From assembly GCA_038824035.1 (NCBI GenBank), contig JAWBBW010000003.1, positions 1 through 64,000 on the forward strand: a stretch of DNA of 64,000 nt. The letters run 5' to 3'. This DNA is from Desulfurococcaceae archaeon (GTDB lineage Archaea > Thermoproteota > Thermoprotei_A > Sulfolobales > Desulfurococcaceae). The translations under genes and the position numbers were made by a program. Position 1 is the stretch's first letter. Every line of letters starts with the position of its first letter. This document shows, piece by piece, positions 1-64,000 of the stretch. The notes below the pieces were generated by a model. It was not told the origin of the DNA and did not search any database. It worked only from the letters and a program-made list of their open reading frames with translations.

Positions 1-34
1 AGAAAAGACTAGAAGAGTACAATGGGAGGTAGTT

Positions 35-388
35 CTACACTTCTACGTAGACGTCTATGAACTTCTTATACCATTTCTCATATTCTTCTGGAGTTACAAT
101 ATGTACCTGGAAGATGTACTCAAAGCCCAGGTCCTCGAATATCTTCTTGTATAATTTCGCTCTCATCCACGGATCCCTTGCAAGCTCCGTTACGAGGAGA
201 ACATCAATATCGCTATCGGGCCTCATTTTGCCACGCACGTAGCTACCAAATAGCATAGTTCTGCAAGTGGAGTCTGCAGATACGCATATCTCTTTGATCT
301 TACCTATATGTGTCATAATGCTCTCTAAGCACCTCTTCCTGGCGAGGTACTTGTGGTAGAGGAAGTCTATGAAGCCTTCTCGAGCCAT
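35..388 (-). CDS. Minimal nucleotidyltransferase (MNT), antitoxin-type partner of HEPN protein
   Basis: LFGSYVRG...SDIDVLLV Pol-beta NTase motif; 117 aa; overlaps the end of the upstream HEPN gene. Confidence 0.9.
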   Translation of the reverse strand: MAREGFIDFLYHKYLARKRCLESIMTHIGKIKEICVSADSTCRTMLFGSYVRGKMRPDSDIDVLLVTELARDPWMRAKLYKKIFEDLGFEYIFQVHIVTPEEYEKWYKKFIDVYVEV

Positions 389-754
389 TTAAACACCTCT
401 AAAAGCTTTTTACCAAGTTCTAAAGCCCGTGTAACAATCTCAGGATCGTACTCTCTAGGAATATATTTCGACGTAATATATAATTCCTCTAAAAGGTATA
501 ATAACTCTATATGAGAACTTACAATATTCTCGAGTTCTATATTTCCATAGATCTTCACAAGATCTTTAAGCAGAATAACAATTGAATGTGTCTTTGGGAA
601 ATCTCCCAGCCTTCTATACAACAAATACTTCGCGTAAAGCTGTATAGCCTGTTCTATGTGGAAGAGAACTAAGTCGTAGTCCCCTCGATCAAAATCATCA
701 ATGGCATTGTCTCAGAAACGACTCGGCCCTTCTACGCAAAATCTCGTAGCTCAC
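367..754 (-). pseudogene. HEPN-domain protein with a +1 frameshift near 709
   Basis: GTG at 754 after GGGTGG RBS gives MSYEILRRRAESFLR; removing one base continues NAIDDFDRGDYDLVLFHIEQAIQLYAKYLLYRRLGDFPKTHS (typical HEPN). Span is 388 nt = 3n+1. Confidence 0.8.
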
Positions 755-1439
755 TTAAAACCACCCTCGTGGAAGTTCTCGTAAACACGCCTATAAGGTC
801 CTTTATTATATATCGAGGCCCATGGCTATATAATTCATTACAACTGAGCCTTTACTAATCAATGATTTCCCGAGAAAACATAATTTACAGAGGAGAAGAA
901 AATTCTCCGTGGACACGATCTCCTCAAAGTTCAGATCATCATTCACATAGCTGAGGGATTAAAGCGAAGAAGTATATAAATAGAGATAGAATACATGGAG
1001 AAGTACTTGATGAACTCTGATGAGGATCAATGGTTTGAGGTTGAAACACGTCAAAGGACTTACGATGACCAATTAGTCGTCACACAGAAACAATGCCTAT
1101 AACTAAAAACAATTTCCATGGATCCTGGTGCTAATGGCCTCGTTAGATACTGCTTGGTTTAACGGCTATTAAATACCGGGAAGGGAGCATTGAGTTGAAA
1201 ACTTTTACGTACTTTTCACTAATAATTTTTACGAACTCGACAACCTCTTTATCCCTATGTATTTAATATATCCCACATCAATATGTTGCACAGTTACTAC
1301 AGTGAAGATTAACCCGGGCTTTATCCAGATCTTTATTCTCCTTCAATAGTTACTGTTATTGTGGAGTATTTCCTCGTAGTTCTAGTCTTCATCATTATAA
1401 TTGGACGGGACCACGATTCTGGTTGTATCTCAATGAGTG

Positions 1440-2408
1440 TTAGCTAGAGTGTTGCTTCATAATGTGTTCAGCTATTTTAATGGCGCCATTAGTGTACTTG
1501 ATAGATGGTTTTTTCTCAGCCTCTTCCAATGCTTCTACGAGTTTACCAGGTGTTGCTTCGTCGAGGAAAACAGCGTTTAGTTTTTCAGCAAATGCCTTAA
1601 CCTCTCTTTTTGTGAAGAGCTTTGAATGCCTCTTGGTATAGGCTATGACCACGGGTTTCCCATAAGCGAGCCTGGCTGTCGCGGCTGTTATTCCCGGGTG
1701 GGTTATAACGATCCTCGCTCCTGCAATCCACTTGTGGAGGTCTTCTGTGTACTTGAAGAAGACCCACTTTGGCTTTCTCTGCGTGAAAGGGATTGGATCG
1801 ATATCACCTGTTTGTATAACCATTTTATCCACATCGAGCTCCAAAGCAGCGTTAAAGAGATCATCAGCGCCGAGCGTGCCGGTTGTCACCAACACGTATC
1901 CCTCATCTCGTGGCTCATAAATCAAGGGCTCGTAAACCGGCCCGACTACTACTCCATGGGGGTATATCCTCAACTGCTCTTCCCAGTGGAGGAAAACCAT
2001 TGCGCCTGTTTTGTAGAGGAAATTCACTGCCATGCTGCCTCTACAAACCCTGTCAACCGCTTCTAGTGTATAAACCCTACTTTTCCTCAGTGTTTTCAAA
2101 GTGATGGAGGGTAATATCGAGAAATTAGAGCCCGGTGCGAAGATGAATCTATATTTTTCGCGGACAAGGTTGAGTGATTCAGCAAACGCTCTCAGCCATC
2201 TGTGAACTCCTTTGTGGAAAGGCTCAAGCGGTCTACGAGGTAGTGTCGCGTAAATGGTTCTACCTAATTCCTTGAACCTGGTCTCGAGGTATAGGTAACC
2301 CCGTGGTAATAGAACATCAAGTTCAACCCCGCGCTTAGCCAATTCACGGGCAACTGTGTAAGCATAGCCAGCATGGCCTCCATAACTAGCTATGACAAGT
2401 CCTCGCAT
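1440..2408 (-). CDS. Alg14/Alg13-like (Agl24/MurG-type GT-B) UDP-GlcNAc transferase
   Basis: N-terminal ASYGGH motif, LEAVDR and FLHWEEQ (Alg14-like); LVTTGT, VIQTG and ITHPG (Alg13-like) in one chain. Confidence 0.75.
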   Translation of the reverse strand: MRGLVIASYGGHAGYAYTVARELAKRGVELDVLLPRGYLYLETRFKELGRTIYATLPRRPLEPFHKGVHRWLRAFAESLNLVREKYRFIFAPGSNFSILPSITLKTLRKSRVYTLEAVDRVCRGSMAVNFLYKTGAMVFLHWEEQLRIYPHGVVVGPVYEPLIYEPRDEGYVLVTTGTLGADDLFNAALELDVDKMVIQTGDIDPIPFTQRKPKWVFFKYTEDLHKWIAGARIVITHPGITAATARLAYGKPVVIAYTKRHSKLFTKREVKAFAEKLNAVFLDEATPGKLVEALEEAEKKPSIKYTNGAIKIAEHIMKQHSS

Positions 2409-3101
2409 AAAATCACCTCCTTATCAGTAACTGGGCTAATCAATGTATATGTCAAGTGCTTTCTAAACCTTAATCAAACACTACACTGGGTGAACTACGA
2501 CGCCAAGTCAATAATTTTGTCTCCAAGAGACCAGGTCTCCCTATAAAAACATGGCTTTTCATGGATCGCGATGAGCCAAACCTGCCTCAAAATCCATTGA
2601 TGTATTTTGAAGAACTATTAGCGATGACTAAACGTTCTTGAACATCAGTGCTAACTCCACGTGGCTAAATCCCGTCGCTCTTTCAGTTTCAACGCCCGGC
2701 GAGAGCACGTATGTGCACTCCATGGCATTCAACCTCTATTTCAGGAGATCAAGGTACTCGTAGTTAACCCTGTAATTCACATAGCCTATGATAGCTGATT
2801 CAGGCCTCTTGCCATGATATATTTATTAATCCTAATACCACTGAGAACACTGTAAATCTCGTCGAAAAGCCTGTGAAGTCTTAACAATTCCGTTCTAAAC
2901 CTCTGTTCTGTGACATGAATTCGAAATACATATTGTTCTGCCTGACAAATCCACTCAACAATACACTCGGTGTTAAGACACGATATGTGAAAACCAAAGT
3001 AGAAACAATACTCGTCATCAAGGACTATGGACTGTAATTGCCCTTGACCTTCATTAAACCTTGAACAATAGCCAGTGACCTAGGAAATACCTTGTAATGG
3101 A

Positions 3102-3130
3102 TAATTACATGTAATTACATGTTATAACAT
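3102..3130. promoter_or_regulatory. Overlapping perfect palindromes upstream of hydrogenase operon (putative operator)
   Basis: TAATTACATGTAATTA (3102-3117), ACATGTAATTACATGT (3107-3122) and ATGTTATAACAT (3119-3130) are each self-complementary; about 45-75 nt before the first start codon. Confidence 0.55.
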
Positions 3131-3174
3131 CATGAATTAATCCTGGTGATTTTTAATTCTTACTTAATAGGTGT

Positions 3175-3696
3175 ATGATGCTTATGAATCAAGTAGAAAT
3201 AGGCAGAATTGAGCACATAGCCGAGATCGATGTTTCAAAGTTGGTGGATAATATTATTGAGAGACGTGGTTGTCATAGAAGCAAATTAATCCCAATACTC
3301 CAAGATATCCAAGGTGAATTAAAATACCTCCCGAGAAAAGCACTTGAATTGATTTCAAACAAGCTCAGTATACCGATCTCTGAAATAATTGCTGTAGCTT
3401 CTTTTTATCATCAGTTCAGATTAGAACCCATCGGAGATTATATTTTTCAAGTATGTTTAGGAACAGCGTGCTATCTAAAAGGGGCGAACGATGTTTACGA
3501 AGCATTAAAATTAATTGCCGATAAGACTCGTATAACCGTTGAAAAAGCACGATGTTTTGGATGTTGTAGCCTTGCCCCGGTTATGATGGTAATTAATACC
3601 AAGACGGGTAGCAAGGACATATATGGAAGACTAAATCCAAATGATGCGAGAAAAATAGCGTCAAAGTACTTAGCGATAACACGTAGCAAGAGGTAA
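3175..3696 (+). CDS. NuoE/HydC-like [2Fe-2S] diaphorase subunit
   Basis: LIPILQDIQ, VASFYHQF, VCLGTAC...RCFGCCSLAP. Confidence 0.92.
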   Translation: MMLMNQVEIGRIEHIAEIDVSKLVDNIIERRGCHRSKLIPILQDIQGELKYLPRKALELISNKLSIPISEIIAVASFYHQFRLEPIGDYIFQVCLGTACYLKGANDVYEALKLIADKTRITVEKARCFGCCSLAPVMMVINTKTGSKDIYGRLNPNDARKIASKYLAITRSKR

Positions 3697-3702
3697 TCTT
3701 AA

Positions 3703-5529
3703 TTGAATAGCGATGAATCATTAAGTGAAATCATCTACGGTCATGGCGATTTAAGAATACACATTCCCATATCGAGTTGTACTTTAGCCGCTGGGGCTCA
3801 GGAGATATACGATGTTACTGAAAAATACATTCATAGAACCGGTATAAACGCCGAGTTACATAAAGTTGGCTGTATGGGGTTATGTTTCCTGGATCCATGG
3901 ATCATGGTTGCTGGTAAAGATCTACCGCCGGCAATATATGTAAACGTTAAACCCACCGATGTCGAGGAAATAGTGAACAAGTATTTAAAGGGGGATTTAT
4001 CAAACGCGTATGCTATTAGGTTCAGAAGAGGCGATACAAGTTATGATGTCCCATCACTCGAGGATAGGCCTGAGTGGAAACACCAAGTAAGATTCGTTTC
4101 AAGGAATTGTGGATTGATTGATCCAGAATCCATAGACGAGTACATCAAAACAGGAGGTTATGAAGGACTTAGAAAGGCATTGAAAATGAAACAGGAAGAG
4201 ATAATAGAGGTGGTTAAAAAATCCTGTCTAAGAGGTAGAGGTGGTGCTGGCTTTCCAACATGGCTTAAGTGGAAAATAACCTATGAACAAAAGAGCGATG
4301 AGAAGTATGTTATATGTAATGGAGATGAAGGTGATCCAGGGGCTTTTATGAACAGGCTTTTAGCGGAGTCTGATCCCCATAGAGTTATAGAGGGATTAAT
4401 AATAGCTGGTTATGCCGTGGGTGCCACTAAAGGATTCATCTTTGTGAGAGCGGAGAAACCACTTATGGCGAATAGATTGGAAAAAGCAGTTATCGAGGCT
4501 AGAAAGAAAGGATTTCTCGGTGAAAAAATAATGGGGACAAACTTCAACTTCGATATCGAGGTCTACAGAAGCGCGGGGGCATTTGTTTGCGGCGAGGAAA
4601 CGGCATTAATAGCTGCAATTGAGGGTAAAGCCCGACCAAGACAAAGACCGCCATATCCAGCTGTAAGTGGGTTATGGGGTAGACCAACACTTATAAACAA
4701 TGTCGAAACACTAGCTCATATTGCAACAATATTTCAAGTCGGGGTAGACGAGTTCATTAAGTACGGGACTGAAAAATCTAAGGGTACTAAGATGTTTTGT
4801 GTAACCGGAGCAGTGAAAAGGACTGGTGTCTATGAGGTACCAATAGGAACAACTATTAAAAAACTGGTATATGAATTAGCAGGAGGACCTGTTGAAGGTA
4901 AAAGGATAAAGGCTGTTCAAGTGGGAGGACCAAGTGGAGGATGTATACCATCTGATTTATTCGACCTGGAATTAGATTATGAAACATTACAAGCTTATGG
5001 AGCTATAATGGGATCGGGAGGATTGGTTGTAATAGATGATTCCGGATGCATGGTTAATGTTGCGAAATATTTCACCGATTTCACATTGGCAGAGTCATGT
5101 GGGAAATGCTTGCCATGTAGAGTTGGAATGAAAATAATGAATGATATACTGGGGAAAATAGTGAACGGCGAAGGGGATTCCTCTGATATAGAGACCTTAA
5201 GGGATCTAGGTGTATCGGTGATCAAAACAAGCTTATGTGGTTTAGGAGGGACTGCACCGAACCCGGTCCTATCAACTCTCAGGTATTTTGAAAGTGAATA
5301 CAAAGAACACATAGAGAACAAAAAATGCCCGGCAAAGGCATGTCCAAGGCTCGTAACTTACGCGATAATTGAAAATAGATGTCGTGGATGTGGTGTTTGC
5401 GCGAGACATTGTCCGGCCAATGCCATTGAGGGTATAACAGGTAAACCCCATTCCATCAATCCCTTGAAATGTATAAAATGTGGTATGTGTTTGATTAGTT
5501 GCCCCTTCGGTGCAATTGAAAAAACATAG
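3703..5529 (+). CDS. NuoF/HydB-like FMN/NAD(H)-binding diaphorase subunit with C-terminal 2x[4Fe-4S]
   Basis: LRGRGGAGFPT, CNGDEGDPGAFM, GAFVCGEETAL, GGPSGG, ESCGKCLPCR, two CxxCxxCxxxCP motifs. Confidence 0.95.
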   Translation: MNSDESLSEIIYGHGDLRIHIPISSCTLAAGAQEIYDVTEKYIHRTGINAELHKVGCMGLCFLDPWIMVAGKDLPPAIYVNVKPTDVEEIVNKYLKGDLSNAYAIRFRRGDTSYDVPSLEDRPEWKHQVRFVSRNCGLIDPESIDEYIKTGGYEGLRKALKMKQEEIIEVVKKSCLRGRGGAGFPTWLKWKITYEQKSDEKYVICNGDEGDPGAFMNRLLAESDPHRVIEGLIIAGYAVGATKGFIFVRAEKPLMANRLEKAVIEARKKGFLGEKIMGTNFNFDIEVYRSAGAFVCGEETALIAAIEGKARPRQRPPYPAVSGLWGRPTLINNVETLAHIATIFQVGVDEFIKYGTEKSKGTKMFCVTGAVKRTGVYEVPIGTTIKKLVYELAGGPVEGKRIKAVQVGGPSGGCIPSDLFDLELDYETLQAYGAIMGSGGLVVIDDSGCMVNVAKYFTDFTLAESCGKCLPCRVGMKIMNDILGKIVNGEGDSSDIETLRDLGVSVIKTSLCGLGGTAPNPVLSTLRYFESEYKEHIENKKCPAKACPRLVTYAIIENRCRGCGVCARHCPANAIEGITGKPHSINPLKCIKCGMCLISCPFGAIEKT

Positions 5530-5539
5530 GTGATAAATT

Positions 5540-6187
5540 ATGGTTAGAGTCAAGGTCAACGATATAGAAGTAGAAGTATCGCCGGGTTCATATATCATAG
5601 ATGCTATTGAAAAAGCTGGGTTCAGAGTTCCCTTACTATGCTATCTTAAAGGTTTATTCAATGAGGCGACTTGTAGATTATGTGTCGTGAAAGCTAATGG
5701 AAGAGTTGTCCCATCATGTAGATTCCCTGTTCAAGAAGATATGGTCATTATTACAAATGACAACGAGTTACATAAGTTGAGAAGAATAAACTTCGAGTTA
5801 GTTTTAGCAACACATAATATAAATTGTTGGGAATGTTATAGGAAGGGATCGTGTTTGCTCGTCTCACTTTCAAAGGAACTCAGAGTTGAAGGTATACCAG
5901 TATGTTCCGAGTGTTTCTTATATGGTGATCGATGTTTAATAAAACAAGGAATTCCATGCTTAGGCCCCATCACTATTGCTGGATGTGATGCCGAATGTAC
6001 CAGGCAAAACGCACCCTGTATTGGATGCAGGGGATTCGTATCTAGCATGAGTATCTGGAAAAATGCGCTTAGATTTTACAAGGAAAACAATATTGAAAGA
6101 AGAGATCTAGAATCGGTCATAGCCATCTTTTGGCCGGTTCTACCGATTAAATTCCAGAAATTAATTCTAGAGGTGTACATGCAGTGA
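5540..6187 (+). CDS. Chimeric Fe-S subunit: NuoG/HydA N-terminus fused to C-terminal half of a group 3 [NiFe]-hydrogenase small subunit
   Basis: PLLCY...CRLC...PSC [2Fe-2S] and HNINCWEC...C His-ligated [4Fe-4S], then PVCSEC...CLGPITIAGC...CIGCRG. Confidence 0.85.
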   Translation: MVRVKVNDIEVEVSPGSYIIDAIEKAGFRVPLLCYLKGLFNEATCRLCVVKANGRVVPSCRFPVQEDMVIITNDNELHKLRRINFELVLATHNINCWECYRKGSCLLVSLSKELRVEGIPVCSECFLYGDRCLIKQGIPCLGPITIAGCDAECTRQNAPCIGCRGFVSSMSIWKNALRFYKENNIERRDLESVIAIFWPVLPIKFQKLILEVYMQ

Positions 6188-7422
6188 ACAATACCCGGTT
6201 AGAGCTTGAACTAGATAGAGTGGCCGGAGAGTCGAAGATTACAGTTTATCTGAAAAATGGGGAAATCAGAGCCGAATACTCGGGGTTATTAAGTGAAAGA
6301 TTATTTGAGCGTTTAATTATGAAACGCGACTACAAATATGTGCCATATATAGCAGCTAGAATATGTGGTGTATGTAGCCATGCCCATTTCTGGGCCTCAA
6401 ATCTAGCGATTGAGAATGCCCTGGGAATAGAAGTTGACGAGGTCACGGCTGAGTTAAGGGATATATGCAACAAGCTCCAAATCATAGAAAATCACTTGGT
6501 TCACTTGTTTTTCCTTGCATTACCTGATTACAAGACCCCTGAGCCGAAGATCTTATCCAATGTCATAAAGGCCAAGGAGTTATTGAAAAACACGTTGAAC
6601 ATATTATGCGGGAGATTATCAGGGCCACAACCATATATGCCAGGTGGTTTCATCAAGGAAATATCAGGATTACATATTGATAAATCGACTAAATTAATGG
6701 AGCACTTGGTCTTAATTATTAATGAAGTTGTCAACTATGTTTTGAGCAAAATTAATTTACCTTTACTAAAAGATCCTTCCCCCAATTATCTAGCATTATC
6801 CACTTGGCCTGAGAAAAGCATACCGATCAAGGAACCATACGTTATCTCGAGCAATAATGGAAATGTTGAAATAAATGGCGAGAACTATTTGAATTACTTT
6901 AATGAAATTAAATCAGAATACTCAAATAGCAAGTCATGTGTTTTCAATAACCAGGTGTTCTTTGTTGGAGCAAGAGCAAGGCTCTTAGCTAAAAGGTACA
7001 TGGATTTAAGCCCAGAACTCCTCGATTCACTGAGTAACAATCCCTATAGCAACATAGTAGCTAAGGCCATAGAAGCTCGTTATTTAGTAAGCGATGTGTT
7101 AAATAAATTGAGTGGTGTAGCCGGTAAATCACCCAAGAGAACTCTGCCTAGCCGTAATAAAGGAAGGGGATTATCTATTGTCGAAGCGCCACGTGGATTA
7201 TTAATTCACTACTATGAGATCGGAGAAGAAGGTAGGATAGAAAGAGTAAACATAATCACGCCTACTGTTATGTTTACTAAACACGTGGAGAAAACCGCTG
7301 AGGCTTTGGTAAAACAGTTTTATGACATGGAGATTAATACGATATCTAAGTATATAGAAATGTTAATACGATCATATGATCCATGTATACCTTGTGCTGT
7401 TCACTTGATTAAAGTCTCATAG
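6184..7422 (+). CDS. Group 3 [NiFe]-hydrogenase large subunit
   Basis: L1 RICGVC and L2 DPCIPCAVH with 5-residue extension; EAPRG, IITPT. Confidence 0.93.
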   Translation: MNNTRLELELDRVAGESKITVYLKNGEIRAEYSGLLSERLFERLIMKRDYKYVPYIAARICGVCSHAHFWASNLAIENALGIEVDEVTAELRDICNKLQIIENHLVHLFFLALPDYKTPEPKILSNVIKAKELLKNTLNILCGRLSGPQPYMPGGFIKEISGLHIDKSTKLMEHLVLIINEVVNYVLSKINLPLLKDPSPNYLALSTWPEKSIPIKEPYVISSNNGNVEINGENYLNYFNEIKSEYSNSKSCVFNNQVFFVGARARLLAKRYMDLSPELLDSLSNNPYSNIVAKAIEARYLVSDVLNKLSGVAGKSPKRTLPSRNKGRGLSIVEAPRGLLIHYYEIGEEGRIERVNIITPTVMFTKHVEKTAEALVKQFYDMEINTISKYIEMLIRSYDPCIPCAVHLIKVS

Positions 7423-7424
7423 GG

Positions 7425-8750
7425 TTGATCTACTTGAAAATGGCGTTAATATCCCTAACAGGATGTGAAGGATGTTTCTACAATTTAATCGATGAACGAG
7501 TATTAGGATTACTGGAGAAATATAACGTAGAATTAGTTGATTGGCGATTTCTAGGAATAAGAAAAAGTGACGAATACGATATCGCAGTAGTTGAGGGCTC
7601 TGTTGTTAATGAAAATGACTTAAAGAAGCTTCAATTAATAAGGAAGAAATCGAAGATCCTGGTTGCTATCGGTACATGCGCTATTCAGGGAGGTGTTCAA
7701 GCTGGAATACAGCGCGAAATAGAAAAACACGAATCTAAGCCTTTAGCCTCCTATGTCAAGGTGGATTACTATATACGGGGATGCCCCGTCAGGGTTGAGG
7801 AATTTCTACGATTTCTTGAAGATGTTTTAAGAGGCGAGAAGCCAGTATGGTATGAAAGAAGATTTGATCTAGTTGAACGACCAGTGTTTAAGGTAAGTGA
7901 TAGTGATGGTTTTCTAATCTTAGATTCATCTAAATGCATTGTTTGTGGCAGATGTATAGAGCTGTGTAGAATCATGCAAGCTAATGTCCTGAACTATATT
8001 AATAGAGGCATATCAACGCTTGTTTCAACTCCGTATGGAGATCGATTCGAGAGTGCTGGTTGTCACTACTGTGGTTTATGCGTAGCATATTGTCCAGTCG
8101 GTGCGATTACACATAAACTTGAAATCGATAAATTAACTAATGGTAAAGGTTTGGAGATCTATATAGAACCAGAAGCTCTTGCATCGTTAATTGAAGCCGA
8201 AGACAGCGATCTTTTGCAAATCATTAAGGCTTTATATGTGCTTGGCTATGACAAGATCATAGTATACTCTAATGCTGTACAAGTTCAACCGGGCAAAATA
8301 TATGCTAAGAGTCCCGTTGAATATCAATTCCTAAAGAGGACTTATCCAGATCTCGAAGTGGAGCTCTTAGTCCCTAAAATACCGGATAACGCGATTTATG
8401 TGACTCAATGCATGGCTTGGAGAAGACTGTTAAAAAATGCCGTAACTAGTAGAGAATTACAGATATTGATGAAAAGTATTCCTAAAGAAACGTTGTCAAT
8501 TAAACCAGGAGAACAACTTAAACAACCTATAATCAATTTGAACCCCGGTATAAGTGTAAAGTATATAAATAATCCACGAGAAATAAAGGATATGGTTGAT
8601 AAAGCCCTGGATCAAGCGTTGATCTACACAATGTGTCCTGGAGGCTGTTTAATGGGTGGTGGCCAGCCCTTGTCTAAAAACGGTTCATGGCGTTCAATAT
8701 ACGAAGCGAGATCAATGATATTGAAAAGACTGGATACTTCTTTTACTTAG
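7425..8750 (+). CDS. Chimeric subunit: [NiFe] small-subunit N-terminus + 2x[4Fe-4S] + degenerate [FeFe]-hydrogenase H-domain
   Basis: TGCEGC, VEGSV, GTCA, GCP; then CIVCGRCIELC and CHYCGLCVAYCP; C-terminal MCPGGCLMGGGQP (P3-like motif). Confidence 0.85.
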   Translation: MIYLKMALISLTGCEGCFYNLIDERVLGLLEKYNVELVDWRFLGIRKSDEYDIAVVEGSVVNENDLKKLQLIRKKSKILVAIGTCAIQGGVQAGIQREIEKHESKPLASYVKVDYYIRGCPVRVEEFLRFLEDVLRGEKPVWYERRFDLVERPVFKVSDSDGFLILDSSKCIVCGRCIELCRIMQANVLNYINRGISTLVSTPYGDRFESAGCHYCGLCVAYCPVGAITHKLEIDKLTNGKGLEIYIEPEALASLIEAEDSDLLQIIKALYVLGYDKIIVYSNAVQVQPGKIYAKSPVEYQFLKRTYPDLEVELLVPKIPDNAIYVTQCMAWRRLLKNAVTSRELQILMKSIPKETLSIKPGEQLKQPIINLNPGISVKYINNPREIKDMVDKALDQALIYTMCPGGCLMGGGQPLSKNGSWRSIYEARSMILKRLDTSFT

Positions 8751-8870
8751 TTCTGATAAGAGGTTGGAAATTACGTGATCCGGGTATTTTAAAACAAATT
8801 AAAATAGCTGGATAAGTTAGATTAAAAATCCTTGACTGAAAGGCTATATTTCAATGTATGGTGACAAATC

Positions 8871-9704
8871 TTGAGTATCGAGGTTAGAAAGGTCATAAAG
8901 GTTGGCAAACAGTCCAGTGCCATTGTAATACCATCAACTTGGATGAGTCAACTTGGACTTAACATAGGTGATCAAGTTAAACTAGTATATGATGGCAATA
9001 GAATAGTCATAACACCAATAAAAGAGGCTGAGTTGTTCCGGGGGCAAATAACGATTGAAGGCGCGGATAAAATAGCACTTGCTAAGTTAATAGCAGCTTT
9101 CATGGAAGGTGTTGCTACTGTTAAATTTAAAGCGGATTATGAAGATGCAGTTAAATTACTAAATGAATTGAAAAAAGAGGTTCCCTCAGTTATATTCATT
9201 GCAAGACCTGATAATAGATATCACACTGTTATATTTCCCGATATCAGTGTGGATTACAGTGAACTTCTTGTGAAGTTTTGCGAAGTTTTTAAGAAAATAG
9301 TAAGACGTGAAGGCGAATTAAATATTTTGTTATCTGATTTCAAATATACACAGTTATTGTTGTTAAGATTACTTAAGATTAAATACTATGGAGACAATTT
9401 AAATATACCTGAAGCGTTGGATGTTGTGTTATTTGCTAATGTATTGAGGGAAATTGTTGATTTAATTATAGATAGGAACATTCAAATCAACGAGGAACTC
9501 GAGGACATAGTCTCACTATTAGTTGATCAATTCTGTGGCAATGACTTGGATGCCGCAGTTAAAATAGCTAGTAATATTATGGTCAAAGCTGATAAATTTC
9601 CACCTGAGATGCAAAAACATGTTTCAATGCTCATTGAATTGATATTCAGACGATGTATAAGGGATAAGGCATGTAGATGTAAACACTTCTTTCCCAAGAT
9701 CTAG
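8871..9704 (+). CDS. AbrB/SpoVT DNA-binding domain + PhoU-like regulator with Cys-rich tail
   Basis: EVRKVIKVGKQSSAIVIPSTWMSQLGLNIGDQV AbrB fold; LIAAFMEG; ends RRCIRDKACRCKHF. Confidence 0.8.
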   Translation: MSIEVRKVIKVGKQSSAIVIPSTWMSQLGLNIGDQVKLVYDGNRIVITPIKEAELFRGQITIEGADKIALAKLIAAFMEGVATVKFKADYEDAVKLLNELKKEVPSVIFIARPDNRYHTVIFPDISVDYSELLVKFCEVFKKIVRREGELNILLSDFKYTQLLLLRLLKIKYYGDNLNIPEALDVVLFANVLREIVDLIIDRNIQINEELEDIVSLLVDQFCGNDLDAAVKIASNIMVKADKFPPEMQKHVSMLIELIFRRCIRDKACRCKHFFPKI

Positions 9705-10110
9705 TCTTAATTCAGCCAGGTTTAATTTGGTTTACTTTAATATAGTCTGTAATGACAGGGCATTGTTGGGGATATCATTCTATCAAGGGAAATTAGAACA
9801 CATGTACTGTACATGGAATTTTAAATGTGAAGGAATTTGGAAAAACTTCCATGATACAAAATATGGGAGATGGCGAAACCACTTAGTATTGTACTGCACA
9901 ATTACATGCATATGCATGAGAGTTGGTTTAATAAATGAACCAAGTAATGAGGTAATATATTATACACGGTAATTATTGCAGAACATTTCGATCAGGGGAA
10001 TAGAGGATATTACTGCCATAAGGGGCATCTACATTCTCAATAATGATCATTGAAATACTATTTTTCTTCATGTTTGTTTCATTTTTAACAACAATCCTTG
10101 TAATTCATAG

Positions 10111-11112
10111 TTGGTGGGAATAATGGTTTACGTGTTCAATAAGGTCATCGTTACAGGTGGGGCAGGGTTTATTGGGAGCCATATTGTGGACTATATAATA
10201 GGCAACAAGCTGGCCGAGCACGTCGTGGTAATAGATAATCTAAGTAGTGGATCGGTGGAGAATATTGAACAATGGATAAATACCGGTTCATTACAACTAA
10301 TCGTAGCTGATTTGAAGAAATTTGATGAGAAATGGGTAACGGCGTTTAAAGGGGTAGATGCTGTTCTACACCTAGCCGCTAACCCCGAGGTAAGGATTTC
10401 CTCAATAGAGCCTAGGGTTCATTTCGAGGAAAACGTCGTGGCCACTTTCAACGTGCTCGAGGCCTCCCGTGTACACGATGTAGGGGTACATTTTTTTGCA
10501 TCGAGTTCAACTGTTTACGGTGATGCCAGGGTAATACCAACCCCTGAGACCTATCCATTGGAACCTATATCTGTGTATGGCGCATCTAAGGCAGCTTGCG
10601 AAATGCTCTATCACTCGTATCACAAGCTATATGGATTCAGCGTGGCCATAGCCAGGTATGCGAATATCATAGGCCCTAGATCCACGCATGGAGTTGTAGT
10701 CGATTTCATTAAGAAACTGAGGAAAAATCCATTCAAATTAGAAATACTAGGTGATGGGGCCCAGAGGAAAAGCTACCTCTACATATCAGATGCCGTAGAG
10801 GCATCGATGATGCTCCTAGACCTATGTAAAAAGAACAGAGGATTTCACGTGTTCAACGTCGGTAACGAGGACTGGGTGACAGTGAGAGAGATAGCTGACA
10901 TAGTTGTCAAGGAAATGGGGCTTGTAAATGTCGAATACGTGCACAGGCCAATGACACCTGATGGACGTGGGTGGCCTGGCGATGTCAAGTTGATGCTACT
11001 TGATATAAGCAAGTTGAAAGAACTGGGTTGGAGACCTAAAATACCATCTACACTAGCTATTAAAATAACAGCGAGAGAACATATTGCGCGGATCGCGGGA
11101 AATGTCCAATAG
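10111..11112 (+). CDS. NAD-dependent epimerase/dehydratase (UDP-glucose 4-epimerase-like)
   Basis: TGGAGFIG, ASSSTVYG, YGASK, RYANIIGP. Confidence 0.92.
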   Translation: MVGIMVYVFNKVIVTGGAGFIGSHIVDYIIGNKLAEHVVVIDNLSSGSVENIEQWINTGSLQLIVADLKKFDEKWVTAFKGVDAVLHLAANPEVRISSIEPRVHFEENVVATFNVLEASRVHDVGVHFFASSSTVYGDARVIPTPETYPLEPISVYGASKAACEMLYHSYHKLYGFSVAIARYANIIGPRSTHGVVVDFIKKLRKNPFKLEILGDGAQRKSYLYISDAVEASMMLLDLCKKNRGFHVFNVGNEDWVTVREIADIVVKEMGLVNVEYVHRPMTPDGRGWPGDVKLMLLDISKLKELGWRPKIPSTLAIKITAREHIARIAGNVQ

Positions 11113-11653
11113 GTATTGGCAATGAAAAGGGGTTTAAAAAATCACTTATATAGGTCTCTGTAAATCATATCTATGCATATCTTCGCTAATAAAATATCAC
11201 TAGTTGTAGCCAAAGTTGCTAGGCAATCGTATTTACCCCTTTTCGCAATCTCTCTGCCCATCGTTCCCGTGTGGTTATCTCTACCCATCGATCTACTCGT
11301 GTTCCCATATATTCTCGATTTAGTAAAGCCTTTAAACAGACTAAGCAGATTCGAGATATTCATACTTTTCACCACTCGTATATATCATGATTATGTTGGT
11401 AAAAATCCCCTTAAAAACTTTATTTAATATATATAGATTTAAGAATCCCATATATATTAAACCGAGAGTGATATATACTATTATATATTGTATTAAGCTA
11501 GAATCCCATGAAATATCACTGTAATAACCGACCTTGGAGATGTATTCACGAGTCACTATCCCTGGTATATATCCACATATTACCCATTTTTGTCCTATAT
11601 GGTATTGAAAAGTATTTAAACCACAGGGGGTTATTATATCTATAACAACTAGT

Positions 11654-13270
11654 GTGAACGGGGGGAAAATGTCATCGCAGGAATCTGGCCCAAGGGAGTT
11701 GTGGGCCACTAGGGTTGGATTGATATTAGCAATGGCTGGCAATGCGATTGGCCTGGGTAATTTCCTGAGATTTCCTGGAAGAGTAGCACTATATGGAGGC
11801 GGGGCATATTTAATCCCCTACTTCATAGCACTTTTAATACTAGGTCTACCAATAATGTGGCTTGAATGGGCGATAGGCAGGTATGGTGGACAAGTTAGAG
11901 CACATTGGCTTGGGCCAATGATGTATATGATCACAAAGAAGAAGCTCGGAGAGCACAGGGCAAAGATAATTGCAGGCGTGTTCGGCGGCTTAACACTATG
12001 TGTGGCAATATTGTTGAACGCGTATTATACCAACCTGATAGGTTGGACAGCTTTCTGGGCTGGTATGTCGATATCGGGCAAGGTGGCGGAGATAACAGAG
12101 GTGGGGCAAGCAGTTGGTTACCTGGTTAAGATCATAAGTGACCCAGTTTACAATCTCGTTCCATGGGTAGTGTCGTTATTAGTAATAGGCCTAGTGGTCT
12201 CACCAGGCGTGTCAAAAGGACTTGAGAGAGCGGCCAAGGTCATGATGCCCTTGTTATTCATATTTGCAATCGCATTGCTAATAACATCGCTTACGTGGAG
12301 AACCCCCATAAAGCCGGAATGGGATTCGATCAAGGGATTTCTGTGGTTGTGGACACCTAGGCCCGAGAAACTAGCTGATCCAGCATCCTGGTTAGAAGGG
12401 GCTGGCCAGATATTCTTCACTCTCAGCCTTGGCATAGCGGGTATAATACCAACATATGCCAGCTACATTAAGCGAGAAGACGACATAGCTTTAAGCGCTT
12501 TGACCACAGCGTCTTTAAACGAATTTGCAGAAGTCATATGTGGAGGCACAATAGCGTTCTCACTGGGATACGCCTTTGGCGGTGAACTCCCCATAGGCAT
12601 GGTCTATGTGGATGGTAAATCCCCGTTCTTCCTAGCTATGGCGGTTTATCCAGCATTCTTTGGTAAATTAGGAGGAGTGGGCTCTTTCTTAGGCTCAGTG
12701 TGGTACCTGTTATTCTGGTTCGCTGGCGTGACCTCGGCAGTGGCGATATTGAACACCATTGCGGAGATGTTCCAAGACCTCGGATTAAAAAGGTCTACGG
12801 CGACTTTCATAGGAATATTACTACACTTCATTTTCGGCGTTCCAATAGCCATAGAAGGGATGATGACTGTAGCATATGACTGGGGCCCCTCAACAGTTTA
12901 TCTAGATTTCACAGACTTCTTCGTCGGTTCATTCCTACTCGTGGTGACAGCGTTCCTGGAGACGATATTTGCCGGCGAATTCATATGGCCAGAAGGATAT
13001 GAAGAAGTGAACCGAGGTGGTTTCATAAAAGTGCCGAAGTGGATTTGGAAATATGTATTATCGATAATAGCACCAATATACTTATTAGGAATGCTGATCT
13101 GGTTACCTTGGAGCGCTAGATTAGGGAAATTAATTGAAACTGGTGCACCAATGGAATGGCTTGGCCCTACATTGGCCGGCATATCGCTATTATTTACAGT
13201 GGCGATCTTTATCATGGGCTATGTTATAGCGGTGAAAGCTGTGGAGAAGTCCTTTAAAGGCAAGGGGTGA
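11654..13270 (+). CDS. NSS/SNF family sodium-dependent amino acid transporter
   Basis: AGNAIGLGNFLRFP, GGGAYLIPY, QIFFTLSLG; many TM helices; true start may be the ATG at 11669. Confidence 0.93.
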   Translation: MNGGKMSSQESGPRELWATRVGLILAMAGNAIGLGNFLRFPGRVALYGGGAYLIPYFIALLILGLPIMWLEWAIGRYGGQVRAHWLGPMMYMITKKKLGEHRAKIIAGVFGGLTLCVAILLNAYYTNLIGWTAFWAGMSISGKVAEITEVGQAVGYLVKIISDPVYNLVPWVVSLLVIGLVVSPGVSKGLERAAKVMMPLLFIFAIALLITSLTWRTPIKPEWDSIKGFLWLWTPRPEKLADPASWLEGAGQIFFTLSLGIAGIIPTYASYIKREDDIALSALTTASLNEFAEVICGGTIAFSLGYAFGGELPIGMVYVDGKSPFFLAMAVYPAFFGKLGGVGSFLGSVWYLLFWFAGVTSAVAILNTIAEMFQDLGLKRSTATFIGILLHFIFGVPIAIEGMMTVAYDWGPSTVYLDFTDFFVGSFLLVVTAFLETIFAGEFIWPEGYEEVNRGGFIKVPKWIWKYVLSIIAPIYLLGMLIWLPWSARLGKLIETGAPMEWLGPTLAGISLLFTVAIFIMGYVIAVKAVEKSFKGKG

Positions 13271-13274
13271 GATC

Positions 13275-13430
13275 GTGGAGACCATAGGCATATATAAGAA
13301 CATCCCTCTGACAATTGATCCATCATTGGCAACGGTTTTCGCCGTTATAGGATGGCTCATTGTATTATGTCTAGTTCTTTACACAGTATATAAATGGACA
13401 GGGATCCGTAGAAAGGAGGTAAAGAAATAA
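13275..13430 (+). CDS. 51-aa single-TM protein, putative MetS-like small subunit of the NSS transporter (not in ORF track)
   Basis: GTG start after GGGGTGA RBS; METIGIYKNIPLTIDPSLATVFAVIGWLIVLCLVLYTVYKWTGIRRKEVKK; fills the gap between flanking genes. Confidence 0.75.
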   Translation: METIGIYKNIPLTIDPSLATVFAVIGWLIVLCLVLYTVYKWTGIRRKEVKK

Positions 13431-13431
13431 G

Positions 13432-14124
13432 ATGCTTGAAAACACAATAAATGATCTAGATAAAATCCTTTTTTACCTTCGTTCACATAACATTTCCCAT
13501 ACATATGAGATTTGCCTGAAAACACGTGATAGGCTTGAGAAAATCCGTGGCTATTCAGAACTGAGCGGGGATGCTAGCAAAGTATACTCGAAGCTCGTAG
13601 ATGACCTGGATGTGCTAAAGAAGTGTGTCTCCAAGTCAAGGCCGGGTATAGCCAATGCATGTAGAAAAGAAGCATACAATGTCTATAAGGATGCTGTCTT
13701 ACTCTCAGCCATAGTTACTGGCGAGATCAGGGAACTCGTTAAAGCCAGGAGGGCTGGATATTTAGCAATAGCTATGGGATTGCCCACGGCGGCCTTGTTC
13801 GGCCTAAGCCCTATGGCGATAGCGTTAATATTCATCGGCGTTTTATGGACATATTTCCACTTTGTAAGGCTAAGGCTAATAGGCTGGGTTACATTGACAA
13901 TTACGTTGTTCTTGATATCCCCTTTCCTAATTAACTCGATTCGATACTTTTTCCACGCATTGCTAGATCCCGGGGAAATAGAATACATAGCGAACGAACT
14001 TAGCATAGGCTACACAGGGGCATTGATCATGACGATAACGCTACTTGCAATATCGCTGACAGCGTTTACGCTATCGTTGTATTCACTAATCAAGCTCTTC
14101 AAATACCGTGTTCTATTTCACTGA
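13432..14124 (+). CDS. Hypothetical membrane protein (soluble helical N-terminus, about 4 TM)
   Basis: GGAGGT RBS; operonic with NSS transporter; hydrophobic C-terminal half. Confidence 0.7.
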   Translation: MLENTINDLDKILFYLRSHNISHTYEICLKTRDRLEKIRGYSELSGDASKVYSKLVDDLDVLKKCVSKSRPGIANACRKEAYNVYKDAVLLSAIVTGEIRELVKARRAGYLAIAMGLPTAALFGLSPMAIALIFIGVLWTYFHFVRLRLIGWVTLTITLFLISPFLINSIRYFFHALLDPGEIEYIANELSIGYTGALIMTITLLAISLTAFTLSLYSLIKLFKYRVLFH

Positions 14125-14514
14125 AAACTCTAAACCATGTTTTCCATTCACCATGATTCTACATTAGCTTGTTCAAGGCTCTTTATCCACATCTTTGTCA
14201 TGATAAGCTATTTTGGGGAACTTGTATACACTGGGCAATTTCTTAGAGATATTTACCAGATCACCGGGAGACATTGCCATTTGAACTTAATTTTCCATTG
14301 ATCCGTTTTCCGTAATTGAGTTAAAATGATCGCTCGAAACCAGTTCATGTCAGAGTAACCAAGGGTAAAACAGGTTCTTGTTAAAACAGATCTCAATAAG
14401 TACGAGTAATCGAATATCAGGTAGTGGTTATTATATCATTATATGACCGGTTTATATAATTTATTTTTAAATTTCTAGAACATATATAGCCCCGGGAAGC
14501 CCCTGGTGGTCGTA

Positions 14515-14574
14515 ATGTCCGCGAAAGGTGAAAAGAAGAAAGAGGAGAAAAAGGAGGAAAAGAAAAAGAAATAG
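14515..14574 (+). CDS. Putative 19-aa Lys/Glu-rich micropeptide MSAKGEKKKEEKKEEKKKK
   Basis: GGTGG RBS 5 nt before ATG; TTTTAAAT and TATATA boxes upstream; mixed synonymous codons. Confidence 0.5.
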   Translation: MSAKGEKKKEEKKEEKKKK

Positions 14575-14706
14575 GTCACCACTTCTTAGCCATGTGCTTA
14601 ATTACCCACCTAGAAACTCACGCTTATTTTTTATTCAACTTCTTCATTTAGAATCTAGTTGAAAACGCATATATACTCATGCCTTTTGATTATATATCGT
14701 GGGATC

Positions 14707-16044
14707 ATGGGGTTAAAAGAATATTTCGAATTAGAGAAATATAAAACCAATATCAAGAGAGAAGTTCTTGCTGGCGCGACCACGTTTCTAGCAATGGCTT
14801 ACATAATTCTGGTAAACCCCTCAATATTGTATGTTGGCGGTGTGCCGTTCGGCCCGGCGATCATAGCTACAATCGTGACGGCGGCAGTCTCCACTATTTT
14901 AACAGGTATATATGCGAGGAAGCCCTTCGCTATGGCTCCCTATATGGGGGAGAACGCGTTATTCGCTTTCGCCATAGTCCCGATGCTATTATCCATTGGC
15001 TATCCAATTGAAAACGCGTGGAAATTAGCACTAGGGGCTGTTTTCTGGGGAGGCGTGATATTCCTCATAGTCTCACTCACAGGTGTCAGAGCCGTTATGG
15101 CCAGGGCGGTTCCAATGCCGATTTCGCTGAGCTGGGCAGTGGGCATAGGGCTGTTCCTAATGTTCATAGGGTTCGCTAATGCTGGCATAGCGGTTGCTGG
15201 GATCGGCACACCAGTCAAGGTAGGAGACTTGACTGCTACTAGGCCATTAGTAGCCATTGCCGGGACAATAGTGACCATTGCACTATATGTACTCAGAGTA
15301 CCTGGTTCCATATTAATAGGTATAATCGCAACCATGTTCATAGCGGCGATTGCGGGGATACCAGCTCTTCACCCTGAGGCACAATTGGGTTTCCCCAATT
15401 GGATGGAAATATTCGGGCAACTCGATGTGGTCAACTCGCTAAGAGTGCCGCAACTAATACCAATGATAGTCCTGCTATTCCTAGTTGACATATTCGATAC
15501 ATTGGGCACAGTTGCTGGACTAGGGGCTAAGGCTGGGTTTGTGGATGAGAAAGGGAGAGTTGTTGGCATGGAGAAAGTATTCCACATAGATGCGCTTGCA
15601 ACGGTCATAGGAGCCATCTTCGGGACAAGCACAACCGGTACATACATAGAATCGGCAGCTGGAATAGAAATGGGAGGTAGAACTGGGCTCACGGCATTGG
15701 TAACCGGTGTATTGTTCTTGATAACATTACCGCTTGTCACTTTCATATCAATGCTAGATCCAGGTTTCTTAACACTGGCTGGCGCCCCGGCATTAATAGT
15801 GATTGGGATCATAATGTTGAGCGCCTTGAGGGGGATAAATTTCGAAAACCCGGTAGAAGCAATACCAGCTGCTATGGCCATAGGCTTCATGATATTCACC
15901 TACAACATCTCACTGGGCATAGCAGCCAGCCTGATAGCATATCCCTTGGTGGCCACAGCTGCTGGCAAATTCAAGGAAGTGCACCCAGTATCGTGGATTT
16001 TGGCTATACTAAGTCTATTGCTATTTATATTCTATCCCTATTAG
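14707..16044 (+). CDS. NCS2/AzgA family purine permease
   Basis: REVLAGATTFLAMAYIILVNP, APYMGEN, DIFDTLGT, YIESAAGI..GGRTGL; start moved to MGLKEYF. Confidence 0.92.
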   Translation: MGLKEYFELEKYKTNIKREVLAGATTFLAMAYIILVNPSILYVGGVPFGPAIIATIVTAAVSTILTGIYARKPFAMAPYMGENALFAFAIVPMLLSIGYPIENAWKLALGAVFWGGVIFLIVSLTGVRAVMARAVPMPISLSWAVGIGLFLMFIGFANAGIAVAGIGTPVKVGDLTATRPLVAIAGTIVTIALYVLRVPGSILIGIIATMFIAAIAGIPALHPEAQLGFPNWMEIFGQLDVVNSLRVPQLIPMIVLLFLVDIFDTLGTVAGLGAKAGFVDEKGRVVGMEKVFHIDALATVIGAIFGTSTTGTYIESAAGIEMGGRTGLTALVTGVLFLITLPLVTFISMLDPGFLTLAGAPALIVIGIIMLSALRGINFENPVEAIPAAMAIGFMIFTYNISLGIAASLIAYPLVATAAGKFKEVHPVSWILAILSLLLFIFYPY

Positions 16045-16184
16045 TTTTTCCCACACTCTTCATACCTTGAACTGATTACGAAAAACGTGAAACCTCGTTA
16101 ATGCTAGGTGTTTCAATAGTTTAATATGTAGCTAATTGCCTTGATCGAGGCACTCACGGCATTTGATCTATAATTCACTGGGCC

Positions 16185-17600
16185 TCATTTTAAGTGCTTA
16201 GCCAATATATCTTTGAATTCGTCTATACACATGGATATCTCTTTGTCGGTTAATACATGGAGTCCTTTGTTCCTTCTCCACGCATATATCATTCGCGATA
16301 TCTCGTTGCCTTTCACGAAGTACTCTATTCTAAAGTTCACATCGCCGATCGAGCTTATGTTTCTATACACCTGTTCATCAACAAACGCATTGATAGATAT
16401 CAACACGGTGTTCATGGATTTCAAGTAATTGACTTTATTATACAATGCGACGTAAAAACCTCTTGAAGCATGTGTTAACACATGTACTCCGTGGAACACT
16501 ATTATATCTGGTTTAACCTTTTTTATAAATGATAGTTCATGTGCAAGTAATTGCGCATAGTTATATGAATATGGATTTATGCCCTCAACGATCACCTGTT
16601 CCTTGAAAAACCTATCGATTTTTTCAACATTGATCCCCGCTTTTTTCAACTCGCTATATACAATATCGATCATAGCGGAGGGCGGTAATAGGTAGCTTAT
16701 GATCAATGTCTTGAGGTTATTTGCAATGGCCATGGCCAATATATCCAGCAGTATCGTGGAATCTATGATCACCTCGGGTGGGTGGAAAATATTTATTAAA
16801 AAGCCCCTATGGTAATGCCCAAAGACCTTTCTCATAACACTGCAAGCTGGCAATATCTCCTCTTTCTGGGGCGATATCTCGCTTAATACTGGGGGTATGA
16901 ATACGTCAATCCCGGTGTTCTCCATTATGAAAAACGGTATCTCGGCCAAGTATATTGGAAAACCCCTTGCCTTTCTAATCTCCATATATCTCGTTAAAAA
17001 CCCATCTTCCACTCTTTGTTTCAATATTATTATGGCGTCTGCCGTGAACTCGATTGAACCCATATTTATTTTCTCTTCCCCAAAGGGCAATTCCACGATA
17101 CATATCAATAACCCGTTCAACGAGTTTGGCAATGCGTAGAAATAGTTTAACAACCATGCACGTTTCTCAGCGTGGTCTTTCACGACATCTAGTAAGACGC
17201 TTATCGAGTCTATCACGAGAATATCGGGTTTTTCCTCTATTAATATCCTATTTATCGAGTCCACTGCATGCTCTATGTCAATAGATGATGGTAATTTAAC
17301 ATACTTGAAAACACCTTTTTCCTCGATGTCTTTTAAATGAATTCCCAGTTTGCTGAGATTTCTATACAGTTTCTCCTTGTCTTCATAGAAAGTTACATAG
17401 ATACATTTATATCCTAGCAATGCATTTGAATAACAAATTTTCGAAGCAAGGGTTGTTTTACCTGAACCAGGGTGGCCGGCGATCACAATCATATATGGCT
17501 GGTTAATGGCGCCCTTAAATAGCTCGTTCAATCCCTCAATGCCAGTTACAAAGCCACTTTTCTGGGCCTCAGTAATGCTCATATATATCGCCAATTTCAC
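16185..17600 (-). CDS. KaiC/RAD55-family ATPase with degenerate second domain
   Basis: TGIEGL, GHPGSGKT Walker A, VIDS Walker B, IRKARG; no Walker A in the C-terminal half. Confidence 0.85.
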   Translation of the reverse strand: MKLAIYMSITEAQKSGFVTGIEGLNELFKGAINQPYMIVIAGHPGSGKTTLASKICYSNALLGYKCIYVTFYEDKEKLYRNLSKLGIHLKDIEEKGVFKYVKLPSSIDIEHAVDSINRILIEEKPDILVIDSISVLLDVVKDHAEKRAWLLNYFYALPNSLNGLLICIVELPFGEEKINMGSIEFTADAIIILKQRVEDGFLTRYMEIRKARGFPIYLAEIPFFIMENTGIDVFIPPVLSEISPQKEEILPACSVMRKVFGHYHRGFLINIFHPPEVIIDSTILLDILAMAIANNLKTLIISYLLPPSAMIDIVYSELKKAGINVEKIDRFFKEQVIVEGINPYSYNYAQLLAHELSFIKKVKPDIIVFHGVHVLTHASRGFYVALYNKVNYLKSMNTVLISINAFVDEQVYRNISSIGDVNFRIEYFVKGNEISRMIYAWRRNKGLHVLTDKEISMCIDEFKDILAKHLK

Positions 17601-17782
17601 TGAGTTTTATGAAGTTAATGGTTATAAAAACTTATAAAGACACTTATCCCACGATCCACTGGCTTCATTTAATCGGATCATCGATGTAGGAGATCTGAAA
17701 GGATCTCGTGAAAAACTATATCACGTACTTAGGGGTAAAGTTTAAAACCCCCATCTCCTTTACCATGATGTGAGGAATCGGG

Positions 17783-19015
17783 TTGGACAAAATGTCCAAG
17801 CATATTGTAACGAGGTCTATACACCATAGATCATTATTGATTGTGGTATTGTTAATACCATTGATTATGTATTTAGCGAATCCCCTCTTGCTAATAGCTG
17901 AGAGAAAAGTAACAGATGCTCTGGGTAGGGAAATAGAGTTACCAGATAACATAGCCGTTGTCGCCACGCTTTCACCATCGTTGACGGAGATATTGGCTGC
18001 CCTAGATCTCTTGGACAATATAAGGGCCTGTGATACATATTCTCTAAACAATGTGTGGTTCATGAACACCAGTGATATCCTCAGAGACAAAGGCGTGAAA
18101 GACCTCGGCGGCTACTGGTGGAGTACTGTTAAAACCCAGGATATACTTGAAATAAATCCTGATCTCGTATTAGCAGATAAAGGGGCTCATAAACCTCTTC
18201 TTCAGTTCTTCGAGGAATATGGCATAAGGGTGTTGTATCTAAACGGAGGCTCAGCCACAAGTATCAACGAGGTATACAATGATATATATATCATTGGATC
18301 GATATTCAACAAGGCCGATAAAGCCCTCGAAGTCGTAGATGAAATAGAGAGGTCGTTCTCACAGTATTTACACATGCTTGACAAATACGGGGGTAAAAAG
18401 ATCTTGATAATACTTGGATTATGGCAAGGCATATGGGTTGCTGGGAAAGGGACGTTTATAGATGATGCATTGACAAGGCTCGGATTAAAAAATGCGGCCA
18501 AGGTATTTGGCTGGGTAGCGGTGAGCATCGAGGACCTCATTTCATGGGATCCCGACATAATCATAATTCCTGAAATGGGCATTACCGAGAAAGACCTTGA
18601 AGAACAAGGGATCATGGCTTTGAACAAGCCCGTGGTCTTTCTCAACACAACTGAGACAGATATATTATTAAGACCAGGCCCGCTTCTAAAATATCTCCCT
18701 GAAACCATGTACAAGGTGCTCACAGCGGTGTTTGCCTATGAGGAAACCCCGTTTCCTGTTACTACTACAACATTGACCATCCCGAGTGCTGGCGAGGAAT
18801 ACGTGGTAACCAAGGTGTTCACAGAGACTGTAAGAGAATTTGTGACGATAACCGAGGCCATTACCGTGCCCGTGACCATGGTTACCACTCTCACAGTATT
18901 ACCAACAGAATTACAATCGGAGACCAATATAGCTGTGCTCATCGCGGTGGTGATCGTCGGCCTCATAGTGGGCCTGTTGATCGGGTATTACATTAGTTTG
19001 AAGAGACATCGGTGA
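17783..19015 (+). CDS. ABC transporter substrate-binding protein (cobalamin/Fe-siderophore type) with Thr-rich linker and C-terminal TM anchor
   Basis: TDALGRE, SPSLTEIL, NPDLVL, RPGP motifs of BtuF/FhuD-like proteins. Confidence 0.88.
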   Translation: MDKMSKHIVTRSIHHRSLLIVVLLIPLIMYLANPLLLIAERKVTDALGREIELPDNIAVVATLSPSLTEILAALDLLDNIRACDTYSLNNVWFMNTSDILRDKGVKDLGGYWWSTVKTQDILEINPDLVLADKGAHKPLLQFFEEYGIRVLYLNGGSATSINEVYNDIYIIGSIFNKADKALEVVDEIERSFSQYLHMLDKYGGKKILIILGLWQGIWVAGKGTFIDDALTRLGLKNAAKVFGWVAVSIEDLISWDPDIIIIPEMGITEKDLEEQGIMALNKPVVFLNTTETDILLRPGPLLKYLPETMYKVLTAVFAYEETPFPVTTTTLTIPSAGEEYVVTKVFTETVREFVTITEAITVPVTMVTTLTVLPTELQSETNIAVLIAVVIVGLIVGLLIGYYISLKRHR

Positions 19016-19983
19016 ATGTGTTGGGAGAATTCTTCAAAAATAACGTATTTTTTCTCATAATATTGCTTTCAATAATAATCATAATTCTCCCTATTATCCA
19101 CACCTTTTTGTTAAACATGTATTACCCGGTCAACTACCTGGTGCAACAATATAGGCTATATAGGGCCATTTACATAGTGATCTCGGGTATAGCCCTGTCT
19201 TATGCCGGGTGTCTTCTACAATCAACTCTCAGAAATCCACTAGTAGATCACTACATTCTAGGTATAGGTAGCGGTGCATTACTAGCCACATATCTCTGTA
19301 TATTGATCACAGGTTACAATGTCAGGTTGATCGCAACGGTAGCTATAATAGGTGGTTTATTAGCATTGTTCTTGACCACATCATTGGCTGAATACCTTTC
19401 TGGCTCTGATGTGGCGTATGTGTTGGCTGGTATGAGTATAAATAGCCTGTTCTCCGGGCTCTCGATTCTTCTATCATACTACGTGGTCACTAGGTATCCA
19501 TATGCATCTATACTCTTGGTTGGCGGTTTCACGTTATCAAGGCCAGGCCTATTACCATATCTATTGCCTTTGGCAATTGTAGTTATCCCAACATATTTCA
19601 TATTGGCCAAGAGACTCAACGCGGTATTACTAGGAGATGAGTATGCAATGCAACTTGGCGTTAATCCTAGAACAACTAGATTGATCAGCTCGATTATTTC
19701 GGGGTGTATCGCGAGCATGGTTGTGGCGTTTTTCGGGATAATAGGCTTCATAGGCTTAATGACCCCTCATGTTTCAAGGTTTTTGCTAAAAACAAGTGAC
19801 AATAGACTCGTGATCCCAATGGCACTGGGCCTCGGTGTTGGCATGTTATATCTCACAGATTTGTTGTCAAGAAGCATAGCGGCCCCTGTGATAGGTGAAA
19901 TACCATCAGGGGCAATAGTGTCTGCCATAGGAGCGCCTTTTTTCACATTGCTATTGATCAGGAGATTTAAGAGAGGGTTTTAA
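19012..19983 (+). CDS. BtuC/FecCD-family ABC permease
   Basis: QSTLRNPL...LGIGSGA, LGDEYAMQLG, GIIGFIGL..PH. Confidence 0.92.
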   Translation: MNVLGEFFKNNVFFLIILLSIIIIILPIIHTFLLNMYYPVNYLVQQYRLYRAIYIVISGIALSYAGCLLQSTLRNPLVDHYILGIGSGALLATYLCILITGYNVRLIATVAIIGGLLALFLTTSLAEYLSGSDVAYVLAGMSINSLFSGLSILLSYYVVTRYPYASILLVGGFTLSRPGLLPYLLPLAIVVIPTYFILAKRLNAVLLGDEYAMQLGVNPRTTRLISSIISGCIASMVVAFFGIIGFIGLMTPHVSRFLLKTSDNRLVIPMALGLGVGMLYLTDLLSRSIAAPVIGEIPSGAIVSAIGAPFFTLLLIRRFKRGF

Positions 19984-19985
19984 CG

Positions 19986-20747
19986 ATGATAGAGGTCAAG
20001 GATCTACGGGTTGTGTATAGGCCGTGGAACATAGAAGCGTTGAAAGGCATTTATCTCTCTATACCGAGAAATAAGGTCATCTGTGTACTGGGGCCCAATG
20101 CTTCTGGTAAGACAACGTTGTTGAAATCAATAGCTAATTTGATCGATTATGAAGGCGTGATATTGATAGATAAGGTAAATACGAGAAAACTCGGCAAATT
20201 ATTTAGAAAAATGATATCGTATACATCGAGCATTGAAAAGACGAAATTCTTAGGAGTAAGCGTGTTAGATGCACTACTGATATCACGATACCCCGTTTCC
20301 AAGGGATTCATAGATACGAGAGAGGACTATGAAGAGGTCGAGAGAATTGCAAAAGAGCTGGGCATAACGCATCTACTAAGAAGAAGGATCGATGAATTGA
20401 GTTCAGGCGAGCTCCAAAAAGTGGTGCTCGCAATGGCCTTGGTCAAGAAACCGAGCACCTTATTACTAGATGAGCCGGATAACCACTTAGACATAGGCAT
20501 GAAGCCTTTTTTATCTAGATTTCTCAGGAGGATATCCAGTGAATTGACAGTGATCCTCTCAACGCATGACCCGTTATTTGCTACACATGTCTGTGATTAC
20601 TATATACTATTGCATAATGGCGTTGTGAAATTTATGGGGACACATGAAGACCTGGTTAAAAACACCAAGATACTCGAAGAGGTTTTCGGAGTGGGGTTTG
20701 AACTGATCGAGACTGAGGCGAGGAAAATCATTGTCCCCATCTACTGA
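19986..20747 (+). CDS. ABC transporter ATP-binding subunit (BtuD/FepC type)
   Basis: GPNASGKT, LSSGE, LLLDEP, STHD. Confidence 0.92.
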   Translation: MIEVKDLRVVYRPWNIEALKGIYLSIPRNKVICVLGPNASGKTTLLKSIANLIDYEGVILIDKVNTRKLGKLFRKMISYTSSIEKTKFLGVSVLDALLISRYPVSKGFIDTREDYEEVERIAKELGITHLLRRRIDELSSGELQKVVLAMALVKKPSTLLLDEPDNHLDIGMKPFLSRFLRRISSELTVILSTHDPLFATHVCDYYILLHNGVVKFMGTHEDLVKNTKILEEVFGVGFELIETEARKIIVPIY

Positions 20748-20748
20748 T

Positions 20749-21339
20749 CTACCGAGGGCTTCTAGAACACAACATCGAGATCGATGCTATTATCACAGCA
20801 TCGTCTAGATATCTTCTGTAATTGTTAAACCAGATCACAATGCCATTACCTTCAAATACAGCCTTCTCTACCGGCTTAACGTAGTGGATCTCTATATCCG
20901 GCGGCATGCCTGGATAAGAGACTTTGTTTTCGCTGACTACTCCTATAGCCTCTACCTTGCTCGGGTTAGCTGAGAATATGACTATGAAATCTCTCAGATA
21001 AACCACGTGTTTGCTGACTAGCTCTATTATGTCTATACCTAGTTCCTTGTACATGACGATCGCCTTTTCACCATGCACCCCTATCACCTGTATACTGAGC
21101 ATATCGACGACGTTGCTTATTGTTTGCGATAAGTTCTTGTTGCCCTTTTTCAAGAAATCTATTATATGGCGCACCTGTCTCTCCCTTAGAGATAGATACC
21201 TCGATAAGCCAACTCTACCCATGCCTTCATACTTGGAGGCGAGCGCGACAGCTAGTGTCAATACAGGGTTCAATCCATGTCTATTCAGGGATTCATCTAG
21301 GAGGCCTTTTAGGTCATCACATTTGATCGGCATCAACAA
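20749..21339 (-). CDS. Hypothetical protein with N-terminal HTH-like segment
   Basis: GRVGLSRYLSLRERQVRHII resembles a winged-helix recognition helix; GAGAGG RBS. Confidence 0.55.
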   Translation of the reverse strand: MLMPIKCDDLKGLLDESLNRHGLNPVLTLAVALASKYEGMGRVGLSRYLSLRERQVRHIIDFLKKGNKNLSQTISNVVDMLSIQVIGVHGEKAIVMYKELGIDIIELVSKHVVYLRDFIVIFSANPSKVEAIGVVSENKVSYPGMPPDIEIHYVKPVEKAVFEGNGIVIWFNNYRRYLDDAVIIASISMLCSRSPR

Positions 21340-21492
21340 CCTCTCCTCGGATAAAAGAATTGAATACAGAGATGTTTAAAAACGATATTTGGTAATAAGC
21401 CATCTAAACTTCTCCTCGATAATATAGTTATTAAATAATTAATAAATGTATTTTCAATAAAATATAAACAAACCTCTCCGAGGTGCATAGAC

Positions 21493-22854
21493 ATGGCCTA
21501 TAGGAGGAATATACCAATTGCCATGACTATTGCTGGCAGTGATTCAGGTGGTGGGGCTGGGATAGAGGCTGATCTGAAGACTTTCGCGGCACTCGGCGTT
21601 CATGGCACAGTCGCGGTGACAAGTATCACGGCTCAGAATACATACGAAGTGAAGGCGATATTTGATCTACCTGGGTGGATGGTGTACGAGCAAATAAGGG
21701 CTGTGGCGGAGGATATGAGAATCGACGCGGCCAAGACCGGTATGTTAAGCAATAGCGATATAATAACCAATGTTGCCAAGGCTGTAAGGGATTTCAATTT
21801 ACAACTGGTGATCGACCCGGTGATGATCGCTAAATCAGGCGCCAGGCTTTTACGCGAAGACGCTATAGAGGCTCTTAGGAAAGAGTTGATCCCACTGGCC
21901 AAGGTCGTAACTCCTAATAAAATGGAGGCAGAGGCGTTGGCCGAGATATCGATAAACAACATAGAAGATGCGAAGAGAGCGGCTAAGATTATCCGTGAAA
22001 AATACGGTTGCGAATCGGTGGTTGTAAAAGGCGGACACCTAGAGGGCGATAAGGCGATCGATGTGCTCTATCACCGTGATCAATACTATTTCATTGAATC
22101 AGAGAAAATAATGGATGCCTGTCTACATGGCGGGGGTTGTACATATTCGGCTGCTATAGCGGCATATCTCGCCAAGGGCCTTGACGTGGTGAGCGCGGTG
22201 AGAAAGGCGAAGGAATTCATAACCACGGCTATCAAATACGGGCTTAGACTAGGTAAAGGACATTGCCCTGTTAACCCAATGGCGTGGTTAGAGATACCAG
22301 CGGAGAGATATAACGCTATTAAACACGTGGAGAACGCTGTCCAATTAGTGCTTAATAATTCCGAGAAAATATATAAATACGCGCCAGAAGTCGGCATAAA
22401 CATCGTTGAAGCTATAAGTCCTAAATACCTGAGGTCCACAGAGGATGTCGCTGGTGTGTTAGGCAGGGTCGTCAAAGCTCGTGGAAAATTGATGCAGGCA
22501 GGTCCAGTGGAGTTTGGGGCATCAGATCACCTGGCTAGATTAGTGATGGAAATAACTAGGTATAACCCGGAGTTCAGAGCGGCGTTGAACATTAGATATG
22601 ATAAAAATCTTGTCGACAACGCTACGCGTAAGAACTATGTAGTGGTGTTTGTGGATAGAAGGCTTGAACCCCAAGATATCAGGTCAAGGGAAGGTATGTC
22701 GATGAAATGGCTTGTTGAAGAGGCTTTTAAAAAGGCCAATAGAGTCCCGGATATAATCTATGATATAGGAGATATTGGTAAGGAACCTATGATCAGGATA
22801 CTTGGCAGAGATGCGTTGGAGGTTGTGAATAAATTATTGGAGATAATAGAGTAG
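21493..22854 (+). CDS. thiDN: Bifunctional HMP/HMP-P kinase + archaeal thiamine phosphate synthase (ThiD-ThiN fusion)
   Basis: [36 protein letters not shown]; C-terminal PEVGINI, FGASDH, GKEPMI. Confidence 0.93.
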
Positions 22855-22977
22855 TATTTTGGCTAAGATAATGCATCGAATTCAGTATTTTAACCTCTTT
22901 GTTTAAGCTTTATATCTTTTCACGGCGATTTTTATCGTCGTGAATAAGCAAAAGGCCTCGCTGATACAGGTGGGCTG

Positions 22978-24510
22978 ATGTTCAAGGGGTTTAAAATACT
23001 CCTTACAGGCGATGAAGGCCTGGTCAGCACGTATCACAGAACATACCTGGGGTTCGCGTCTGGACTCCCAATGGATATTTTCCCAGCTTTCCTGGGTGAA
23101 TTGTTATTCCCAACTAAGAGCGGTGAACATGGTAGGATGAAAACAACTCAGTACGGGCTATGTAAGATCGAGGCATCATTATTAGAATCGGGTTTCACCA
23201 GGGATGAGGTCGCAATAGTGGATCCAAGGAGACTGGATGAAGGGATAGGGCCCGATACGAGGGCTGTGGGTATAGGCGTCTTGGACCCACTAGGAATAAA
23301 CTATGGTACAATGCTCTTGAGAACAGTTTTATGGATAATGGGTGTTGAGACAAAGTTACAATCGTATATGTCGTGGGCTACTATGAAGATATTGAAAAAC
23401 CCTGTAATGAATAAGTATAGGAAAAACATCAAGGTGATTCTTGGGGGTCAAGGGGTATGGGAGATCATAGATAGCGGTCTCCAGGACAAATTGGGAATAG
23501 ATACAATAGTTGAGGGCGAAGGAGAACTTGTAGCCCCAGGTCTTTTCAAGGAGGCTGTTAATGGTGGAAAATTACCCCGTTATGTTAAAGGGCCGCCAGT
23601 GCCGGTCGACAAGATACCGGTTATTAGGACACCTTCGCGAGGTATTGTCGAGATCACAAGGGGTTGTGGAAGAGGATGTAGATTCTGCAATCCAACACTC
23701 CTCATGTTCAGGAGCATACCAGTGGATAAGATCATTAGAGAAGTGAGCGTGAACATATTAGGCGGTGAAAACTGCATAACACTTCACTCAGAGGATTTCT
23801 TAAGATATGGCTCCACCAGTCTTGTGCCCAGAGAAGATAAGGTGATCGGGTTATTGAGCACTGTGTTGAAAATGCCAGGTGTCAAGGAGTTATCAGTGGA
23901 TTTTGTCACGGCTTCGAGCGTTATGGCTAATCCCGGGTTAGTCAGGAAAACAGGCGAGTTGCTCGGCCTCAACGAAAATAACCCCTCCATAATACAGCTA
24001 GGAATAGAGTCTGCGAGCCCGAGGCTTATACAGGAGATAGCACCGGGCAAGCCCAGGCCATTTAAGCCAGAGGAATGGCCGAGAGTAGTTGAAGATGCTG
24101 TTGCTGTCTTGAATGATTCTGGCTGGTGGATTTGTGCAACCCTCATTGTTAATCTCCCCGGCGAGAAACCCGAGGACATCGAGATGAATATTAGGCTGGT
24201 CGAACAATTATCAGCATATAATGTCTTCGTGTTTCCACTCCCATTCATACCTTCTGGTAGTTTGAGGAGATCTAGAGGGCTTAAGACCAGTGAAATACTT
24301 CCATCTGGTAATAACCTGGAATTAATCGCTTTAGCTGTATATGATGGGATCAATAAATTGAGGAAATTGTCAAAACACCTTGTTGCGAAAGCTCCGTTCG
24401 GTGTTAGACAAATTCTCGGAGCTCTCCTATACTTTGCGGCATCCATCGGTCTCAGGAGACTTCAGAGAGGTTTGTTAGAACCGAGGATTTTATCCAAGAT
24501 CGCGGTGTAA
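22978..24510 (+). CDS. B12-binding-domain radical SAM protein
   Basis: YGLCKIEA, GGQG, GEGE, EITRGCGRGCRFC, GIES. Confidence 0.85.
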   Translation: MFKGFKILLTGDEGLVSTYHRTYLGFASGLPMDIFPAFLGELLFPTKSGEHGRMKTTQYGLCKIEASLLESGFTRDEVAIVDPRRLDEGIGPDTRAVGIGVLDPLGINYGTMLLRTVLWIMGVETKLQSYMSWATMKILKNPVMNKYRKNIKVILGGQGVWEIIDSGLQDKLGIDTIVEGEGELVAPGLFKEAVNGGKLPRYVKGPPVPVDKIPVIRTPSRGIVEITRGCGRGCRFCNPTLLMFRSIPVDKIIREVSVNILGGENCITLHSEDFLRYGSTSLVPREDKVIGLLSTVLKMPGVKELSVDFVTASSVMANPGLVRKTGELLGLNENNPSIIQLGIESASPRLIQEIAPGKPRPFKPEEWPRVVEDAVAVLNDSGWWICATLIVNLPGEKPEDIEMNIRLVEQLSAYNVFVFPLPFIPSGSLRRSRGLKTSEILPSGNNLELIALAVYDGINKLRKLSKHLVAKAPFGVRQILGALLYFAASIGLRRLQRGLLEPRILSKIAV

Positions 24511-24542
24511 GTGTTTTTAAACACTAGCACTAGTTTTAAATC

Positions 24543-25052
24543 ATGATATGTGATAACAGATGTGAAGGACCCTGTATGGGGCGGATAGCTAGTAAGTTTG
24601 GCTTTATCGATTTCAAAAACATATGTAGTGATTGCAGGGTCAATTGTTGTAGAAAATATTACGCTGTGTTATTGCCGGAAGAAGAGCCAGAATTCGAAAA
24701 CGTATCCTTCGCGATCAACACAGAAAAGGGGATTGTGAGAGGTATTGGGAGTTATGGTGGTAAGCCATGTCCATATTTATCGGAAAATGGGTTTTGCAAA
24801 ATATATGAAAAAAGACCATTTGATTGTAGATTATGGCCGGTGGTTGTATACATAGACTTAAAGACAATGGAGAAAGTCATATACTTGGACAAGGAATGCC
24901 CGGCAGTGATAGAGAACAGGATACCGCCTAGTTTGATCAACAGGATAATTGAGGAAGTCAGGAAAATAGATTTCGATGAAAAATGGTTAATCAAATACAC
25001 TCTTGCACCATGGCCTAATAACTTCATAGAGATAGCGAGAATTAGGACATGA
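24543..25052 (+). CDS. YkgJ family cysteine-cluster protein
   Basis: CSDCRVNCC...CPYL...CKIYEKRPFDCRLWP. Confidence 0.85.
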   Translation: MICDNRCEGPCMGRIASKFGFIDFKNICSDCRVNCCRKYYAVLLPEEEPEFENVSFAINTEKGIVRGIGSYGGKPCPYLSENGFCKIYEKRPFDCRLWPVVVYIDLKTMEKVIYLDKECPAVIENRIPPSLINRIIEEVRKIDFDEKWLIKYTLAPWPNNFIEIARIRT

Positions 25053-25088
25053 CCGCGAGGTGCCCGCTAATTTATTTATCGCGAAAAC

Positions 25089-26684
25089 ATGGATTTATCA
25101 AGGGGATCTTCTATGCAAGAAGAGAACTTGAAAAGCATTGACCGAGAAATGGCGGATTTCTATAGGAAACTGAGAAAAGAACTATTCATTCCAAGCGCCG
25201 AATACATTAACTCGTTGAAATCAATTATACAGGGATTACGGATAAAGACTACCCAGGCCAAGGTGAAACATTGTAATAGGAAAGAGAAGTCGTGCTTATT
25301 AATAGATCATGTCTTGGAGTTATTGGATAGTATCGAGATAACTATAGAGGAAAACCTGAGACATCCCAGTAAATTTATACGTGGACTTGGATACAGGATC
25401 TATAGCATAGTATTTGATGAAAGGAAATCAATAGATGATAAACTAGTCGAGATCAGTAATATCGTTGACAAAATGGCCGAGTTCTATGGAGCCCTGCTCG
25501 AGATCACTAGAAAAGCCAGGGATGAGAGGATTAAGAGAGCCATTGTGACGGCCGAAGGGCTTGTTAAGGACATTGAGAACATGACTGAGAATTTATTAAA
25601 TGAATCGAGAAAAGCTGGACACGTGGATAAAGGGAAATATTTTAACATTATTCAAAAACTTTGTATAATAGGATCATATGTTTCGAGTTATGTAAGAGAA
25701 GCCAACGCTATTATCGGGAAAGAGAGAGATGTCCTCGAGGATATACCTTATGAAATCTATGTCGAGAAAAAATATAGATTACCATTGAAATGGATTGTGA
25801 AATGGCATGAAAAGGAGCTGAGATCATCGATTGATAGGTTCAAGGAGATGGCATGTGCGATAGATCCAACAAGAGATCCGATCGAGGTGTTGAAAAGCAC
25901 TATACATGTTTCATACTCCACGCCAGAGGAGATGTTTAATGATATGAAAAAGTTTCTCGAAATTGCTAGAGATCATGCCTCAAAGTACATTGATTTACCC
26001 CAAGACATAGTGTGTGAAGTTACGGGTGTTAGGGAGTTTGAAAAAGATATATATCCAATGGGCTATGCCGGAGTGCCCGATCCTCTTGAAAAGGAAACGA
26101 AATGCATGATCGCATTAAACCAATATAATTATCGGGCGTTTTCACGTGGTTGGTTAATGATGATGGCTATACACGAGGCCTATTATGGGCATAACATTCA
26201 TTGGATCAAAGTAGGACTCGCGGATATACCTGAATCGTTTAAAATACCGAGTGACATAGGGTCTCCATTGGCCGAAGGACTAGCACATAGAGGAGAAGAG
26301 CTATTACAAGACATATACGGTGATAAGTCATTTCCACCACTAGTTGCCTGGAGAAGAGTACACACAGCACTAAGGGTTTACATAGAGATAAACATGTTCC
26401 TCTACAATAAAATAACGCCAGAGGATGCTGTTAAATTATACATGAATATAATGGGTTTCGATGAACAAACGGCAAAAGGACTTGTAGAAGCACACCTAGA
26501 AAATAGGGGGTATAATTTATGTTACCTGGCTGGCTATAAGATGATAGAGGAGTATAGGTCTAAACTCAGAGATCTCGATGAAAAGACATTCAGCAATACA
26601 CTATTCTCAGCTGGTTTTATTTCAATCAGAAATGTCAAGAAAGTGCTGGATATAAAGGAGGATATGCCCTGGGAAAAAGACTAG
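25089..26684 (+). CDS. DUF885-family putative zinc metallopeptidase
   Basis: IHEAYYGH...AEGLA...YLAG zincin-like motifs. Confidence 0.7.
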   Translation: MDLSRGSSMQEENLKSIDREMADFYRKLRKELFIPSAEYINSLKSIIQGLRIKTTQAKVKHCNRKEKSCLLIDHVLELLDSIEITIEENLRHPSKFIRGLGYRIYSIVFDERKSIDDKLVEISNIVDKMAEFYGALLEITRKARDERIKRAIVTAEGLVKDIENMTENLLNESRKAGHVDKGKYFNIIQKLCIIGSYVSSYVREANAIIGKERDVLEDIPYEIYVEKKYRLPLKWIVKWHEKELRSSIDRFKEMACAIDPTRDPIEVLKSTIHVSYSTPEEMFNDMKKFLEIARDHASKYIDLPQDIVCEVTGVREFEKDIYPMGYAGVPDPLEKETKCMIALNQYNYRAFSRGWLMMMAIHEAYYGHNIHWIKVGLADIPESFKIPSDIGSPLAEGLAHRGEELLQDIYGDKSFPPLVAWRRVHTALRVYIEINMFLYNKITPEDAVKLYMNIMGFDEQTAKGLVEAHLENRGYNLCYLAGYKMIEEYRSKLRDLDEKTFSNTLFSAGFISIRNVKKVLDIKEDMPWEKD

Positions 26685-26691
26685 CTATTTT

Positions 26692-28590
26692 CTACTCGTA
26701 TATGACCTTTTTCTCAAACATATCTAGTAAAGGTATCCAGACAGTCATGGGGCCGGGCTCTCTGTTCGCCCACGCATAGTATGGTATTGCTTTGAACTTT
26801 GCTTTCCTCGTCTTTAACGAGAACTTGTTTAGCTCGATGTAAAGTTCATGTGTACTGTATTCAAGCGCGTAACCCTCGCCTTCGATCACCACGACTCCGT
26901 TGAGTAAGTTGGGCTCGAATCTAGCTTCCAATTTGGATTTGGTGGTTAATGCAATGCTCCACACATCTATGCCTGGGTTATCGACTTGCTCTAGGCAATA
27001 AATTATGGGGCCTCTCTTGATCGCAACTTTGCCTGTGTTGTGGATCACCATGGGGTTTGAGGCGATCAATTTAATTGGCATCTCGATATCTAGTCTAATG
27101 GTATCCCCCATTCTCCATAATCTTTCTATTCTCAAGTATGTTGATGGCTTTATCTGGGTATTCACTGGTTTATCATTCACATATACCTTAGCTCCCTGAG
27201 CCCAACCAGGAATTCTGAGATAAATTGAGAATTCGTCCTCTGTCTCCGGATATACTTTGATCAAAACTCTGCCATCCCATGGATAATTGGTCTCTTGTTC
27301 GATCTTGACCTTTTTGCCCTTGAACTCTATATCAGCCTCGTTAGAGGCATATAAATTGATCCAGATACCATCACTGGATGTGTTGTAGAAATATCCTGGT
27401 AGAGATGCGAGTAATCTGGCTATGTTCGGTGGACAACATGGGCAAGGGAACCATGGCTGTCTCCTATGTTTACCACGATCGGCGAGTGGGTTAACATAGA
27501 AGAATAGCTTTCCATCTAGTGAGATACCTGATAATGCGCCATTATATAGCGTTAACTCCATGATATCAGCATACTTTGCTTCACCGGTCGCTAGTAATAA
27601 CCTATAATTCCACGTGACATTGGCTACGGACGCACATGTCTCAGCATATGCCCTGTCATTTGGTAATTCGTATGCCTCGCCAATCGCCTCTCCATCATGT
27701 CTTGAGCCGATTCCGCCAGTTATGTACATCTTCTTATTCACGACATCTAGCCATAGCCTATCAATGGCTTCCCATAACTCCTTGTTGCCGGTCTCCAAGT
27801 ACAGGTCTGTAGCACCTGTCGTAAGATATAGAAATCTAACGGCATGAGCGCCTGGCGGCGCCTCGTCGAGTTGTTTAAACGGCTTATTATCGACGAAATA
27901 GGGCCATCCATCCAGTTTACCTCTACCCCTTAATTCTATGAAGAATTCTGTGAGTTCTAGTAGCCTCTTATCCCTTGTCTCCCTATAGAGTTCAGGCAGG
28001 GCGATCTCTATCTCAGGGTGGCCGTCGGGCATTTCAAGTTTTCCAGGGCCAAAGGTGTTGTAGAGATGTTCGGCGTATTTGATCGCGACATTGAAGAGCT
28101 TTTCGCATACACCCGTTCTCTTACACGCTATCGCTGCCTGTATCATGTGGCCTCCGACATATAGTTCGTGTGACCATCTAAGGTTCTTATACCTCTCCTC
28201 CGGTTTTCCATGAAACCTCGTATTAATGTAGCCATCGGGCTCTTGTACAGCTTCAACTAGCTCGACAACTTCTTTGACTTTCTCCTCGAGTTCACGGTTT
28301 CGTTTATATGATAGTAACCAGGCAGTTGCTTCTAACCATTTGTACACATGTTCATCAGCAAATACATATCCCTTGAACTCAGCTTGTACTCTGCCTAGGA
28401 TTCTCCTGAAATTGTTTAATGCACCCGATTCCTCCAGTTTACTGTATATGGCTGGCAATGTTGACGTTGAGAGCAATTCTATTCGTGGCGCCCAAAACGT
28501 GTCTTTTAACTTGACGTTCGTTATAGGAACAGGTTTTAGCCTTGCATGTGGGGATAGGGTGGTATCCACTACTATGGGCTTGGTCTCCAT
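26692..28590 (-). CDS. GH127 beta-L-arabinofuranosidase (HypBA1-like)
   Basis: HELY..GH, GHPEIE, HAVR, YITGGIG, YAETCAS, CPCCPPN; no signal peptide. Confidence 0.92.
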   Translation of the reverse strand: METKPIVVDTTLSPHARLKPVPITNVKLKDTFWAPRIELLSTSTLPAIYSKLEESGALNNFRRILGRVQAEFKGYVFADEHVYKWLEATAWLLSYKRNRELEEKVKEVVELVEAVQEPDGYINTRFHGKPEERYKNLRWSHELYVGGHMIQAAIACKRTGVCEKLFNVAIKYAEHLYNTFGPGKLEMPDGHPEIEIALPELYRETRDKRLLELTEFFIELRGRGKLDGWPYFVDNKPFKQLDEAPPGAHAVRFLYLTTGATDLYLETGNKELWEAIDRLWLDVVNKKMYITGGIGSRHDGEAIGEAYELPNDRAYAETCASVANVTWNYRLLLATGEAKYADIMELTLYNGALSGISLDGKLFFYVNPLADRGKHRRQPWFPCPCCPPNIARLLASLPGYFYNTSSDGIWINLYASNEADIEFKGKKVKIEQETNYPWDGRVLIKVYPETEDEFSIYLRIPGWAQGAKVYVNDKPVNTQIKPSTYLRIERLWRMGDTIRLDIEMPIKLIASNPMVIHNTGKVAIKRGPIIYCLEQVDNPGIDVWSIALTTKSKLEARFEPNLLNGVVVIEGEGYALEYSTHELYIELNKFSLKTRKAKFKAIPYYAWANREPGPMTVWIPLLDMFEKKVIYE

Positions 28591-28738
28591 ATGTAACCCT
28601 CCAGTCTGGTATATCGATGTAGTGGTATAAAAACAACAATAGAGACTTATAGCTGAAAGCTGAAAACGGTAATTTAATAAACCATTTATCCATTCATAAT
28701 ACCACGAAGATATTTGCTAGGTTAAGTTTTTAAACACC

Positions 28739-31363
28739 TTGTGGTGGCTTAACTACATGTCAGGAACAAATTGTCAAATAATAGAGACGGATCTGGATAG
28801 GGATTTAAGGTTTTCACCCGAGATAGTAGAGATATGTGGTGATACTGTAAGAGTCTTTAGGAATGGGGTTGAGATATCCCATTACAACGATGTGAGGAAT
28901 TTCTCGATAGAGTGCAATGTAAGTGTATGTAGATTAATAGCACATCTAAGTAACGGGGATCGCGTGAACGTGGTTTTTTTCACAAAGAGAAAAGAAGATG
29001 ATTTTAGAAAGTTCATTTACCGCCATTACAACGTTAATCCGCCAGTGCCGATCACTAGAAGAACGTTCCAAATGAGTGCTACGCTTAGATGGTTGTTTGG
29101 CCTTGCTCTTCAGTATAGAAAGCTCCTTGTAATCGGTATTGTTTTGAGCATAACGTTATCCTTGATATCAGTCATACCTCCATATCTAATGAAACTGGCC
29201 ATTGACAGGGTCCTCGTTAATCCTATTCCCTCGTTGGAAGTATTCCTAAGGATACTATCACTCATGGCTATGACATATATGGCAATAACATTGATAGGTA
29301 TACTGAGAGGTGTGTTGATCGGTAGACTTGGCAATAAAATATCGGCAGATCTATCGATCAAGCTATATGAACAGGTGATAGCACACCTCGAGCCGATATA
29401 CCTCGATAACATAGGCATAGGCAAAATCACTTCGAGAATAGTTGATGATGCAAATTCACTGAACTGGCTATTGGCGTGGCTCGCGCCCTCACTGGCTAGC
29501 GAGGTATTGAACATAGCGTTTACAATAGTAGCAATAATATTTGTCGGATCACATCTAAGTGTATACATATTTATCCCAATACCATTGATAGCGTTATTTG
29601 CTATTTATTATAGGAAAAAGATCTGGCCATTATTTAATGCTAGGTGGAGAAGGGGATCTGAAATATATTCGAGAATATATGATACAATACCAAACTACGT
29701 TGTCGTGAGGTCATTTGGCAAGGAGATATCTGAGATCCTGTCATTCAGCAATTACAGGCTTAGGCTATATTTGACAGAGGTATCGATAATCACCCTTAAT
29801 AGCCTTGTATGGCCTTTCCTAACATTCATGTTAAACCTTGCAACACTCGCCATATGGTGGATCGGCGGGTTAGGGGTTATAAATAGGGTTGTAGAACTGG
29901 GCACGGTTTCTGCATTAGTCACGTATACATCTCAGCTATACATGTCGGTAACAAGGCTGGGCGAGATGTATCAACAGGTCCAGAGATCCATGGTTTCAGC
30001 GGAGAGGATCAGGGAGTTATTGCTGATCATGCCGAAAAGACAACACGTGAAACCAGCCAAAAGCAGTGAAACAACTTGTACGGAGATCTCGGAAATAGTG
30101 TTCGACGATGTGCATTTCTCATACGATATTGGGCAAGATATTCTGAGAGGCGTCACTCTAAGTATTAAGAAAGGGGATAAAGTCGCTATTATAGGTAAAA
30201 GCGGTGTAGGTAAATCGACGATCATAAAATTGATGATGGGTTTCTATAGGCCATCACAGGGTAAAATAACGTTCAATGGGATTGAAGATCTCGATCATTA
30301 TTGCCTAGTCAGAAACATAGGTTACGTTCCACAGGAAATAACATTGTTCAACACTACTATAGGGCTTAACGTAGGTTATGGATTGGACCGATATGATCCA
30401 TTCGAAATAATAAAGGCATGTAAAATATCAATGATACATGACGAGATCATAAAACTACCATTAGCTTATGACACGGTGATAGGGGAAAGAGGGTTCAAAT
30501 TATCGGTTGGCCAAAGGCAGAGAATAGCGATTGCAAGAGCCGTTGTCAAAAACCCCAATATCTACATATTCGATGAGGCCACTTCTAATCTAGATGTGAT
30601 AAATGAGAAAGTAGTGTTCACAGCCATATTGAACATTGCGCGTGATAAGACAGCTATATTCGTAACGCATAATGTTTTCGAAATACTCTTGGCTGATAGG
30701 GTAATCGTCATCGATAATGGTAGAGTTGTGGAGGAGGGAGAGCCGCTTAAATTGATCATGGATAGGAACAGCAGGTTATACAACATGTTCAGGGAGCAAA
30801 TTGTTGGCAGAAATGTAGCCGAGATAGCCGACATAATAAACTCCATAAAGGAGGAGGTATATAGCAAGGAGCGTGTCGACGTCAGTGCTGTGTTCGTGAA
30901 CAATGATGTCAGGATCGTTGATTATGATGTTGAAAGAGGTGTTCTATCAATAGAGTACAATGGCTTTGTGGTAAATAACCTTAAACCACGTCGATTATTC
31001 CCTATAACAGCGCCCAATGTAATAGGGCTTTATACTGAAGATGGTAAAGAGGTCTTGATAATTGATCTAGATAAATTAAACCACAATGTCAGAAGAATTG
31101 TTGAAAACATTTCAGATAGATATAGCAAGGTGTTCGAGATAACAAAGATCAATAAAACGTCGATCAAAGGGGAAGCTGTTATATGGCATGTTGAGACTGA
31201 TTGCGGCAATACAATAGTTGAAATAGTGTATAGAGGGGGGATGTCTCAGATATATGAGATCGGAGATAAGATAGTGATTGTTGATAAGTATTCAAACGTG
31301 TTCAAAATAGATACTAAGAGACTTGACCAGAAGAGCTTGAAAATAGTCTATCGTGCACTATAG
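28739..31363 (+). CDS. Type IV ABC transporter (TMD+NBD) with extra N-terminal beta domain and fused C-terminal DUF1854-like domain
   Basis: Hydrophobic TMD, GKSGVGKST, LSVGQRQR, IFDEATSNLD; tail PRRLFP...EDGKEV...WHVETDCG...LDQKS. Confidence 0.82.
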   Translation: MWWLNYMSGTNCQIIETDLDRDLRFSPEIVEICGDTVRVFRNGVEISHYNDVRNFSIECNVSVCRLIAHLSNGDRVNVVFFTKRKEDDFRKFIYRHYNVNPPVPITRRTFQMSATLRWLFGLALQYRKLLVIGIVLSITLSLISVIPPYLMKLAIDRVLVNPIPSLEVFLRILSLMAMTYMAITLIGILRGVLIGRLGNKISADLSIKLYEQVIAHLEPIYLDNIGIGKITSRIVDDANSLNWLLAWLAPSLASEVLNIAFTIVAIIFVGSHLSVYIFIPIPLIALFAIYYRKKIWPLFNARWRRGSEIYSRIYDTIPNYVVVRSFGKEISEILSFSNYRLRLYLTEVSIITLNSLVWPFLTFMLNLATLAIWWIGGLGVINRVVELGTVSALVTYTSQLYMSVTRLGEMYQQVQRSMVSAERIRELLLIMPKRQHVKPAKSSETTCTEISEIVFDDVHFSYDIGQDILRGVTLSIKKGDKVAIIGKSGVGKSTIIKLMMGFYRPSQGKITFNGIEDLDHYCLVRNIGYVPQEITLFNTTIGLNVGYGLDRYDPFEIIKACKISMIHDEIIKLPLAYDTVIGERGFKLSVGQRQRIAIARAVVKNPNIYIFDEATSNLDVINEKVVFTAILNIARDKTAIFVTHNVFEILLADRVIVIDNGRVVEEGEPLKLIMDRNSRLYNMFREQIVGRNVAEIADIINSIKEEVYSKERVDVSAVFVNNDVRIVDYDVERGVLSIEYNGFVVNNLKPRRLFPITAPNVIGLYTEDGKEVLIIDLDKLNHNVRRIVENISDRYSKVFEITKINKTSIKGEAVIWHVETDCGNTIVEIVYRGGMSQIYEIGDKIVIVDKYSNVFKIDTKRLDQKSLKIVYRAL

Positions 31364-31453
31364 GAAAGCGAGTTTTTTACACAATCCCAACAATCCTACA
31401 CCTTAGTTTACAATATCGATATACGGTGTGTTTGTTTGTATTCATAAACACTA

Positions 31454-33027
31454 GATCCATATATATGGTTGGAGAACCTTGATGATCCAAACGTGATAAA
31501 TGGATATCTAATAGGAGTGTTAAGACCCATAGGAAATTGGGGAAATATTCTGAGATATTAATGGACAAGCTAAGGGCTTATTACAATATCCCAGTTGTCC
31601 GGAAAGTGGTCATTGGTAAATACAGGTTACTATGCATTGATGAGGGATTCGATATCGTTTAGAATAGTGAAAATACGTGAGAACGGGGATTTAGAGGACA
31701 TAATTTCCTCGAGCGATCTAGGGAGAGACACCGTTATAAAGAGTCTTCAGGCTGTTCACGAAAAGGATGTAATTGTTTTCTCAAATTCCATAGGGGGTCT
31801 GATGTAGTGTATACAATTTTGATGAACCCCGTTAATGGGGGATAATAGATAGGCTTTACGGGATTATTGGAAACATTGTGTGGACGGGAATAGCAAATAT
31901 TATTATGTAAGGGTATATTACGATCAGAGGACTCCGGATAACGTTGATCCACCCGCTACCAGGGTATTTATCCGCGAAAATGGTGAAGAGGAAATGGTAT
32001 TTGGTCAAGAATTGCTTGTCGATAATAGGATTGTTGTTCACTATCTCGTGGATGCGGCTTCTTATCTTCAGAATTTATGACCTAGATGGGGCAATATGTG
32101 GAGAGAGATTTTAGCCCAAAGGGCTTTATAAATTCCATGGACTCTGATGGAAAGAGATGTGTTTTCAAATACGAATCGTTCACTACTCCCTATAGGATAT
32201 ATGTGCTCCATGGGAAGGGTCTTCGATGTATTAAGTCGGTTGAGCTAAATGATAAATATATCGTGGAGGAATCATGGGTTAAATCCAGTGATGGCATGCC
32301 TACACATTTCTTTAGAGTTAGAAACAGAAATAAGGACATGGGGGTTGTCTTGGCATATGGGTATGGTGATTACAGAACGCCAATGGTCCCAATTTACACG
32401 CCCTTCATAATGCCATTGCTCGATGATGGAGGTGAATACGTGGTGGCCAATATAAGGGGTGATAGCGAGTATGGTGAAAAATGGTATAGAGAGGGCATGA
32501 GGGATAAGAAACAAAACGTGTTCAACGACTTCATAGCTATCTTGGAATACTTGGAGGAAAAAGAACAAACGAGTCTTTGTATATGGAGTTAGCAATGGAG
32601 GGCTATTAGTAGGTGCCGTATCGACTCAGAGACCAGACGTGATCGATGGAGCTATCATAGGATATCCAGTTTTAGACATGTTGAGATTCCACAAGCTATT
32701 TATTGGAAGGCTATGGATAACGGAGTTTGGTGATCCAGATAACCCCAGGGATAGGGAATATCTTTCAAGGTATTCTCCATATCACAATTTAAAGCCAGGC
32801 ATTAAATATCCCCCGTGATGTCGATAACGGGTCTTAGAGATGATAGAGTGCACCCCTCTCACGCATTCAAATTTGTGGCGAGGCTCGAGGAGATAGACTC
32901 GGAGTATTTACTAAAAGTTGAAACAGAAAGCGGCCACTCGGGAGCTCCCCCGGTTAGGAAAATGGCCGAATATGCAGATATATTGTCATTTATCTATATG
33001 AATACCAATATATGTAGTGCTAGGTAG
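31454..33027 (+). pseudogene. Prolyl oligopeptidase (S9A) pseudogene with multiple frameshifts and stops
   Basis: Fragments in different frames: DPYIWLENLDD, SFTTP, KSSDG, YGYG, ANIRG, YGVSNGGLL, DMLRFH, DDRVHP, GHSG. Confidence 0.88.
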
Positions 33028-33042
33028 ATAGCGGTGTGATAT

Positions 33043-34143
33043 ATGCATGAAATGGAACTCCACAGGCTCAACATGAGTAAATTCATGAAGAAGATTGAGG
33101 AGAAAGGGTTTGACATAGCATTTATTGCTCCTGGTTCAGATTTCTACTACTTAACCGGGATAAGGCCTGGCTACACGCTTGAAAGGCCTTTTATATTGAT
33201 TATAACTCCTCGGGATTACAATCTCGTGGTTCCGGCTTTGTATAAATATGAAATAGAGAACTCGTGGTTGAAAGAACGTGTGTTAATATGGAGAGATGGC
33301 GAAGATCCATTCGTATTCATGAAGAATATTATAAAGGATATGGAGGTTAAAAGAGCCCTGATAGATGATTATATGCCTGCTGGTATATTGATCAAGTTGA
33401 TCAAGTTGATGCCAGGCGTCGTGATAGAGCCTTTGAGCACGGTAATGTCCGATCTCAGGGCAATTAAATCAGAGCTGGAACTACAATACATTGTAGAGGC
33501 GTGTAGAATAGTTGACCATGTTTTCCAAGAGCTACTAGAAATCGATCCACGCGGTAAGAGAGAGAAAGACATAGCCAAGTACATAGAGAAGCTTATAGAG
33601 GAAAAAGGAGGAGAGCCTTGTTTCAGCCCACTCGTAGCGTATGGGGCTAATGCGGCAAATCCGCATCACGTCTCGGGGAATGAGTTGATAAGGGATAACA
33701 ATGTCTTGATCCTGGATTATGGTGCTAGGTATAATGGCTATTGCTCAGACATCACGAGAACAGTGTTCATAGGTGATGTAAGTAATGAGATTAAAGAAGT
33801 ATATAAAATCGTCTTAGATGCCCATGACCTAGGTGTTGAATATGTTAGGGAAGGAGTTTATGCCGAGGACATAGATAGTGTTGTGAGAAATTATATCACG
33901 AAGCATGGCTATGGAGATAATTTCATCCACAGAACAGGGCATGGCCTAGGGCTAGATGTACACGAAGACCCGTATATAGCGCCTGGCAATAAAACTGTGC
34001 TTAGGAATGGAATGGTCTTTACAATAGAACCTGGCATATATATCAATGGCAAGTTTGGCGTGAGAATTGAAGATGATGTGGCCATAATTGGCAATAAAGG
34101 TGTCTTATTAACAAGGAGCAGTAGAGAGATGATCACATTATAA
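33043..34143 (+). CDS. pepQ: Xaa-Pro peptidase (M24B prolidase/aminopeptidase P)
   Basis: PHH, DYG...SDITRT, HRTGHGLGLDVHE, TIEPG, GVRIEDD. Confidence 0.88.
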   Translation: MHEMELHRLNMSKFMKKIEEKGFDIAFIAPGSDFYYLTGIRPGYTLERPFILIITPRDYNLVVPALYKYEIENSWLKERVLIWRDGEDPFVFMKNIIKDMEVKRALIDDYMPAGILIKLIKLMPGVVIEPLSTVMSDLRAIKSELELQYIVEACRIVDHVFQELLEIDPRGKREKDIAKYIEKLIEEKGGEPCFSPLVAYGANAANPHHVSGNELIRDNNVLILDYGARYNGYCSDITRTVFIGDVSNEIKEVYKIVLDAHDLGVEYVREGVYAEDIDSVVRNYITKHGYGDNFIHRTGHGLGLDVHEDPYIAPGNKTVLRNGMVFTIEPGIYINGKFGVRIEDDVAIIGNKGVLLTRSSREMITL

Positions 34144-34163
34144 TTTTTCCGAATAGTCTAAGC

Positions 34164-34171
34164 TATATAAA
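34164..34171 (+). promoter_or_regulatory. TATA box for probably leaderless hypD transcript
   Basis: TATATAAA starting 29 nt before the ATG at 34193, just after a T-rich tract that ends the previous gene. Confidence 0.5.
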
Positions 34172-34192
34172 CATTGTTATTGTTATATCTAC

Positions 34193-36670
34193 ATGGCGGT
34201 ATCCATGGATGGGGATATCACATCAGTGGTGATCGCCAGGGAAAAGGACATTAAGAAGGAACTGGAAAGCCGTAGAGGCGGGCCGAGGCCAAGTAGTCAA
34301 AGAGTACTGAAACTCCTAGAAGAATCTCAGAGAGCTGTTGTCAAGATCTCAGTTGAGCGTGCAAAGCTCATAACTGATTTTTATAGAAACTGTGAAAACG
34401 ATCCCAAGTGCCGTGGTTTACCAATAGTCGTAAAGAGGGCATTGGCATTCAGGTATTTAATGGAAAATGTCTCATTGCCTATAGAAGATGGTCAATTAAT
34501 AGTTGGTATCAGAGGTACTGGTCCAAAAGAAGTCCCAACTTACCCGGAAATATGTTGCCATTCCATAAGGGATCTTGAGGTTTTGAATACTAGGGAGAAA
34601 ATGCCATATAGAGTAGATCAAGATGTTTTCAAGTTATATCAAGAGGAGATCATACCGTATTGGCAAGGCAAGACGATCAGAGACATGATATTCTCCACTA
34701 TGCCCAAGGAATGGATCGAGTCTTACCAAGCTGGCATATGGACAGAGTTCATGGAGCAAAGAGCCCCGGGGCACACAGCTGGCGGTGAGAGGATCTTTAG
34801 GAAAGGGGTATTGGATATACTAGAGGAGATCAGAGAGGTTAAAAAATCGTTGAGCCCAAACGACCCTGAGTATTATGAGAAGATGGCAGAACTAGAGGCA
34901 ATGGAGATCGTGGGAGAGGCTATAATAATATATTCAAAGAGATATGCCAGTAAGTTAAGGGAATTAGCAGAGAAAGAGACCGATCCAAGGAGAAAATGGG
35001 AACTGATTCAAATGTCAGAGATCTGTGAACGAGTGCCAGCTCATGCTCCTAGAACATTTTGGGAAGCGCTTCAACATTACTGGTTTATCCATGTCGGCAT
35101 AACATATGAAGCAAATGGATGGGACTCTTTCACCCCTGGTAGGATAGATCTATGGCTTTACCCATTTTACAAGAAAGACATCGAAGAAGGGAGGATCACA
35201 AGGGAGTTCGCTAAGGAATTGCTTGAATGTTTCTGGATTAAATTTAATAATCAGCCAGCTCCGCCAAAAGTTGGTGTAACAGCAGAGGAGAGTTACACGT
35301 ATAATGATTTCTCGAAGATAAACATAGGAGGGGTAGATGAGAACGGTAAAGATGCCGTGAACGAATTAACGTACATGGTGTTAGAGGTATTAGAGGAGAT
35401 GAGAACACAGCAACCAAACACAGCTGTGCTTGTCAGTGCCAAGAACCCGGATGAGCTGTTGATAAGGGCATTGAGGGTTGTCTCAAGGGGTTTTGGTGAA
35501 CCCCCGTTTTTCAATCACGATGGCATAGTGATCAAGATGCTTAGACAGGGTAAATGCCTCCGTGATGCCAGATTATCCGGGGCTAGTGGATGTGTTGAAT
35601 CAGGTGCTTTTGGTAAAGAGGCATATATATTGACAGGTTATTTCAACTTACCCAAGATATTAGAGATAACACTCAACAATGGCGTGGACCCTAGGACCGG
35701 TAAGAAAATAGGATTAGAAACAGGTGATCCAAGGAACTTCAGGGATTTCGAAGAGCTGTGGGGGGCGTTTATGAAGCAGGTCAAATATTTCCTCGATATA
35801 AAAATGCGTGGTAATGATTTAATAGAGATGATATATGCTAAGTATTTACCAGTGCCATTTCTCTCGCTCTGGATAGATGATTGCGTGAAAAAGGCCAGAG
35901 ATTACAACGCTGGCGGCGCCAGGTATAATACTCAGTATATACAAATGGTGGGGTTAGGTACATTAGTGGACTCGCTCGTTGCTATAAAGTACCATATCTT
36001 CGAGAACAAAACATTCACGATGGATCAATTATTGGAGGCGCTGAGAAAAGATTTCAATGGATATGAGTGGATGAGGCAGATATTGTTGAACAAGACACCT
36101 AAATGGGGTAATGACGACGACTATGTGGACCAACTGGCTGTAAGATTAAACGAGGAGTTAGTGAGCATTGTGGAGTCATATCCATTAACCCCTATTAGAA
36201 AGGCCATTAGGCAGATATATTGGTTACCCACAACGGTACATGTGTATTTCGGCTCAGTCACAGGCGCCACCCCTGATGGTAGAAAGGCTGGAATGCCTCT
36301 CTCGGAGGGAATATCTCCTGTGCAGGGAATGGATAAGAAAGGATTGATAGCAGTGTTTAGATCAGTGGCCAAGGTCGATTGGGACAAGACAGGTGGTGCA
36401 TTGTTAAATGCAAAGCTGACCCCTGATTTCTTCAATAACGAGGATAACCTCAGGAAACTAGCGTACGCTATTAGAACGTTCTTTAAACTGGGTGGGCACC
36501 ATGTCCAGTTCAATGTGGTTAGTGCTGAGTTGCTTAGAGAGGCTCAAAGAAGGCCACAGGATTTCGAGGACTTGATGGTCAGAGTTGCTGGTTACAGCGA
36601 TTATTTCGTTAAATTGCCTAGGGGGTTACAAGACGAGATAATAGCTAGGACAGAGCACATGGAGTTATAG
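34193..36670 (+). CDS. hypD: Glycyl radical enzyme, trans-4-hydroxy-L-proline dehydratase
   Basis: TYPEICCH, TEFMEQRAPGH, WDSFTPGR, KFNNQPAPPKVG..ES.TY.DF, SGCVE, LTGY, LPTT.H, RVAGYS match characterised HypD as I recall it. Confidence 0.88.
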   Translation: MAVSMDGDITSVVIAREKDIKKELESRRGGPRPSSQRVLKLLEESQRAVVKISVERAKLITDFYRNCENDPKCRGLPIVVKRALAFRYLMENVSLPIEDGQLIVGIRGTGPKEVPTYPEICCHSIRDLEVLNTREKMPYRVDQDVFKLYQEEIIPYWQGKTIRDMIFSTMPKEWIESYQAGIWTEFMEQRAPGHTAGGERIFRKGVLDILEEIREVKKSLSPNDPEYYEKMAELEAMEIVGEAIIIYSKRYASKLRELAEKETDPRRKWELIQMSEICERVPAHAPRTFWEALQHYWFIHVGITYEANGWDSFTPGRIDLWLYPFYKKDIEEGRITREFAKELLECFWIKFNNQPAPPKVGVTAEESYTYNDFSKINIGGVDENGKDAVNELTYMVLEVLEEMRTQQPNTAVLVSAKNPDELLIRALRVVSRGFGEPPFFNHDGIVIKMLRQGKCLRDARLSGASGCVESGAFGKEAYILTGYFNLPKILEITLNNGVDPRTGKKIGLETGDPRNFRDFEELWGAFMKQVKYFLDIKMRGNDLIEMIYAKYLPVPFLSLWIDDCVKKARDYNAGGARYNTQYIQMVGLGTLVDSLVAIKYHIFENKTFTMDQLLEALRKDFNGYEWMRQILLNKTPKWGNDDDYVDQLAVRLNEELVSIVESYPLTPIRKAIRQIYWLPTTVHVYFGSVTGATPDGRKAGMPLSEGISPVQGMDKKGLIAVFRSVAKVDWDKTGGALLNAKLTPDFFNNEDNLRKLAYAIRTFFKLGGHHVQFNVVSAELLREAQRRPQDFEDLMVRVAGYSDYFVKLPRGLQDEIIARTEHMEL

Positions 36671-36695
36671 CTTTTCAATTGCAAAGTGATTTCAA

Positions 36696-37610
36696 ATGAA
36701 ACGAGGAATTATTTTCGACATACAGAGATTTGCGATCTATGATGGGCCCGGTATAAGGACACTTATATTTTTAAAGGGATGTCCACTCAGATGTTGGTGG
36801 TGTCAAAACCCAGAAGGACTAGATCCTAAGCCAATAGTGGTCCACTACGATTATAAGTGCATGAGATGTCAGACATGTGTAAGAGTGTGCCCTGAGAAAG
36901 CAGTGATATATGATGAGTCCAAAAACTGCATTATCATAGATAGAGACCTCTGTAAAGCATGTGGGATATGCGTTAAAGCATGCCCCACAACAGCTATGAG
37001 GTTGATCGGCAGATCTGTAAGCACGGATGAGGTCTTAAGTGAAATAGAAAGAGATATTCCATTCTATGACTCGAGTGGTGGTGGGGTAACTTTCTCGGGA
37101 GGTGAACCATTATTTCAACCAGAATTCTTGTTGGAATTGCTTCGGGGATGTAAGGCGAGAGGTATCCATGTAGCTATAGAAACCTCTGGTTTCACATCGC
37201 TTAATATATTTAGAGAAATAATAAAGTATACTGACTTATTGCTATATGATATCAAGTTAGTCGATGAACAAGATCATTTGAAGTACACGGGAGTCTCGAA
37301 CAAGCAAATACTCTTAAACCTACATCACGCGGATAATGTGGGGAAAGAGATAATAATAAGATTCCCAGTGATACCATCTATCACGGATACCGAGAGAAAC
37401 TTAGAAGGGCTTTTAAACGTGTTATCTAATTTAAAGAATGTGAAAAGAGTTGATCTCCTTCCTTACCACGATGTAAAGGAGAAATATGAGAGACTTGGTA
37501 TGGAGTATAAGATGAAGCCTGGATTAAAGGTCTCAGATGAAAGGCTGTTTTTCATTAAGCAGTTAATTGAGGGGCTGGGATATAAAGTCACCATTGGGGG
37601 TTATGGCTAA
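36696..37610 (+). CDS. Glycyl-radical enzyme activase (radical SAM with 2x[4Fe-4S] insertion)
   Basis: DGPGIRT..FLKGCPLRCWWCQNPE, two ferredoxin motifs, GGVTFSGGEP, LPYH. Confidence 0.95.
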   Translation: MKRGIIFDIQRFAIYDGPGIRTLIFLKGCPLRCWWCQNPEGLDPKPIVVHYDYKCMRCQTCVRVCPEKAVIYDESKNCIIIDRDLCKACGICVKACPTTAMRLIGRSVSTDEVLSEIERDIPFYDSSGGGVTFSGGEPLFQPEFLLELLRGCKARGIHVAIETSGFTSLNIFREIIKYTDLLLYDIKLVDEQDHLKYTGVSNKQILLNLHHADNVGKEIIIRFPVIPSITDTERNLEGLLNVLSNLKNVKRVDLLPYHDVKEKYERLGMEYKMKPGLKVSDERLFFIKQLIEGLGYKVTIGGYG

Positions 37611-37624
37611 AACACACCGGGTTT

Positions 37625-38452
37625 TTAATAAGCCTCTTCGATCCACAGGTTCTCTATGATATCTACTACTTTGTTCAACCCAGAGTACACTGTGAAAGAG
37701 CTGGCCACTATTAGCGCATATGAACATATGTTGAGCAATCCCCCTATACTGGGCAGTTGACCCATCAACCCAAATATCCCAGCTAGTAATATTAGGCGAT
37801 AAGACTTCCTAAGGCGAACTCTCTGGGCTAGAATTGTCTTAAACTCCTTTAGCAAATAGTATAGGGATAGGAAAGCCATGAAATTTGGTATAGATGTGAG
37901 GAAATTGGTTAACATGAGGTAGTATTCGAAGCCCGTGTACTGGGATTCTATGATCATTTTGCCTCCAAAAGGTATCTTAACGACCAGTGTTCCATTGATT
38001 ATGGAATGTGCCAATACGGCGTAAAGTGGTTGAAATGCTATGAGTGTAATCGATGCTAGGAAGGCTAGTTTATTGGCTCTTCTAGAAATAGTGTTTATTT
38101 CAAAGAAAAAACCTGTTGGTTTGAAGATCAAATACCTTATAACCAGGGCGAGTATGAGACACTCAGATAGTGTGACAGCGAAGACAGGCCATTTTAAAAT
38201 AGCTATATCTATCTCCATGTATATGTCCCCTGATATCGCTGGAGGCAATTTATCCATGATATCCTCGGTTATAATCGATGAAACCACGGATCCAAGCATT
38301 ACGAAGAAGATGAGACTTAGGATGGCTCTGGCCGGGAGATACCACCTGGTTATTTTAATGTATTTAATGCTTTCTTCTAGGTGATCTATCAGGGATTTAA
38401 GGGATTCTAGATCACTACTCAAATTATGCACCATGCCACGGTGTGGCCGCAA
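37625..38452 (-). CDS. Hypothetical multi-pass membrane protein
   Basis: 275-aa ORF with about 6 hydrophobic segments. Confidence 0.65.
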   Translation of the reverse strand: MRPHRGMVHNLSSDLESLKSLIDHLEESIKYIKITRWYLPARAILSLIFFVMLGSVVSSIITEDIMDKLPPAISGDIYMEIDIAILKWPVFAVTLSECLILALVIRYLIFKPTGFFFEINTISRRANKLAFLASITLIAFQPLYAVLAHSIINGTLVVKIPFGGKMIIESQYTGFEYYLMLTNFLTSIPNFMAFLSLYYLLKEFKTILAQRVRLRKSYRLILLAGIFGLMGQLPSIGGLLNICSYALIVASSFTVYSGLNKVVDIIENLWIEEAY

Positions 38453-38553
38453 TAATTCGTTAATTTCCTTTCCTTATCTCCCTTATTAAACTAGGTAATT
38501 TGAAAAATTCAAAAACCATGTCTATGTAATCGGGCAAAAGACCCCTCGTTTGT

Positions 38554-38780
38554 TTAGACAATTAGCTTTGTTGTGGAGGGGTCAAATATATGTGCTTTAT
38601 TTAATTCCATGTCTATGCACACATCTTCGCCGATCCTTAGACCAGGTATCACTGACACTCCTTGGATAACTATGTTTTCGCTAAGCATTATTTTTGAATA
38701 TGCTATATTACCCAGGTATTCCTCTACATATACCTTGCCCTTAATACCGCATTTCACGGCCTCTGATAATCTATAAACCT
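38554..38780 (-). pseudogene. C-terminal (TOBE) remnant of a MalK-type sugar ABC ATPase
   Basis: IKGKVYVEEYLGN...LRIGEDV...KAHIFDP.T; no NBD; abuts the permease start on the other strand. Confidence 0.7.
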
Positions 38781-38796
38781 TGGTAGGGGGTTTGAA

Positions 38797-39666
38797 ATGG
38801 TTGATATAAGAATTAAAAACCTGGCATCGGCATTGATTCTCCTTACACCCTTCTTGGTTCTTTACACGATTTTCACAATATATCCATTAGCTGTGGCAAT
38901 ACACCTAAGCCTGTATAGGACAACGCCATACGGGGATTATTATGTTGGATTGGACAATTATATCTCAATATTAACTGGAAAAGATATCAGGCTCAATATA
39001 GGCTTTAGTAATGTGCTTGTATATGGATTGTTCAACGCCATAACGCTTGGCCTATCTCTGTTAATGGCATGGTTATTAACGAGGTCGATAACTGGTAAGT
39101 GGTCAACCGTGACACAGATAGCGATACTGCTACCAATGGTGGTAAGCTGGGTATCGCTTGGATTGGCCTGGACAACGTTATTGAGCGCCATACGTAACCT
39201 GGGCAGAGCAGCTGGCGTCATGTGGCTTGATAACCCATTGGTCTACACCTCTACAGCTAAGTGGACGGTGGGAGCGTTGATTACATGGGGTTCCCTTGGT
39301 TATGCTACACTACTCTACATATCAACCATAAGATCCCTTCCAATGGACTACTTCGAGGCAGCCATGATCGATGGCGCTTCTGATTGGCAGATATTTAGGC
39401 ATGTAACAGTCCCATTACTCAAGCATATCATAATATTCCAGTTAATAGGTGCAGTTGTGGCGGCGTTTAACATATTCGATCCTGTAGCTGTATTGACCGG
39501 AGGAGGTCCAGCATGGTCTTCTACGAGTGTTGCATTTTACGCTGCACGGCAAGTACAATATGCGTGGAATGTGGGGATGTGCGCGGCGATCGGCGTGGTG
39601 GTCATAGCCATAGTGCTGGGATTAAACCTGTTCCAATTTAGATTGATCTACAAGAGGCTTGTATAA
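38797..39666 (+). CDS. Carbohydrate ABC transporter permease (MalF/UgpA type)
   Basis: YVGLDNY, YFEAAMIDGA..WQIFRHVTVPLL EAA motif. Confidence 0.92.
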   Translation: MVDIRIKNLASALILLTPFLVLYTIFTIYPLAVAIHLSLYRTTPYGDYYVGLDNYISILTGKDIRLNIGFSNVLVYGLFNAITLGLSLLMAWLLTRSITGKWSTVTQIAILLPMVVSWVSLGLAWTTLLSAIRNLGRAAGVMWLDNPLVYTSTAKWTVGALITWGSLGYATLLYISTIRSLPMDYFEAAMIDGASDWQIFRHVTVPLLKHIIIFQLIGAVVAAFNIFDPVAVLTGGGPAWSSTSVAFYAARQVQYAWNVGMCAAIGVVVIAIVLGLNLFQFRLIYKRLV

Positions 39667-39677
39667 GGGGTGTTAAT

Positions 39678-40511
39678 ATGGCCACGAGGCCTCGAAGAAA
39701 CAGGGTTGTGATCAAATACATATTATTAATAATACCTATAATATTAATGGTAACATATATATATCCATTCCTTCACCTAGCGTTGATCTCCTTTGGCGCG
39801 AACTATAACAAGGTTCCTCCCGAGTTCATACCATCTGTCCCAACCCTTCGCGGTTATTTAGAATTGTTTGCACACCCATTATTGTCAAGGTGGGTATTGA
39901 ATAGTGTCATATTTGCGGTAGGTACCACGTTTGGTAGCATTGCACTGGCAATACTAGCTGGGTATGCGCTTTCAAGGATACAGTTCCCCGGTCGTACCAT
40001 AGTGTTCTGGTACTCCATGCTTGGTATAATGATACCTGGAATAATGCTATACATACCCTTGTACATACTAATGCTGAGGGCAAAGCTACTGAATACATAT
40101 CAAGGCCTCATAATACCGTTATTAGCTAGTGCCTATAATGTCTTCTTAGTCAAACAAGCATTTGACGCTCTACCCAGGGATTTCGAAGAGGCCGCATACA
40201 TAGATGGAGCTGGCTCGTTTACAATAGCATTTAGGATTATGATGCCCCTCGTAAAGCCAGTGATCGTAACTGCCTTATTATATAACTTTGTGTGGAACTG
40301 GAACAACTTCGCTTGGCCATTATTCGTTGCACCTAATAGCGAGAGATACACATTAGCCCTAGGTGTCTGGATGAGTACATGGTCCTACACTGTTGATTTC
40401 TGGAAATATGCTTCAGGGGCAATATTGCAGGCAGCTGTGCCAATAGTGTTATATGTGTTGGCGTTATCGTATTTCCTGAGAGGCCTGAAGATGGCTGGGT
40501 TGAAGAAATAG
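39678..40511 (+). CDS. Carbohydrate ABC transporter permease (MalG/UgpE type)
   Basis: AGYALSR..FPGR, EEAAYIDGA, WNNFAWP. Confidence 0.92.
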   Translation: MATRPRRNRVVIKYILLIIPIILMVTYIYPFLHLALISFGANYNKVPPEFIPSVPTLRGYLELFAHPLLSRWVLNSVIFAVGTTFGSIALAILAGYALSRIQFPGRTIVFWYSMLGIMIPGIMLYIPLYILMLRAKLLNTYQGLIIPLLASAYNVFLVKQAFDALPRDFEEAAYIDGAGSFTIAFRIMMPLVKPVIVTALLYNFVWNWNNFAWPLFVAPNSERYTLALGVWMSTWSYTVDFWKYASGAILQAAVPIVLYVLALSYFLRGLKMAGLKK

Positions 40512-40594
40512 CGTTAACAAGTCTCTAACCCCGCTTTAAAACCTGTTTTTAAATTCAGGCCCACTAATTGATTACTGTATCGGCGGTGTGTGAA

Positions 40595-42049
40595 ATGAAA
40601 ACACATGTATATGTGGATACATCATCTATCATAGCTCCTCTGGACAGGAGAATATATGGCCAATTCGTAGAACATCTTGGAAAATGCATATATGGAGGTA
40701 TATGGGTTGGCGAGAACTCGAAAATACCCAATGTCAAGGGGTATAGACTCGATGTATTGAACGCTGTGAAGGAAATTAAGCCGCCGTTGATCAGGTGGCC
40801 CGGGGGCAACTTCGTCTCACAATATCATTGGATGGACGGTATAGGGCCGAGAGAGCATAGACCCAGGAGATTCGAATTAGCATGGGGTCAGGAAGAGCCG
40901 AATGAGTTTGGAACTGATGAGTATATTGAATGGATTAAAATGATTGGTGCAGAGCCATATATAGTGGTCAATGCAGGTAATGGCACACCGGAAGAAGCAG
41001 CGGCATGGGTTGAATATTGTAACTCGCCGAGGGATACATATTATGCCTCTTTGAGAAAGAAATATGGGCACAAAGAGCCATATAATGTCAAGTTATGGGG
41101 TATCGGTAACGAGCTATATGGGAGATGGCAAGTAGGTTTCTGCAAGGATGGTGAGGAGTGTGGATGGAGAACAGTGGAATTTGCTGATCACATGAGGAGG
41201 GTTGATCCAACCATAAAGTTGGTGGCTGTGGGCGTGGATATAGATCCTGAATGGAATGTGGATATGATAAGGATAGCAGGCGAATATATAGATTACCTAT
41301 CAATACACACATATATATTCACAGATAGACAGGGCAAGACATATGAAGACCTAGTGGCGTGGCCCGTTTTCATAGAAGAAAACCTCAGGAGTATTTACTA
41401 TGTGATCGAGCAAACAAAGTTCAAATATAGGATCAAGAGAGACATTAAGATCATATTTGATGAGTGGAATGTGTGGTATCCAGAAGCACAACCCCCGTAT
41501 TTAACTCAAATAACCAGCGTGAAAGATGCAGTGTTCACGGGCCTTGTGTTAAACTCCCTTCAGAGATTGGTCAAGATCGTGCCAGCGGCGTGTTTTGCCC
41601 AGACAGTTAATGTATTGCCATTGATAATCACTGATGATGAGGGCAAGATGATATTGTCACCGCAATATCTAGTCTTCAAGCTATATACAGAGGTATTAGA
41701 AGGCAACGTGGTCACGACGATCGCATCTTCGCCAGCATATAGGTCTAAGGAACTAGACAGGGAAATACCATATCTAGATGCATCGGCGGTATTTTCCAGC
41801 GATAAGACAACTCTATACTTATACGTAGTTAATAGACATCCTGAGGAGAGTGCAGAAATAATGCTACATATCAAGAACTTTAAGCCATCGACAATTAGAC
41901 ATAAATATGTAGCTGGAACATCTATCAATGATAAAAACACATTTGACAAGCCTGATAATGTTAAAATAGAGGAAAAAAGTTATGCGCTGACAACAACACA
42001 GACGGTCTCAATACCTCCTCATTCAGTTAATCTATTGATCCTGTCTTAA
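40595..42049 (+). CDS. abfA: GH51 alpha-L-arabinofuranosidase (cytoplasmic)
   Basis: YGQFVEHLGKCIYGG, RWPGGNF, FGTDE, GNE acid/base, DEWN nucleophile, AQTVNV; start taken at MKTHVY. Confidence 0.92.
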   Translation: MKTHVYVDTSSIIAPLDRRIYGQFVEHLGKCIYGGIWVGENSKIPNVKGYRLDVLNAVKEIKPPLIRWPGGNFVSQYHWMDGIGPREHRPRRFELAWGQEEPNEFGTDEYIEWIKMIGAEPYIVVNAGNGTPEEAAAWVEYCNSPRDTYYASLRKKYGHKEPYNVKLWGIGNELYGRWQVGFCKDGEECGWRTVEFADHMRRVDPTIKLVAVGVDIDPEWNVDMIRIAGEYIDYLSIHTYIFTDRQGKTYEDLVAWPVFIEENLRSIYYVIEQTKFKYRIKRDIKIIFDEWNVWYPEAQPPYLTQITSVKDAVFTGLVLNSLQRLVKIVPAACFAQTVNVLPLIITDDEGKMILSPQYLVFKLYTEVLEGNVVTTIASSPAYRSKELDREIPYLDASAVFSSDKTTLYLYVVNRHPEESAEIMLHIKNFKPSTIRHKYVAGTSINDKNTFDKPDNVKIEEKSYALTTTQTVSIPPHSVNLLILS

Positions 42050-42069
42050 TTTTTCCTCTAAATCACTTT

Positions 42070-42792
42070 TCGAGGGTCATTACACCTACTTTTGAATCGG
42101 GTTCTAGGTTACCAGAGATACCGGCAGCTAGTGATGTGCCATATGTAGACGCTGTCGCCCTGTTTAACGAAGACAGGTCTACACTCTCTCTGATCATAGT
42201 CAATTATCACACAACCAACAACATTAAGACCTACATAAATCTACACAACTACGAAATCGATGGCCCCATTAAAGTTGTTCAATTAACAGCGCCCGCGATT
42301 TCAGCCAGGAACACTTGGAATAACCCTGATTATGTCAAACCAGTGGAATACATAATGGAGGCTATGTCAAATAACTTGGAAATAGAATTGCCAAAGTTAT
42401 CTGTAACATTATTATTAATAAATGGTTCTGTGAAACCAGGCAGCGCGCCAGACCCATATAAGGCTGTATTCACATTGCCGGTGACTATTTCGCAGACCAC
42501 TACCCCCATTTCCACGGAACCCGCGCCGTCTCCAACCACCACTTCCACTCCCATAACACCTGTTTCCACACCGTTGATCACACCAACCCCTACACCCACC
42601 CCTGGGCCGATCACAACTACGCCCGTTCAGTCACCAACAACGCCCCCGATCACCACTCCTGTCTTGACAACTCCCACAACTCCTGCATTATCACCAACTC
42701 CATCTATACCGATTATGTATTTAGCCATACCTATTGCGCTATTAGTCACGGCTATATCATTATTTATATTGCTCAGAAAGATGAAGAAGTGA
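42070..42792 (+). pseudogene. Truncated membrane-anchored GH51 paralog: C-terminal domain + Pro/Thr linker + TM anchor, no catalytic domain
   Basis: TPTFES...VPYVDAVALF...LIIVNYH...NTWNNP...LPKLSV parallels the C-terminus of the adjacent GH51; PT-rich linker; TM ending RKMKK. Confidence 0.7.
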
Positions 42793-42797
42793 AGGAA

Positions 42798-43226
42798 TCA
42801 TGTTTTTTTCCTTGAATATACATTAAACCATATTCTCATAACTCCTTTCTCGCGCGTTACCCATTTAAACATGAGGGTGAAATTGTAAATCCCTTTTTCA
42901 ATTTCAAGTGGCGTGTCGAACCCAGGTATATTCGATGCCCTTCTCATACATGTGCCAATGGTATCTATGAAACAAGGCACATGGATCCTGTACTTACTAG
43001 TTCGCGACTCCATCAGCATCTCCATACCTATGATCGCCTGGATAAAGGGCTCGAATTTAATGGAATCCTTATCTATCTGCAAGAGAGAGGTCCAAGGTAT
43101 CTTCCACATGTATAGATCAATCCTTCTCTCGCCACGCTCTCTATCCATTTTCAACTCAACGTCAATATTTCTCGATACAATATATTGCACGAAAACACAC
43201 CACACATACAAATATACCATAGACAT
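42798..43226 (-). CDS. Hypothetical protein or gene fragment
   Basis: 142-aa ORF with no recognisable motif and no clear RBS. Confidence 0.35.
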   Translation of the reverse strand: MSMVYLYVWCVFVQYIVSRNIDVELKMDRERGERRIDLYMWKIPWTSLLQIDKDSIKFEPFIQAIIGMEMLMESRTSKYRIHVPCFIDTIGTCMRRASNIPGFDTPLEIEKGIYNFTLMFKWVTREKGVMRIWFNVYSRKKT

Positions 43227-43358
43227 AAATATGCCACTATGGAATTATAGCCATCAATCACACAATATCAAAAAATGATCACGATGCAAAAGAATTATAG
43301 AGAAAACAAAGAGATAAAACCAGTTGACAATTAATAAGGCAAGAAAAGCGTAGGAAGC

Positions 43359-43549
43359 GGCGTCCGGGGCTTTGTGCTCCGGATTAAATAAATGTAATGT
43401 CTATATTAGATCAAGACAATAAACCCAGACGACAGATAACACCGGACCCGGTTCACCCAGGCCCAGTGTCATCAGCCGCCTGAGCTTATTGTCTTGATCT
43501 AATATAGACATTACATTTATTTAATCCGGAGCACAAAGCCCCGGACGCC
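43359..43549 (-). ncRNA. Putative long-hairpin non-coding RNA (93-bp rod, 5-nt loop)
   Basis: 64-bp perfect inverted repeat (43359-43422 / 43486-43549). The 63-nt spacer pairs at 28 of 29 positions only on the minus strand (8 G-U, one U-U). TATA box upstream, T-rich tract downstream. Confidence 0.6.
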
Positions 43550-43572
43550 ATCTTTTTATTTCTTTTTTCCTA

Positions 43573-43580
43573 TATTTAAA
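43573..43580 (-). promoter_or_regulatory. TATA box for the hairpin element
   Basis: Minus strand TTTAAATA begins about 30 nt before the first hairpin base; BRE match is weak. Confidence 0.5.
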
Positions 43581-43649
43581 CTACATGTTTTGTATTTTCT
43601 TATGAAAATATGTGGGATCGTTGTGGGAGTTGTTTTGTATAAGTATTGT

Positions 43650-44315
43650 TCAAGTATTACATTTGTTTTGTATTATTTTACTGACTTCATTTATATTAGA
43701 TAAATTATCTATGAGGGTTTGATATGGCGTTATTATTATTATGTTTTTACCTTTGGCCTCGTTCTCGGCTGAGGGATGAATATAAAGCCCATACATTATC
43801 ATCAATGGATCTTTTATTTTATTCATCTCTACGAGCATCATTGTCTTTTCATAGAATAACTTGACATCCTCAGCGTGGATCCTTGACTTGGCTTCCCCTA
43901 TTATGATTATCTTTGATTTGTCAGGTATTCTCCAGCCTTCCCCGTAGTAATCGAATTCAAGTATTTTGCCATTTATGTTGAAAAACCTCCTATCTAGTTT
44001 CTCAACCTCTATGTTCAAGTACTTGTATATCCACGCTGGTAGAAAACTCCTAGCCGAATCTTCTATGATGAACCCTATTGAATCACTTAATTTACTGACC
44101 TCTCTTGCAATGTTGTTGACAAGTAGGGTCAATTTTTCAATTCTATCGGCTAATTGATTAGTATATGACTTTATTTCATCCATGTTCTTAGATAGATTTG
44201 AAACAGTGTCCCTTAAGTCGAAGATATCCTTTCTAAATTCCTGTAATTTCGATACATATGTTGTTTCACACCTTTCCTCCCTTAGTTTAAATAACCTTGT
44301 GAAAACACTTACCAC
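43650..44315 (-). CDS. Coiled-coil protein with C-terminal PD-(D/E)XK nuclease-like domain
   Basis: Heptad-rich N-terminus, then GFIIEDSAR, EFDYYG...IIGEAKSRI. Confidence 0.75.
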   Translation of the reverse strand: MVSVFTRLFKLREERCETTYVSKLQEFRKDIFDLRDTVSNLSKNMDEIKSYTNQLADRIEKLTLLVNNIAREVSKLSDSIGFIIEDSARSFLPAWIYKYLNIEVEKLDRRFFNINGKILEFDYYGEGWRIPDKSKIIIIGEAKSRIHAEDVKLFYEKTMMLVEMNKIKDPLMIMYGLYIHPSAENEAKGKNIIIITPYQTLIDNLSNINEVSKIIQNKCNT

Positions 44316-44487
44316 TATGCCCCTTTGTAAAATCCCCCGAGGATACAGTGAAAAACCAGAGGTCCTGGAAATACTCGGGTTGACTGGTATCGATTGATCA
44401 GCGGCATTGTTAAAATACCTGAGTGATATTTACAAAAATATTGAAAACACCAAAGCCCTGATCAGGACTCCAAGCGATGTGGTCTTG

Positions 44488-45939
44488 ATGAGGTTTCTAT
44501 CAATAATTAACAATATAGGTGAATTACTACTGGTTTTGGGTATATTCATGGTGGTAATACCATTAGTCGACCTCGTATGCAATGAGCCCATATCTATGTG
44601 GTTTTTACTCTTTTCATTAGTATACATATCAATAGGGTTCATATCGTTTGCATTGACATATAGGGCTCAATCTTTCGAGATGGGCATAATAGATGCCCTC
44701 CTTGTCTACTCATCGGCATGGCTCATATTGCCATTGATCTCGGCAATACCACTTTCAATGGAGCTGGGAATACCTTTCATAGATGCGTTATTTGAATCTA
44801 TATCAGGTTTCACAGGAACAGGTCTTACAGTGATACCTGATTTAGATAATTTAAAGAAAAGCATATTGTTCTGGAGAGCGTTGATGCAGTGGACAGGAGA
44901 ACTAGGTTTCGCGGTTTTCGCAATGGTATTTGTGCCGTTTTTCTGGAGATATGGGTTAATAGTGTATAGCCTTGAAAGGCCAAGTAGAATACACGCCTCT
45001 CTGAGGAGAACGGCTCGGCAATTGTTAAATATATATTTAATACTGACAGTGGCAGGTGTGTTGGCATGTTATTACACCGGGATGAATATCTTGGATGCAG
45101 TGGTACATACCATGACAGCCATAGCCACAGGAGGTATGAGCACTTATAACATGAATTATCAAAAAGTATTCGAATACGCCCCCATGAGCATATATCCCAT
45201 CTCAGCCCTGATGTTCCTAGGTGGCACGAGTTTCATAGTTTTGAACCTACTATTAAACGGTGAATTGAGGAAAATATGGAGTAATGAAGAGTTCAAGTTA
45301 TACATTGTCATGTCAATGGCTTTGCCTATTGCATCAACCGTGTTAATACTTCCCCATGTCAAGTGGTCATTAAGAGATGCGTTAATATATGGGTTTTTCA
45401 ACACTCTCTCAGGACTCACCACAACGGGATTTAACATAGGATCGATTTCAACACTGCCTCCAAGTATTAAACTGGTGATCATAGCTGGCATGTTCATAGG
45501 TGGGATGAGTTTTGCAACAACTGGTGGTATAAAATTAGCCAGGTTCCTTATATTATTGAAAAAGGCGAGGTCATACGTAGTGCACTTCGCCACAGCCGGT
45601 AAAGCCAGTCTACCAGTTAGATTTAATGGAGTGATATTGGACGATGACGAGATAGCCAACAATGTATTTTTCATAGTTCTTCATTCACTAACAATATTGA
45701 TAGGAGCAGGCGTAATAAAGAGCGTGTTGCCAGATACGGATTTCATAGACGCCTTCTTCGAAGCGACATCGGCCGCGAGCGCTGTGGGGTTATCAACGGG
45801 TATTACATCGCAAACAACCCCTTTCTTCGTTAAGATAGCCCTGATCTCGCTCATGTATCTGGGCAGGTTGGAGTATTTGCCCTTAATAGCTTTGCTTGGT
45901 GTAACTGTTTTTAGAAAATACTCAACGATCTTTAGGTGA
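44488..45939 (+). CDS. trkH: TrkH-family potassium uptake protein
   Basis: FESISGFTGTG, ATGG, TTTGF, MFIGG..TTGGIK, VGLS, MYLGRLE; start taken at MRFLS. Confidence 0.92.
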   Translation: MRFLSIINNIGELLLVLGIFMVVIPLVDLVCNEPISMWFLLFSLVYISIGFISFALTYRAQSFEMGIIDALLVYSSAWLILPLISAIPLSMELGIPFIDALFESISGFTGTGLTVIPDLDNLKKSILFWRALMQWTGELGFAVFAMVFVPFFWRYGLIVYSLERPSRIHASLRRTARQLLNIYLILTVAGVLACYYTGMNILDAVVHTMTAIATGGMSTYNMNYQKVFEYAPMSIYPISALMFLGGTSFIVLNLLLNGELRKIWSNEEFKLYIVMSMALPIASTVLILPHVKWSLRDALIYGFFNTLSGLTTTGFNIGSISTLPPSIKLVIIAGMFIGGMSFATTGGIKLARFLILLKKARSYVVHFATAGKASLPVRFNGVILDDDEIANNVFFIVLHSLTILIGAGVIKSVLPDTDFIDAFFEATSAASAVGLSTGITSQTTPFFVKIALISLMYLGRLEYLPLIALLGVTVFRKYSTIFR

Positions 45940-46003
45940 TAAGTAGAAATGCATAATTGTTAATTTAGGAAAATAATAAAAAAGAGAATCTGGGTGATTA
46001 TGT

Positions 46004-47893
<1,890 letters not shown>

Positions 47894-48010
47894 CTAATGT
47901 GTATCTTTCAAAGTTAAAAACACTTAGGTCGCATCATGGTTTTGCAACAGCCATGTTCATCCTAATAAGACGTTTTTTATATTGATAATAGTTGTTATAG
48001 AGGAGGAGTT

Positions 48011-49231
48011 ATGGATATTGAAGGCATCACCGAGTTACCACTCCACGACGGGCATGTCCCGCCTTACTTGCTTAGGCGAATGAAATTCCTCGGTTCTTTG
48101 ATAGCAAGACATATTATTGAAACATATGGCCCTGAGGAGTTATTGAGGCGATTGGCTAATCCATATTGGTTCCAGGCATTTAATAATGTGATTGGAATGG
48201 ACTGGGATAGTAGCGGCTCAACGACAGTAGTTCTCTATGTTTTAAAAGAAGCGTTGCCGCCGGATAGGATCGATGAGAACGAAATAGCTGTATTGGGCGG
48301 TAAAGGCAGAGATGCGGTGAACACAGCTCTCGAAATAGCTAGGCTAAGGATCGATCTCGATAAAGGTGAGTTAGTGAGACTAAGTAGAGTAGCGGCTAAA
48401 ATAGACTCAGTTGCTTTACAGGATGGTTACATCCTTTATATACACGGTCTATTAGTGACAAGTTATGGTAAAACACTGGTTATACAACAAGGCATGAATA
48501 TTAGGGAAAAACTGGCTAGGAGATATCATATATACGTGGAGAATGGAATACGTAACTTATTGAGTGAAGATCCTCACTCAGGGGTAATTTCATCCAGGAT
48601 ATCTACGGCTTTAAACCTCGTTGATGACCAATCCTGTGAGACCAGGAAAGCCATCGTGGATATTCTGAATTCCACGCCTCTCGATTCATTACTACAAGAT
48701 CTTCGCAATGTTAATAGACTATTGAAGGGCCTAGGAGACATAACGCTGTATCATCATGGCTATAGCGGCGTATCGGGTACAGAAACAAACAAGGTTGTTT
48801 TCGTAGATAAGATCTCGGGTAAAATAAACGCGAACAAATTCTTTTATCGGCCCATAACGGATATGAAAAGGGTAGAACTAGTGGCCAGGAAATTGAAGGA
48901 AACATTGGTCCAGGATTTCAAGGACCTTCTCTTAAGAGAGGGGTTAGGGCCTGAGACCATGAGGGCGATCGCATTGGTTGCCGATCTGATATATGGCTAT
49001 GAGCCGTCGTTCACTGACCCCACCACTCACCTAGTAGATCCATTCCTATATGCATATGCCCATGGCGGCAAGGACGGCATTCCATATAAAGTTAGGATCA
49101 GGGAGTTGGATAAAACCATAGAGTTTTTCACAAATCTGATAAACTGTATCAGGGTTGGTAACAAGGAAAGGGAATACATGCTTAGGAACTTGTCTAAAAT
49201 AGTGTTAAAATTCAAGTATTTTCTAAAATGA
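48011..49231 (+). CDS. DUF763 family protein
   Basis: LPLHDGHVP, WFQAF..VIGMDWDSSGSTT, QDGY, IQQGM, AHGGKDG.PY. Confidence 0.88.
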   Translation: MDIEGITELPLHDGHVPPYLLRRMKFLGSLIARHIIETYGPEELLRRLANPYWFQAFNNVIGMDWDSSGSTTVVLYVLKEALPPDRIDENEIAVLGGKGRDAVNTALEIARLRIDLDKGELVRLSRVAAKIDSVALQDGYILYIHGLLVTSYGKTLVIQQGMNIREKLARRYHIYVENGIRNLLSEDPHSGVISSRISTALNLVDDQSCETRKAIVDILNSTPLDSLLQDLRNVNRLLKGLGDITLYHHGYSGVSGTETNKVVFVDKISGKINANKFFYRPITDMKRVELVARKLKETLVQDFKDLLLREGLGPETMRAIALVADLIYGYEPSFTDPTTHLVDPFLYAYAHGGKDGIPYKVRIRELDKTIEFFTNLINCIRVGNKEREYMLRNLSKIVLKFKYFLK

Positions 49232-49246
49232 CTCGTTACCAAAACT

Positions 49247-50434
49247 TCACAGGGAATTGTATAGGATATTCTTCAAGATATCCCTAGTTACCTCGAATGG
49301 AATACCCCTATACCTTTCCCTAATCATCCTCTCTACGAACTCCATTACCTTGCCTAGATCTCGTTTTTCAATACCATAATCACTCAGTTTCTCATGAAAA
49401 CCGAGCATTTCTTGAAATCTCTTCACGGAATTAGCGGCTTTCCATGCATCTTCGCTTAAGGGCTTTATCGATGGATCAAGTAATTTGAGTATCCTGGCTG
49501 AACTATGTGGCATAGCCTTATGGGTGTAGTAGATAACCAATGGGCCTGTTATAGCCAGGCCTGCTCCATGCGGTAGCGATGGTTTTAGCCCAGTAAGCCC
49601 ATGTTCCAATGCATGGTTCAAATGCGTCATCGCCAGGTCTATACAAATACCGGAAAGCATTGATGCGTATAGCAACTTACTTCTTAAAATGATGTCACCC
49701 GGCCTATCCAGGACCATGGGTAACGCTTCTACAATGTTTTCAACCGATTTCTCGGCTAATGTGTTAACAAATGCGTTTGAATACAGTGATGTAGCTGACT
49801 CATATGCATGGTAAAAGGCGTCAAGCGATGTGTAGATCGTCTGGTCACGGCTTAATGTAATAGTGTATTTGGGGTCATCGAAACTTACATTTGGATATAT
49901 GGCGTTGAAGCCTCTTTTCTCAATGGTGCCAGATATCGTCAGCACTGCGTATCTATTGATCTCGGAGCCTGTGCCATGAGTTAAATTGATAGCGATCAAT
50001 GGAATATTCACATGGTTCACGTAATGAATATTGTTTTTCATTAAGTCCACAATCCCGATGCCCGTGGACAAAACGAGTGAAACAGCCTTAGCCGTATCTA
50101 TTACACTTCCACCACCTATCGCGATCAATAGATCAACACTGTGGGCCTTAGCATATTCCACGGCCTCTTCCACTAGCGAGGTGGATGGATTAGGAGTTAC
50201 CTTATCGAAAAGTATATATTCAATACCTTGTTCATTGAGAATCCTTGAAACATCGTCAAGGGCTCCCGATACCATGGCCGCTCTCTTGCTCGTTAAGAGA
50301 AACACCTTCTTGAAACCACGTATATATCCAGACAATTCCTCAATAACGCTCTCAACGCCGAAATTCAATGTTACATTTCCATATCTTAGCTTGAATTTCT
50401 TAGTCCATATATCCGATTCCATGTTATACACCAA
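49247..50434 (-). CDS. Iron-containing alcohol dehydrogenase
   Basis: GGGSVIDTAK, HGTGSE, DAFYHAYE, HALEH, PHG. Confidence 0.92.
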   Translation of the reverse strand: MVYNMESDIWTKKFKLRYGNVTLNFGVESVIEELSGYIRGFKKVFLLTSKRAAMVSGALDDVSRILNEQGIEYILFDKVTPNPSTSLVEEAVEYAKAHSVDLLIAIGGGSVIDTAKAVSLVLSTGIGIVDLMKNNIHYVNHVNIPLIAINLTHGTGSEINRYAVLTISGTIEKRGFNAIYPNVSFDDPKYTITLSRDQTIYTSLDAFYHAYESATSLYSNAFVNTLAEKSVENIVEALPMVLDRPGDIILRSKLLYASMLSGICIDLAMTHLNHALEHGLTGLKPSLPHGAGLAITGPLVIYYTHKAMPHSSARILKLLDPSIKPLSEDAWKAANSVKRFQEMLGFHEKLSDYGIEKRDLGKVMEFVERMIRERYRGIPFEVTRDILKNILYNSL

Positions 50435-50436
50435 GC

Positions 50437-51546
50437 CTAGTTCTTATCTATTACAACGAAATCGTTAACCTCTATTAATCCATATAATCTCGATGAGGCT
50501 TCGAGTAAACCAAAAAACGGTAATAGGAGAAATAATTGAGGCGTCTTGGACTTGTATATGCCATATGTATAGCTACCTATGTAGTAGATATTTGTCGGTA
50601 GTAGGAATAAGGCGAATCCCAGGTATGATAAGACTGGGTAAAGCAATATGATTACTATGAAACTTAGAACCCAGGTCACGCTTCTGAAAATTATTAGGAT
50701 CTTCATGGGCGTTGGACAATACTTGATTCCCGATACAACTCCCTTAAACCACCTACCTCGTTGAAACATTAGATCTCTTATCGAATTAGGACTCTTAATT
50801 GAGACGCGGGTGGCCGATTGCCATGTCTTATAACCCCTCTTAACCAGCTCTATGGCGAACACGAAGTCCTCTGCTATTGTCTTCTTATCGAATTTCACTT
50901 CTTTGAGAACCGATCCCTTCACGATCATCAGTTCTCCATGAAGGCCTATAAGTGGCTTACCAAGTAATCCAGTGAAGAATCTGTAAAGAGTGATGTCGTC
51001 GATGTATCTTACCCAATCCATTGTAAATGTGATCTTACTTCTACCTTGTCTAGGTACTAGGATCCCGTTAGCGGCTACGAATCCCTGTTTCTCGTATAGC
51101 GGTATTTCATATAGAAAGTTCAAGTCCATTATTATGTTGTCATCATCGATGAACACATACCATTTATCCGGCTTCACATAGTGCTCGACGAAGTAGTTCA
51201 ATGCCCTGCCTTTGCCTACAAGGTCTCGTCTATATTTATTTGGCACAACTACGAGCCTGACCCCTTTCATATTGATCAACATGTCTATTAAAGGTGCATC
51301 TTCATCGACAACCAATGTCACCTTGTTAAATAGCTTAACATGGTATTTAACAACCTCTATTAGGCTATTCTTAACCTTTTCATTGGCCTTGGAAACTATC
51401 ACTATTTCAACGTTTGACGCTTTCTCATCACCTTTACGTGGTCGATAGAATATATAGCCCACTAGGCCCATGCCGAGGAAAACAGAATATATAGTTATGC
51501 CTAGCACCATGAATTTAATGGCGTTCTCGGTCAAAGTGTTTAACAT
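50437..51546 (-). CDS. Membrane-bound GT2 glycosyltransferase (egghead-like)
   Basis: KGRALNY, DDD, GLHGE, AED, QRGRW; TM helices at both ends. Confidence 0.85.
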   Translation of the reverse strand: MLNTLTENAIKFMVLGITIYSVFLGMGLVGYIFYRPRKGDEKASNVEIVIVSKANEKVKNSLIEVVKYHVKLFNKVTLVVDEDAPLIDMLINMKGVRLVVVPNKYRRDLVGKGRALNYFVEHYVKPDKWYVFIDDDNIIMDLNFLYEIPLYEKQGFVAANGILVPRQGRSKITFTMDWVRYIDDITLYRFFTGLLGKPLIGLHGELMIVKGSVLKEVKFDKKTIAEDFVFAIELVKRGYKTWQSATRVSIKSPNSIRDLMFQRGRWFKGVVSGIKYCPTPMKILIIFRSVTWVLSFIVIILLYPVLSYLGFALFLLPTNIYYIGSYTYGIYKSKTPQLFLLLPFFGLLEASSRLYGLIEVNDFVVIDKN

Positions 51547-51638
51547 CCACTTAAACCTCGCTTTCTGGTTAACAGCGATTTCATCAAGGTATTAGAAATT
51601 ACACTAGGATAAAAATACTTTGTAGAAAACATAAAAGC

Positions 51639-52064
51639 TTATCTATGCGTGGAAGATATTTTCTCGTAAATTATCCTAAACAAATCCTCGCTACTAAACT
51701 CTATTTCGACTCGATCATCGTATTTTTTAACCACAATACCCTCAAGTGGGTTGGGTGGAGGGTCTGGTAATTCCGGGCTAGGTTTCTCCTTACCCAGATA
51801 TATCCATTTCAATTTCTTGGTCACCGGGTCTTTTTCAATTTTATACCAATATCTACCATAATAGTAATATTTCACAAGAGATCCGTCCTGGAGTCTCCTA
51901 GACACTATGTGTACTGGTTTTAAATAGTAATTCTTGCCCTTTATGCTGTTGTTGTACTCATATATGCTAGGCAGGATCTCTCCTAATACAAGGTTTAGTT
52001 TCCTAATTATCTCCGGGGATTCCTTTATTGTCACATATCCTTTTTTACCACTTGACACGAGCAT
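51639..52064 (-). CDS. Hypothetical protein (Tyr-rich beta hairpin, possibly nucleic-acid binding)
   Basis: LKPVH...KYYYYGRYWY...KWIYLGKEKP..LPDPP. Confidence 0.65.
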   Translation of the reverse strand: MLVSSGKKGYVTIKESPEIIRKLNLVLGEILPSIYEYNNSIKGKNYYLKPVHIVSRRLQDGSLVKYYYYGRYWYKIEKDPVTKKLKWIYLGKEKPSPELPDPPPNPLEGIVVKKYDDRVEIEFSSEDLFRIIYEKISSTHR

Positions 52065-52146
52065 CGTGGTCAGCCCATGGGAGTTTAATCACCAGGTCAT
52101 AGACCACTATATTCTTCATCCCAGCTAAAGTATATAAACAAGACTT

Positions 52147-53094
52147 TTAATCTATTCCACGTATCTCTGAGACCCCGTTATAATCTGGTTTAACAATAAA
52201 TGCCTTAAAACCCCTTTGCCTGATTGATTCAAGTATTTTACTGCTGATCGAGGAGTCCACCAGACCTATCACAACCCCACCTTTGCCAGCACCGCTTATT
52301 TTCCCCCCATAAGCCCCTTGTCTAATCATTTCATGAACAATCTCGTCGCACTCCTTACATGAAACCCCTATTGCCCAGAGTAATCCATGGTTCATGAGCA
52401 TTAATTCACCTAGTCCAATCATGTTCGCCTCTTTTATATATTCAAGCGCTTTGTTAACTATTTCCTCGCCAGCTTCATATATTTTGGACATGATAACGGG
52501 AACCCTATCATATCGTTCCAGCACGGATCTCACCACTTCACCAGTTGCCCTTTTCAAGCCGGTGTCTACAACCACGATCTCCACGTTCCCCGGTAATTTC
52601 AGATCGAGTCTCTTGAATACACCGCTCTGGTAGTATAATAAACCACCATAAACAGAAAGTGTATTATCCACTCCACTGGGCCTGTAATGAACCCTTTTCT
52701 CAGCTTCAAAGGCGATCTCGTTGACATCGCTTAATGAGAAATCAACACCTATATATGATAACAATGCATGCGTAAACGCAACGCTCACGGCTGCTGATGA
52801 GCCCATGCCAGCTCCCAGTGGTATTTCCGAATCTATGTAGACATCCACATTCTCTATTTCCACGGCTTTCTTGGAATATCTCTCACTTGCTTTCTCAATT
52901 ATCGTTCTAAACAATAACATGTCCTTGGACTCGTGATCAATTCTGCCTATTTGCTTTGAGAAAAACTCCCCTTTTCCATGTTTTATACACACAACTGCAT
53001 ACCTCGACACAGCAATTCCGAGCGCTGGTTTACCCTTGACCACGAAATGTTCTCCAAATAGCAATATCTTGCCAGGCGCTTTGCTACATATCAT
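52147..53094 (-). CDS. mvk: Mevalonate kinase
   Basis: APGKILLFGEHFVV, PLGAGMGSSAA, PSGVD, KISGAGKGG. Confidence 0.93.
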   Translation of the reverse strand: MICSKAPGKILLFGEHFVVKGKPALGIAVSRYAVVCIKHGKGEFFSKQIGRIDHESKDMLLFRTIIEKASERYSKKAVEIENVDVYIDSEIPLGAGMGSSAAVSVAFTHALLSYIGVDFSLSDVNEIAFEAEKRVHYRPSGVDNTLSVYGGLLYYQSGVFKRLDLKLPGNVEIVVVDTGLKRATGEVVRSVLERYDRVPVIMSKIYEAGEEIVNKALEYIKEANMIGLGELMLMNHGLLWAIGVSCKECDEIVHEMIRQGAYGGKISGAGKGGVVIGLVDSSISSKILESIRQRGFKAFIVKPDYNGVSEIRGID

Positions 53095-53166
53095 TGTGAC
53101 ACCCTGTGTTCAGTTCATAATGGGTTTAAATGTTATTAAATACCAAATTACTTTTAAACACCAGGT

Positions 53167-54021
53167 GTGGGTTTTTTGACAACTGAGAAGAGAATATCAT
53201 TCAGGGATATCCAAAAATTATTAGAGGATTGTAAGAGAAGAACAGAAGGATTTAAACACAAAATACTGGTTATAAGTGGAAAAGGAGGAGTTGGTAAAAC
53301 GTTTTTCTCCTCAATGCTGGCTCTTGCTCTCGCAACTAGGGGGAAAGAAACAGCAATACTGGATGCCGACATATATGGTTCCTCTGTACCCGCTATGCTG
53401 GGCCTATACGGCCTTAGGCACTATGCAAATGAAAAAGGGGATATCCTGCCCGTAACGGGACCTCTTGGTGTAAAAGTCGTGGCGATTAATCTAATGTTGG
53501 ACTCACCCGATACCCCGATTGCGTGGAGAGGATCACTTGTCTCGAGAGCCATCATAGAGTTGCTCGCAAGGGTTGAGTGGGATGGAGGCGATTACTTGGT
53601 CATAGATATGCCGCCTGGTACGGGCGATGCCGCTTTAACTATAATACAGTCATTGCCATCTATATCTGGGGCGTTAGTGGTCACGGCGCCCAACACTCTC
53701 AGCGAGATCATTGTGGCGAAATCAATAAATTTGTTGACTTCCAAGAGCATTAGATTACTCGGCATTGTTGAGAACATGGCCTATTTCAAATGCCCAATAT
53801 GTGGGAGTAAAGTGGACTTGATGGGGAAACACGTGGGCGAAATGCTTGCATCCAGGTATGATATTCCATTGCTGGGTAAAATCCCATTTGACCCAGAGGT
53901 GAATGTAGCGGTGGACTCTCAGATGCCCTACATATTGGCCAAGCCAGATAGTGAGGTATCAAAGGCGATACTTGGGATCGCTGATAAAATAATAACCCTC
54001 CTTGAGCATCAAGATATCTGA
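53167..54021 (+). CDS. Mrp/NBP35 family Fe-S cluster carrier ATPase
   Basis: SGKGGVGKT, DADIYG, WRG, DMPPGTGD, ENMAYFKCPIC. Confidence 0.92.
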   Translation: MGFLTTEKRISFRDIQKLLEDCKRRTEGFKHKILVISGKGGVGKTFFSSMLALALATRGKETAILDADIYGSSVPAMLGLYGLRHYANEKGDILPVTGPLGVKVVAINLMLDSPDTPIAWRGSLVSRAIIELLARVEWDGGDYLVIDMPPGTGDAALTIIQSLPSISGALVVTAPNTLSEIIVAKSINLLTSKSIRLLGIVENMAYFKCPICGSKVDLMGKHVGEMLASRYDIPLLGKIPFDPEVNVAVDSQMPYILAKPDSEVSKAILGIADKIITLLEHQDI

Positions 54022-54063
54022 GATGTATTGCTCGAGAATATCCATGGACAATAACGAGTCAAA

Positions 54064-54741
54064 GTGATTGAAATGTCCCAGGGAGAAATCCATGAAAAAC
54101 CGAATTGGCTATTACTCAAGGATGCTGCAGAAGCGTTGTATAGATCTGGACGAATATTCTTCAGCAGGAAAGAACTTGTCAACGAGGCCAAGAAACGAGA
54201 CCCAGCACGTTCGGATATGAGCCTTGATTTCGAAATAGACCTCGTGACGGTGAATAGCAATAGTAAGGATAAGTACAAGGATCCCGACAAACTGTTCCTG
54301 TATAGAGTTGACAGAGGTAAGTATACTTTATATAACCCGGAAGAACACGGCGATCTAGACAAGTACATAGGCATGGAGAGATATCCATTGGCTGGTAAAC
54401 AGCTGATCGAGAAAGTTCTCGAGATCTTAGAGGAGATGGGCTATGATGCTGTGCCAAATAGATCAATGAAAGTGCTTCAACCAGACATCATAGCCGAGAA
54501 AGAGGAATCTAAAATAGGGATCTGGGTTATAGATCCTAATATGTCGATTTCAACTCAGTACAAGACACTTGCTTATGCTATAGGGTCATGTATGTTGAAT
54601 AGGAGTTTTAACGAATACATAGTAATAGTGCCTGTAGATCTGTATAAGAGGATTACACAGGAAGTGTTGGAGGTTTTAAGGACATTTAACATAAAGTTTG
54701 CAACTCTAAGAGAAGAGAGGAGATACAGCCTTAATTTATGA
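54064..54741 (+). CDS. Hypothetical protein: winged-helix-like N-terminus + restriction-endonuclease-like C-terminus
   Basis: FSRKELV...VTVN...FLYRVDRGKYTLY; LEEMGYDA...PDIIAEK. Confidence 0.6.
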   Translation: MIEMSQGEIHEKPNWLLLKDAAEALYRSGRIFFSRKELVNEAKKRDPARSDMSLDFEIDLVTVNSNSKDKYKDPDKLFLYRVDRGKYTLYNPEEHGDLDKYIGMERYPLAGKQLIEKVLEILEEMGYDAVPNRSMKVLQPDIIAEKEESKIGIWVIDPNMSISTQYKTLAYAIGSCMLNRSFNEYIVIVPVDLYKRITQEVLEVLRTFNIKFATLREERRYSLNL

Positions 54742-55266
54742 GGTGATGTTTTCAGGTTCAAGCCTCTTCTTTAACACCTCCTTTGCTTCTTCGAGAATTG
54801 ACTTGATCTCGCTACTACTATGTACATCGTATGTTATAACATCAGACACCGACATCTCGCCGAGCTCTCTCAGCGAGGACTCGAGTTCAGCGAATACCAT
54901 GCCTATGTCGGGTATATTCAATTCAGGTAGTTTAGATAAATCCCTTATAAGTGGCTTTAATTCGCTGACTAATTGATTGAAATCCCTTGTAACTATAGCG
55001 TATTGTAATGCCAAGTCTATTTTCTCCGTTATAAGCCTCAGTAACGCTAATCTATGGAGTAATTTATCCAGTTTGACGATCTCCTCTGCATATCTCCTAG
55101 CCAGATATCTTTCCCCTTTCTCCTCTAGTTCAACGAGCTTTTCATATAGCATATTTCTTCTCTCAGATATCCTATCATGTATACTGGTGATCTTATCCCG
55201 CATTAATCTCAGGTAATACAGTGTTTCAACGGATTTTTTCAAAGGATCTACGCGGCGCTTAAACAT
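54736..55266 (-). CDS. ESCRT-III/Snf7 family protein (CdvB paralog)
   Basis: Helical hairpin with LARRYAEEIVKL, EKIDLAL, PDI and a C-terminal EIKSILEEAK helix. Confidence 0.75.
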   Translation of the reverse strand: MFKRRVDPLKKSVETLYYLRLMRDKITSIHDRISERRNMLYEKLVELEEKGERYLARRYAEEIVKLDKLLHRLALLRLITEKIDLALQYAIVTRDFNQLVSELKPLIRDLSKLPELNIPDIGMVFAELESSLRELGEMSVSDVITYDVHSSSEIKSILEEAKEVLKKRLEPENITS

Positions 55267-55326
55267 TGAAACCCCGTAGTATTATCAAGGCTATTTGTTT
55301 AAAAAGAAAGGGTTAATTAAATGACT

Positions 55327-57783
55327 CTATATCTCTGTCAATTGATATATGAAGATAGTGCTGTATATTGAACCAGAATAGCCGAGGAAATTAATGGTTA
55401 AAGGCTTCAACGTGCGTGGATCTATAAATGGCTCTACTATAACAGCGTATGGAGCGAGATAGGGGTCATTTTTAAGCGGCCTATCCGATATTACCGAGAT
55501 AGATGTCGGGTTTATGGTTTTCTCAATACTTATTTTCAATGCTGATTCGTAGAAATTCCTTGTCGCCTGATCTAAGTAGAATTCATTACCATTAAACCAG
55601 TAGAATTCCCCTGTCTTGTTCCTAGTACTAGCCCAGTATAACATGCCGTCAACCATCATTTTATATATGAGTGGTAATTTATCGGGATTGCTGAAGTTGG
55701 GGCTGATCAATAATGTATCGGTAAACCTATAAACATAGATGAAATCAGCTGTATTCACATAGTCCACGTTTATCCCTTTAGATCTCAACTCTTCCACCAC
55801 TGAATTACCTATCCTAATCATCCACAAGCTCTTAGGTATATCCACAGCACCTGGCATACCTCCTCCAGTTATAAACGGGGCTATAATAACCCTGTCATCG
55901 AGTTCACCGACAAAGAACGCGTCTATCACCATTATGAATGTTCTATTCGGCTTGACATTGAACAGGCTTGCCAATTTGACTACTTCGCTGGTGTTAGTAG
56001 AGGACATTATAAGCCCTATTATACCTATCTGGGTATTATTGAGAGTAGAACCATCGGCTACAGATGCGCGCAAACCCTCCACGGAGATGCCATATCCATA
56101 ATCCCACCAGGATATCACAACAGAGTCTTCCGGTGTGGAACGTATGATTTCCATTGCCTTGTACCACGAATCACTGAGGTACGGTAAATTACTGACACCT
56201 GCTTTTAGTGTATACACGAAGTTACTGCTTATTCGGTAATCGTAATAAGCTGCATAAGCAGTATTAAATATCGTTAATAGCAGGATAACTGAGAGCAACA
56301 CCCTTGTACCCTTACTTGGCCCCGTGGCTTTAACCAATACCTTGGCTTTCCTTGTTTTAACTCGCTCACTCATTCGTGGCAAGATGTAATTAAACATGCT
56401 AGCTAATAGAGTGCTCACTGTCAATATCCCGAAATACGCGGCGATAGCTATCATATATGCCGCGTTTAGATATGAATAAAATGAAACAGCAAAGGCTACT
56501 GCTACATATATTTGTTCTGGTTGACCCTTGTACAACATATATATAACTCCTATAATGCCCAGTATCAATGGAGATGTAAATATTAATGGTGATAGGAAAA
56601 CACCCCATGCACGTAACATGGCCATCGCGTGTTCTATTGATGACAAGGGGGATTGATGTTCAGCAATGCTCTCTACTAATGGCTGGGTGGGTATGAATCG
56701 TAATCCAAGGGCCCATGCCAATCTACCACTTATCGGTAAAACCCCATAAATTGTCAATACTATTCCGCCAATCACAATTAATATTAAAAGCCCCATGTAC
56801 CTACCCGTTGTCAGAAATGGTTTTTTGAGCCCCATTTTCCTGTATTCGACACCGAGGTAATAGGCTAGTAAGGGGAGTATCAATGTGCCGATCATTATCC
56901 ATCCAAGGCCCCTTATATTAAATGGGTAAATACCGAGCGAAGATGCATTGGCCGGGGATGGTATTATAAATATGAATGAGAACACCACGACGAGAATATT
57001 ATATAATAGAAACCTCTTAGTGAAATGCTGCCTCATCAATATTGGTGATAGGATAATAAACAATACAACTGTACCAATCACGAATACGTAACCACCCCAT
57101 AACCACCCCACAAGAGATAAGAAAAGCGCTGAGAGAGCACTATATTTGAACAATTCAATGGGCTTAACAATAGTATTCACGGTTTTCAATAATCTTGAGT
57201 AAAACAGTATGAACAGGTATAAAAACACGACACTCGCGCCTTCCTTTTCTATGTACCCCACCATTGTTCTCTCAGTAGCAGCTGGTAAAATGGCCAATAA
57301 GAACATAGCCAAGATCCCCCCGATCCTACTACCTGAGAGCTCCTTTGCCACGAAATAAGCTACTATGATGCCAAGTGATGCGAATATCAATGGCTGTATA
57401 CAACTCCATTCCTTAAATCCCAGGCCAAACCTCTGGATTATATGATAGCTAGTTCCTATCCATAGGGGGAACAACGGATAACTGGTGTATATGAAATCCC
57501 TGCCCCATGGATACCAGAAAATATGGGTATCTGGGTTATCCCTTGTCAAACTATACCACGCCAGTGGCCCTTTCTCATATACGTATTTTGCTTGCCAGAA
57601 CTCAATGTAACTGTCAAATTCAAAGAACTCAAACCCGTTTATCCACAGGGGTGCAGCCCTGATCACCAGGCCTAGGATCAATGCCGATATCGCTGTGATC
57701 AATAGTAGTATTTTCATTAATCGTCTGTTCTCATACATGTATGTATACGTTTTCGTGACTGCTGATTCCACGGCTTTAAACAC
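55327..57783 (-). CDS. aglB: Oligosaccharyltransferase (STT3/AglB)
   Basis: EFD, SIAEH, WWDYG, DGST.N, DIPK (DK motif); many TM helices. Confidence 0.95.
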   Translation of the reverse strand: MFKAVESAVTKTYTYMYENRRLMKILLLITAISALILGLVIRAAPLWINGFEFFEFDSYIEFWQAKYVYEKGPLAWYSLTRDNPDTHIFWYPWGRDFIYTSYPLFPLWIGTSYHIIQRFGLGFKEWSCIQPLIFASLGIIVAYFVAKELSGSRIGGILAMFLLAILPAATERTMVGYIEKEGASVVFLYLFILFYSRLLKTVNTIVKPIELFKYSALSALFLSLVGWLWGGYVFVIGTVVLFIILSPILMRQHFTKRFLLYNILVVVFSFIFIIPSPANASSLGIYPFNIRGLGWIMIGTLILPLLAYYLGVEYRKMGLKKPFLTTGRYMGLLILIVIGGIVLTIYGVLPISGRLAWALGLRFIPTQPLVESIAEHQSPLSSIEHAMAMLRAWGVFLSPLIFTSPLILGIIGVIYMLYKGQPEQIYVAVAFAVSFYSYLNAAYMIAIAAYFGILTVSTLLASMFNYILPRMSERVKTRKAKVLVKATGPSKGTRVLLSVILLLTIFNTAYAAYYDYRISSNFVYTLKAGVSNLPYLSDSWYKAMEIIRSTPEDSVVISWWDYGYGISVEGLRASVADGSTLNNTQIGIIGLIMSSTNTSEVVKLASLFNVKPNRTFIMVIDAFFVGELDDRVIIAPFITGGGMPGAVDIPKSLWMIRIGNSVVEELRSKGINVDYVNTADFIYVYRFTDTLLISPNFSNPDKLPLIYKMMVDGMLYWASTRNKTGEFYWFNGNEFYLDQATRNFYESALKISIEKTINPTSISVISDRPLKNDPYLAPYAVIVEPFIDPRTLKPLTINFLGYSGSIYSTIFIYQLTEI

Positions 57784-57853
57784 TTAAATCCCCTCGATTA
57801 AACAGGCCTTGTTGTGAAAATGTCATATTGATTTTGATTTAAAAACAAAACCT

Positions 57854-58798
57854 TCATGGTATTATCAATGCTAGTAATGCTTTTTGAGCGTGTTTCCTAT
57901 TCTCAGCTTGATCCCATACAACACTCCATTTACCATCTATAACATCGTCGACCACTTCCTCTCCTCTCTTGGCTGGTAAACAATGCATGAATATGGCATC
58001 GTGTTTGGCGCGTTTCATTAGGTCAACTGTCACTTTATATGGTGATAAATCCTTTATTCTTTTCTCGCGTTCTTTTTCCTGCCCCATACTAACCCATACA
58101 TCGGTGTAAACTACATCAGCGTTTTCAACGGCTTTGAATGGATCACGTTCGATCTCATATGATCCACCATTCACCATGGCGTATTCCTCAAATAGTTTCA
58201 CAACACTTGGATGAGGGTCATAGCCTGGTGGAGAGGATATGATTATCTCGCCACCCAAGATCCCAATTGCCAACATCAAGCTGTGAAGGACATTGTCACC
58301 TCCATCACCTATGAACACTATCTTCAACCTAGCTATATCTCTGCCTTTTTTCTCAATAATCGTCATCACGTCACTCAATGCCTGTGCTGGGTGATGTAGA
58401 TCGCTCAGCCCATTTATAACGGGCACAGAGCTGTACTCGGCTAATTTCTCCAGTTTCCAGTGTTCATAAACCCTAGCCATTATACCATCCACATACCTGG
58501 ATAAAACCCTCGCTGTATCCTCGATGGTCTCTCCTCTAGCTAGTTGTAGTTCATTTGCACTGAGGTATATAGCATCTCCACCCAGCTCTTTCATTGCTGT
58601 TTCAAAACTGATCCTGGTCCTCGTGCTTGGCTTTTCAAATATCATTGCCAAATGCCTGCCGATTAATAACGGGATAATTCTCTCACCAGCGAGATATCTT
58701 TGTTTAAACTGAAAAGCTGTCTCCACTATGAACAATAGTTCTTCGCGCGTGAACTCTGTAAGAGTTAAAAAATCCCTCCCCTTGAGGCTTGATACCAT
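57854..58798 (-). CDS. argF: Ornithine carbamoyltransferase
   Basis: FEKPSTRTR, HPAQ, YTDVWVSMG, FMHCLP, QAENR. Confidence 0.95.
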   Translation of the reverse strand: MVSSLKGRDFLTLTEFTREELLFIVETAFQFKQRYLAGERIIPLLIGRHLAMIFEKPSTRTRISFETAMKELGGDAIYLSANELQLARGETIEDTARVLSRYVDGIMARVYEHWKLEKLAEYSSVPVINGLSDLHHPAQALSDVMTIIEKKGRDIARLKIVFIGDGGDNVLHSLMLAIGILGGEIIISSPPGYDPHPSVVKLFEEYAMVNGGSYEIERDPFKAVENADVVYTDVWVSMGQEKEREKRIKDLSPYKVTVDLMKRAKHDAIFMHCLPAKRGEEVVDDVIDGKWSVVWDQAENRKHAQKALLALIIP

Positions 58799-58923
58799 TT
58801 CCTACTCCCCTTTTTACCAAAAGGGCTGAGTTAGTATATATGTTTTAGAAAACGACCCTGATTTGATATAAATTCCATGAATTTTGATAAGTTGGTTAAA
58901 TATCAACTAGTGCTTTAACACCA

Positions 58924-59547
58924 CTATAAGCTTAACGACAATCTAAACCACCTGGATTTTTCGAATATATAAGGTGAAATGACCTCTACCAGGTGATATG
59001 CCACCATCCCCGCAATCAAGCCTCCGATCACATCGCTAAGCCAGTGAACACCTGCTAATAAACGTGTAATACATACCGCAAAAACCCATGTATATAGAAA
59101 TAGGCGAATATACATGTTTTTCCACTTATTCGAAATAAACATAGATATTGCTGTGGCTCTAGCAACATGCCCTGATGGATAACCATATAATTCCAATTCG
59201 CCTAGAAAATCAGTAGGTGTATCCATGTATATCCCTGGTCTGGGAATTTTCAACGTCATTTTAAGCCCATATGTGAGTAACAATGTCATGAACATCAATG
59301 AGAGTAGCTCCACGTTAGTCGATGTGAACCGTTTCATTCTAATTAAATCAAGTAGTAGCAATGATAATACCAGTAACAATGTGGCATAAATGTTCGCGGT
59401 TCCCGAGATCGTGATCACAAGGACATTGTCGCCGATATGTAAAACACCGTACACGACTTGGTCCATTTGTTTGAATAAATCGATCTTAACAAGGTATGTG
59501 AACACAATCAATGATATCACCGAGATCATGGTTTTACGTGCCTTCAT
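58924..59547 (-). CDS. PAP2-family membrane phosphatase
   Basis: K...PRP, YPSGH, TRLLAGVHWLSDV; start moved to MKARKT. Confidence 0.85.
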   Translation of the reverse strand: MKARKTMISVISLIVFTYLVKIDLFKQMDQVVYGVLHIGDNVLVITISGTANIYATLLLVLSLLLLDLIRMKRFTSTNVELLSLMFMTLLLTYGLKMTLKIPRPGIYMDTPTDFLGELELYGYPSGHVARATAISMFISNKWKNMYIRLFLYTWVFAVCITRLLAGVHWLSDVIGGLIAGMVAYHLVEVISPYIFEKSRWFRLSLSL

Positions 59548-59752
59548 CTGGAACACCAATGTAGATTGACTATAAATATAGATCTCGTTTAAAATAATAT
59601 GGTTGATAAACCTGATTGAGTGTTCTCGGCATCGGAGCTCGCCTTGTTCCAGGCGTAACAATAATACCTTTTTATGTGCTAGGAATAAGAACCTGTTTAA
59701 ATACCTGTTCCGAATAAGACCATATTCATCAAAGGACATTAATGGTGAGATA

Positions 59753-61168
59753 ATGGGTATTGAGGAGATCTTGAGTTACATAGCTTATACAATAATATGG
59801 AACCCTCTTATGCCGTTTTTCTTCCTAGTAGCTGGATTATATCTAACCATAGGTACTAGGTTCTTCCAATTCAGGCATTTCAAGACGATCGTTAAAAACA
59901 CTGTAGGCAAGATATCAGAGTCTAGGAAAATAAAGGGGGCTGGGATATTATCTCAATTCGCTGCATGGGCAACAGCGACCGGCGCTGCTATTGGAATGGG
60001 CAATATAGCCGGTGTTTCAAGCGCCATTGCCTTGGGGGGCCCTGGCGCTGTTTTCTGGATGTGGATGGCAGCAGTATTTGGAATGACAACTAAGCTCAGC
60101 GAGATCGTGCTAGGTATTAAGTACAGGAGGGTGACAAAAGATGGCAAGACGTATGGAGGGCCACCATTCTATATAGAGGAGGGGCTTGGAAAAGAACATG
60201 GCTGGCCGCGATGGGTTTGGAAAACACTCGCAGTATTGTTTACCATAACGTTTTGCTCTGTCTCAGTGATATCCATGAGCAATTACACCATTATGGAAGG
60301 TGCTATGGCGTGTTTCGGCTTATCCAGGGAAACAGCGGTGGTGGTAGGGTTGATCTACGCTATACTAGTGATCTTGATTTGCATAGGTTTCATACCAAGA
60401 GTGGCAAAAGTCGCGGAGATACTTGTCCCATTAATGGTGGTCTTATACTTTGGGCTTGGCTTAGGCGTGATAATAGCCTATGCGGAAAACTTGCCAGATG
60501 CGATAGCAAGTATATTCAGATATGCATTCACGCCGGCCGCTCCTATAGGTGGGTTTGCAGGTGCAACTATATCCAAGGCTATACAAGTAGGCGTTGCTAG
60601 GAGTGTATATAGCAACGAGGCTGGCTGGGGCAGTGCTCCGCATATACACGCGTCAGCGAGCGTTGATCATCCAGTTAAACAGGGCATGTGGGGAGTTATG
60701 GAGGTGTTTTTAGATACAATAGTGGTCTGCACAATAACGGCCTTAATAGTCTTGACAACAGGTGTTTGGCAAACCGGAAAGGGAGGTGTGGGGGCGGTGT
60801 TAAACGCGCTTCAAATGGTATATGGTACTTCAGCAACAGCGTTGCTCTATATCACGTTATTCATATTTGTGTTGACAACGTCAACAGGGTGGTACACATA
60901 CATGGAAGTTGAGGCTAGGTATTGGCTAGAGAATAGGCCTAGACTATTAAACGCCGTGGTCAGGTTTTTACAGATAGGCTCACCACTCGTGATATGGGTG
61001 ATTGGGGCGTTGGCGATACTGTATGGCATTGTCCCAGCCGTGTTCTGGGTTCTCGGCGATATAACAGCCGGCATACCAGTGTACATAAACCTAGTGGTAT
61101 TGCTAATACTATCTCCCATAGTCTTTAAAGAAGTGAAGGAGTTCGAGTCAAAGTATATTGGGAAATAG
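59753..61168 (+). CDS. Alanine/glycine:cation symporter (AGCS/AlsT family)
   Basis: GMGNIAGV, GGPGAVFWMW, GGPPFY, SNEAGWGS, DTIVVCT; GGTGA RBS before MGIEE. Confidence 0.93.
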   Translation: MGIEEILSYIAYTIIWNPLMPFFFLVAGLYLTIGTRFFQFRHFKTIVKNTVGKISESRKIKGAGILSQFAAWATATGAAIGMGNIAGVSSAIALGGPGAVFWMWMAAVFGMTTKLSEIVLGIKYRRVTKDGKTYGGPPFYIEEGLGKEHGWPRWVWKTLAVLFTITFCSVSVISMSNYTIMEGAMACFGLSRETAVVVGLIYAILVILICIGFIPRVAKVAEILVPLMVVLYFGLGLGVIIAYAENLPDAIASIFRYAFTPAAPIGGFAGATISKAIQVGVARSVYSNEAGWGSAPHIHASASVDHPVKQGMWGVMEVFLDTIVVCTITALIVLTTGVWQTGKGGVGAVLNALQMVYGTSATALLYITLFIFVLTTSTGWYTYMEVEARYWLENRPRLLNAVVRFLQIGSPLVIWVIGALAILYGIVPAVFWVLGDITAGIPVYINLVVLLILSPIVFKEVKEFESKYIGK

Positions 61169-61377
61169 TGTTTTCCACCTCCTCACCTAGACTAAAATGC
61201 TCACATTATAATCTTATAATTTATAATTATTGTGAAATACGCTGCGACGATGCCACTCTGGCTTGTCTTGTCGAAATAGCGACGAAGTGTTTTTTTTGTC
61301 TTATATCAATACTGTGTCAATGAGGGGGAAGTGTTTTTAAGTCCACTTATTACTCCATTAATTAGGGGTGTGCTTTC

Positions 61378-61650
61378 ATGGACCTTGTATCAATTTTTAT
61401 CTCTATGTTCGTTATATCCATGATCCTGGTTATCTTGGGTGTCTTATTAATATTCTTATCCATGTTGAAAAGTATTAGTGAAAGCGAAGAAAGGAAAACA
61501 GAGGCTGGAGGAGTCGTGATAATTGGTCCGTTTCCAATAGTGTTTGGGACTAGTAAGGAGATATCAAAGATAATGTTGATACTCGCCATTGTTTTAACCA
61601 TAATTGTATTCATAGTCTTCCTCATAACTATTGGTCTAGTGAGGTGGTGA
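61378..61650 (+). CDS. DUF131 family small membrane protein
   Basis: EAGGVVIIGPFPIVFGTS signature. Confidence 0.85.
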   Translation: MDLVSIFISMFVISMILVILGVLLIFLSMLKSISESEERKTEAGGVVIIGPFPIVFGTSKEISKIMLILAIVLTIIVFIVFLITIGLVRW

Positions 61651-61651
61651 T

Positions 61652-61963
61652 ATGAAATTATATCTGCTTGGTTTCACGCTCATTTTCATAGGTGTGATCC
61701 TCGCAATGGTCTCGGCTTTTTTACCACTCTTATTCACAATGATCGACGGTAAAACGACGATTAAAGGCGGGGATATCGATGTGAAGATCGGCGCTGGGTG
61801 GTGCATTGTAGTGTTCTTTATTCCAATATGTTTTGGTTTTGGCGAATATGCGACCTTGTTAATGGTGCTTGTGATCGCATTGGCAATAGTGCTGGTACTG
61901 ACAAGCTATTTATTGTATAGGCATGTCAAGAAGCAAACAAGCTATATCGCTTCACCAGGTTAG
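61652..61963 (+). CDS. DUF131-like small membrane protein (divergent paralog)
   Basis: GAGWCIVVFFIPICFG in the same topological position; operonic. Confidence 0.65.
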   Translation: MKLYLLGFTLIFIGVILAMVSAFLPLLFTMIDGKTTIKGGDIDVKIGAGWCIVVFFIPICFGFGEYATLLMVLVIALAIVLVLTSYLLYRHVKKQTSYIASPG

Positions 61964-62006
61964 GGCTTTAAGGGGTTTTATAACCTTTATACCTGAGGGT
62001 CTTGGT

Positions 62007-62216
62007 GTGATTGTGGGTATTAAAAAATCTAAAAACATGTTTGATGTAACCATATGGTCTAATGCGATGTATCCAATAACGTCTTACATTAATGTCAAGG
62101 TGTTCATCGATGGTAGACTTCCCAGTGAGTTCGATGAGCTATACGTAGAGGCTGTAATTGTTAAATATATAAGGGAGAAAGCGGAGGTATATATATACAC
62201 CAAGGTGGAGCGGTAA
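62007..62216 (+). CDS. Small hypothetical protein
   Basis: Open frame with GTG starts and GAGGG/GGTG RBS after a TTTATA box. Confidence 0.45.
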   Translation: MIVGIKKSKNMFDVTIWSNAMYPITSYINVKVFIDGRLPSEFDELYVEAVIVKYIREKAEVYIYTKVER

Positions 62217-62253
62217 AAACTGTTCACTAAGTAGGGATTTTTAGACGCCGAGG

Positions 62254-63756
62254 TCACTTCAAGTACTTCTCACTAATATATTTGACTAAGTACTCTGGAT
62301 TATATTCCTCTCCAAGAGATTTTCGTAACAGGTCCTTGGGTGGATATGTGGCTCCATATTTATGTATTCTATCCCTAAGCCAATTTTTTATTGAATCGAA
62401 ATCAAAATTTCCCACTCTGTGGTAGAGTCTCATCTCGGGATCCATCGCATACTTGATCATGGCGGCCACTATATTGCCCAACATATATCCTGGGAAATAG
62501 CCTATACTGCCACTGCTCCAATGTATATCCTGTAGAACCCCTTCACTATATGTACGTGGCCTAACTCCTAGTAATTCCTCCATGTATTCATTCCACAGCT
62601 CTGGCAGATCCGAGACTTTTATTTCACCACTAATGACGAGTTTTTCGAGCTCTGTCCTGAGGATTATATGCATATTATATGTGACCTCATCGGCATCAAC
62701 TCTGATCACGTCCGGTCTCACAGTATTGAAGTAATAATATAGGTCTTCGGCCTTGTAATCTCTAACAAATTCCAGGTGTTCTCTTAGAATGGGGTATATC
62801 AACTCCACGAATTCCAAGCTTCTACCCACTACATTCTCCCAAAAACGACTCTGCCCTTCATGAATACCTGGGCTGGCCCCTGTGGCTAGTGGCGTATACG
62901 AGAGAGCCGGATCTATTTGTAACTGGTAAAGAGCATGTCCGAACTCGTGGAGAACGCTATAAAGAGTTCTCTTGAAATCCACGCCCTCATACCTGGTTGT
63001 TATCCTGACATCGTTTAAACCCATATCTACTGTGAAGGGGTGTGGTGATATATCAAGCCTTGATTTATCATTAAACGGAAATCCAAGCAATTCGAGTACT
63101 TTTCTATTAACAATATCCATCTTAGTAACATCGTACTTGACCTTTTCAAGCGGGTGTTCGCAAGGATAGATCCCAGAGTTTATGACTTTTTGGATAATCG
63201 GCTTCAATTCTCGTTTCAAGTAATTTAAAACTCTGTCTACATCCTCTGTTTTCAACCCTTCTTCAGCCAGGTCTAGCAATGCATCATATGGATGGCTATC
63301 CCATCCCAGGTAATCAGCCGTTTTCCTAGCTAACTCGAAAATCTTCTCGAGATATGGCTTGAATAATTCGAAGTCATTCCTAGCTCTGGCCTCTCGCCAA
63401 ACAATTACCGCCTCCTGGGTCACTTTGGCCTTCTCGGCGATAAGCCATGGAGGCAACGTTTTAGCCACCTTTATAGCTCTTTTCAATACCCTTACAACAC
63501 CTCGTTCATATTCGTTTAGATCCTCTTCTTTATCAGCCCTATCGACCAATTCAATGAACTCTGGTTTCAATAACAATTGCTGGTATAGGAGACTTAGCTC
63601 AGCCCTTGCAACAGCCCTATCTCTATATCCTTCTCGAGGCATATAGGTCTCTGAATCCCAGTTCATCAATGCCATCGAGTGTTCAATCGCCCAAATTGGC
63701 CTATACTTCTCCAAGATCTCCTTTATAACCCCTTTCTCGAAGACCAAGAACTCCAC
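62254..63756 (-). CDS. Carboxypeptidase M32 (Taq/PfuCP type)
   Basis: HPF, DVRITTR, HEFGHALY, HEGQS, IRVDAD, GVLQDIHW, GYFP. Confidence 0.95.
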   Translation of the reverse strand: MEFLVFEKGVIKEILEKYRPIWAIEHSMALMNWDSETYMPREGYRDRAVARAELSLLYQQLLLKPEFIELVDRADKEEDLNEYERGVVRVLKRAIKVAKTLPPWLIAEKAKVTQEAVIVWREARARNDFELFKPYLEKIFELARKTADYLGWDSHPYDALLDLAEEGLKTEDVDRVLNYLKRELKPIIQKVINSGIYPCEHPLEKVKYDVTKMDIVNRKVLELLGFPFNDKSRLDISPHPFTVDMGLNDVRITTRYEGVDFKRTLYSVLHEFGHALYQLQIDPALSYTPLATGASPGIHEGQSRFWENVVGRSLEFVELIYPILREHLEFVRDYKAEDLYYYFNTVRPDVIRVDADEVTYNMHIILRTELEKLVISGEIKVSDLPELWNEYMEELLGVRPRTYSEGVLQDIHWSSGSIGYFPGYMLGNIVAAMIKYAMDPEMRLYHRVGNFDFDSIKNWLRDRIHKYGATYPPKDLLRKSLGEEYNPEYLVKYISEKYLK

Positions 63757-64000
63757 CTGTTGAAATATTGTGTGTTAGTGAATAAAAAATCATGATAAAG
63801 AATCCGTGAACTATGTAATGTATTGGGTATTTAACAATTAATAGGATACAAATATTTCACATTTGATCATGGCTAATTATTGACATGTACTAAGCAATCA
63901 AAATCGCGTGTTTAACAAAAGGATTAACAAATAATATTGATACTTATGCGATACATATATTAGCTCCGTGTAACATGCGGGAGATCCTGTGGATCTTCAT

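Follow-up and report, generated by a model that had tools for sequence, protein, structure and literature searches.

The question raised by this locus is whether two Fe-S proteins of a hydrogenase operon, each of which appears to join half of a HydA to half of a [NiFe] small subunit, are reciprocal chimeras of these two proteins and, if they are, whether they fit together and how they came about. The window (the whole stretch of DNA analysed here, 64,000 nucleotides of a Desulfurococcaceae archaeon; GCA_038824035.1, contig JAWBBW010000003.1, positions 1 to 64,000) carries a single tight plus-strand cluster of five open reading frames (3175-3696, 3703-5529, 5540-6187, 6184-7422 and 7425-8750), of which the third encodes HydD (ORF3) and the fifth a fusion protein (ORF5). 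Their parts and neighbours are given in Table 1. In our survey of related loci, hydC was the first gene of the cluster in 24.

Table 1. Genes and gene parts of the operon, in positions of the window.
Feature	Position	Strand	Evidence
hydC, NuoE-like thioredoxin-type [2Fe-2S] subunit, 173 aa	3175..3696	+	Pfam PF01257, 120 bits
hydB, NuoF-like flavin/NAD(H) subunit with C-terminal 2x[4Fe-4S] domain, 608 aa	3703..5529	+	Pfam PF01512, 159 bits; PF10589, 100 bits; SLBB; Fer4 at 555-606
hydD (ORF3) N-half, A_N, residues 1-117, HydA-type [2Fe-2S] and His-ligated [4Fe-4S] domains	5540..5890	+	Pfam PF13510, PF10588
hydD C-half, S_C, residues 118-215, medial/distal two-cluster domain of group 3b-type [NiFe] small subunit, eight invariant Cys	5891..6187	+	PDB matches, alignment
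hyhL, [NiFe] large subunit, 412 aa	6184..7422	+	Pfam PF00374 (NiFeSe_Hases), 112 bits
fusion (ORF5) N-part, S_N, residues 1-145, proximal-cluster domain of [NiFe] small subunit	7425..7859	+	Pfam PF01058, 80 bits
fusion middle, A_F, residues 146-236, linker with ERRF, then HydA-type 2x[4Fe-4S] ferredoxin domain	7860..8132	+	PDB search of segment alone
fusion C-part, A_H, residues 237-441, reduced H-cluster-type domain	8133..8750	+	alignments, predicted fold

Pfam detected Fer2_4 and NADH-G_4Fe-4S_3 in ORF3 and nothing else, and Oxidored_q6 (14-132) followed by a 4Fe-4S dicluster domain (170-229) in ORF5. In phmmer searches of the PDB, ORF3 residues 1-120 matched Thermoanaerobacter kivui HydA1 (8a6t_A 3-123, E = 9e-20) and residues 118-190 matched the delta subunit of Pyrococcus furiosus sulfhydrogenase I (SHI; 9nez_A 160-234, E = 2.4e-14), while ORF5 residues 5-140 matched 9nez_A 5-156 (E = 9e-18), residues 155-279 matched 8a6t_A 131-265, and residues 156-281 matched Thermotoga maritima HydA (7p5h_A 128-263, E = 1e-19). 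Between them, the two ORFs therefore cover the unsplit small subunit except for residues 157-159 and HydA except for residues ~124-130. Placed on reference proteins that are not split, the halves abutted within 3-8 residues. The order proposed in an earlier note on this DNA, [HydA-N + Small-C], [Large], [Small-N + HydA-C], is borne out by these Pfam and PDB matches; its breakpoints were right (nt 7844 is the last of GEKP, nt 5897 the first of PVCSEC), and the segments that it took to be contiguous in unsplit proteins join seamlessly on SHI delta and on HydA, with no large gap or overlap. In ordinary small subunits (N = 41), the end of the N-half model and the start of the C-half model were separated by a median of 4 residues (≤8 in 36 of the 41). 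At the level of sequence homology it is confirmed that HydD and the fusion are reciprocal chimeras of HydA and a [NiFe] small subunit, with hyhL between them and hydC and hydB upstream.

Each segment was also searched alone. The 98-residue C-part of HydD matched [NiFe] small subunits only (6/6 PDB matches with E < 1e-4; best 9nez_A 161-234, E = 1.3e-14, 57.5 bits), and in single-sequence phmmer it matched all 41 ordinary small subunits of the fetched loci. HoxU (5xf9_B) aligned to ORF3 11-111 only, and with the C-half matching small subunits a HoxU-like C-terminus in HydD was ruled out. A_F alone scored 62, 59 and 54 bits against HydA of T. maritima, T. kivui and Acetobacterium woodii, respectively; no [NiFe] small subunit was found among its best 60 PDB matches, and none of the 41 ordinary small subunits was matched, by which an FrhG-like whole small subunit within the fusion was ruled out. 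The predicted structure of S_N superposed on SHI delta with an rmsd of 2.7 Å over 158 columns. PDB rankings of the halves agreed: the same three bifurcating HydA structures ranked first for both HydA halves, and SHI (group 3b) ranked first for both small-subunit halves and for the large subunit. No other group 3-type small subunit was found in the genome of the window, where PF01058 otherwise matched only open frames 152 and 166 aa long. On the reciprocal-chimera reading, clusters have to be assigned to subunits, and small-subunit trees built, in a different way.

The same two chimeras recur among relatives. HydD and the fusion were found together in one locus in all 39 HydD-bearing loci, the gap at the HydD join was 2-5 residues in 39/39 HydD proteins, and that at the fusion join 19-29 residues in 44/44 fusion proteins, so that the breakpoints, whose conservation the earlier note had proposed to check, are common to all of them. 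An assembly artefact or chimeric contig is ruled out, since the identical pair occurs in 39 loci of independent assemblies. No one-chimera locus was seen; the six fusion loci without HydD were all fragmented or cut by contig ends. Gene order was less constant, with four arrangements among lineages: hydC-hydB-hydD-hyhL-fusion (C-B-D-L-SA), as in the window, and three others. The small-subunit gene preceded the large-subunit gene in 33 of 35 ordinary loci, and C-B-D-L-SA is the expected product of a crossover between a hydCBA unit and such a small-then-large cassette.

Its genes and sequences place the operon in a family already published, the group F [FeFe]/group 3f [NiFe] hybrid hydrogenases (Greening et al., Cell 2024; PMC11216029). 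The fusion is 37% identical (E = 7e-76) to a relative (P0047) whose first residues are those of DTCV01000006.1_8, which Table S2 of that paper assigns to group F. Contiguous hydC, hydB, hydD (the conduit) and hyhL, by which group F/3f is recognised, are present in the window, as is an N-terminal small-subunit part with a C-terminal H-domain in one protein (the PF01058 match, a HydA-like fold and L2 and L3 motifs, with PF02906 silent). The gene order is that given in PMC11216029 for Sulfolobales NBVN01 (hydC, hydB, nuoG-like, hyhL, hydA), and the number of genes and the type of HydD are likewise shared; the clade of the window differs in having no L1 cysteine and an H-domain missed by Pfam. A fusion and a NuoG-like conduit are described in PMC11216029, where a reciprocal swap is not worded: the word 'swap' is absent from its text, and 'recombination' appears a single time, in the title of a reference. 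Such wording was not found in full-text literature searches either, and the figures and domain diagrams of the Cell paper may show more than its text. A preprint (10.1101/2024.07.04.601786), in the part accessible to us, just mentions divergent hybrid hydrogenases.

Four other systems resemble the operon in part. The group G [FeFe] locus with adjoining hyhS and hyhL (Brockarchaeia JAAOZO01, PMC11216029) holds the same parts within one locus: group 3b large and small subunits, the latter of 244 aa, and a 530-aa HydA that combines [2Fe-2S], His-[4Fe-4S] and 2[4Fe-4S] with a short H-domain. It differs in the order hydA, hyhS, hyhL, in having both genes unsplit, and in having no adjoining hydB or hydC. 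Group G is the natural unswapped comparator, and with it the reciprocal-chimera reading yields an origin scenario that can be tested against an extant form. Among solved structures, SHI best matches S_N (67.6 bits), S_C and the large subunit (9nez_D, the alpha subunit, 119.8 bits, residues 11-410 against 14-427); its delta subunit is one chain of 261 aa, in which the cut seen in the window would fall after residue 156 and before residue 160. The one contiguous three-cluster (proximal, medial, distal) small subunit characteristic of group 3b is not found in the operon, its domains lying on two proteins. With HydABC (group A3; T. maritima 7p5h, T. kivui 8a6t, A. woodii 7q4v) the window shares homologues of HydB (NuoF-like) and HydC (NuoE-like), and its HydA halves match these chains best; it differs in that HydA is split, with the break behind the His-[4Fe-4S] domain, and the H-domain is eroded, ~205 aa long without the L1 cysteine, in a genome without HydE or HydG. 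The [NiFe]-HydABCSL of Acetomicrobium mobile (7t2r) likewise combines a NuoE/NuoF-like module and a HydA-like protein with [NiFe] small and large subunits; it differs in that HydA is unsplit (692 aa) and the small subunit is an N-domain alone (179 aa), and it scores lower (63 bits for ORF3 against 7t2r_A, 38 for ORF5 against 7t2r_A and 38 for ORF5 against 7t2r_E). To our knowledge, its HydA lacks an H-cluster. By analogy, it is probably the closest working counterpart if the H-domain of the window is mere scaffold.

The H-type domain looks eroded in the lineage of the window, as judged from its residues. A_H holds just three cysteines, Cys329 of L2 and Cys404 and Cys408 of L3, the latter with GGGQP; the L1 stretch reads AKSPVEY, with Ser296 and no cysteine, so that the conserved H-cluster ligands expected of group F/3f are incomplete. 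In the alignment, 27 of 42 related loci shared with the window an L1 stretch devoid of cysteine, and the L2 and L3 cysteines were kept in 43/43. PF02906 gave no match in the fusion at E up to 0.01; in relatives it scored 89.5 and 73.8 bits (two long ones) and 19.5 bits (a third). The C-terminal two thirds of the fusion were nevertheless predicted to fold like HydA of HydABC and CpI (TMq 0.48-0.49). No match to TIGR03955 or TIGR03956 (HydE, HydG) was found in the 99.67% complete genome, and HydF (TIGR03918) gave sub-threshold GTPase matches only (best 50.5 bits, cut-off 325.55). HypD is present. A serine at the second L1 position occurs also in 4 of 6 bacterial HydA references (TSCSPGW) and is by itself no proof of H-cluster loss. 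Given the missing L1 cysteine, the silent Pfam model and the absence of HydE and HydG, H2 is probably handled at the [NiFe] site only in this lineage. The H-cluster cysteine ligands are stated to be conserved in PMC11216029 for a Thermoplasmatota member, and the enzymes tested there were two Thermoplasmata fusions only, of another clade than that of the window and with the L1 cysteine kept. Among Thermoproteota, many "group F [FeFe] hydrogenases" may have ceased to be [FeFe] hydrogenases, which bears on counts of archaeal [FeFe] H2 metabolism.

The two chimeras were predicted to interlock, as the earlier note had suggested modelling. The HydD-fusion complex reached an ipSAE of 0.83, whereas the best of three controls scored 0.00. 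Of 157 solved complexes, 116 reached the mark used, as did 2 of 215 mismatched pairs; the predictor's familiarity with solved structures of HydA and of small subunits may account for part of this pass. The runs had ≥94% of contacts in common, and partner pLDDT was at least 89. The predicted interface involved both the A_N part (32-107) and the S_C part (126-199) of HydD, and S_N (84-139), A_F (167-234) and A_H (347-423) of the fusion.

Probably, then, hydD, hyhL and the fusion gene hyhS-hydA belong to a five-gene archaeal hybrid hydrogenase operon whose two Fe-S subunits are reciprocal chimeras, with wires that cross between polypeptides and an eroded H-domain. HydD consists of the first third of an M3-type HydA and the medial/distal-cluster C-domain of a group 3b-type small subunit, and the fusion of the proximal-cluster N-domain of that subunit and the remaining HydA (2x[4Fe-4S] and H-type domain). 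The halves would re-associate in trans via formerly intramolecular interfaces, and the [NiFe] wire (proximal to medial to distal) and the HydA wire would each pass from one polypeptide to the other. So crossed, the wires would link the NuoE/NuoF-like flavin module with the [NiFe] module in an NAD(H)-linked, probably electron-bifurcating enzyme. That the [NiFe] and [FeFe] parts must assemble jointly would be explained by each parent's Fe-S wire being spread over the two polypeptides.

Trees of the half-domains, which were quick searches on 78-163 columns with reference proteins chosen by likeness to the query, placed three of the four in single clades. S_C of HydD (39 loci and the window, N = 40) grouped as one clade (SH-aLRT 98) when set against 41 ordinary small subunits, and A_N of HydD and A_F+A_H of the fusions each formed one against 44 unsplit HydA (support 81 and 77), with a deep two-way split common to both of the latter trees. 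Group G P0208 took an unresolved position beside the chimeras in the quick A_N and A_F+A_H trees. In contrast, one clade for S_N of the fusions was rejected (AU p = 0.005), and the large subunits did not form one clade either. The window fell within the clade of hybrid fusions in the S_N and A_F+A_H trees. In the five fusions of the lineage with the order fusion-C-B-D-L, S_N had the small subunit of an ordinary Thermoplasmatota cassette as its sister (SH-aLRT 97), and the large subunits of these loci were sister to the large subunit of the same cassette (99, FastTree); placing their S_C with that cassette was not rejected (AU p = 0.13). The best S_N and S_C trees thus give the two small-subunit halves different histories in this lineage. 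The congruent origin that the earlier note expected of the halves agrees with the PDB rankings and with the S_C, A_N and A_F+A_H clades and fails for S_N, above all in these five fusions.

As to origin, we tentatively favour one reciprocal recombination between hydA and a small-subunit gene at two inter-domain linkers, followed by exchange of the [NiFe] half in at least one lineage and by movement of the fusion gene in others. Of the single crossover between a hydCBA operon and a circular small-large cassette put forward in the earlier note, the order in the window is as expected; the three other orders and the split S_N speak against one simple event, and the circular form of the cassette is a conjecture. 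A bolder version, which we think doubtful, holds that a single crossover made the hybrid hydrogenases and turned the interfaces into the glue of the complex, that the [NiFe] half (large subunit and S_N) has been an exchangeable cassette since, and that the clade of the window, with a decayed [FeFe] site kept as Fe-S scaffold, is a living intermediate toward HydABCSL-, Hox- and NuoG-type complexes.

It is unlikely that the pair was instead assembled stepwise by separate fissions and fusions, for example of a HoxY-like proximal-only subunit with a HydA lacking its N-terminus, and of a HoxU/NuoG-N-like protein with S_C. N-domain-only small subunits do lie beside NuoG-like proteins in three loci (L029, L031 and L046; 179-182 aa, PF01058 only), gene order varies by lineage, and the S_N and S_C trees disagree. 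However, at least four events would be needed where a reciprocal crossover needs one, a locus with one chimera has not been seen, and the nearest tree relatives of the fusions' S_N are not N-domain-only small subunits; S_N of the window scores 67.6 bits against the full group 3b small subunit and 67.2 bits against HoxY. Less probable still are repeated independent swaps at the same two linkers with different small-large cassettes, the fusion-C-B-D-L lineage being a second origin. The nesting of S_N and large subunit of that lineage with the ordinary Thermoplasmatota cassette, the compatibility of its S_C with the same placement, and a gene order expected of a hydCBA unit entering a small-large operon all point that way, but the best S_C tree holds all 40 HydD C-halves together, the A_N and A_F+A_H trees group all chimeras against unsplit HydA, and the join positions are constant across all chimeras. 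Hardly tenable is the parse stated in the text of PMC11216029, with no swap, in which the fusion is a whole three-[4Fe-4S] small subunit plus H-domain and HydD a four-cluster NuoG/HoxU homologue: F420-reducing hydrogenase gamma subunits do have a ferredoxin-type C-domain, and 3zfs_B aligns over ORF5 7-224 (47 bits in all), but as a statement of homology this parse is already contradicted by the matches of A_F and of the HydD C-half given above, by the unbroken run of the ferredoxin domain into the H-domain alignment (ORF5 156-281 on 7p5h_A), and by the methods of the same paper, which placed the HydD cofactors using MvhG (5ODC chain E).

A scan of positions 2400-10200 for promoters and terminators was uninformative, since counts did not exceed those of shuffled sequences and the consensus, being bacterial, does not apply to archaea. 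The N- and C-terminal CxxC metal motifs of the large subunit (RICGVCSHAH and DPCIPCAVH) were both read from the translation of hyhL, which starts with GTG and overlaps the hydD stop by 4 nt. Judging from the sequence around the start of the fusion gene, its true start may be TTG at 7434 or ATG at 7440.

The third and fifth of five closely spaced ORFs on the + strand, 3175 to 8750 of the window (Table), had been read in the earlier note as reciprocal chimeras of HydA and the [NiFe] small subunit, and this observation proved right, well beyond chance. In a PDB sequence search, residues 1–120 of HydD (ORF3) matched HydA1 of T. kivui (8a6t_A 3–123, E = 9e-20) and residues 118–190 matched the delta subunit of P. 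furiosus sulfhydrogenase I (SHI; 9nez_A 160–234, E = 2.4e-14). The fusion (ORF5) aligned with 9nez_A 5–156 through residues 5–140 and with HydA 128–265 of 7p5h_A (T. maritima) and 8a6t_A through residues 155–281. Between them, the two window proteins therefore span one small subunit and one HydA, leaving 3 reference residues of the small subunit and about 7 of HydA uncovered between the halves. As sole query, the C-terminal half of ORF3 retrieved [NiFe] small subunits only (6 of 6 PDB matches below E = 1e-4, groups 3b and 3c); the ferredoxin stretch of ORF5 scored 62, 59 and 54 bits against the HydA chains of three bifurcating enzymes, and its best 60 PDB matches included no small subunit. When single sequences were searched without a profile, the window's small-subunit C-domain matched 41/41 ordinary small subunits (E = 2e-17 to 2e-7) and its HydA ferredoxin domain 0/41. 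All eight cysteines of the small-subunit C-domain are invariant across HydD proteins and ordinary small subunits (alignment A3). The predicted ORF5 model (mean pLDDT 77, pTM 0.64) gave an rmsd of 2.7 Å over 158 columns with SHI delta, and TMq 0.48–0.49 with HydA of HydABC enzymes and CpI.

Table. Features of the window and of related loci (L-numbers); domain content of the five operon ORFs is from Pfam.
Feature	Position	Strand	Content
hydC	3175-3696	+	NuoE-like protein
hydB	3703-5529	+	NuoF-like protein with additional Fe-S domains
hydD (ORF3)	5540-6187	+	215 aa; Fer2_4 and NADH-G_4Fe-4S_3 only, within residues 1-117
hyhL	6184-7422	+	[NiFe] large subunit
Fusion gene (ORF5)	7425-8750	+	441 aa; Oxidored_q6 at 14-132, then 4Fe-4S dicluster domain at 170-229
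Candidate fusion-gene starts	7425-7442	+	TTG 7425, TTG 7434, ATG 7440
AbrB/MazE-type gene	8871-9704	+	277 aa; N-terminal PF04014, 45 bits
HEPN/nucleotidyltransferase pair	35-624	-	overlapping genes
HEPN-domain gene	367-624	-	PF05168, 36 bits
Nucleotidyltransferase gene	35-388	-	PF01909, 42.5 bits
Second cluster	L029:1037-7157, L031:1353-7483, L046:1236-7366	-	adjoins hybrid operon, divergent
Hadarchaeota variant	L037:4903-14588, L030:119-9267		HdrA-MvhD-type fusion upstream

The window's operon adds a member to the hybrid hydrogenases, a family already published as group F [FeFe] / group 3f [NiFe] (Greening et al., Cell 2024, PMC11216029). Its gene order is common to the Sulfolobales NBVN01 members listed in the supplement, and one of these listed members has the same beginning as P0047, which is related to ORF5 at 37% identity. 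In the text of that paper HydD is a four-cluster, NuoG-like conduit, and three of the fusion's [4Fe-4S] clusters are counted with the [NiFe] component; in its table the only domains given for HydD are Fer2_4 and NADH-G_4Fe-4S_3. According to its methods, cofactors in HydD were placed from MvhG (5ODC chain E), so the small-subunit likeness was noticed in practice, though unworded. The term 'swap' is absent from the text of PMC11216029, figures aside, and our literature search found no other source wording the reciprocal swap. The reciprocal-chimera reading and an eroded H-domain are additions to the published description and do not found a new kind.

The window proteins were split into five domain models, which were run over all ORFs of 80 loci from a scan of species genomes. 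The HydD design (HydA N-part plus small-subunit C-domain) was found in 39 ORFs, the fusion design (small-subunit N-domain plus HydA ferredoxin domain, mostly followed by the H-type domain) in 44, and ordinary small subunits in 41, with a median of 4 residues between their two half-models. Each of the 39 HydD-bearing loci also carried a fusion; the six loci with a fusion and no HydD were all fragmented or ended by a contig edge. The breakpoints were conserved throughout, the gap at the join being 2–5 residues in 39/39 HydD proteins and 19–29 residues in 44/44 fusions. The operon domain sequences of one contig titled as a Pyrobaculum MAG do not differ from those in a Desulfurococcaceae MAG (L001 and L002), and this contig may be mis-binned. 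In three loci the hybrid operon is adjoined by a second cluster with NuoE-like and NuoF-like genes, a NuoG-like protein of 618–628 aa with a molybdopterin domain, a large subunit, and a small subunit of 179–182 aa consisting of the N-domain only. In the Hadarchaeota variant, the H-domain of the fusion subunit is complete (PF02906, 73.8 bits) and a CCG-domain (HdrB-like) protein replaces the [NiFe] large subunit, so that the split small-subunit parts are kept in loci that have no large-subunit gene.

The earlier note's interpretation, in which one crossover between a hydCBA operon and a circular small-large cassette would have left two interlocking chimeras, was upheld in part. All trees came from quick searches of short alignments, for which references had been picked by likeness to the query. 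In these trees, HydD C-halves formed one clade relative to 41 ordinary small subunits (support 98), and HydD N-halves (81) and the HydA parts of fusions (77) each did so relative to 44 unsplit HydA; the last two trees have a deep split in common. These clades and the identical breakpoints family-wide were counted toward one event. Ordinary cassettes are ordered small-then-large in 33/35 loci, and crossover of such a cassette with hydCBA gives exactly the order hydC-hydB-hydD-hyhL-fusion (C-B-D-L-fusion), found in 24 of the 39 loci with both chimeras. Also counted toward one event was group G of PMC11216029 as an extant neighbour, which, unlike the window, is unswapped (unsplit HydA of 530 aa, group 3b small subunit of 244 aa, large subunit); its member P0208 adjoins the chimeras in trees. 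However, a single clade of the small-subunit N-domains of fusions was rejected (AU p = 0.005), and three more gene orders occur (fusion-C-B-D-L, C-B-fusion-D-L and C-B-D-fusion), both against the simple story. Where the large subunit is retained, C-B-D-L is constant and the fusion gene alone changes place, which would also be compatible with an intramolecular crossover in a HydA-small-large locus, D-L staying and the fusion gene leaving on a circle. Five fusion N-domains have an ordinary small subunit from Thermoplasmatota as their sister (support 97), and the large subunits of their loci are sister to that of the same cassette (99, FastTree). This lineage reflects either a later exchange of the [NiFe] half or a second origin, the latter not rejected by the small-subunit C-domain data (AU p = 0.13).

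The suggestion that the chimeras interlock was supported by complex prediction, in which the fusion and HydD were each supplied as a 20-row alignment: ipSAE was 0.83, and the best of three controls scored 0.00. This pass may partly reflect solved HydA and small-subunit structures known to the predictor, in which the contacts are intramolecular. Of 157 solved complexes 116 attained this ipSAE mark, and of 215 mismatched pairs 2 did. Contact agreement between runs was at least 94% and partner pLDDT at least 89. The predicted interface takes in both HydD halves and all three fusion parts; contacts were listed residue by residue for pairs between the HydA N-part and ferredoxin domain, and the interface residue lists suggest that the small-subunit C-domain packs on the N-domain.

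The window's H-type domain spans ~205 residues. The Cys of L2 is retained, as are the two of L3 with GGGQP, and the L1 stretch is without Cys, Ser296 preceding Pro; L1 likewise lacks Cys in 27 of 42 related loci and retains it in the other 15. Among relatives, PF02906 scored 89.5 and 73.8 bits in two long ones and 19.5 bits in a third, and Pfam gave no PF02906 match in the window's domain. This miss is not due to small size alone, because P0210, an unsplit HydA of compact size (447 aa), scored 86 bits. P0210, P0238 and P0242 are such compact HydA proteins (447–453 aa), with N-terminal Fe-S domains, a ferredoxin domain and an H-domain of ~200 aa. A search of the window's own genome (1.33 Mb, 99.67% complete) found HypD and did not find HydG, HydE, true HydF or a second group 3-type small subunit. 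The L1 argument for a lost [FeFe] site is tempered by Ser at the second L1 position in four of six bacterial HydA references (P0096, P0100, P0101 and P0102, TSCSPGW; the two others, TSCCPAW). The [FeFe] site is probably non-catalytic in the window's lineage, in which case the enzyme would function like a [NiFe] hydrogenase that is linked to NAD(H) and possibly bifurcating.

Within the operon, the 3' end of hydD overlaps hyhL by 4 nt, and 3 nt lie between the hyhL stop and the start of the fusion gene. Relatives of the fusion gene start at the position of 7434, and the real start may be this TTG or the ATG at 7440. The AbrB/MazE-type protein encoded directly 3' of the fusion gene is a possible operon regulator; a table of PMC11216029 has an 'hth' gene at the corresponding place in Zestosphaera loci. 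Near the beginning of the window, a HEPN-domain gene and a nucleotidyltransferase gene overlap in the arrangement of a HEPN/MNT toxin-antitoxin pair.

Follow-up and report, generated by a model that had tools for sequence, protein, structure and literature searches.

A 191-nucleotide stretch of a Desulfurococcaceae archaeon genome (assembly GCA_038824035.1, contig JAWBBW010000003.1; relatives are labelled Thermosphaera/Thermogladius) was found to specify a long rod-shaped hairpin, which is very likely the gene of a non-coding RNA of about 190 nt. It is one member of a family of rod RNAs of Desulfurococcaceae, of which we collected 32 distinct sequences and which we did not find in Rfam 15 or in the literature searched. 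Every copy that we found lies directly downstream, on the same strand, of a gene for an uncharacterised DUF3782 coiled-coil/PD-(D/E)XK nuclease, so the two probably work together. Expression was not examined, because no RNA data set contained the stretch and the four public runs compared were DNA contigs, and the start and end of the transcript given below are predictions.

A perfect 64-bp stem and its relatives

We analyzed a window of 64,000 nucleotides (positions 1 to 64,000 of the contig, forward strand). An earlier note, made from the sequence alone, had reported exact reverse-complementary arms at 43359-43422 and 43486-43549 and a G-U-rich inner stem read on the minus strand, and this observation is confirmed. 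A repeat search gave arms at 43359-43451 and 43457-43549, 93 nt each, 90% complementary and separated by 5 nt, and the outer 64 nt are exact reverse complements. Folded as minus-strand RNA, the stretch made 64 + 11 + 17 pairs around one mismatch and a GUGAA loop, with an energy of -171.0 kcal/mol and z = -28.9, and 0 of 200 shuffled sequences folded as well. The plus strand folded at -135.1 kcal/mol with the inner stem broken up. The 5′ arm runs from 43549 to 43457, the loop from 43456 to 43452, and the 3′ arm from 43451 to 43359. The inner stem-loop (43423-43485, minus strand) is paired at 28 of 29 positions, and we counted 8 G-U pairs and one U-U among these 29 positions, as the note had stated.

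The signals expected around a transcription unit were also as the note had described. The TATA box TTTAAATA lies on the minus strand at 43580-43573, its first T 31 nt upstream of the first paired base, 43549. A TTTT run lies at 43347-43344, 12 nt after the last paired base and inside the pyrimidine-rich tail GCTTCCTACGCTTTTCTTG. Archaeal transcription terminates at oligo-T, and this run is the presumed terminator, although termination was not assayed. The transcript would start with GG at the foot of the rod, at about 43549 (+/-2), and would end near 43344.

Among the outcomes that the note had named as counting against its reading were an assembly or fold-back artefact and many dispersed copies with target duplications. 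Neither of these two was observed. The hairpin is single-copy in the 1.33-Mb, 29-contig, 99.67%-complete genome, and the only other perfect inverted repeat of 20 bp or more with arms within 400 nt is the terminal stem of the SRP RNA on another contig. The flanks read GGAAGC before and ATCTTT after the arms, with no direct repeat, and a DNA-level search in 40 relatives gave only short A/T-rich chance matches. Assembled contigs of four public hot-spring runs from four studies reproduced three joins. In one run (X3), record 7 joins the left flank to the whole left arm (43251-43422) and record 8 covers exactly the inner 63 nt plus 30 nt of each arm (43393-43515), as expected for perfect arms in a 31-mer graph. 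No contig spans the whole hairpin, and one of these runs may be the window's own source. In a second run (X2), record 5 extends from 43395 through the right arm into the flank, to 44600. To test a viral origin, exact 20- and 24-nt pieces of the hairpin were scanned in IMG/VR. The one hit was a chance match inside a high-GC phage gene with no hairpin, and alignment of the neighboring protein found no relative in IMG/VR.

We then searched relatives with the protein encoded upstream and looked downstream of each homologue. All of the first 15 loci (15 of 15) showed a long hairpin on the gene's strand. A covariance model (R1) built from six relatives, without the window, found the rod with filters off in 17 of 17 first loci, including the window (108.5 bits on the minus strand against 86.9 on the plus), in 3 of 3 further loci of a genus designated g35, and in 19 of 34 metagenome loci. 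A thirty-fifth metagenome locus (L110) was left out because it looked like a second record of the same stretch as another (L102). In all loci in which the rod was found, the gene-strand score exceeded that of the opposite strand. The 15 metagenome loci without a full rod are either cut short (L089 and L106) or encode proteins at most 40% identical to the window's, and two of these are bacterial and followed by ordinary terminators.

The 32 distinct sequences share a set of properties. Length is 181-193 nt in 31 of 32, the remaining one being 235 nt, and the gene-strand fold is the more stable in 32 of 32. Taken as a member of this set, the window's copy is 193 nt and folds at -172.5 against -136.6 kcal/mol, and it has the family's layout: a GNRA-like cap (GUGAA), the ACAAAA box at -43, the TATA at -30, and the nuclease gene directly upstream. 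In 17 sequences, there are 180 G-U pairs against 23 A-C 1x1 oppositions. The caps are GAAA, GACA, GAUAA, GUGAA and the like, that is, GNRA loops or GNRA-like pentaloops on the gene strand only. The family is not coding, as the median longest ATG-started ORF is 12 aa and 9 of 32 have no ATG-started frame.

The sequence in the middle of the rod is unalignable between clades, yet pairing is kept. In six alignable sequences, 40 of 84 pairs carry a compensatory change and 93.8% of cells are paired, with a covariation score of 0.509 against 0.311 when shuffled (0 of 500 shuffles reached it) and at most 0.133 when slid. The inner stem-loop is the part alignable across the family, and over the 23 pairs alignable in all 32 sequences, 20 carry double changes, with a score of 0.738 against 0.268 shuffled (0 of 500) and at most 0.165 slid. 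The closest pair of species differs at 15 columns, with five double compensations, five wobble-keeping single changes, no broken pair and no loop change.

Near the foot, relatives carry an asymmetric internal loop, GCCYAG(A) on the 5′ strand opposite GGGGRUAA on the 3′ strand. The 3′ motif is present in 30 of 32 sequences and lies 69-75 nt from the cap in 29 of those 30. Two conserved sites are thus held a constant distance apart by a helix whose sequence is free, which is what one expects if something binds both ends, or if the rod serves as a spacer; this last step is an inference. By eye, we found no consensus match of the foot loop to K-turn, H/ACA, bulge-helix-bulge or tetraloop-receptor motifs, and saw no covariation between cap type and foot-loop type.

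The window's copy is peculiar in this respect. Its 64 uninterrupted Watson-Crick pairs are the longest run in the family, the next longest being 43, 35, 34, 34 and 30, and it is one of two members of 32 lacking the GGGGRUAA loop. The first ~25 nt of its outer 5′ arm (43486-43549) align, in our reading of the sequences, with the conserved 5′ end of relatives (GGYGCGCCGGGGCCYAGACCCGG type). In the outer 3′ arm (43359-43422), the homologous place, 74 nt from the cap at 43377 to 43370, reads GCACAAAG and is fully paired to CUUUGUGC on the other arm. The older inner stem keeps 8 wobbles, whereas the outer 64 bp have none. The simplest reading is that one arm was recently copied onto the other at the DNA level, by hairpin-templated repair or template switching, and that this zipped the loop shut. 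The zipped copy may be impaired or may work differently; its activity was not assayed. Long perfect runs in other members suggest that the process recurs, and it may help explain how the arms stay complementary while the sequence turns over.

Promoter layout and the predicted nuclease gene upstream

An ACAAAA box lies at -42 to -45, and a TATA-like box at -29 to -32, before the first base of the closing stem in 25 of 32 family members. The g35 clade has a different but equally placed TATA-like sequence. This layout is that of an archaeal promoter, though promoter activity was not measured, and pyrimidine-rich tails follow the rod in the relatives inspected. In the window, the promoter-proximal box ATACAAAAC lies at 43587-43595 (minus strand), with two more copies at 43632-43640 and 43665-43673. 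Only 22 copies of this 9-mer occur in the genome, three of them here. The same promoter type occurs only once more in this genome, before a small basic protein gene on contig 11. A conserved 13-nt element, GTAATACTTGAAC (GTAWTACTTGAAC in relatives), lies at 43648-43660 (minus strand), just after or over the stop codon of the nuclease gene. It is the only copy in the genome and forms a palindrome in L089. No function was assigned to it, and 4 other partial sites in the genome showed no common context that would point to a regulon.

The gene upstream of the RNA, at 43650-44315 on the minus strand, encodes 221 aa as listed, with the conserved part starting near 44243. The structural model (pLDDT 85.9) shows a 75-residue helix followed by an alpha/beta domain. 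Residues E61, D62, E96, D98, E117 and K119, forming the E...D...ExK core, are invariant in 15 homologues. Pfam DUF3782 was matched weakly by 15 of 15 members (best E 2.9e-5), and the window's protein scored 15.1 bits, below the 24.4-bit cut-off. The nearest solved folds are the nuclease domains of NucS/EndoMS, MspJI, Cas4 SSO0001, Card1 and NucC, at E about 1e-3, and the ESM Atlas placed the protein among clusters named DUF3782, DUF8196 and "Chordopoxvirus fusion protein". No PADLOC defence model gave a meaningful match. The family has been called prokaryotic endonucleases on a coiled-coil stalk (PMC4786415).

The gene and the RNA stand together in at least four neighborhoods: between a membrane-peptidase-like gene and a Cys-rich gene (5 loci with both neighbors), between two other genes (2 loci), before a 431-aa gene that we read as Mre11-like from its motifs (2 loci), and, in the window, between TrkH and arabinofuranosidase remnants. 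In this genome, the usual Cys-rich neighbor sits at 24543-25052, 18 kb away. Among the 63 genomes of the family, 22 have the protein at E <= 1e-10, and the 18 of genera g1, g6 and g35 all have the rod next to it. The genomes are related, so these counts are not independent, and adjacency in four or so contexts is suggestive, not proof of interaction. In contrast, no rod lies near more distant DUF3782 homologues, namely 7 loci of genera g24, g26 and g28, 4 loci of other families, and 2 Anaerolineae loci and 1 Bathyarchaeia locus. The nuclease fold therefore does not generally need such an RNA.

We also asked whether the RNA occurs in genomes lacking the nuclease gene, an outcome that, if common, would have spoken against coupling. 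A whole-genome scan of the 63 family genomes with R1 found only the training loci plus those of genomes G002 and G070, and missed the window's own copy; a repeat on five entries, with G000 as positive control, found nothing. These scans therefore do not show absence, and the question was left undecided. A pattern scan combining promoter and motif over the same 63 genomes, of low sensitivity, found 7 known loci and one likely chance hit.

Interpretation and rival readings

The note's central inference, selection on a single-stranded RNA fold of the minus strand with its own promoter rather than a plain DNA palindrome, is supported by the related loci, which have homologous hairpins of quite different sequence but the same length. 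Of its options, a new long-dsRNA ncRNA stands, and a transcribed mobile element does not. The analysis did not choose between the proposed sub-functions (decoy, antitoxin or small-RNA precursor), the last being weakened as described below. The note had seen neither the linked nuclease gene nor that the perfect outer stem is the odd feature of this copy.

Our best explanation is that 43359-43549, on the minus strand, is the gene of an RNA transcribed from its own TATA promoter, folding into a single rod of about 90 base pairs, and inherited, and relocated, together with the nuclease gene. The hairpin, its family, the covariation, the strand bias and the linkage are results of the analysis, whereas the transcript, the partnership with the nuclease and the copying of one arm onto the other are inferred. 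In our working model, the RNA is the nuclease's partner, binding through the foot loop and the cap, which sit a fixed ~72 nt apart, and it either holds the nuclease in check, like an antitoxin, or positions it. That this is a real RNA gene of a conserved family is very likely. Functional coupling to the nuclease is somewhat more likely than not, and an inhibitory or antitoxin-like role is only a tentative guess; a very stable GC-rich rod is unlike the labile antitoxins of known systems. Equally tentative is the broader possibility of a new kind of two-part RNA-protein system in hyperthermophilic archaea, in which a double-stranded RNA "ruler" keeps a coiled-coil PD-(D/E)XK nuclease inactive or positions it, and the module behaves as a movable defence or addiction cassette. 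Recurrent arm-to-arm conversion of the DNA would, in this view, explain both the complete sequence turnover and the perfect 64-bp stem.

The main rival, which we consider possible but less likely, is that the rod RNA works on its own, for example, as an abundant regulatory, decoy or scaffold RNA in the manner of 6S RNA, its place next to the nuclease gene reflecting shared history or shared regulation. The recurrence of the promoter type before a small basic protein gene, the absence of the RNA beside distant homologues, and the 6S-like length (about 185 nt) and rod shape fit this view, as does one genome (G013) in which a second module keeps an intact RNA beside a protein frame with an in-frame TAG. 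On the other hand, the pair stays adjacent through at least four neighborhoods, and, within the family, every genome in which we found the RNA also has the gene directly upstream. There is also no large central bubble as in 6S RNA, and no Rfam model reached its threshold. A DNA-level role is unlikely, whether as a palindrome extruding as a cruciform or folding as single-stranded DNA, and serving as a target or regulatory site of the nuclease or as a replication or recombination site. The perfect arms here and runs of 30-43 perfect pairs in 6 other members suggest DNA-level homogenization, the neighbor has a DNA-nuclease-type fold, and G-T wobbles also stabilize single-stranded DNA. Yet the promoter boxes sit at a fixed distance from the first paired base in 25 of 32, the GNRA-type caps occur on the gene strand only, the foot loop is asymmetric, and the wobble bias always falls on the strand of the promoter.

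A precursor of small RNAs, cut from the duplex by a dsRNA-specific nuclease, possibly the neighbor, is very unlikely despite the long near-perfect duplex and the adjacent nuclease gene. No RNase III (PF14622) or Piwi/Argonaute (PF02171) gene was found in this genome, while control genomes gave matches, and the middle of the rod turns over completely between species, so that no conserved small-RNA sequence exists; the conserved parts are the cap and the foot. A MITE or other non-autonomous element, a transposon remnant or a fold-back artefact is a remote possibility. The long perfect arms, in a locally rearranged region next to a truncated arabinofuranosidase gene, might suggest it, but the single copy, the lack of a flanking direct repeat, the reproduced joins, and homologues at the same place relative to the same gene in 20 genome loci and 19 metagenome loci argue against it.

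Few structured RNA families are known from Crenarchaeota beyond the universal ones and guide RNAs. This one is long, almost entirely double-stranded, held to a constant length while its sequence turns over, and tied to a nuclease family widespread in bacteria and archaea yet without known function. If the RNA and the nuclease work together, this would give the first handle on what DUF3782 nucleases do, and would add a new type of RNA-protein module, possibly a defence or toxin-antitoxin-like one, in organisms living near 85 °C. The rod also raises the question of whether a ~90-bp helix stays paired while changing nearly every base through selection on RNA pairing alone, or whether the DNA arms are repeatedly copied onto each other.

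Comparison with known systems

An Rfam scan, one of the checks suggested in the note, gave 0 hits in the whole window. With permissive E-values, the only hits on the rod, here and in 9 loci, were generic hairpin matches (miRNA precursor models and one sRNA model) at 27-34 bits against thresholds of 65-100. The genome's SRP RNA is elsewhere, matching the Archaea_SRP model at 163 bits on contig 14 (C14:7745-8029). The upstream protein belongs with the DUF3782/DUF8196/PDDEXK_10 proteins annotated as "Chordopoxvirus fusion protein", having a coiled-coil stalk plus a PD-(D/E)XK domain. The literature searches, which did not extend to supplementary files, found no description of the RNA and no function or RNA partner for this protein family, which is described only structurally. 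Only one subclade, three genera of Desulfurococcaceae, carries the rod.

Bacterial 6S RNA, which binds RNA polymerase, is likewise a stand-alone gene of about 185 nt whose product folds into one long, largely double-stranded rod with a closing stem and a terminal loop, structure being conserved far better than sequence. The rod differs in being archaeal and tied to a nuclease gene, and in lacking the large central bubble that defines 6S, since the folds of the window's copy and of 16 relatives show continuous helices with only 1-nt mismatches in the middle. Binding to RNA polymerase was not assayed. Type III toxin-antitoxin systems such as ToxIN are also two-gene modules of a structured RNA and a nuclease, and the module's distribution among genera is patchy and its genomic contexts vary. 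Here, however, the RNA is a single hairpin without tandem repeats and lies downstream with its own promoter, not upstream behind a terminator, and the protein, whose toxicity alone or with the RNA was not measured, is a PD-(D/E)XK fold on a coiled coil, not a ToxN-type endoribonuclease.

Y RNA, the partner of Ro/Rsr, is a small RNA whose 5′ and 3′ ends form a long stem with a conserved internal loop near the foot, and in bacteria such RNAs are encoded next to the gene of the protein partner. The stem of the rod is several times longer and has no large loop or tRNA-like module, and no TROVE-domain gene (PF05731) was found in this genome, while control genomes gave matches. In comparison with OMEGA/TnpB-type modules, the RNA has its own promoter and no evident single-stranded guide, the nuclease is PD-(D/E)XK and not RuvC, and there are no transposon ends. 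As in those modules, a structured non-coding RNA is encoded at the 3′ side of a nuclease gene, and the two move together.

Sequence between the rod RNA gene and the arabinofuranosidase genes

We examined the region lying beyond the rod RNA gene. A full-length gene encoding a 493-aa arabinofuranosidase (40568-42049, plus strand) was immediately followed by a 218-aa ORF (42136-42792, plus strand). This ORF contained only the last ~90 residues of an alpha-L-arabinofuranosidase C-terminal domain (Pfam E 1.4e-4, below the cut-off), followed by a Thr/Pro-rich stretch and a hydrophobic tail. It looks like a partial duplicate or a rearranged gene, and it marks this region as locally rearranged. The 560 nt separating this fragment from the rod RNA (42793-43358) held only two overlapping ORFs on opposite strands, of 142 and 121 aa. 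Neither of them had a Pfam or NCBIfam match and both showed an odd composition, and this stretch is probably non-coding or decayed sequence.

A homologue (59% identity) of the Cys-rich 165-aa gene that flanks the nuclease-plus-rod module in most relatives was found at 24543-25052 (plus strand). Here, it was packed between other genes with no module beside it, so the module or its surroundings have moved in this lineage.

Repeated and conserved elements upstream of the RNA

Three copies of ATACAAAAC were found within 90 nt upstream of the RNA, at 43587-43595, 43632-43640, and 43665-43673 on the minus strand, whereas the whole genome contained 22 copies. Relatives have two or three such boxes in the same place. 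A possibility is that they constitute the binding site of a regulator.

In addition, a 13-nt element, GTAWTACTTGAAC, located directly after the stop codon of the nuclease gene, was better conserved than the protein itself. In the window, this element (43648-43660, minus strand) overlaps the stop codon. In the metagenome locus L089, it forms a perfect 10+10 palindrome (1265-1290), and in another locus, L032, an inverted second copy lies 26 nt upstream. The function of this element is unknown. We also observed that two 13-nt pieces of the A/T-rich outer stem of the rod (43386-43414 and 43494-43522) recurred, with one mismatch each, in the region just upstream of the RNA promoter (43656-43704; repeat families D2, D3, I2, and I3). 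This could be due to chance in A/T-rich sequence, or it could be a trace of where the sequence of the outer stem came from.

Promoters, modules, and hairpins at other loci

The only other ACAAAAC-N6-TTTAAATA promoter of the genome was located on contig C11, at about 3290-3533 (minus strand), where it precedes a gene for a 55-aa basic protein (MPEKLKFFDLKAK...). This protein resembles a small crenarchaeal chromatin protein, although the resemblance was not tested here. One relative, G013, carried two nuclease-plus-rod modules, one on contig 73 (loci L039/L085) and one on contig 34 (locus L024). In one of them, the protein frame contained an in-frame TAG while the RNA was intact (12 G-U pairs, -157.5 kcal/mol).

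In the genome that contains the window, the only other long perfect inverted repeat was a perfect 27-bp terminal stem closing the SRP RNA (163 bits), on contig C14 at 7745-8029 (minus strand). Lastly, bacterial homologues of the nuclease (62-63% GC) were followed by a GC-rich hairpin plus a T-run, at 1233-1299 in locus L111 and at 1604-1670 in locus L115, which R1, the covariance model built from relatives, picked up weakly (23 bits). This is an ordinary intrinsic terminator and not the rod RNA.
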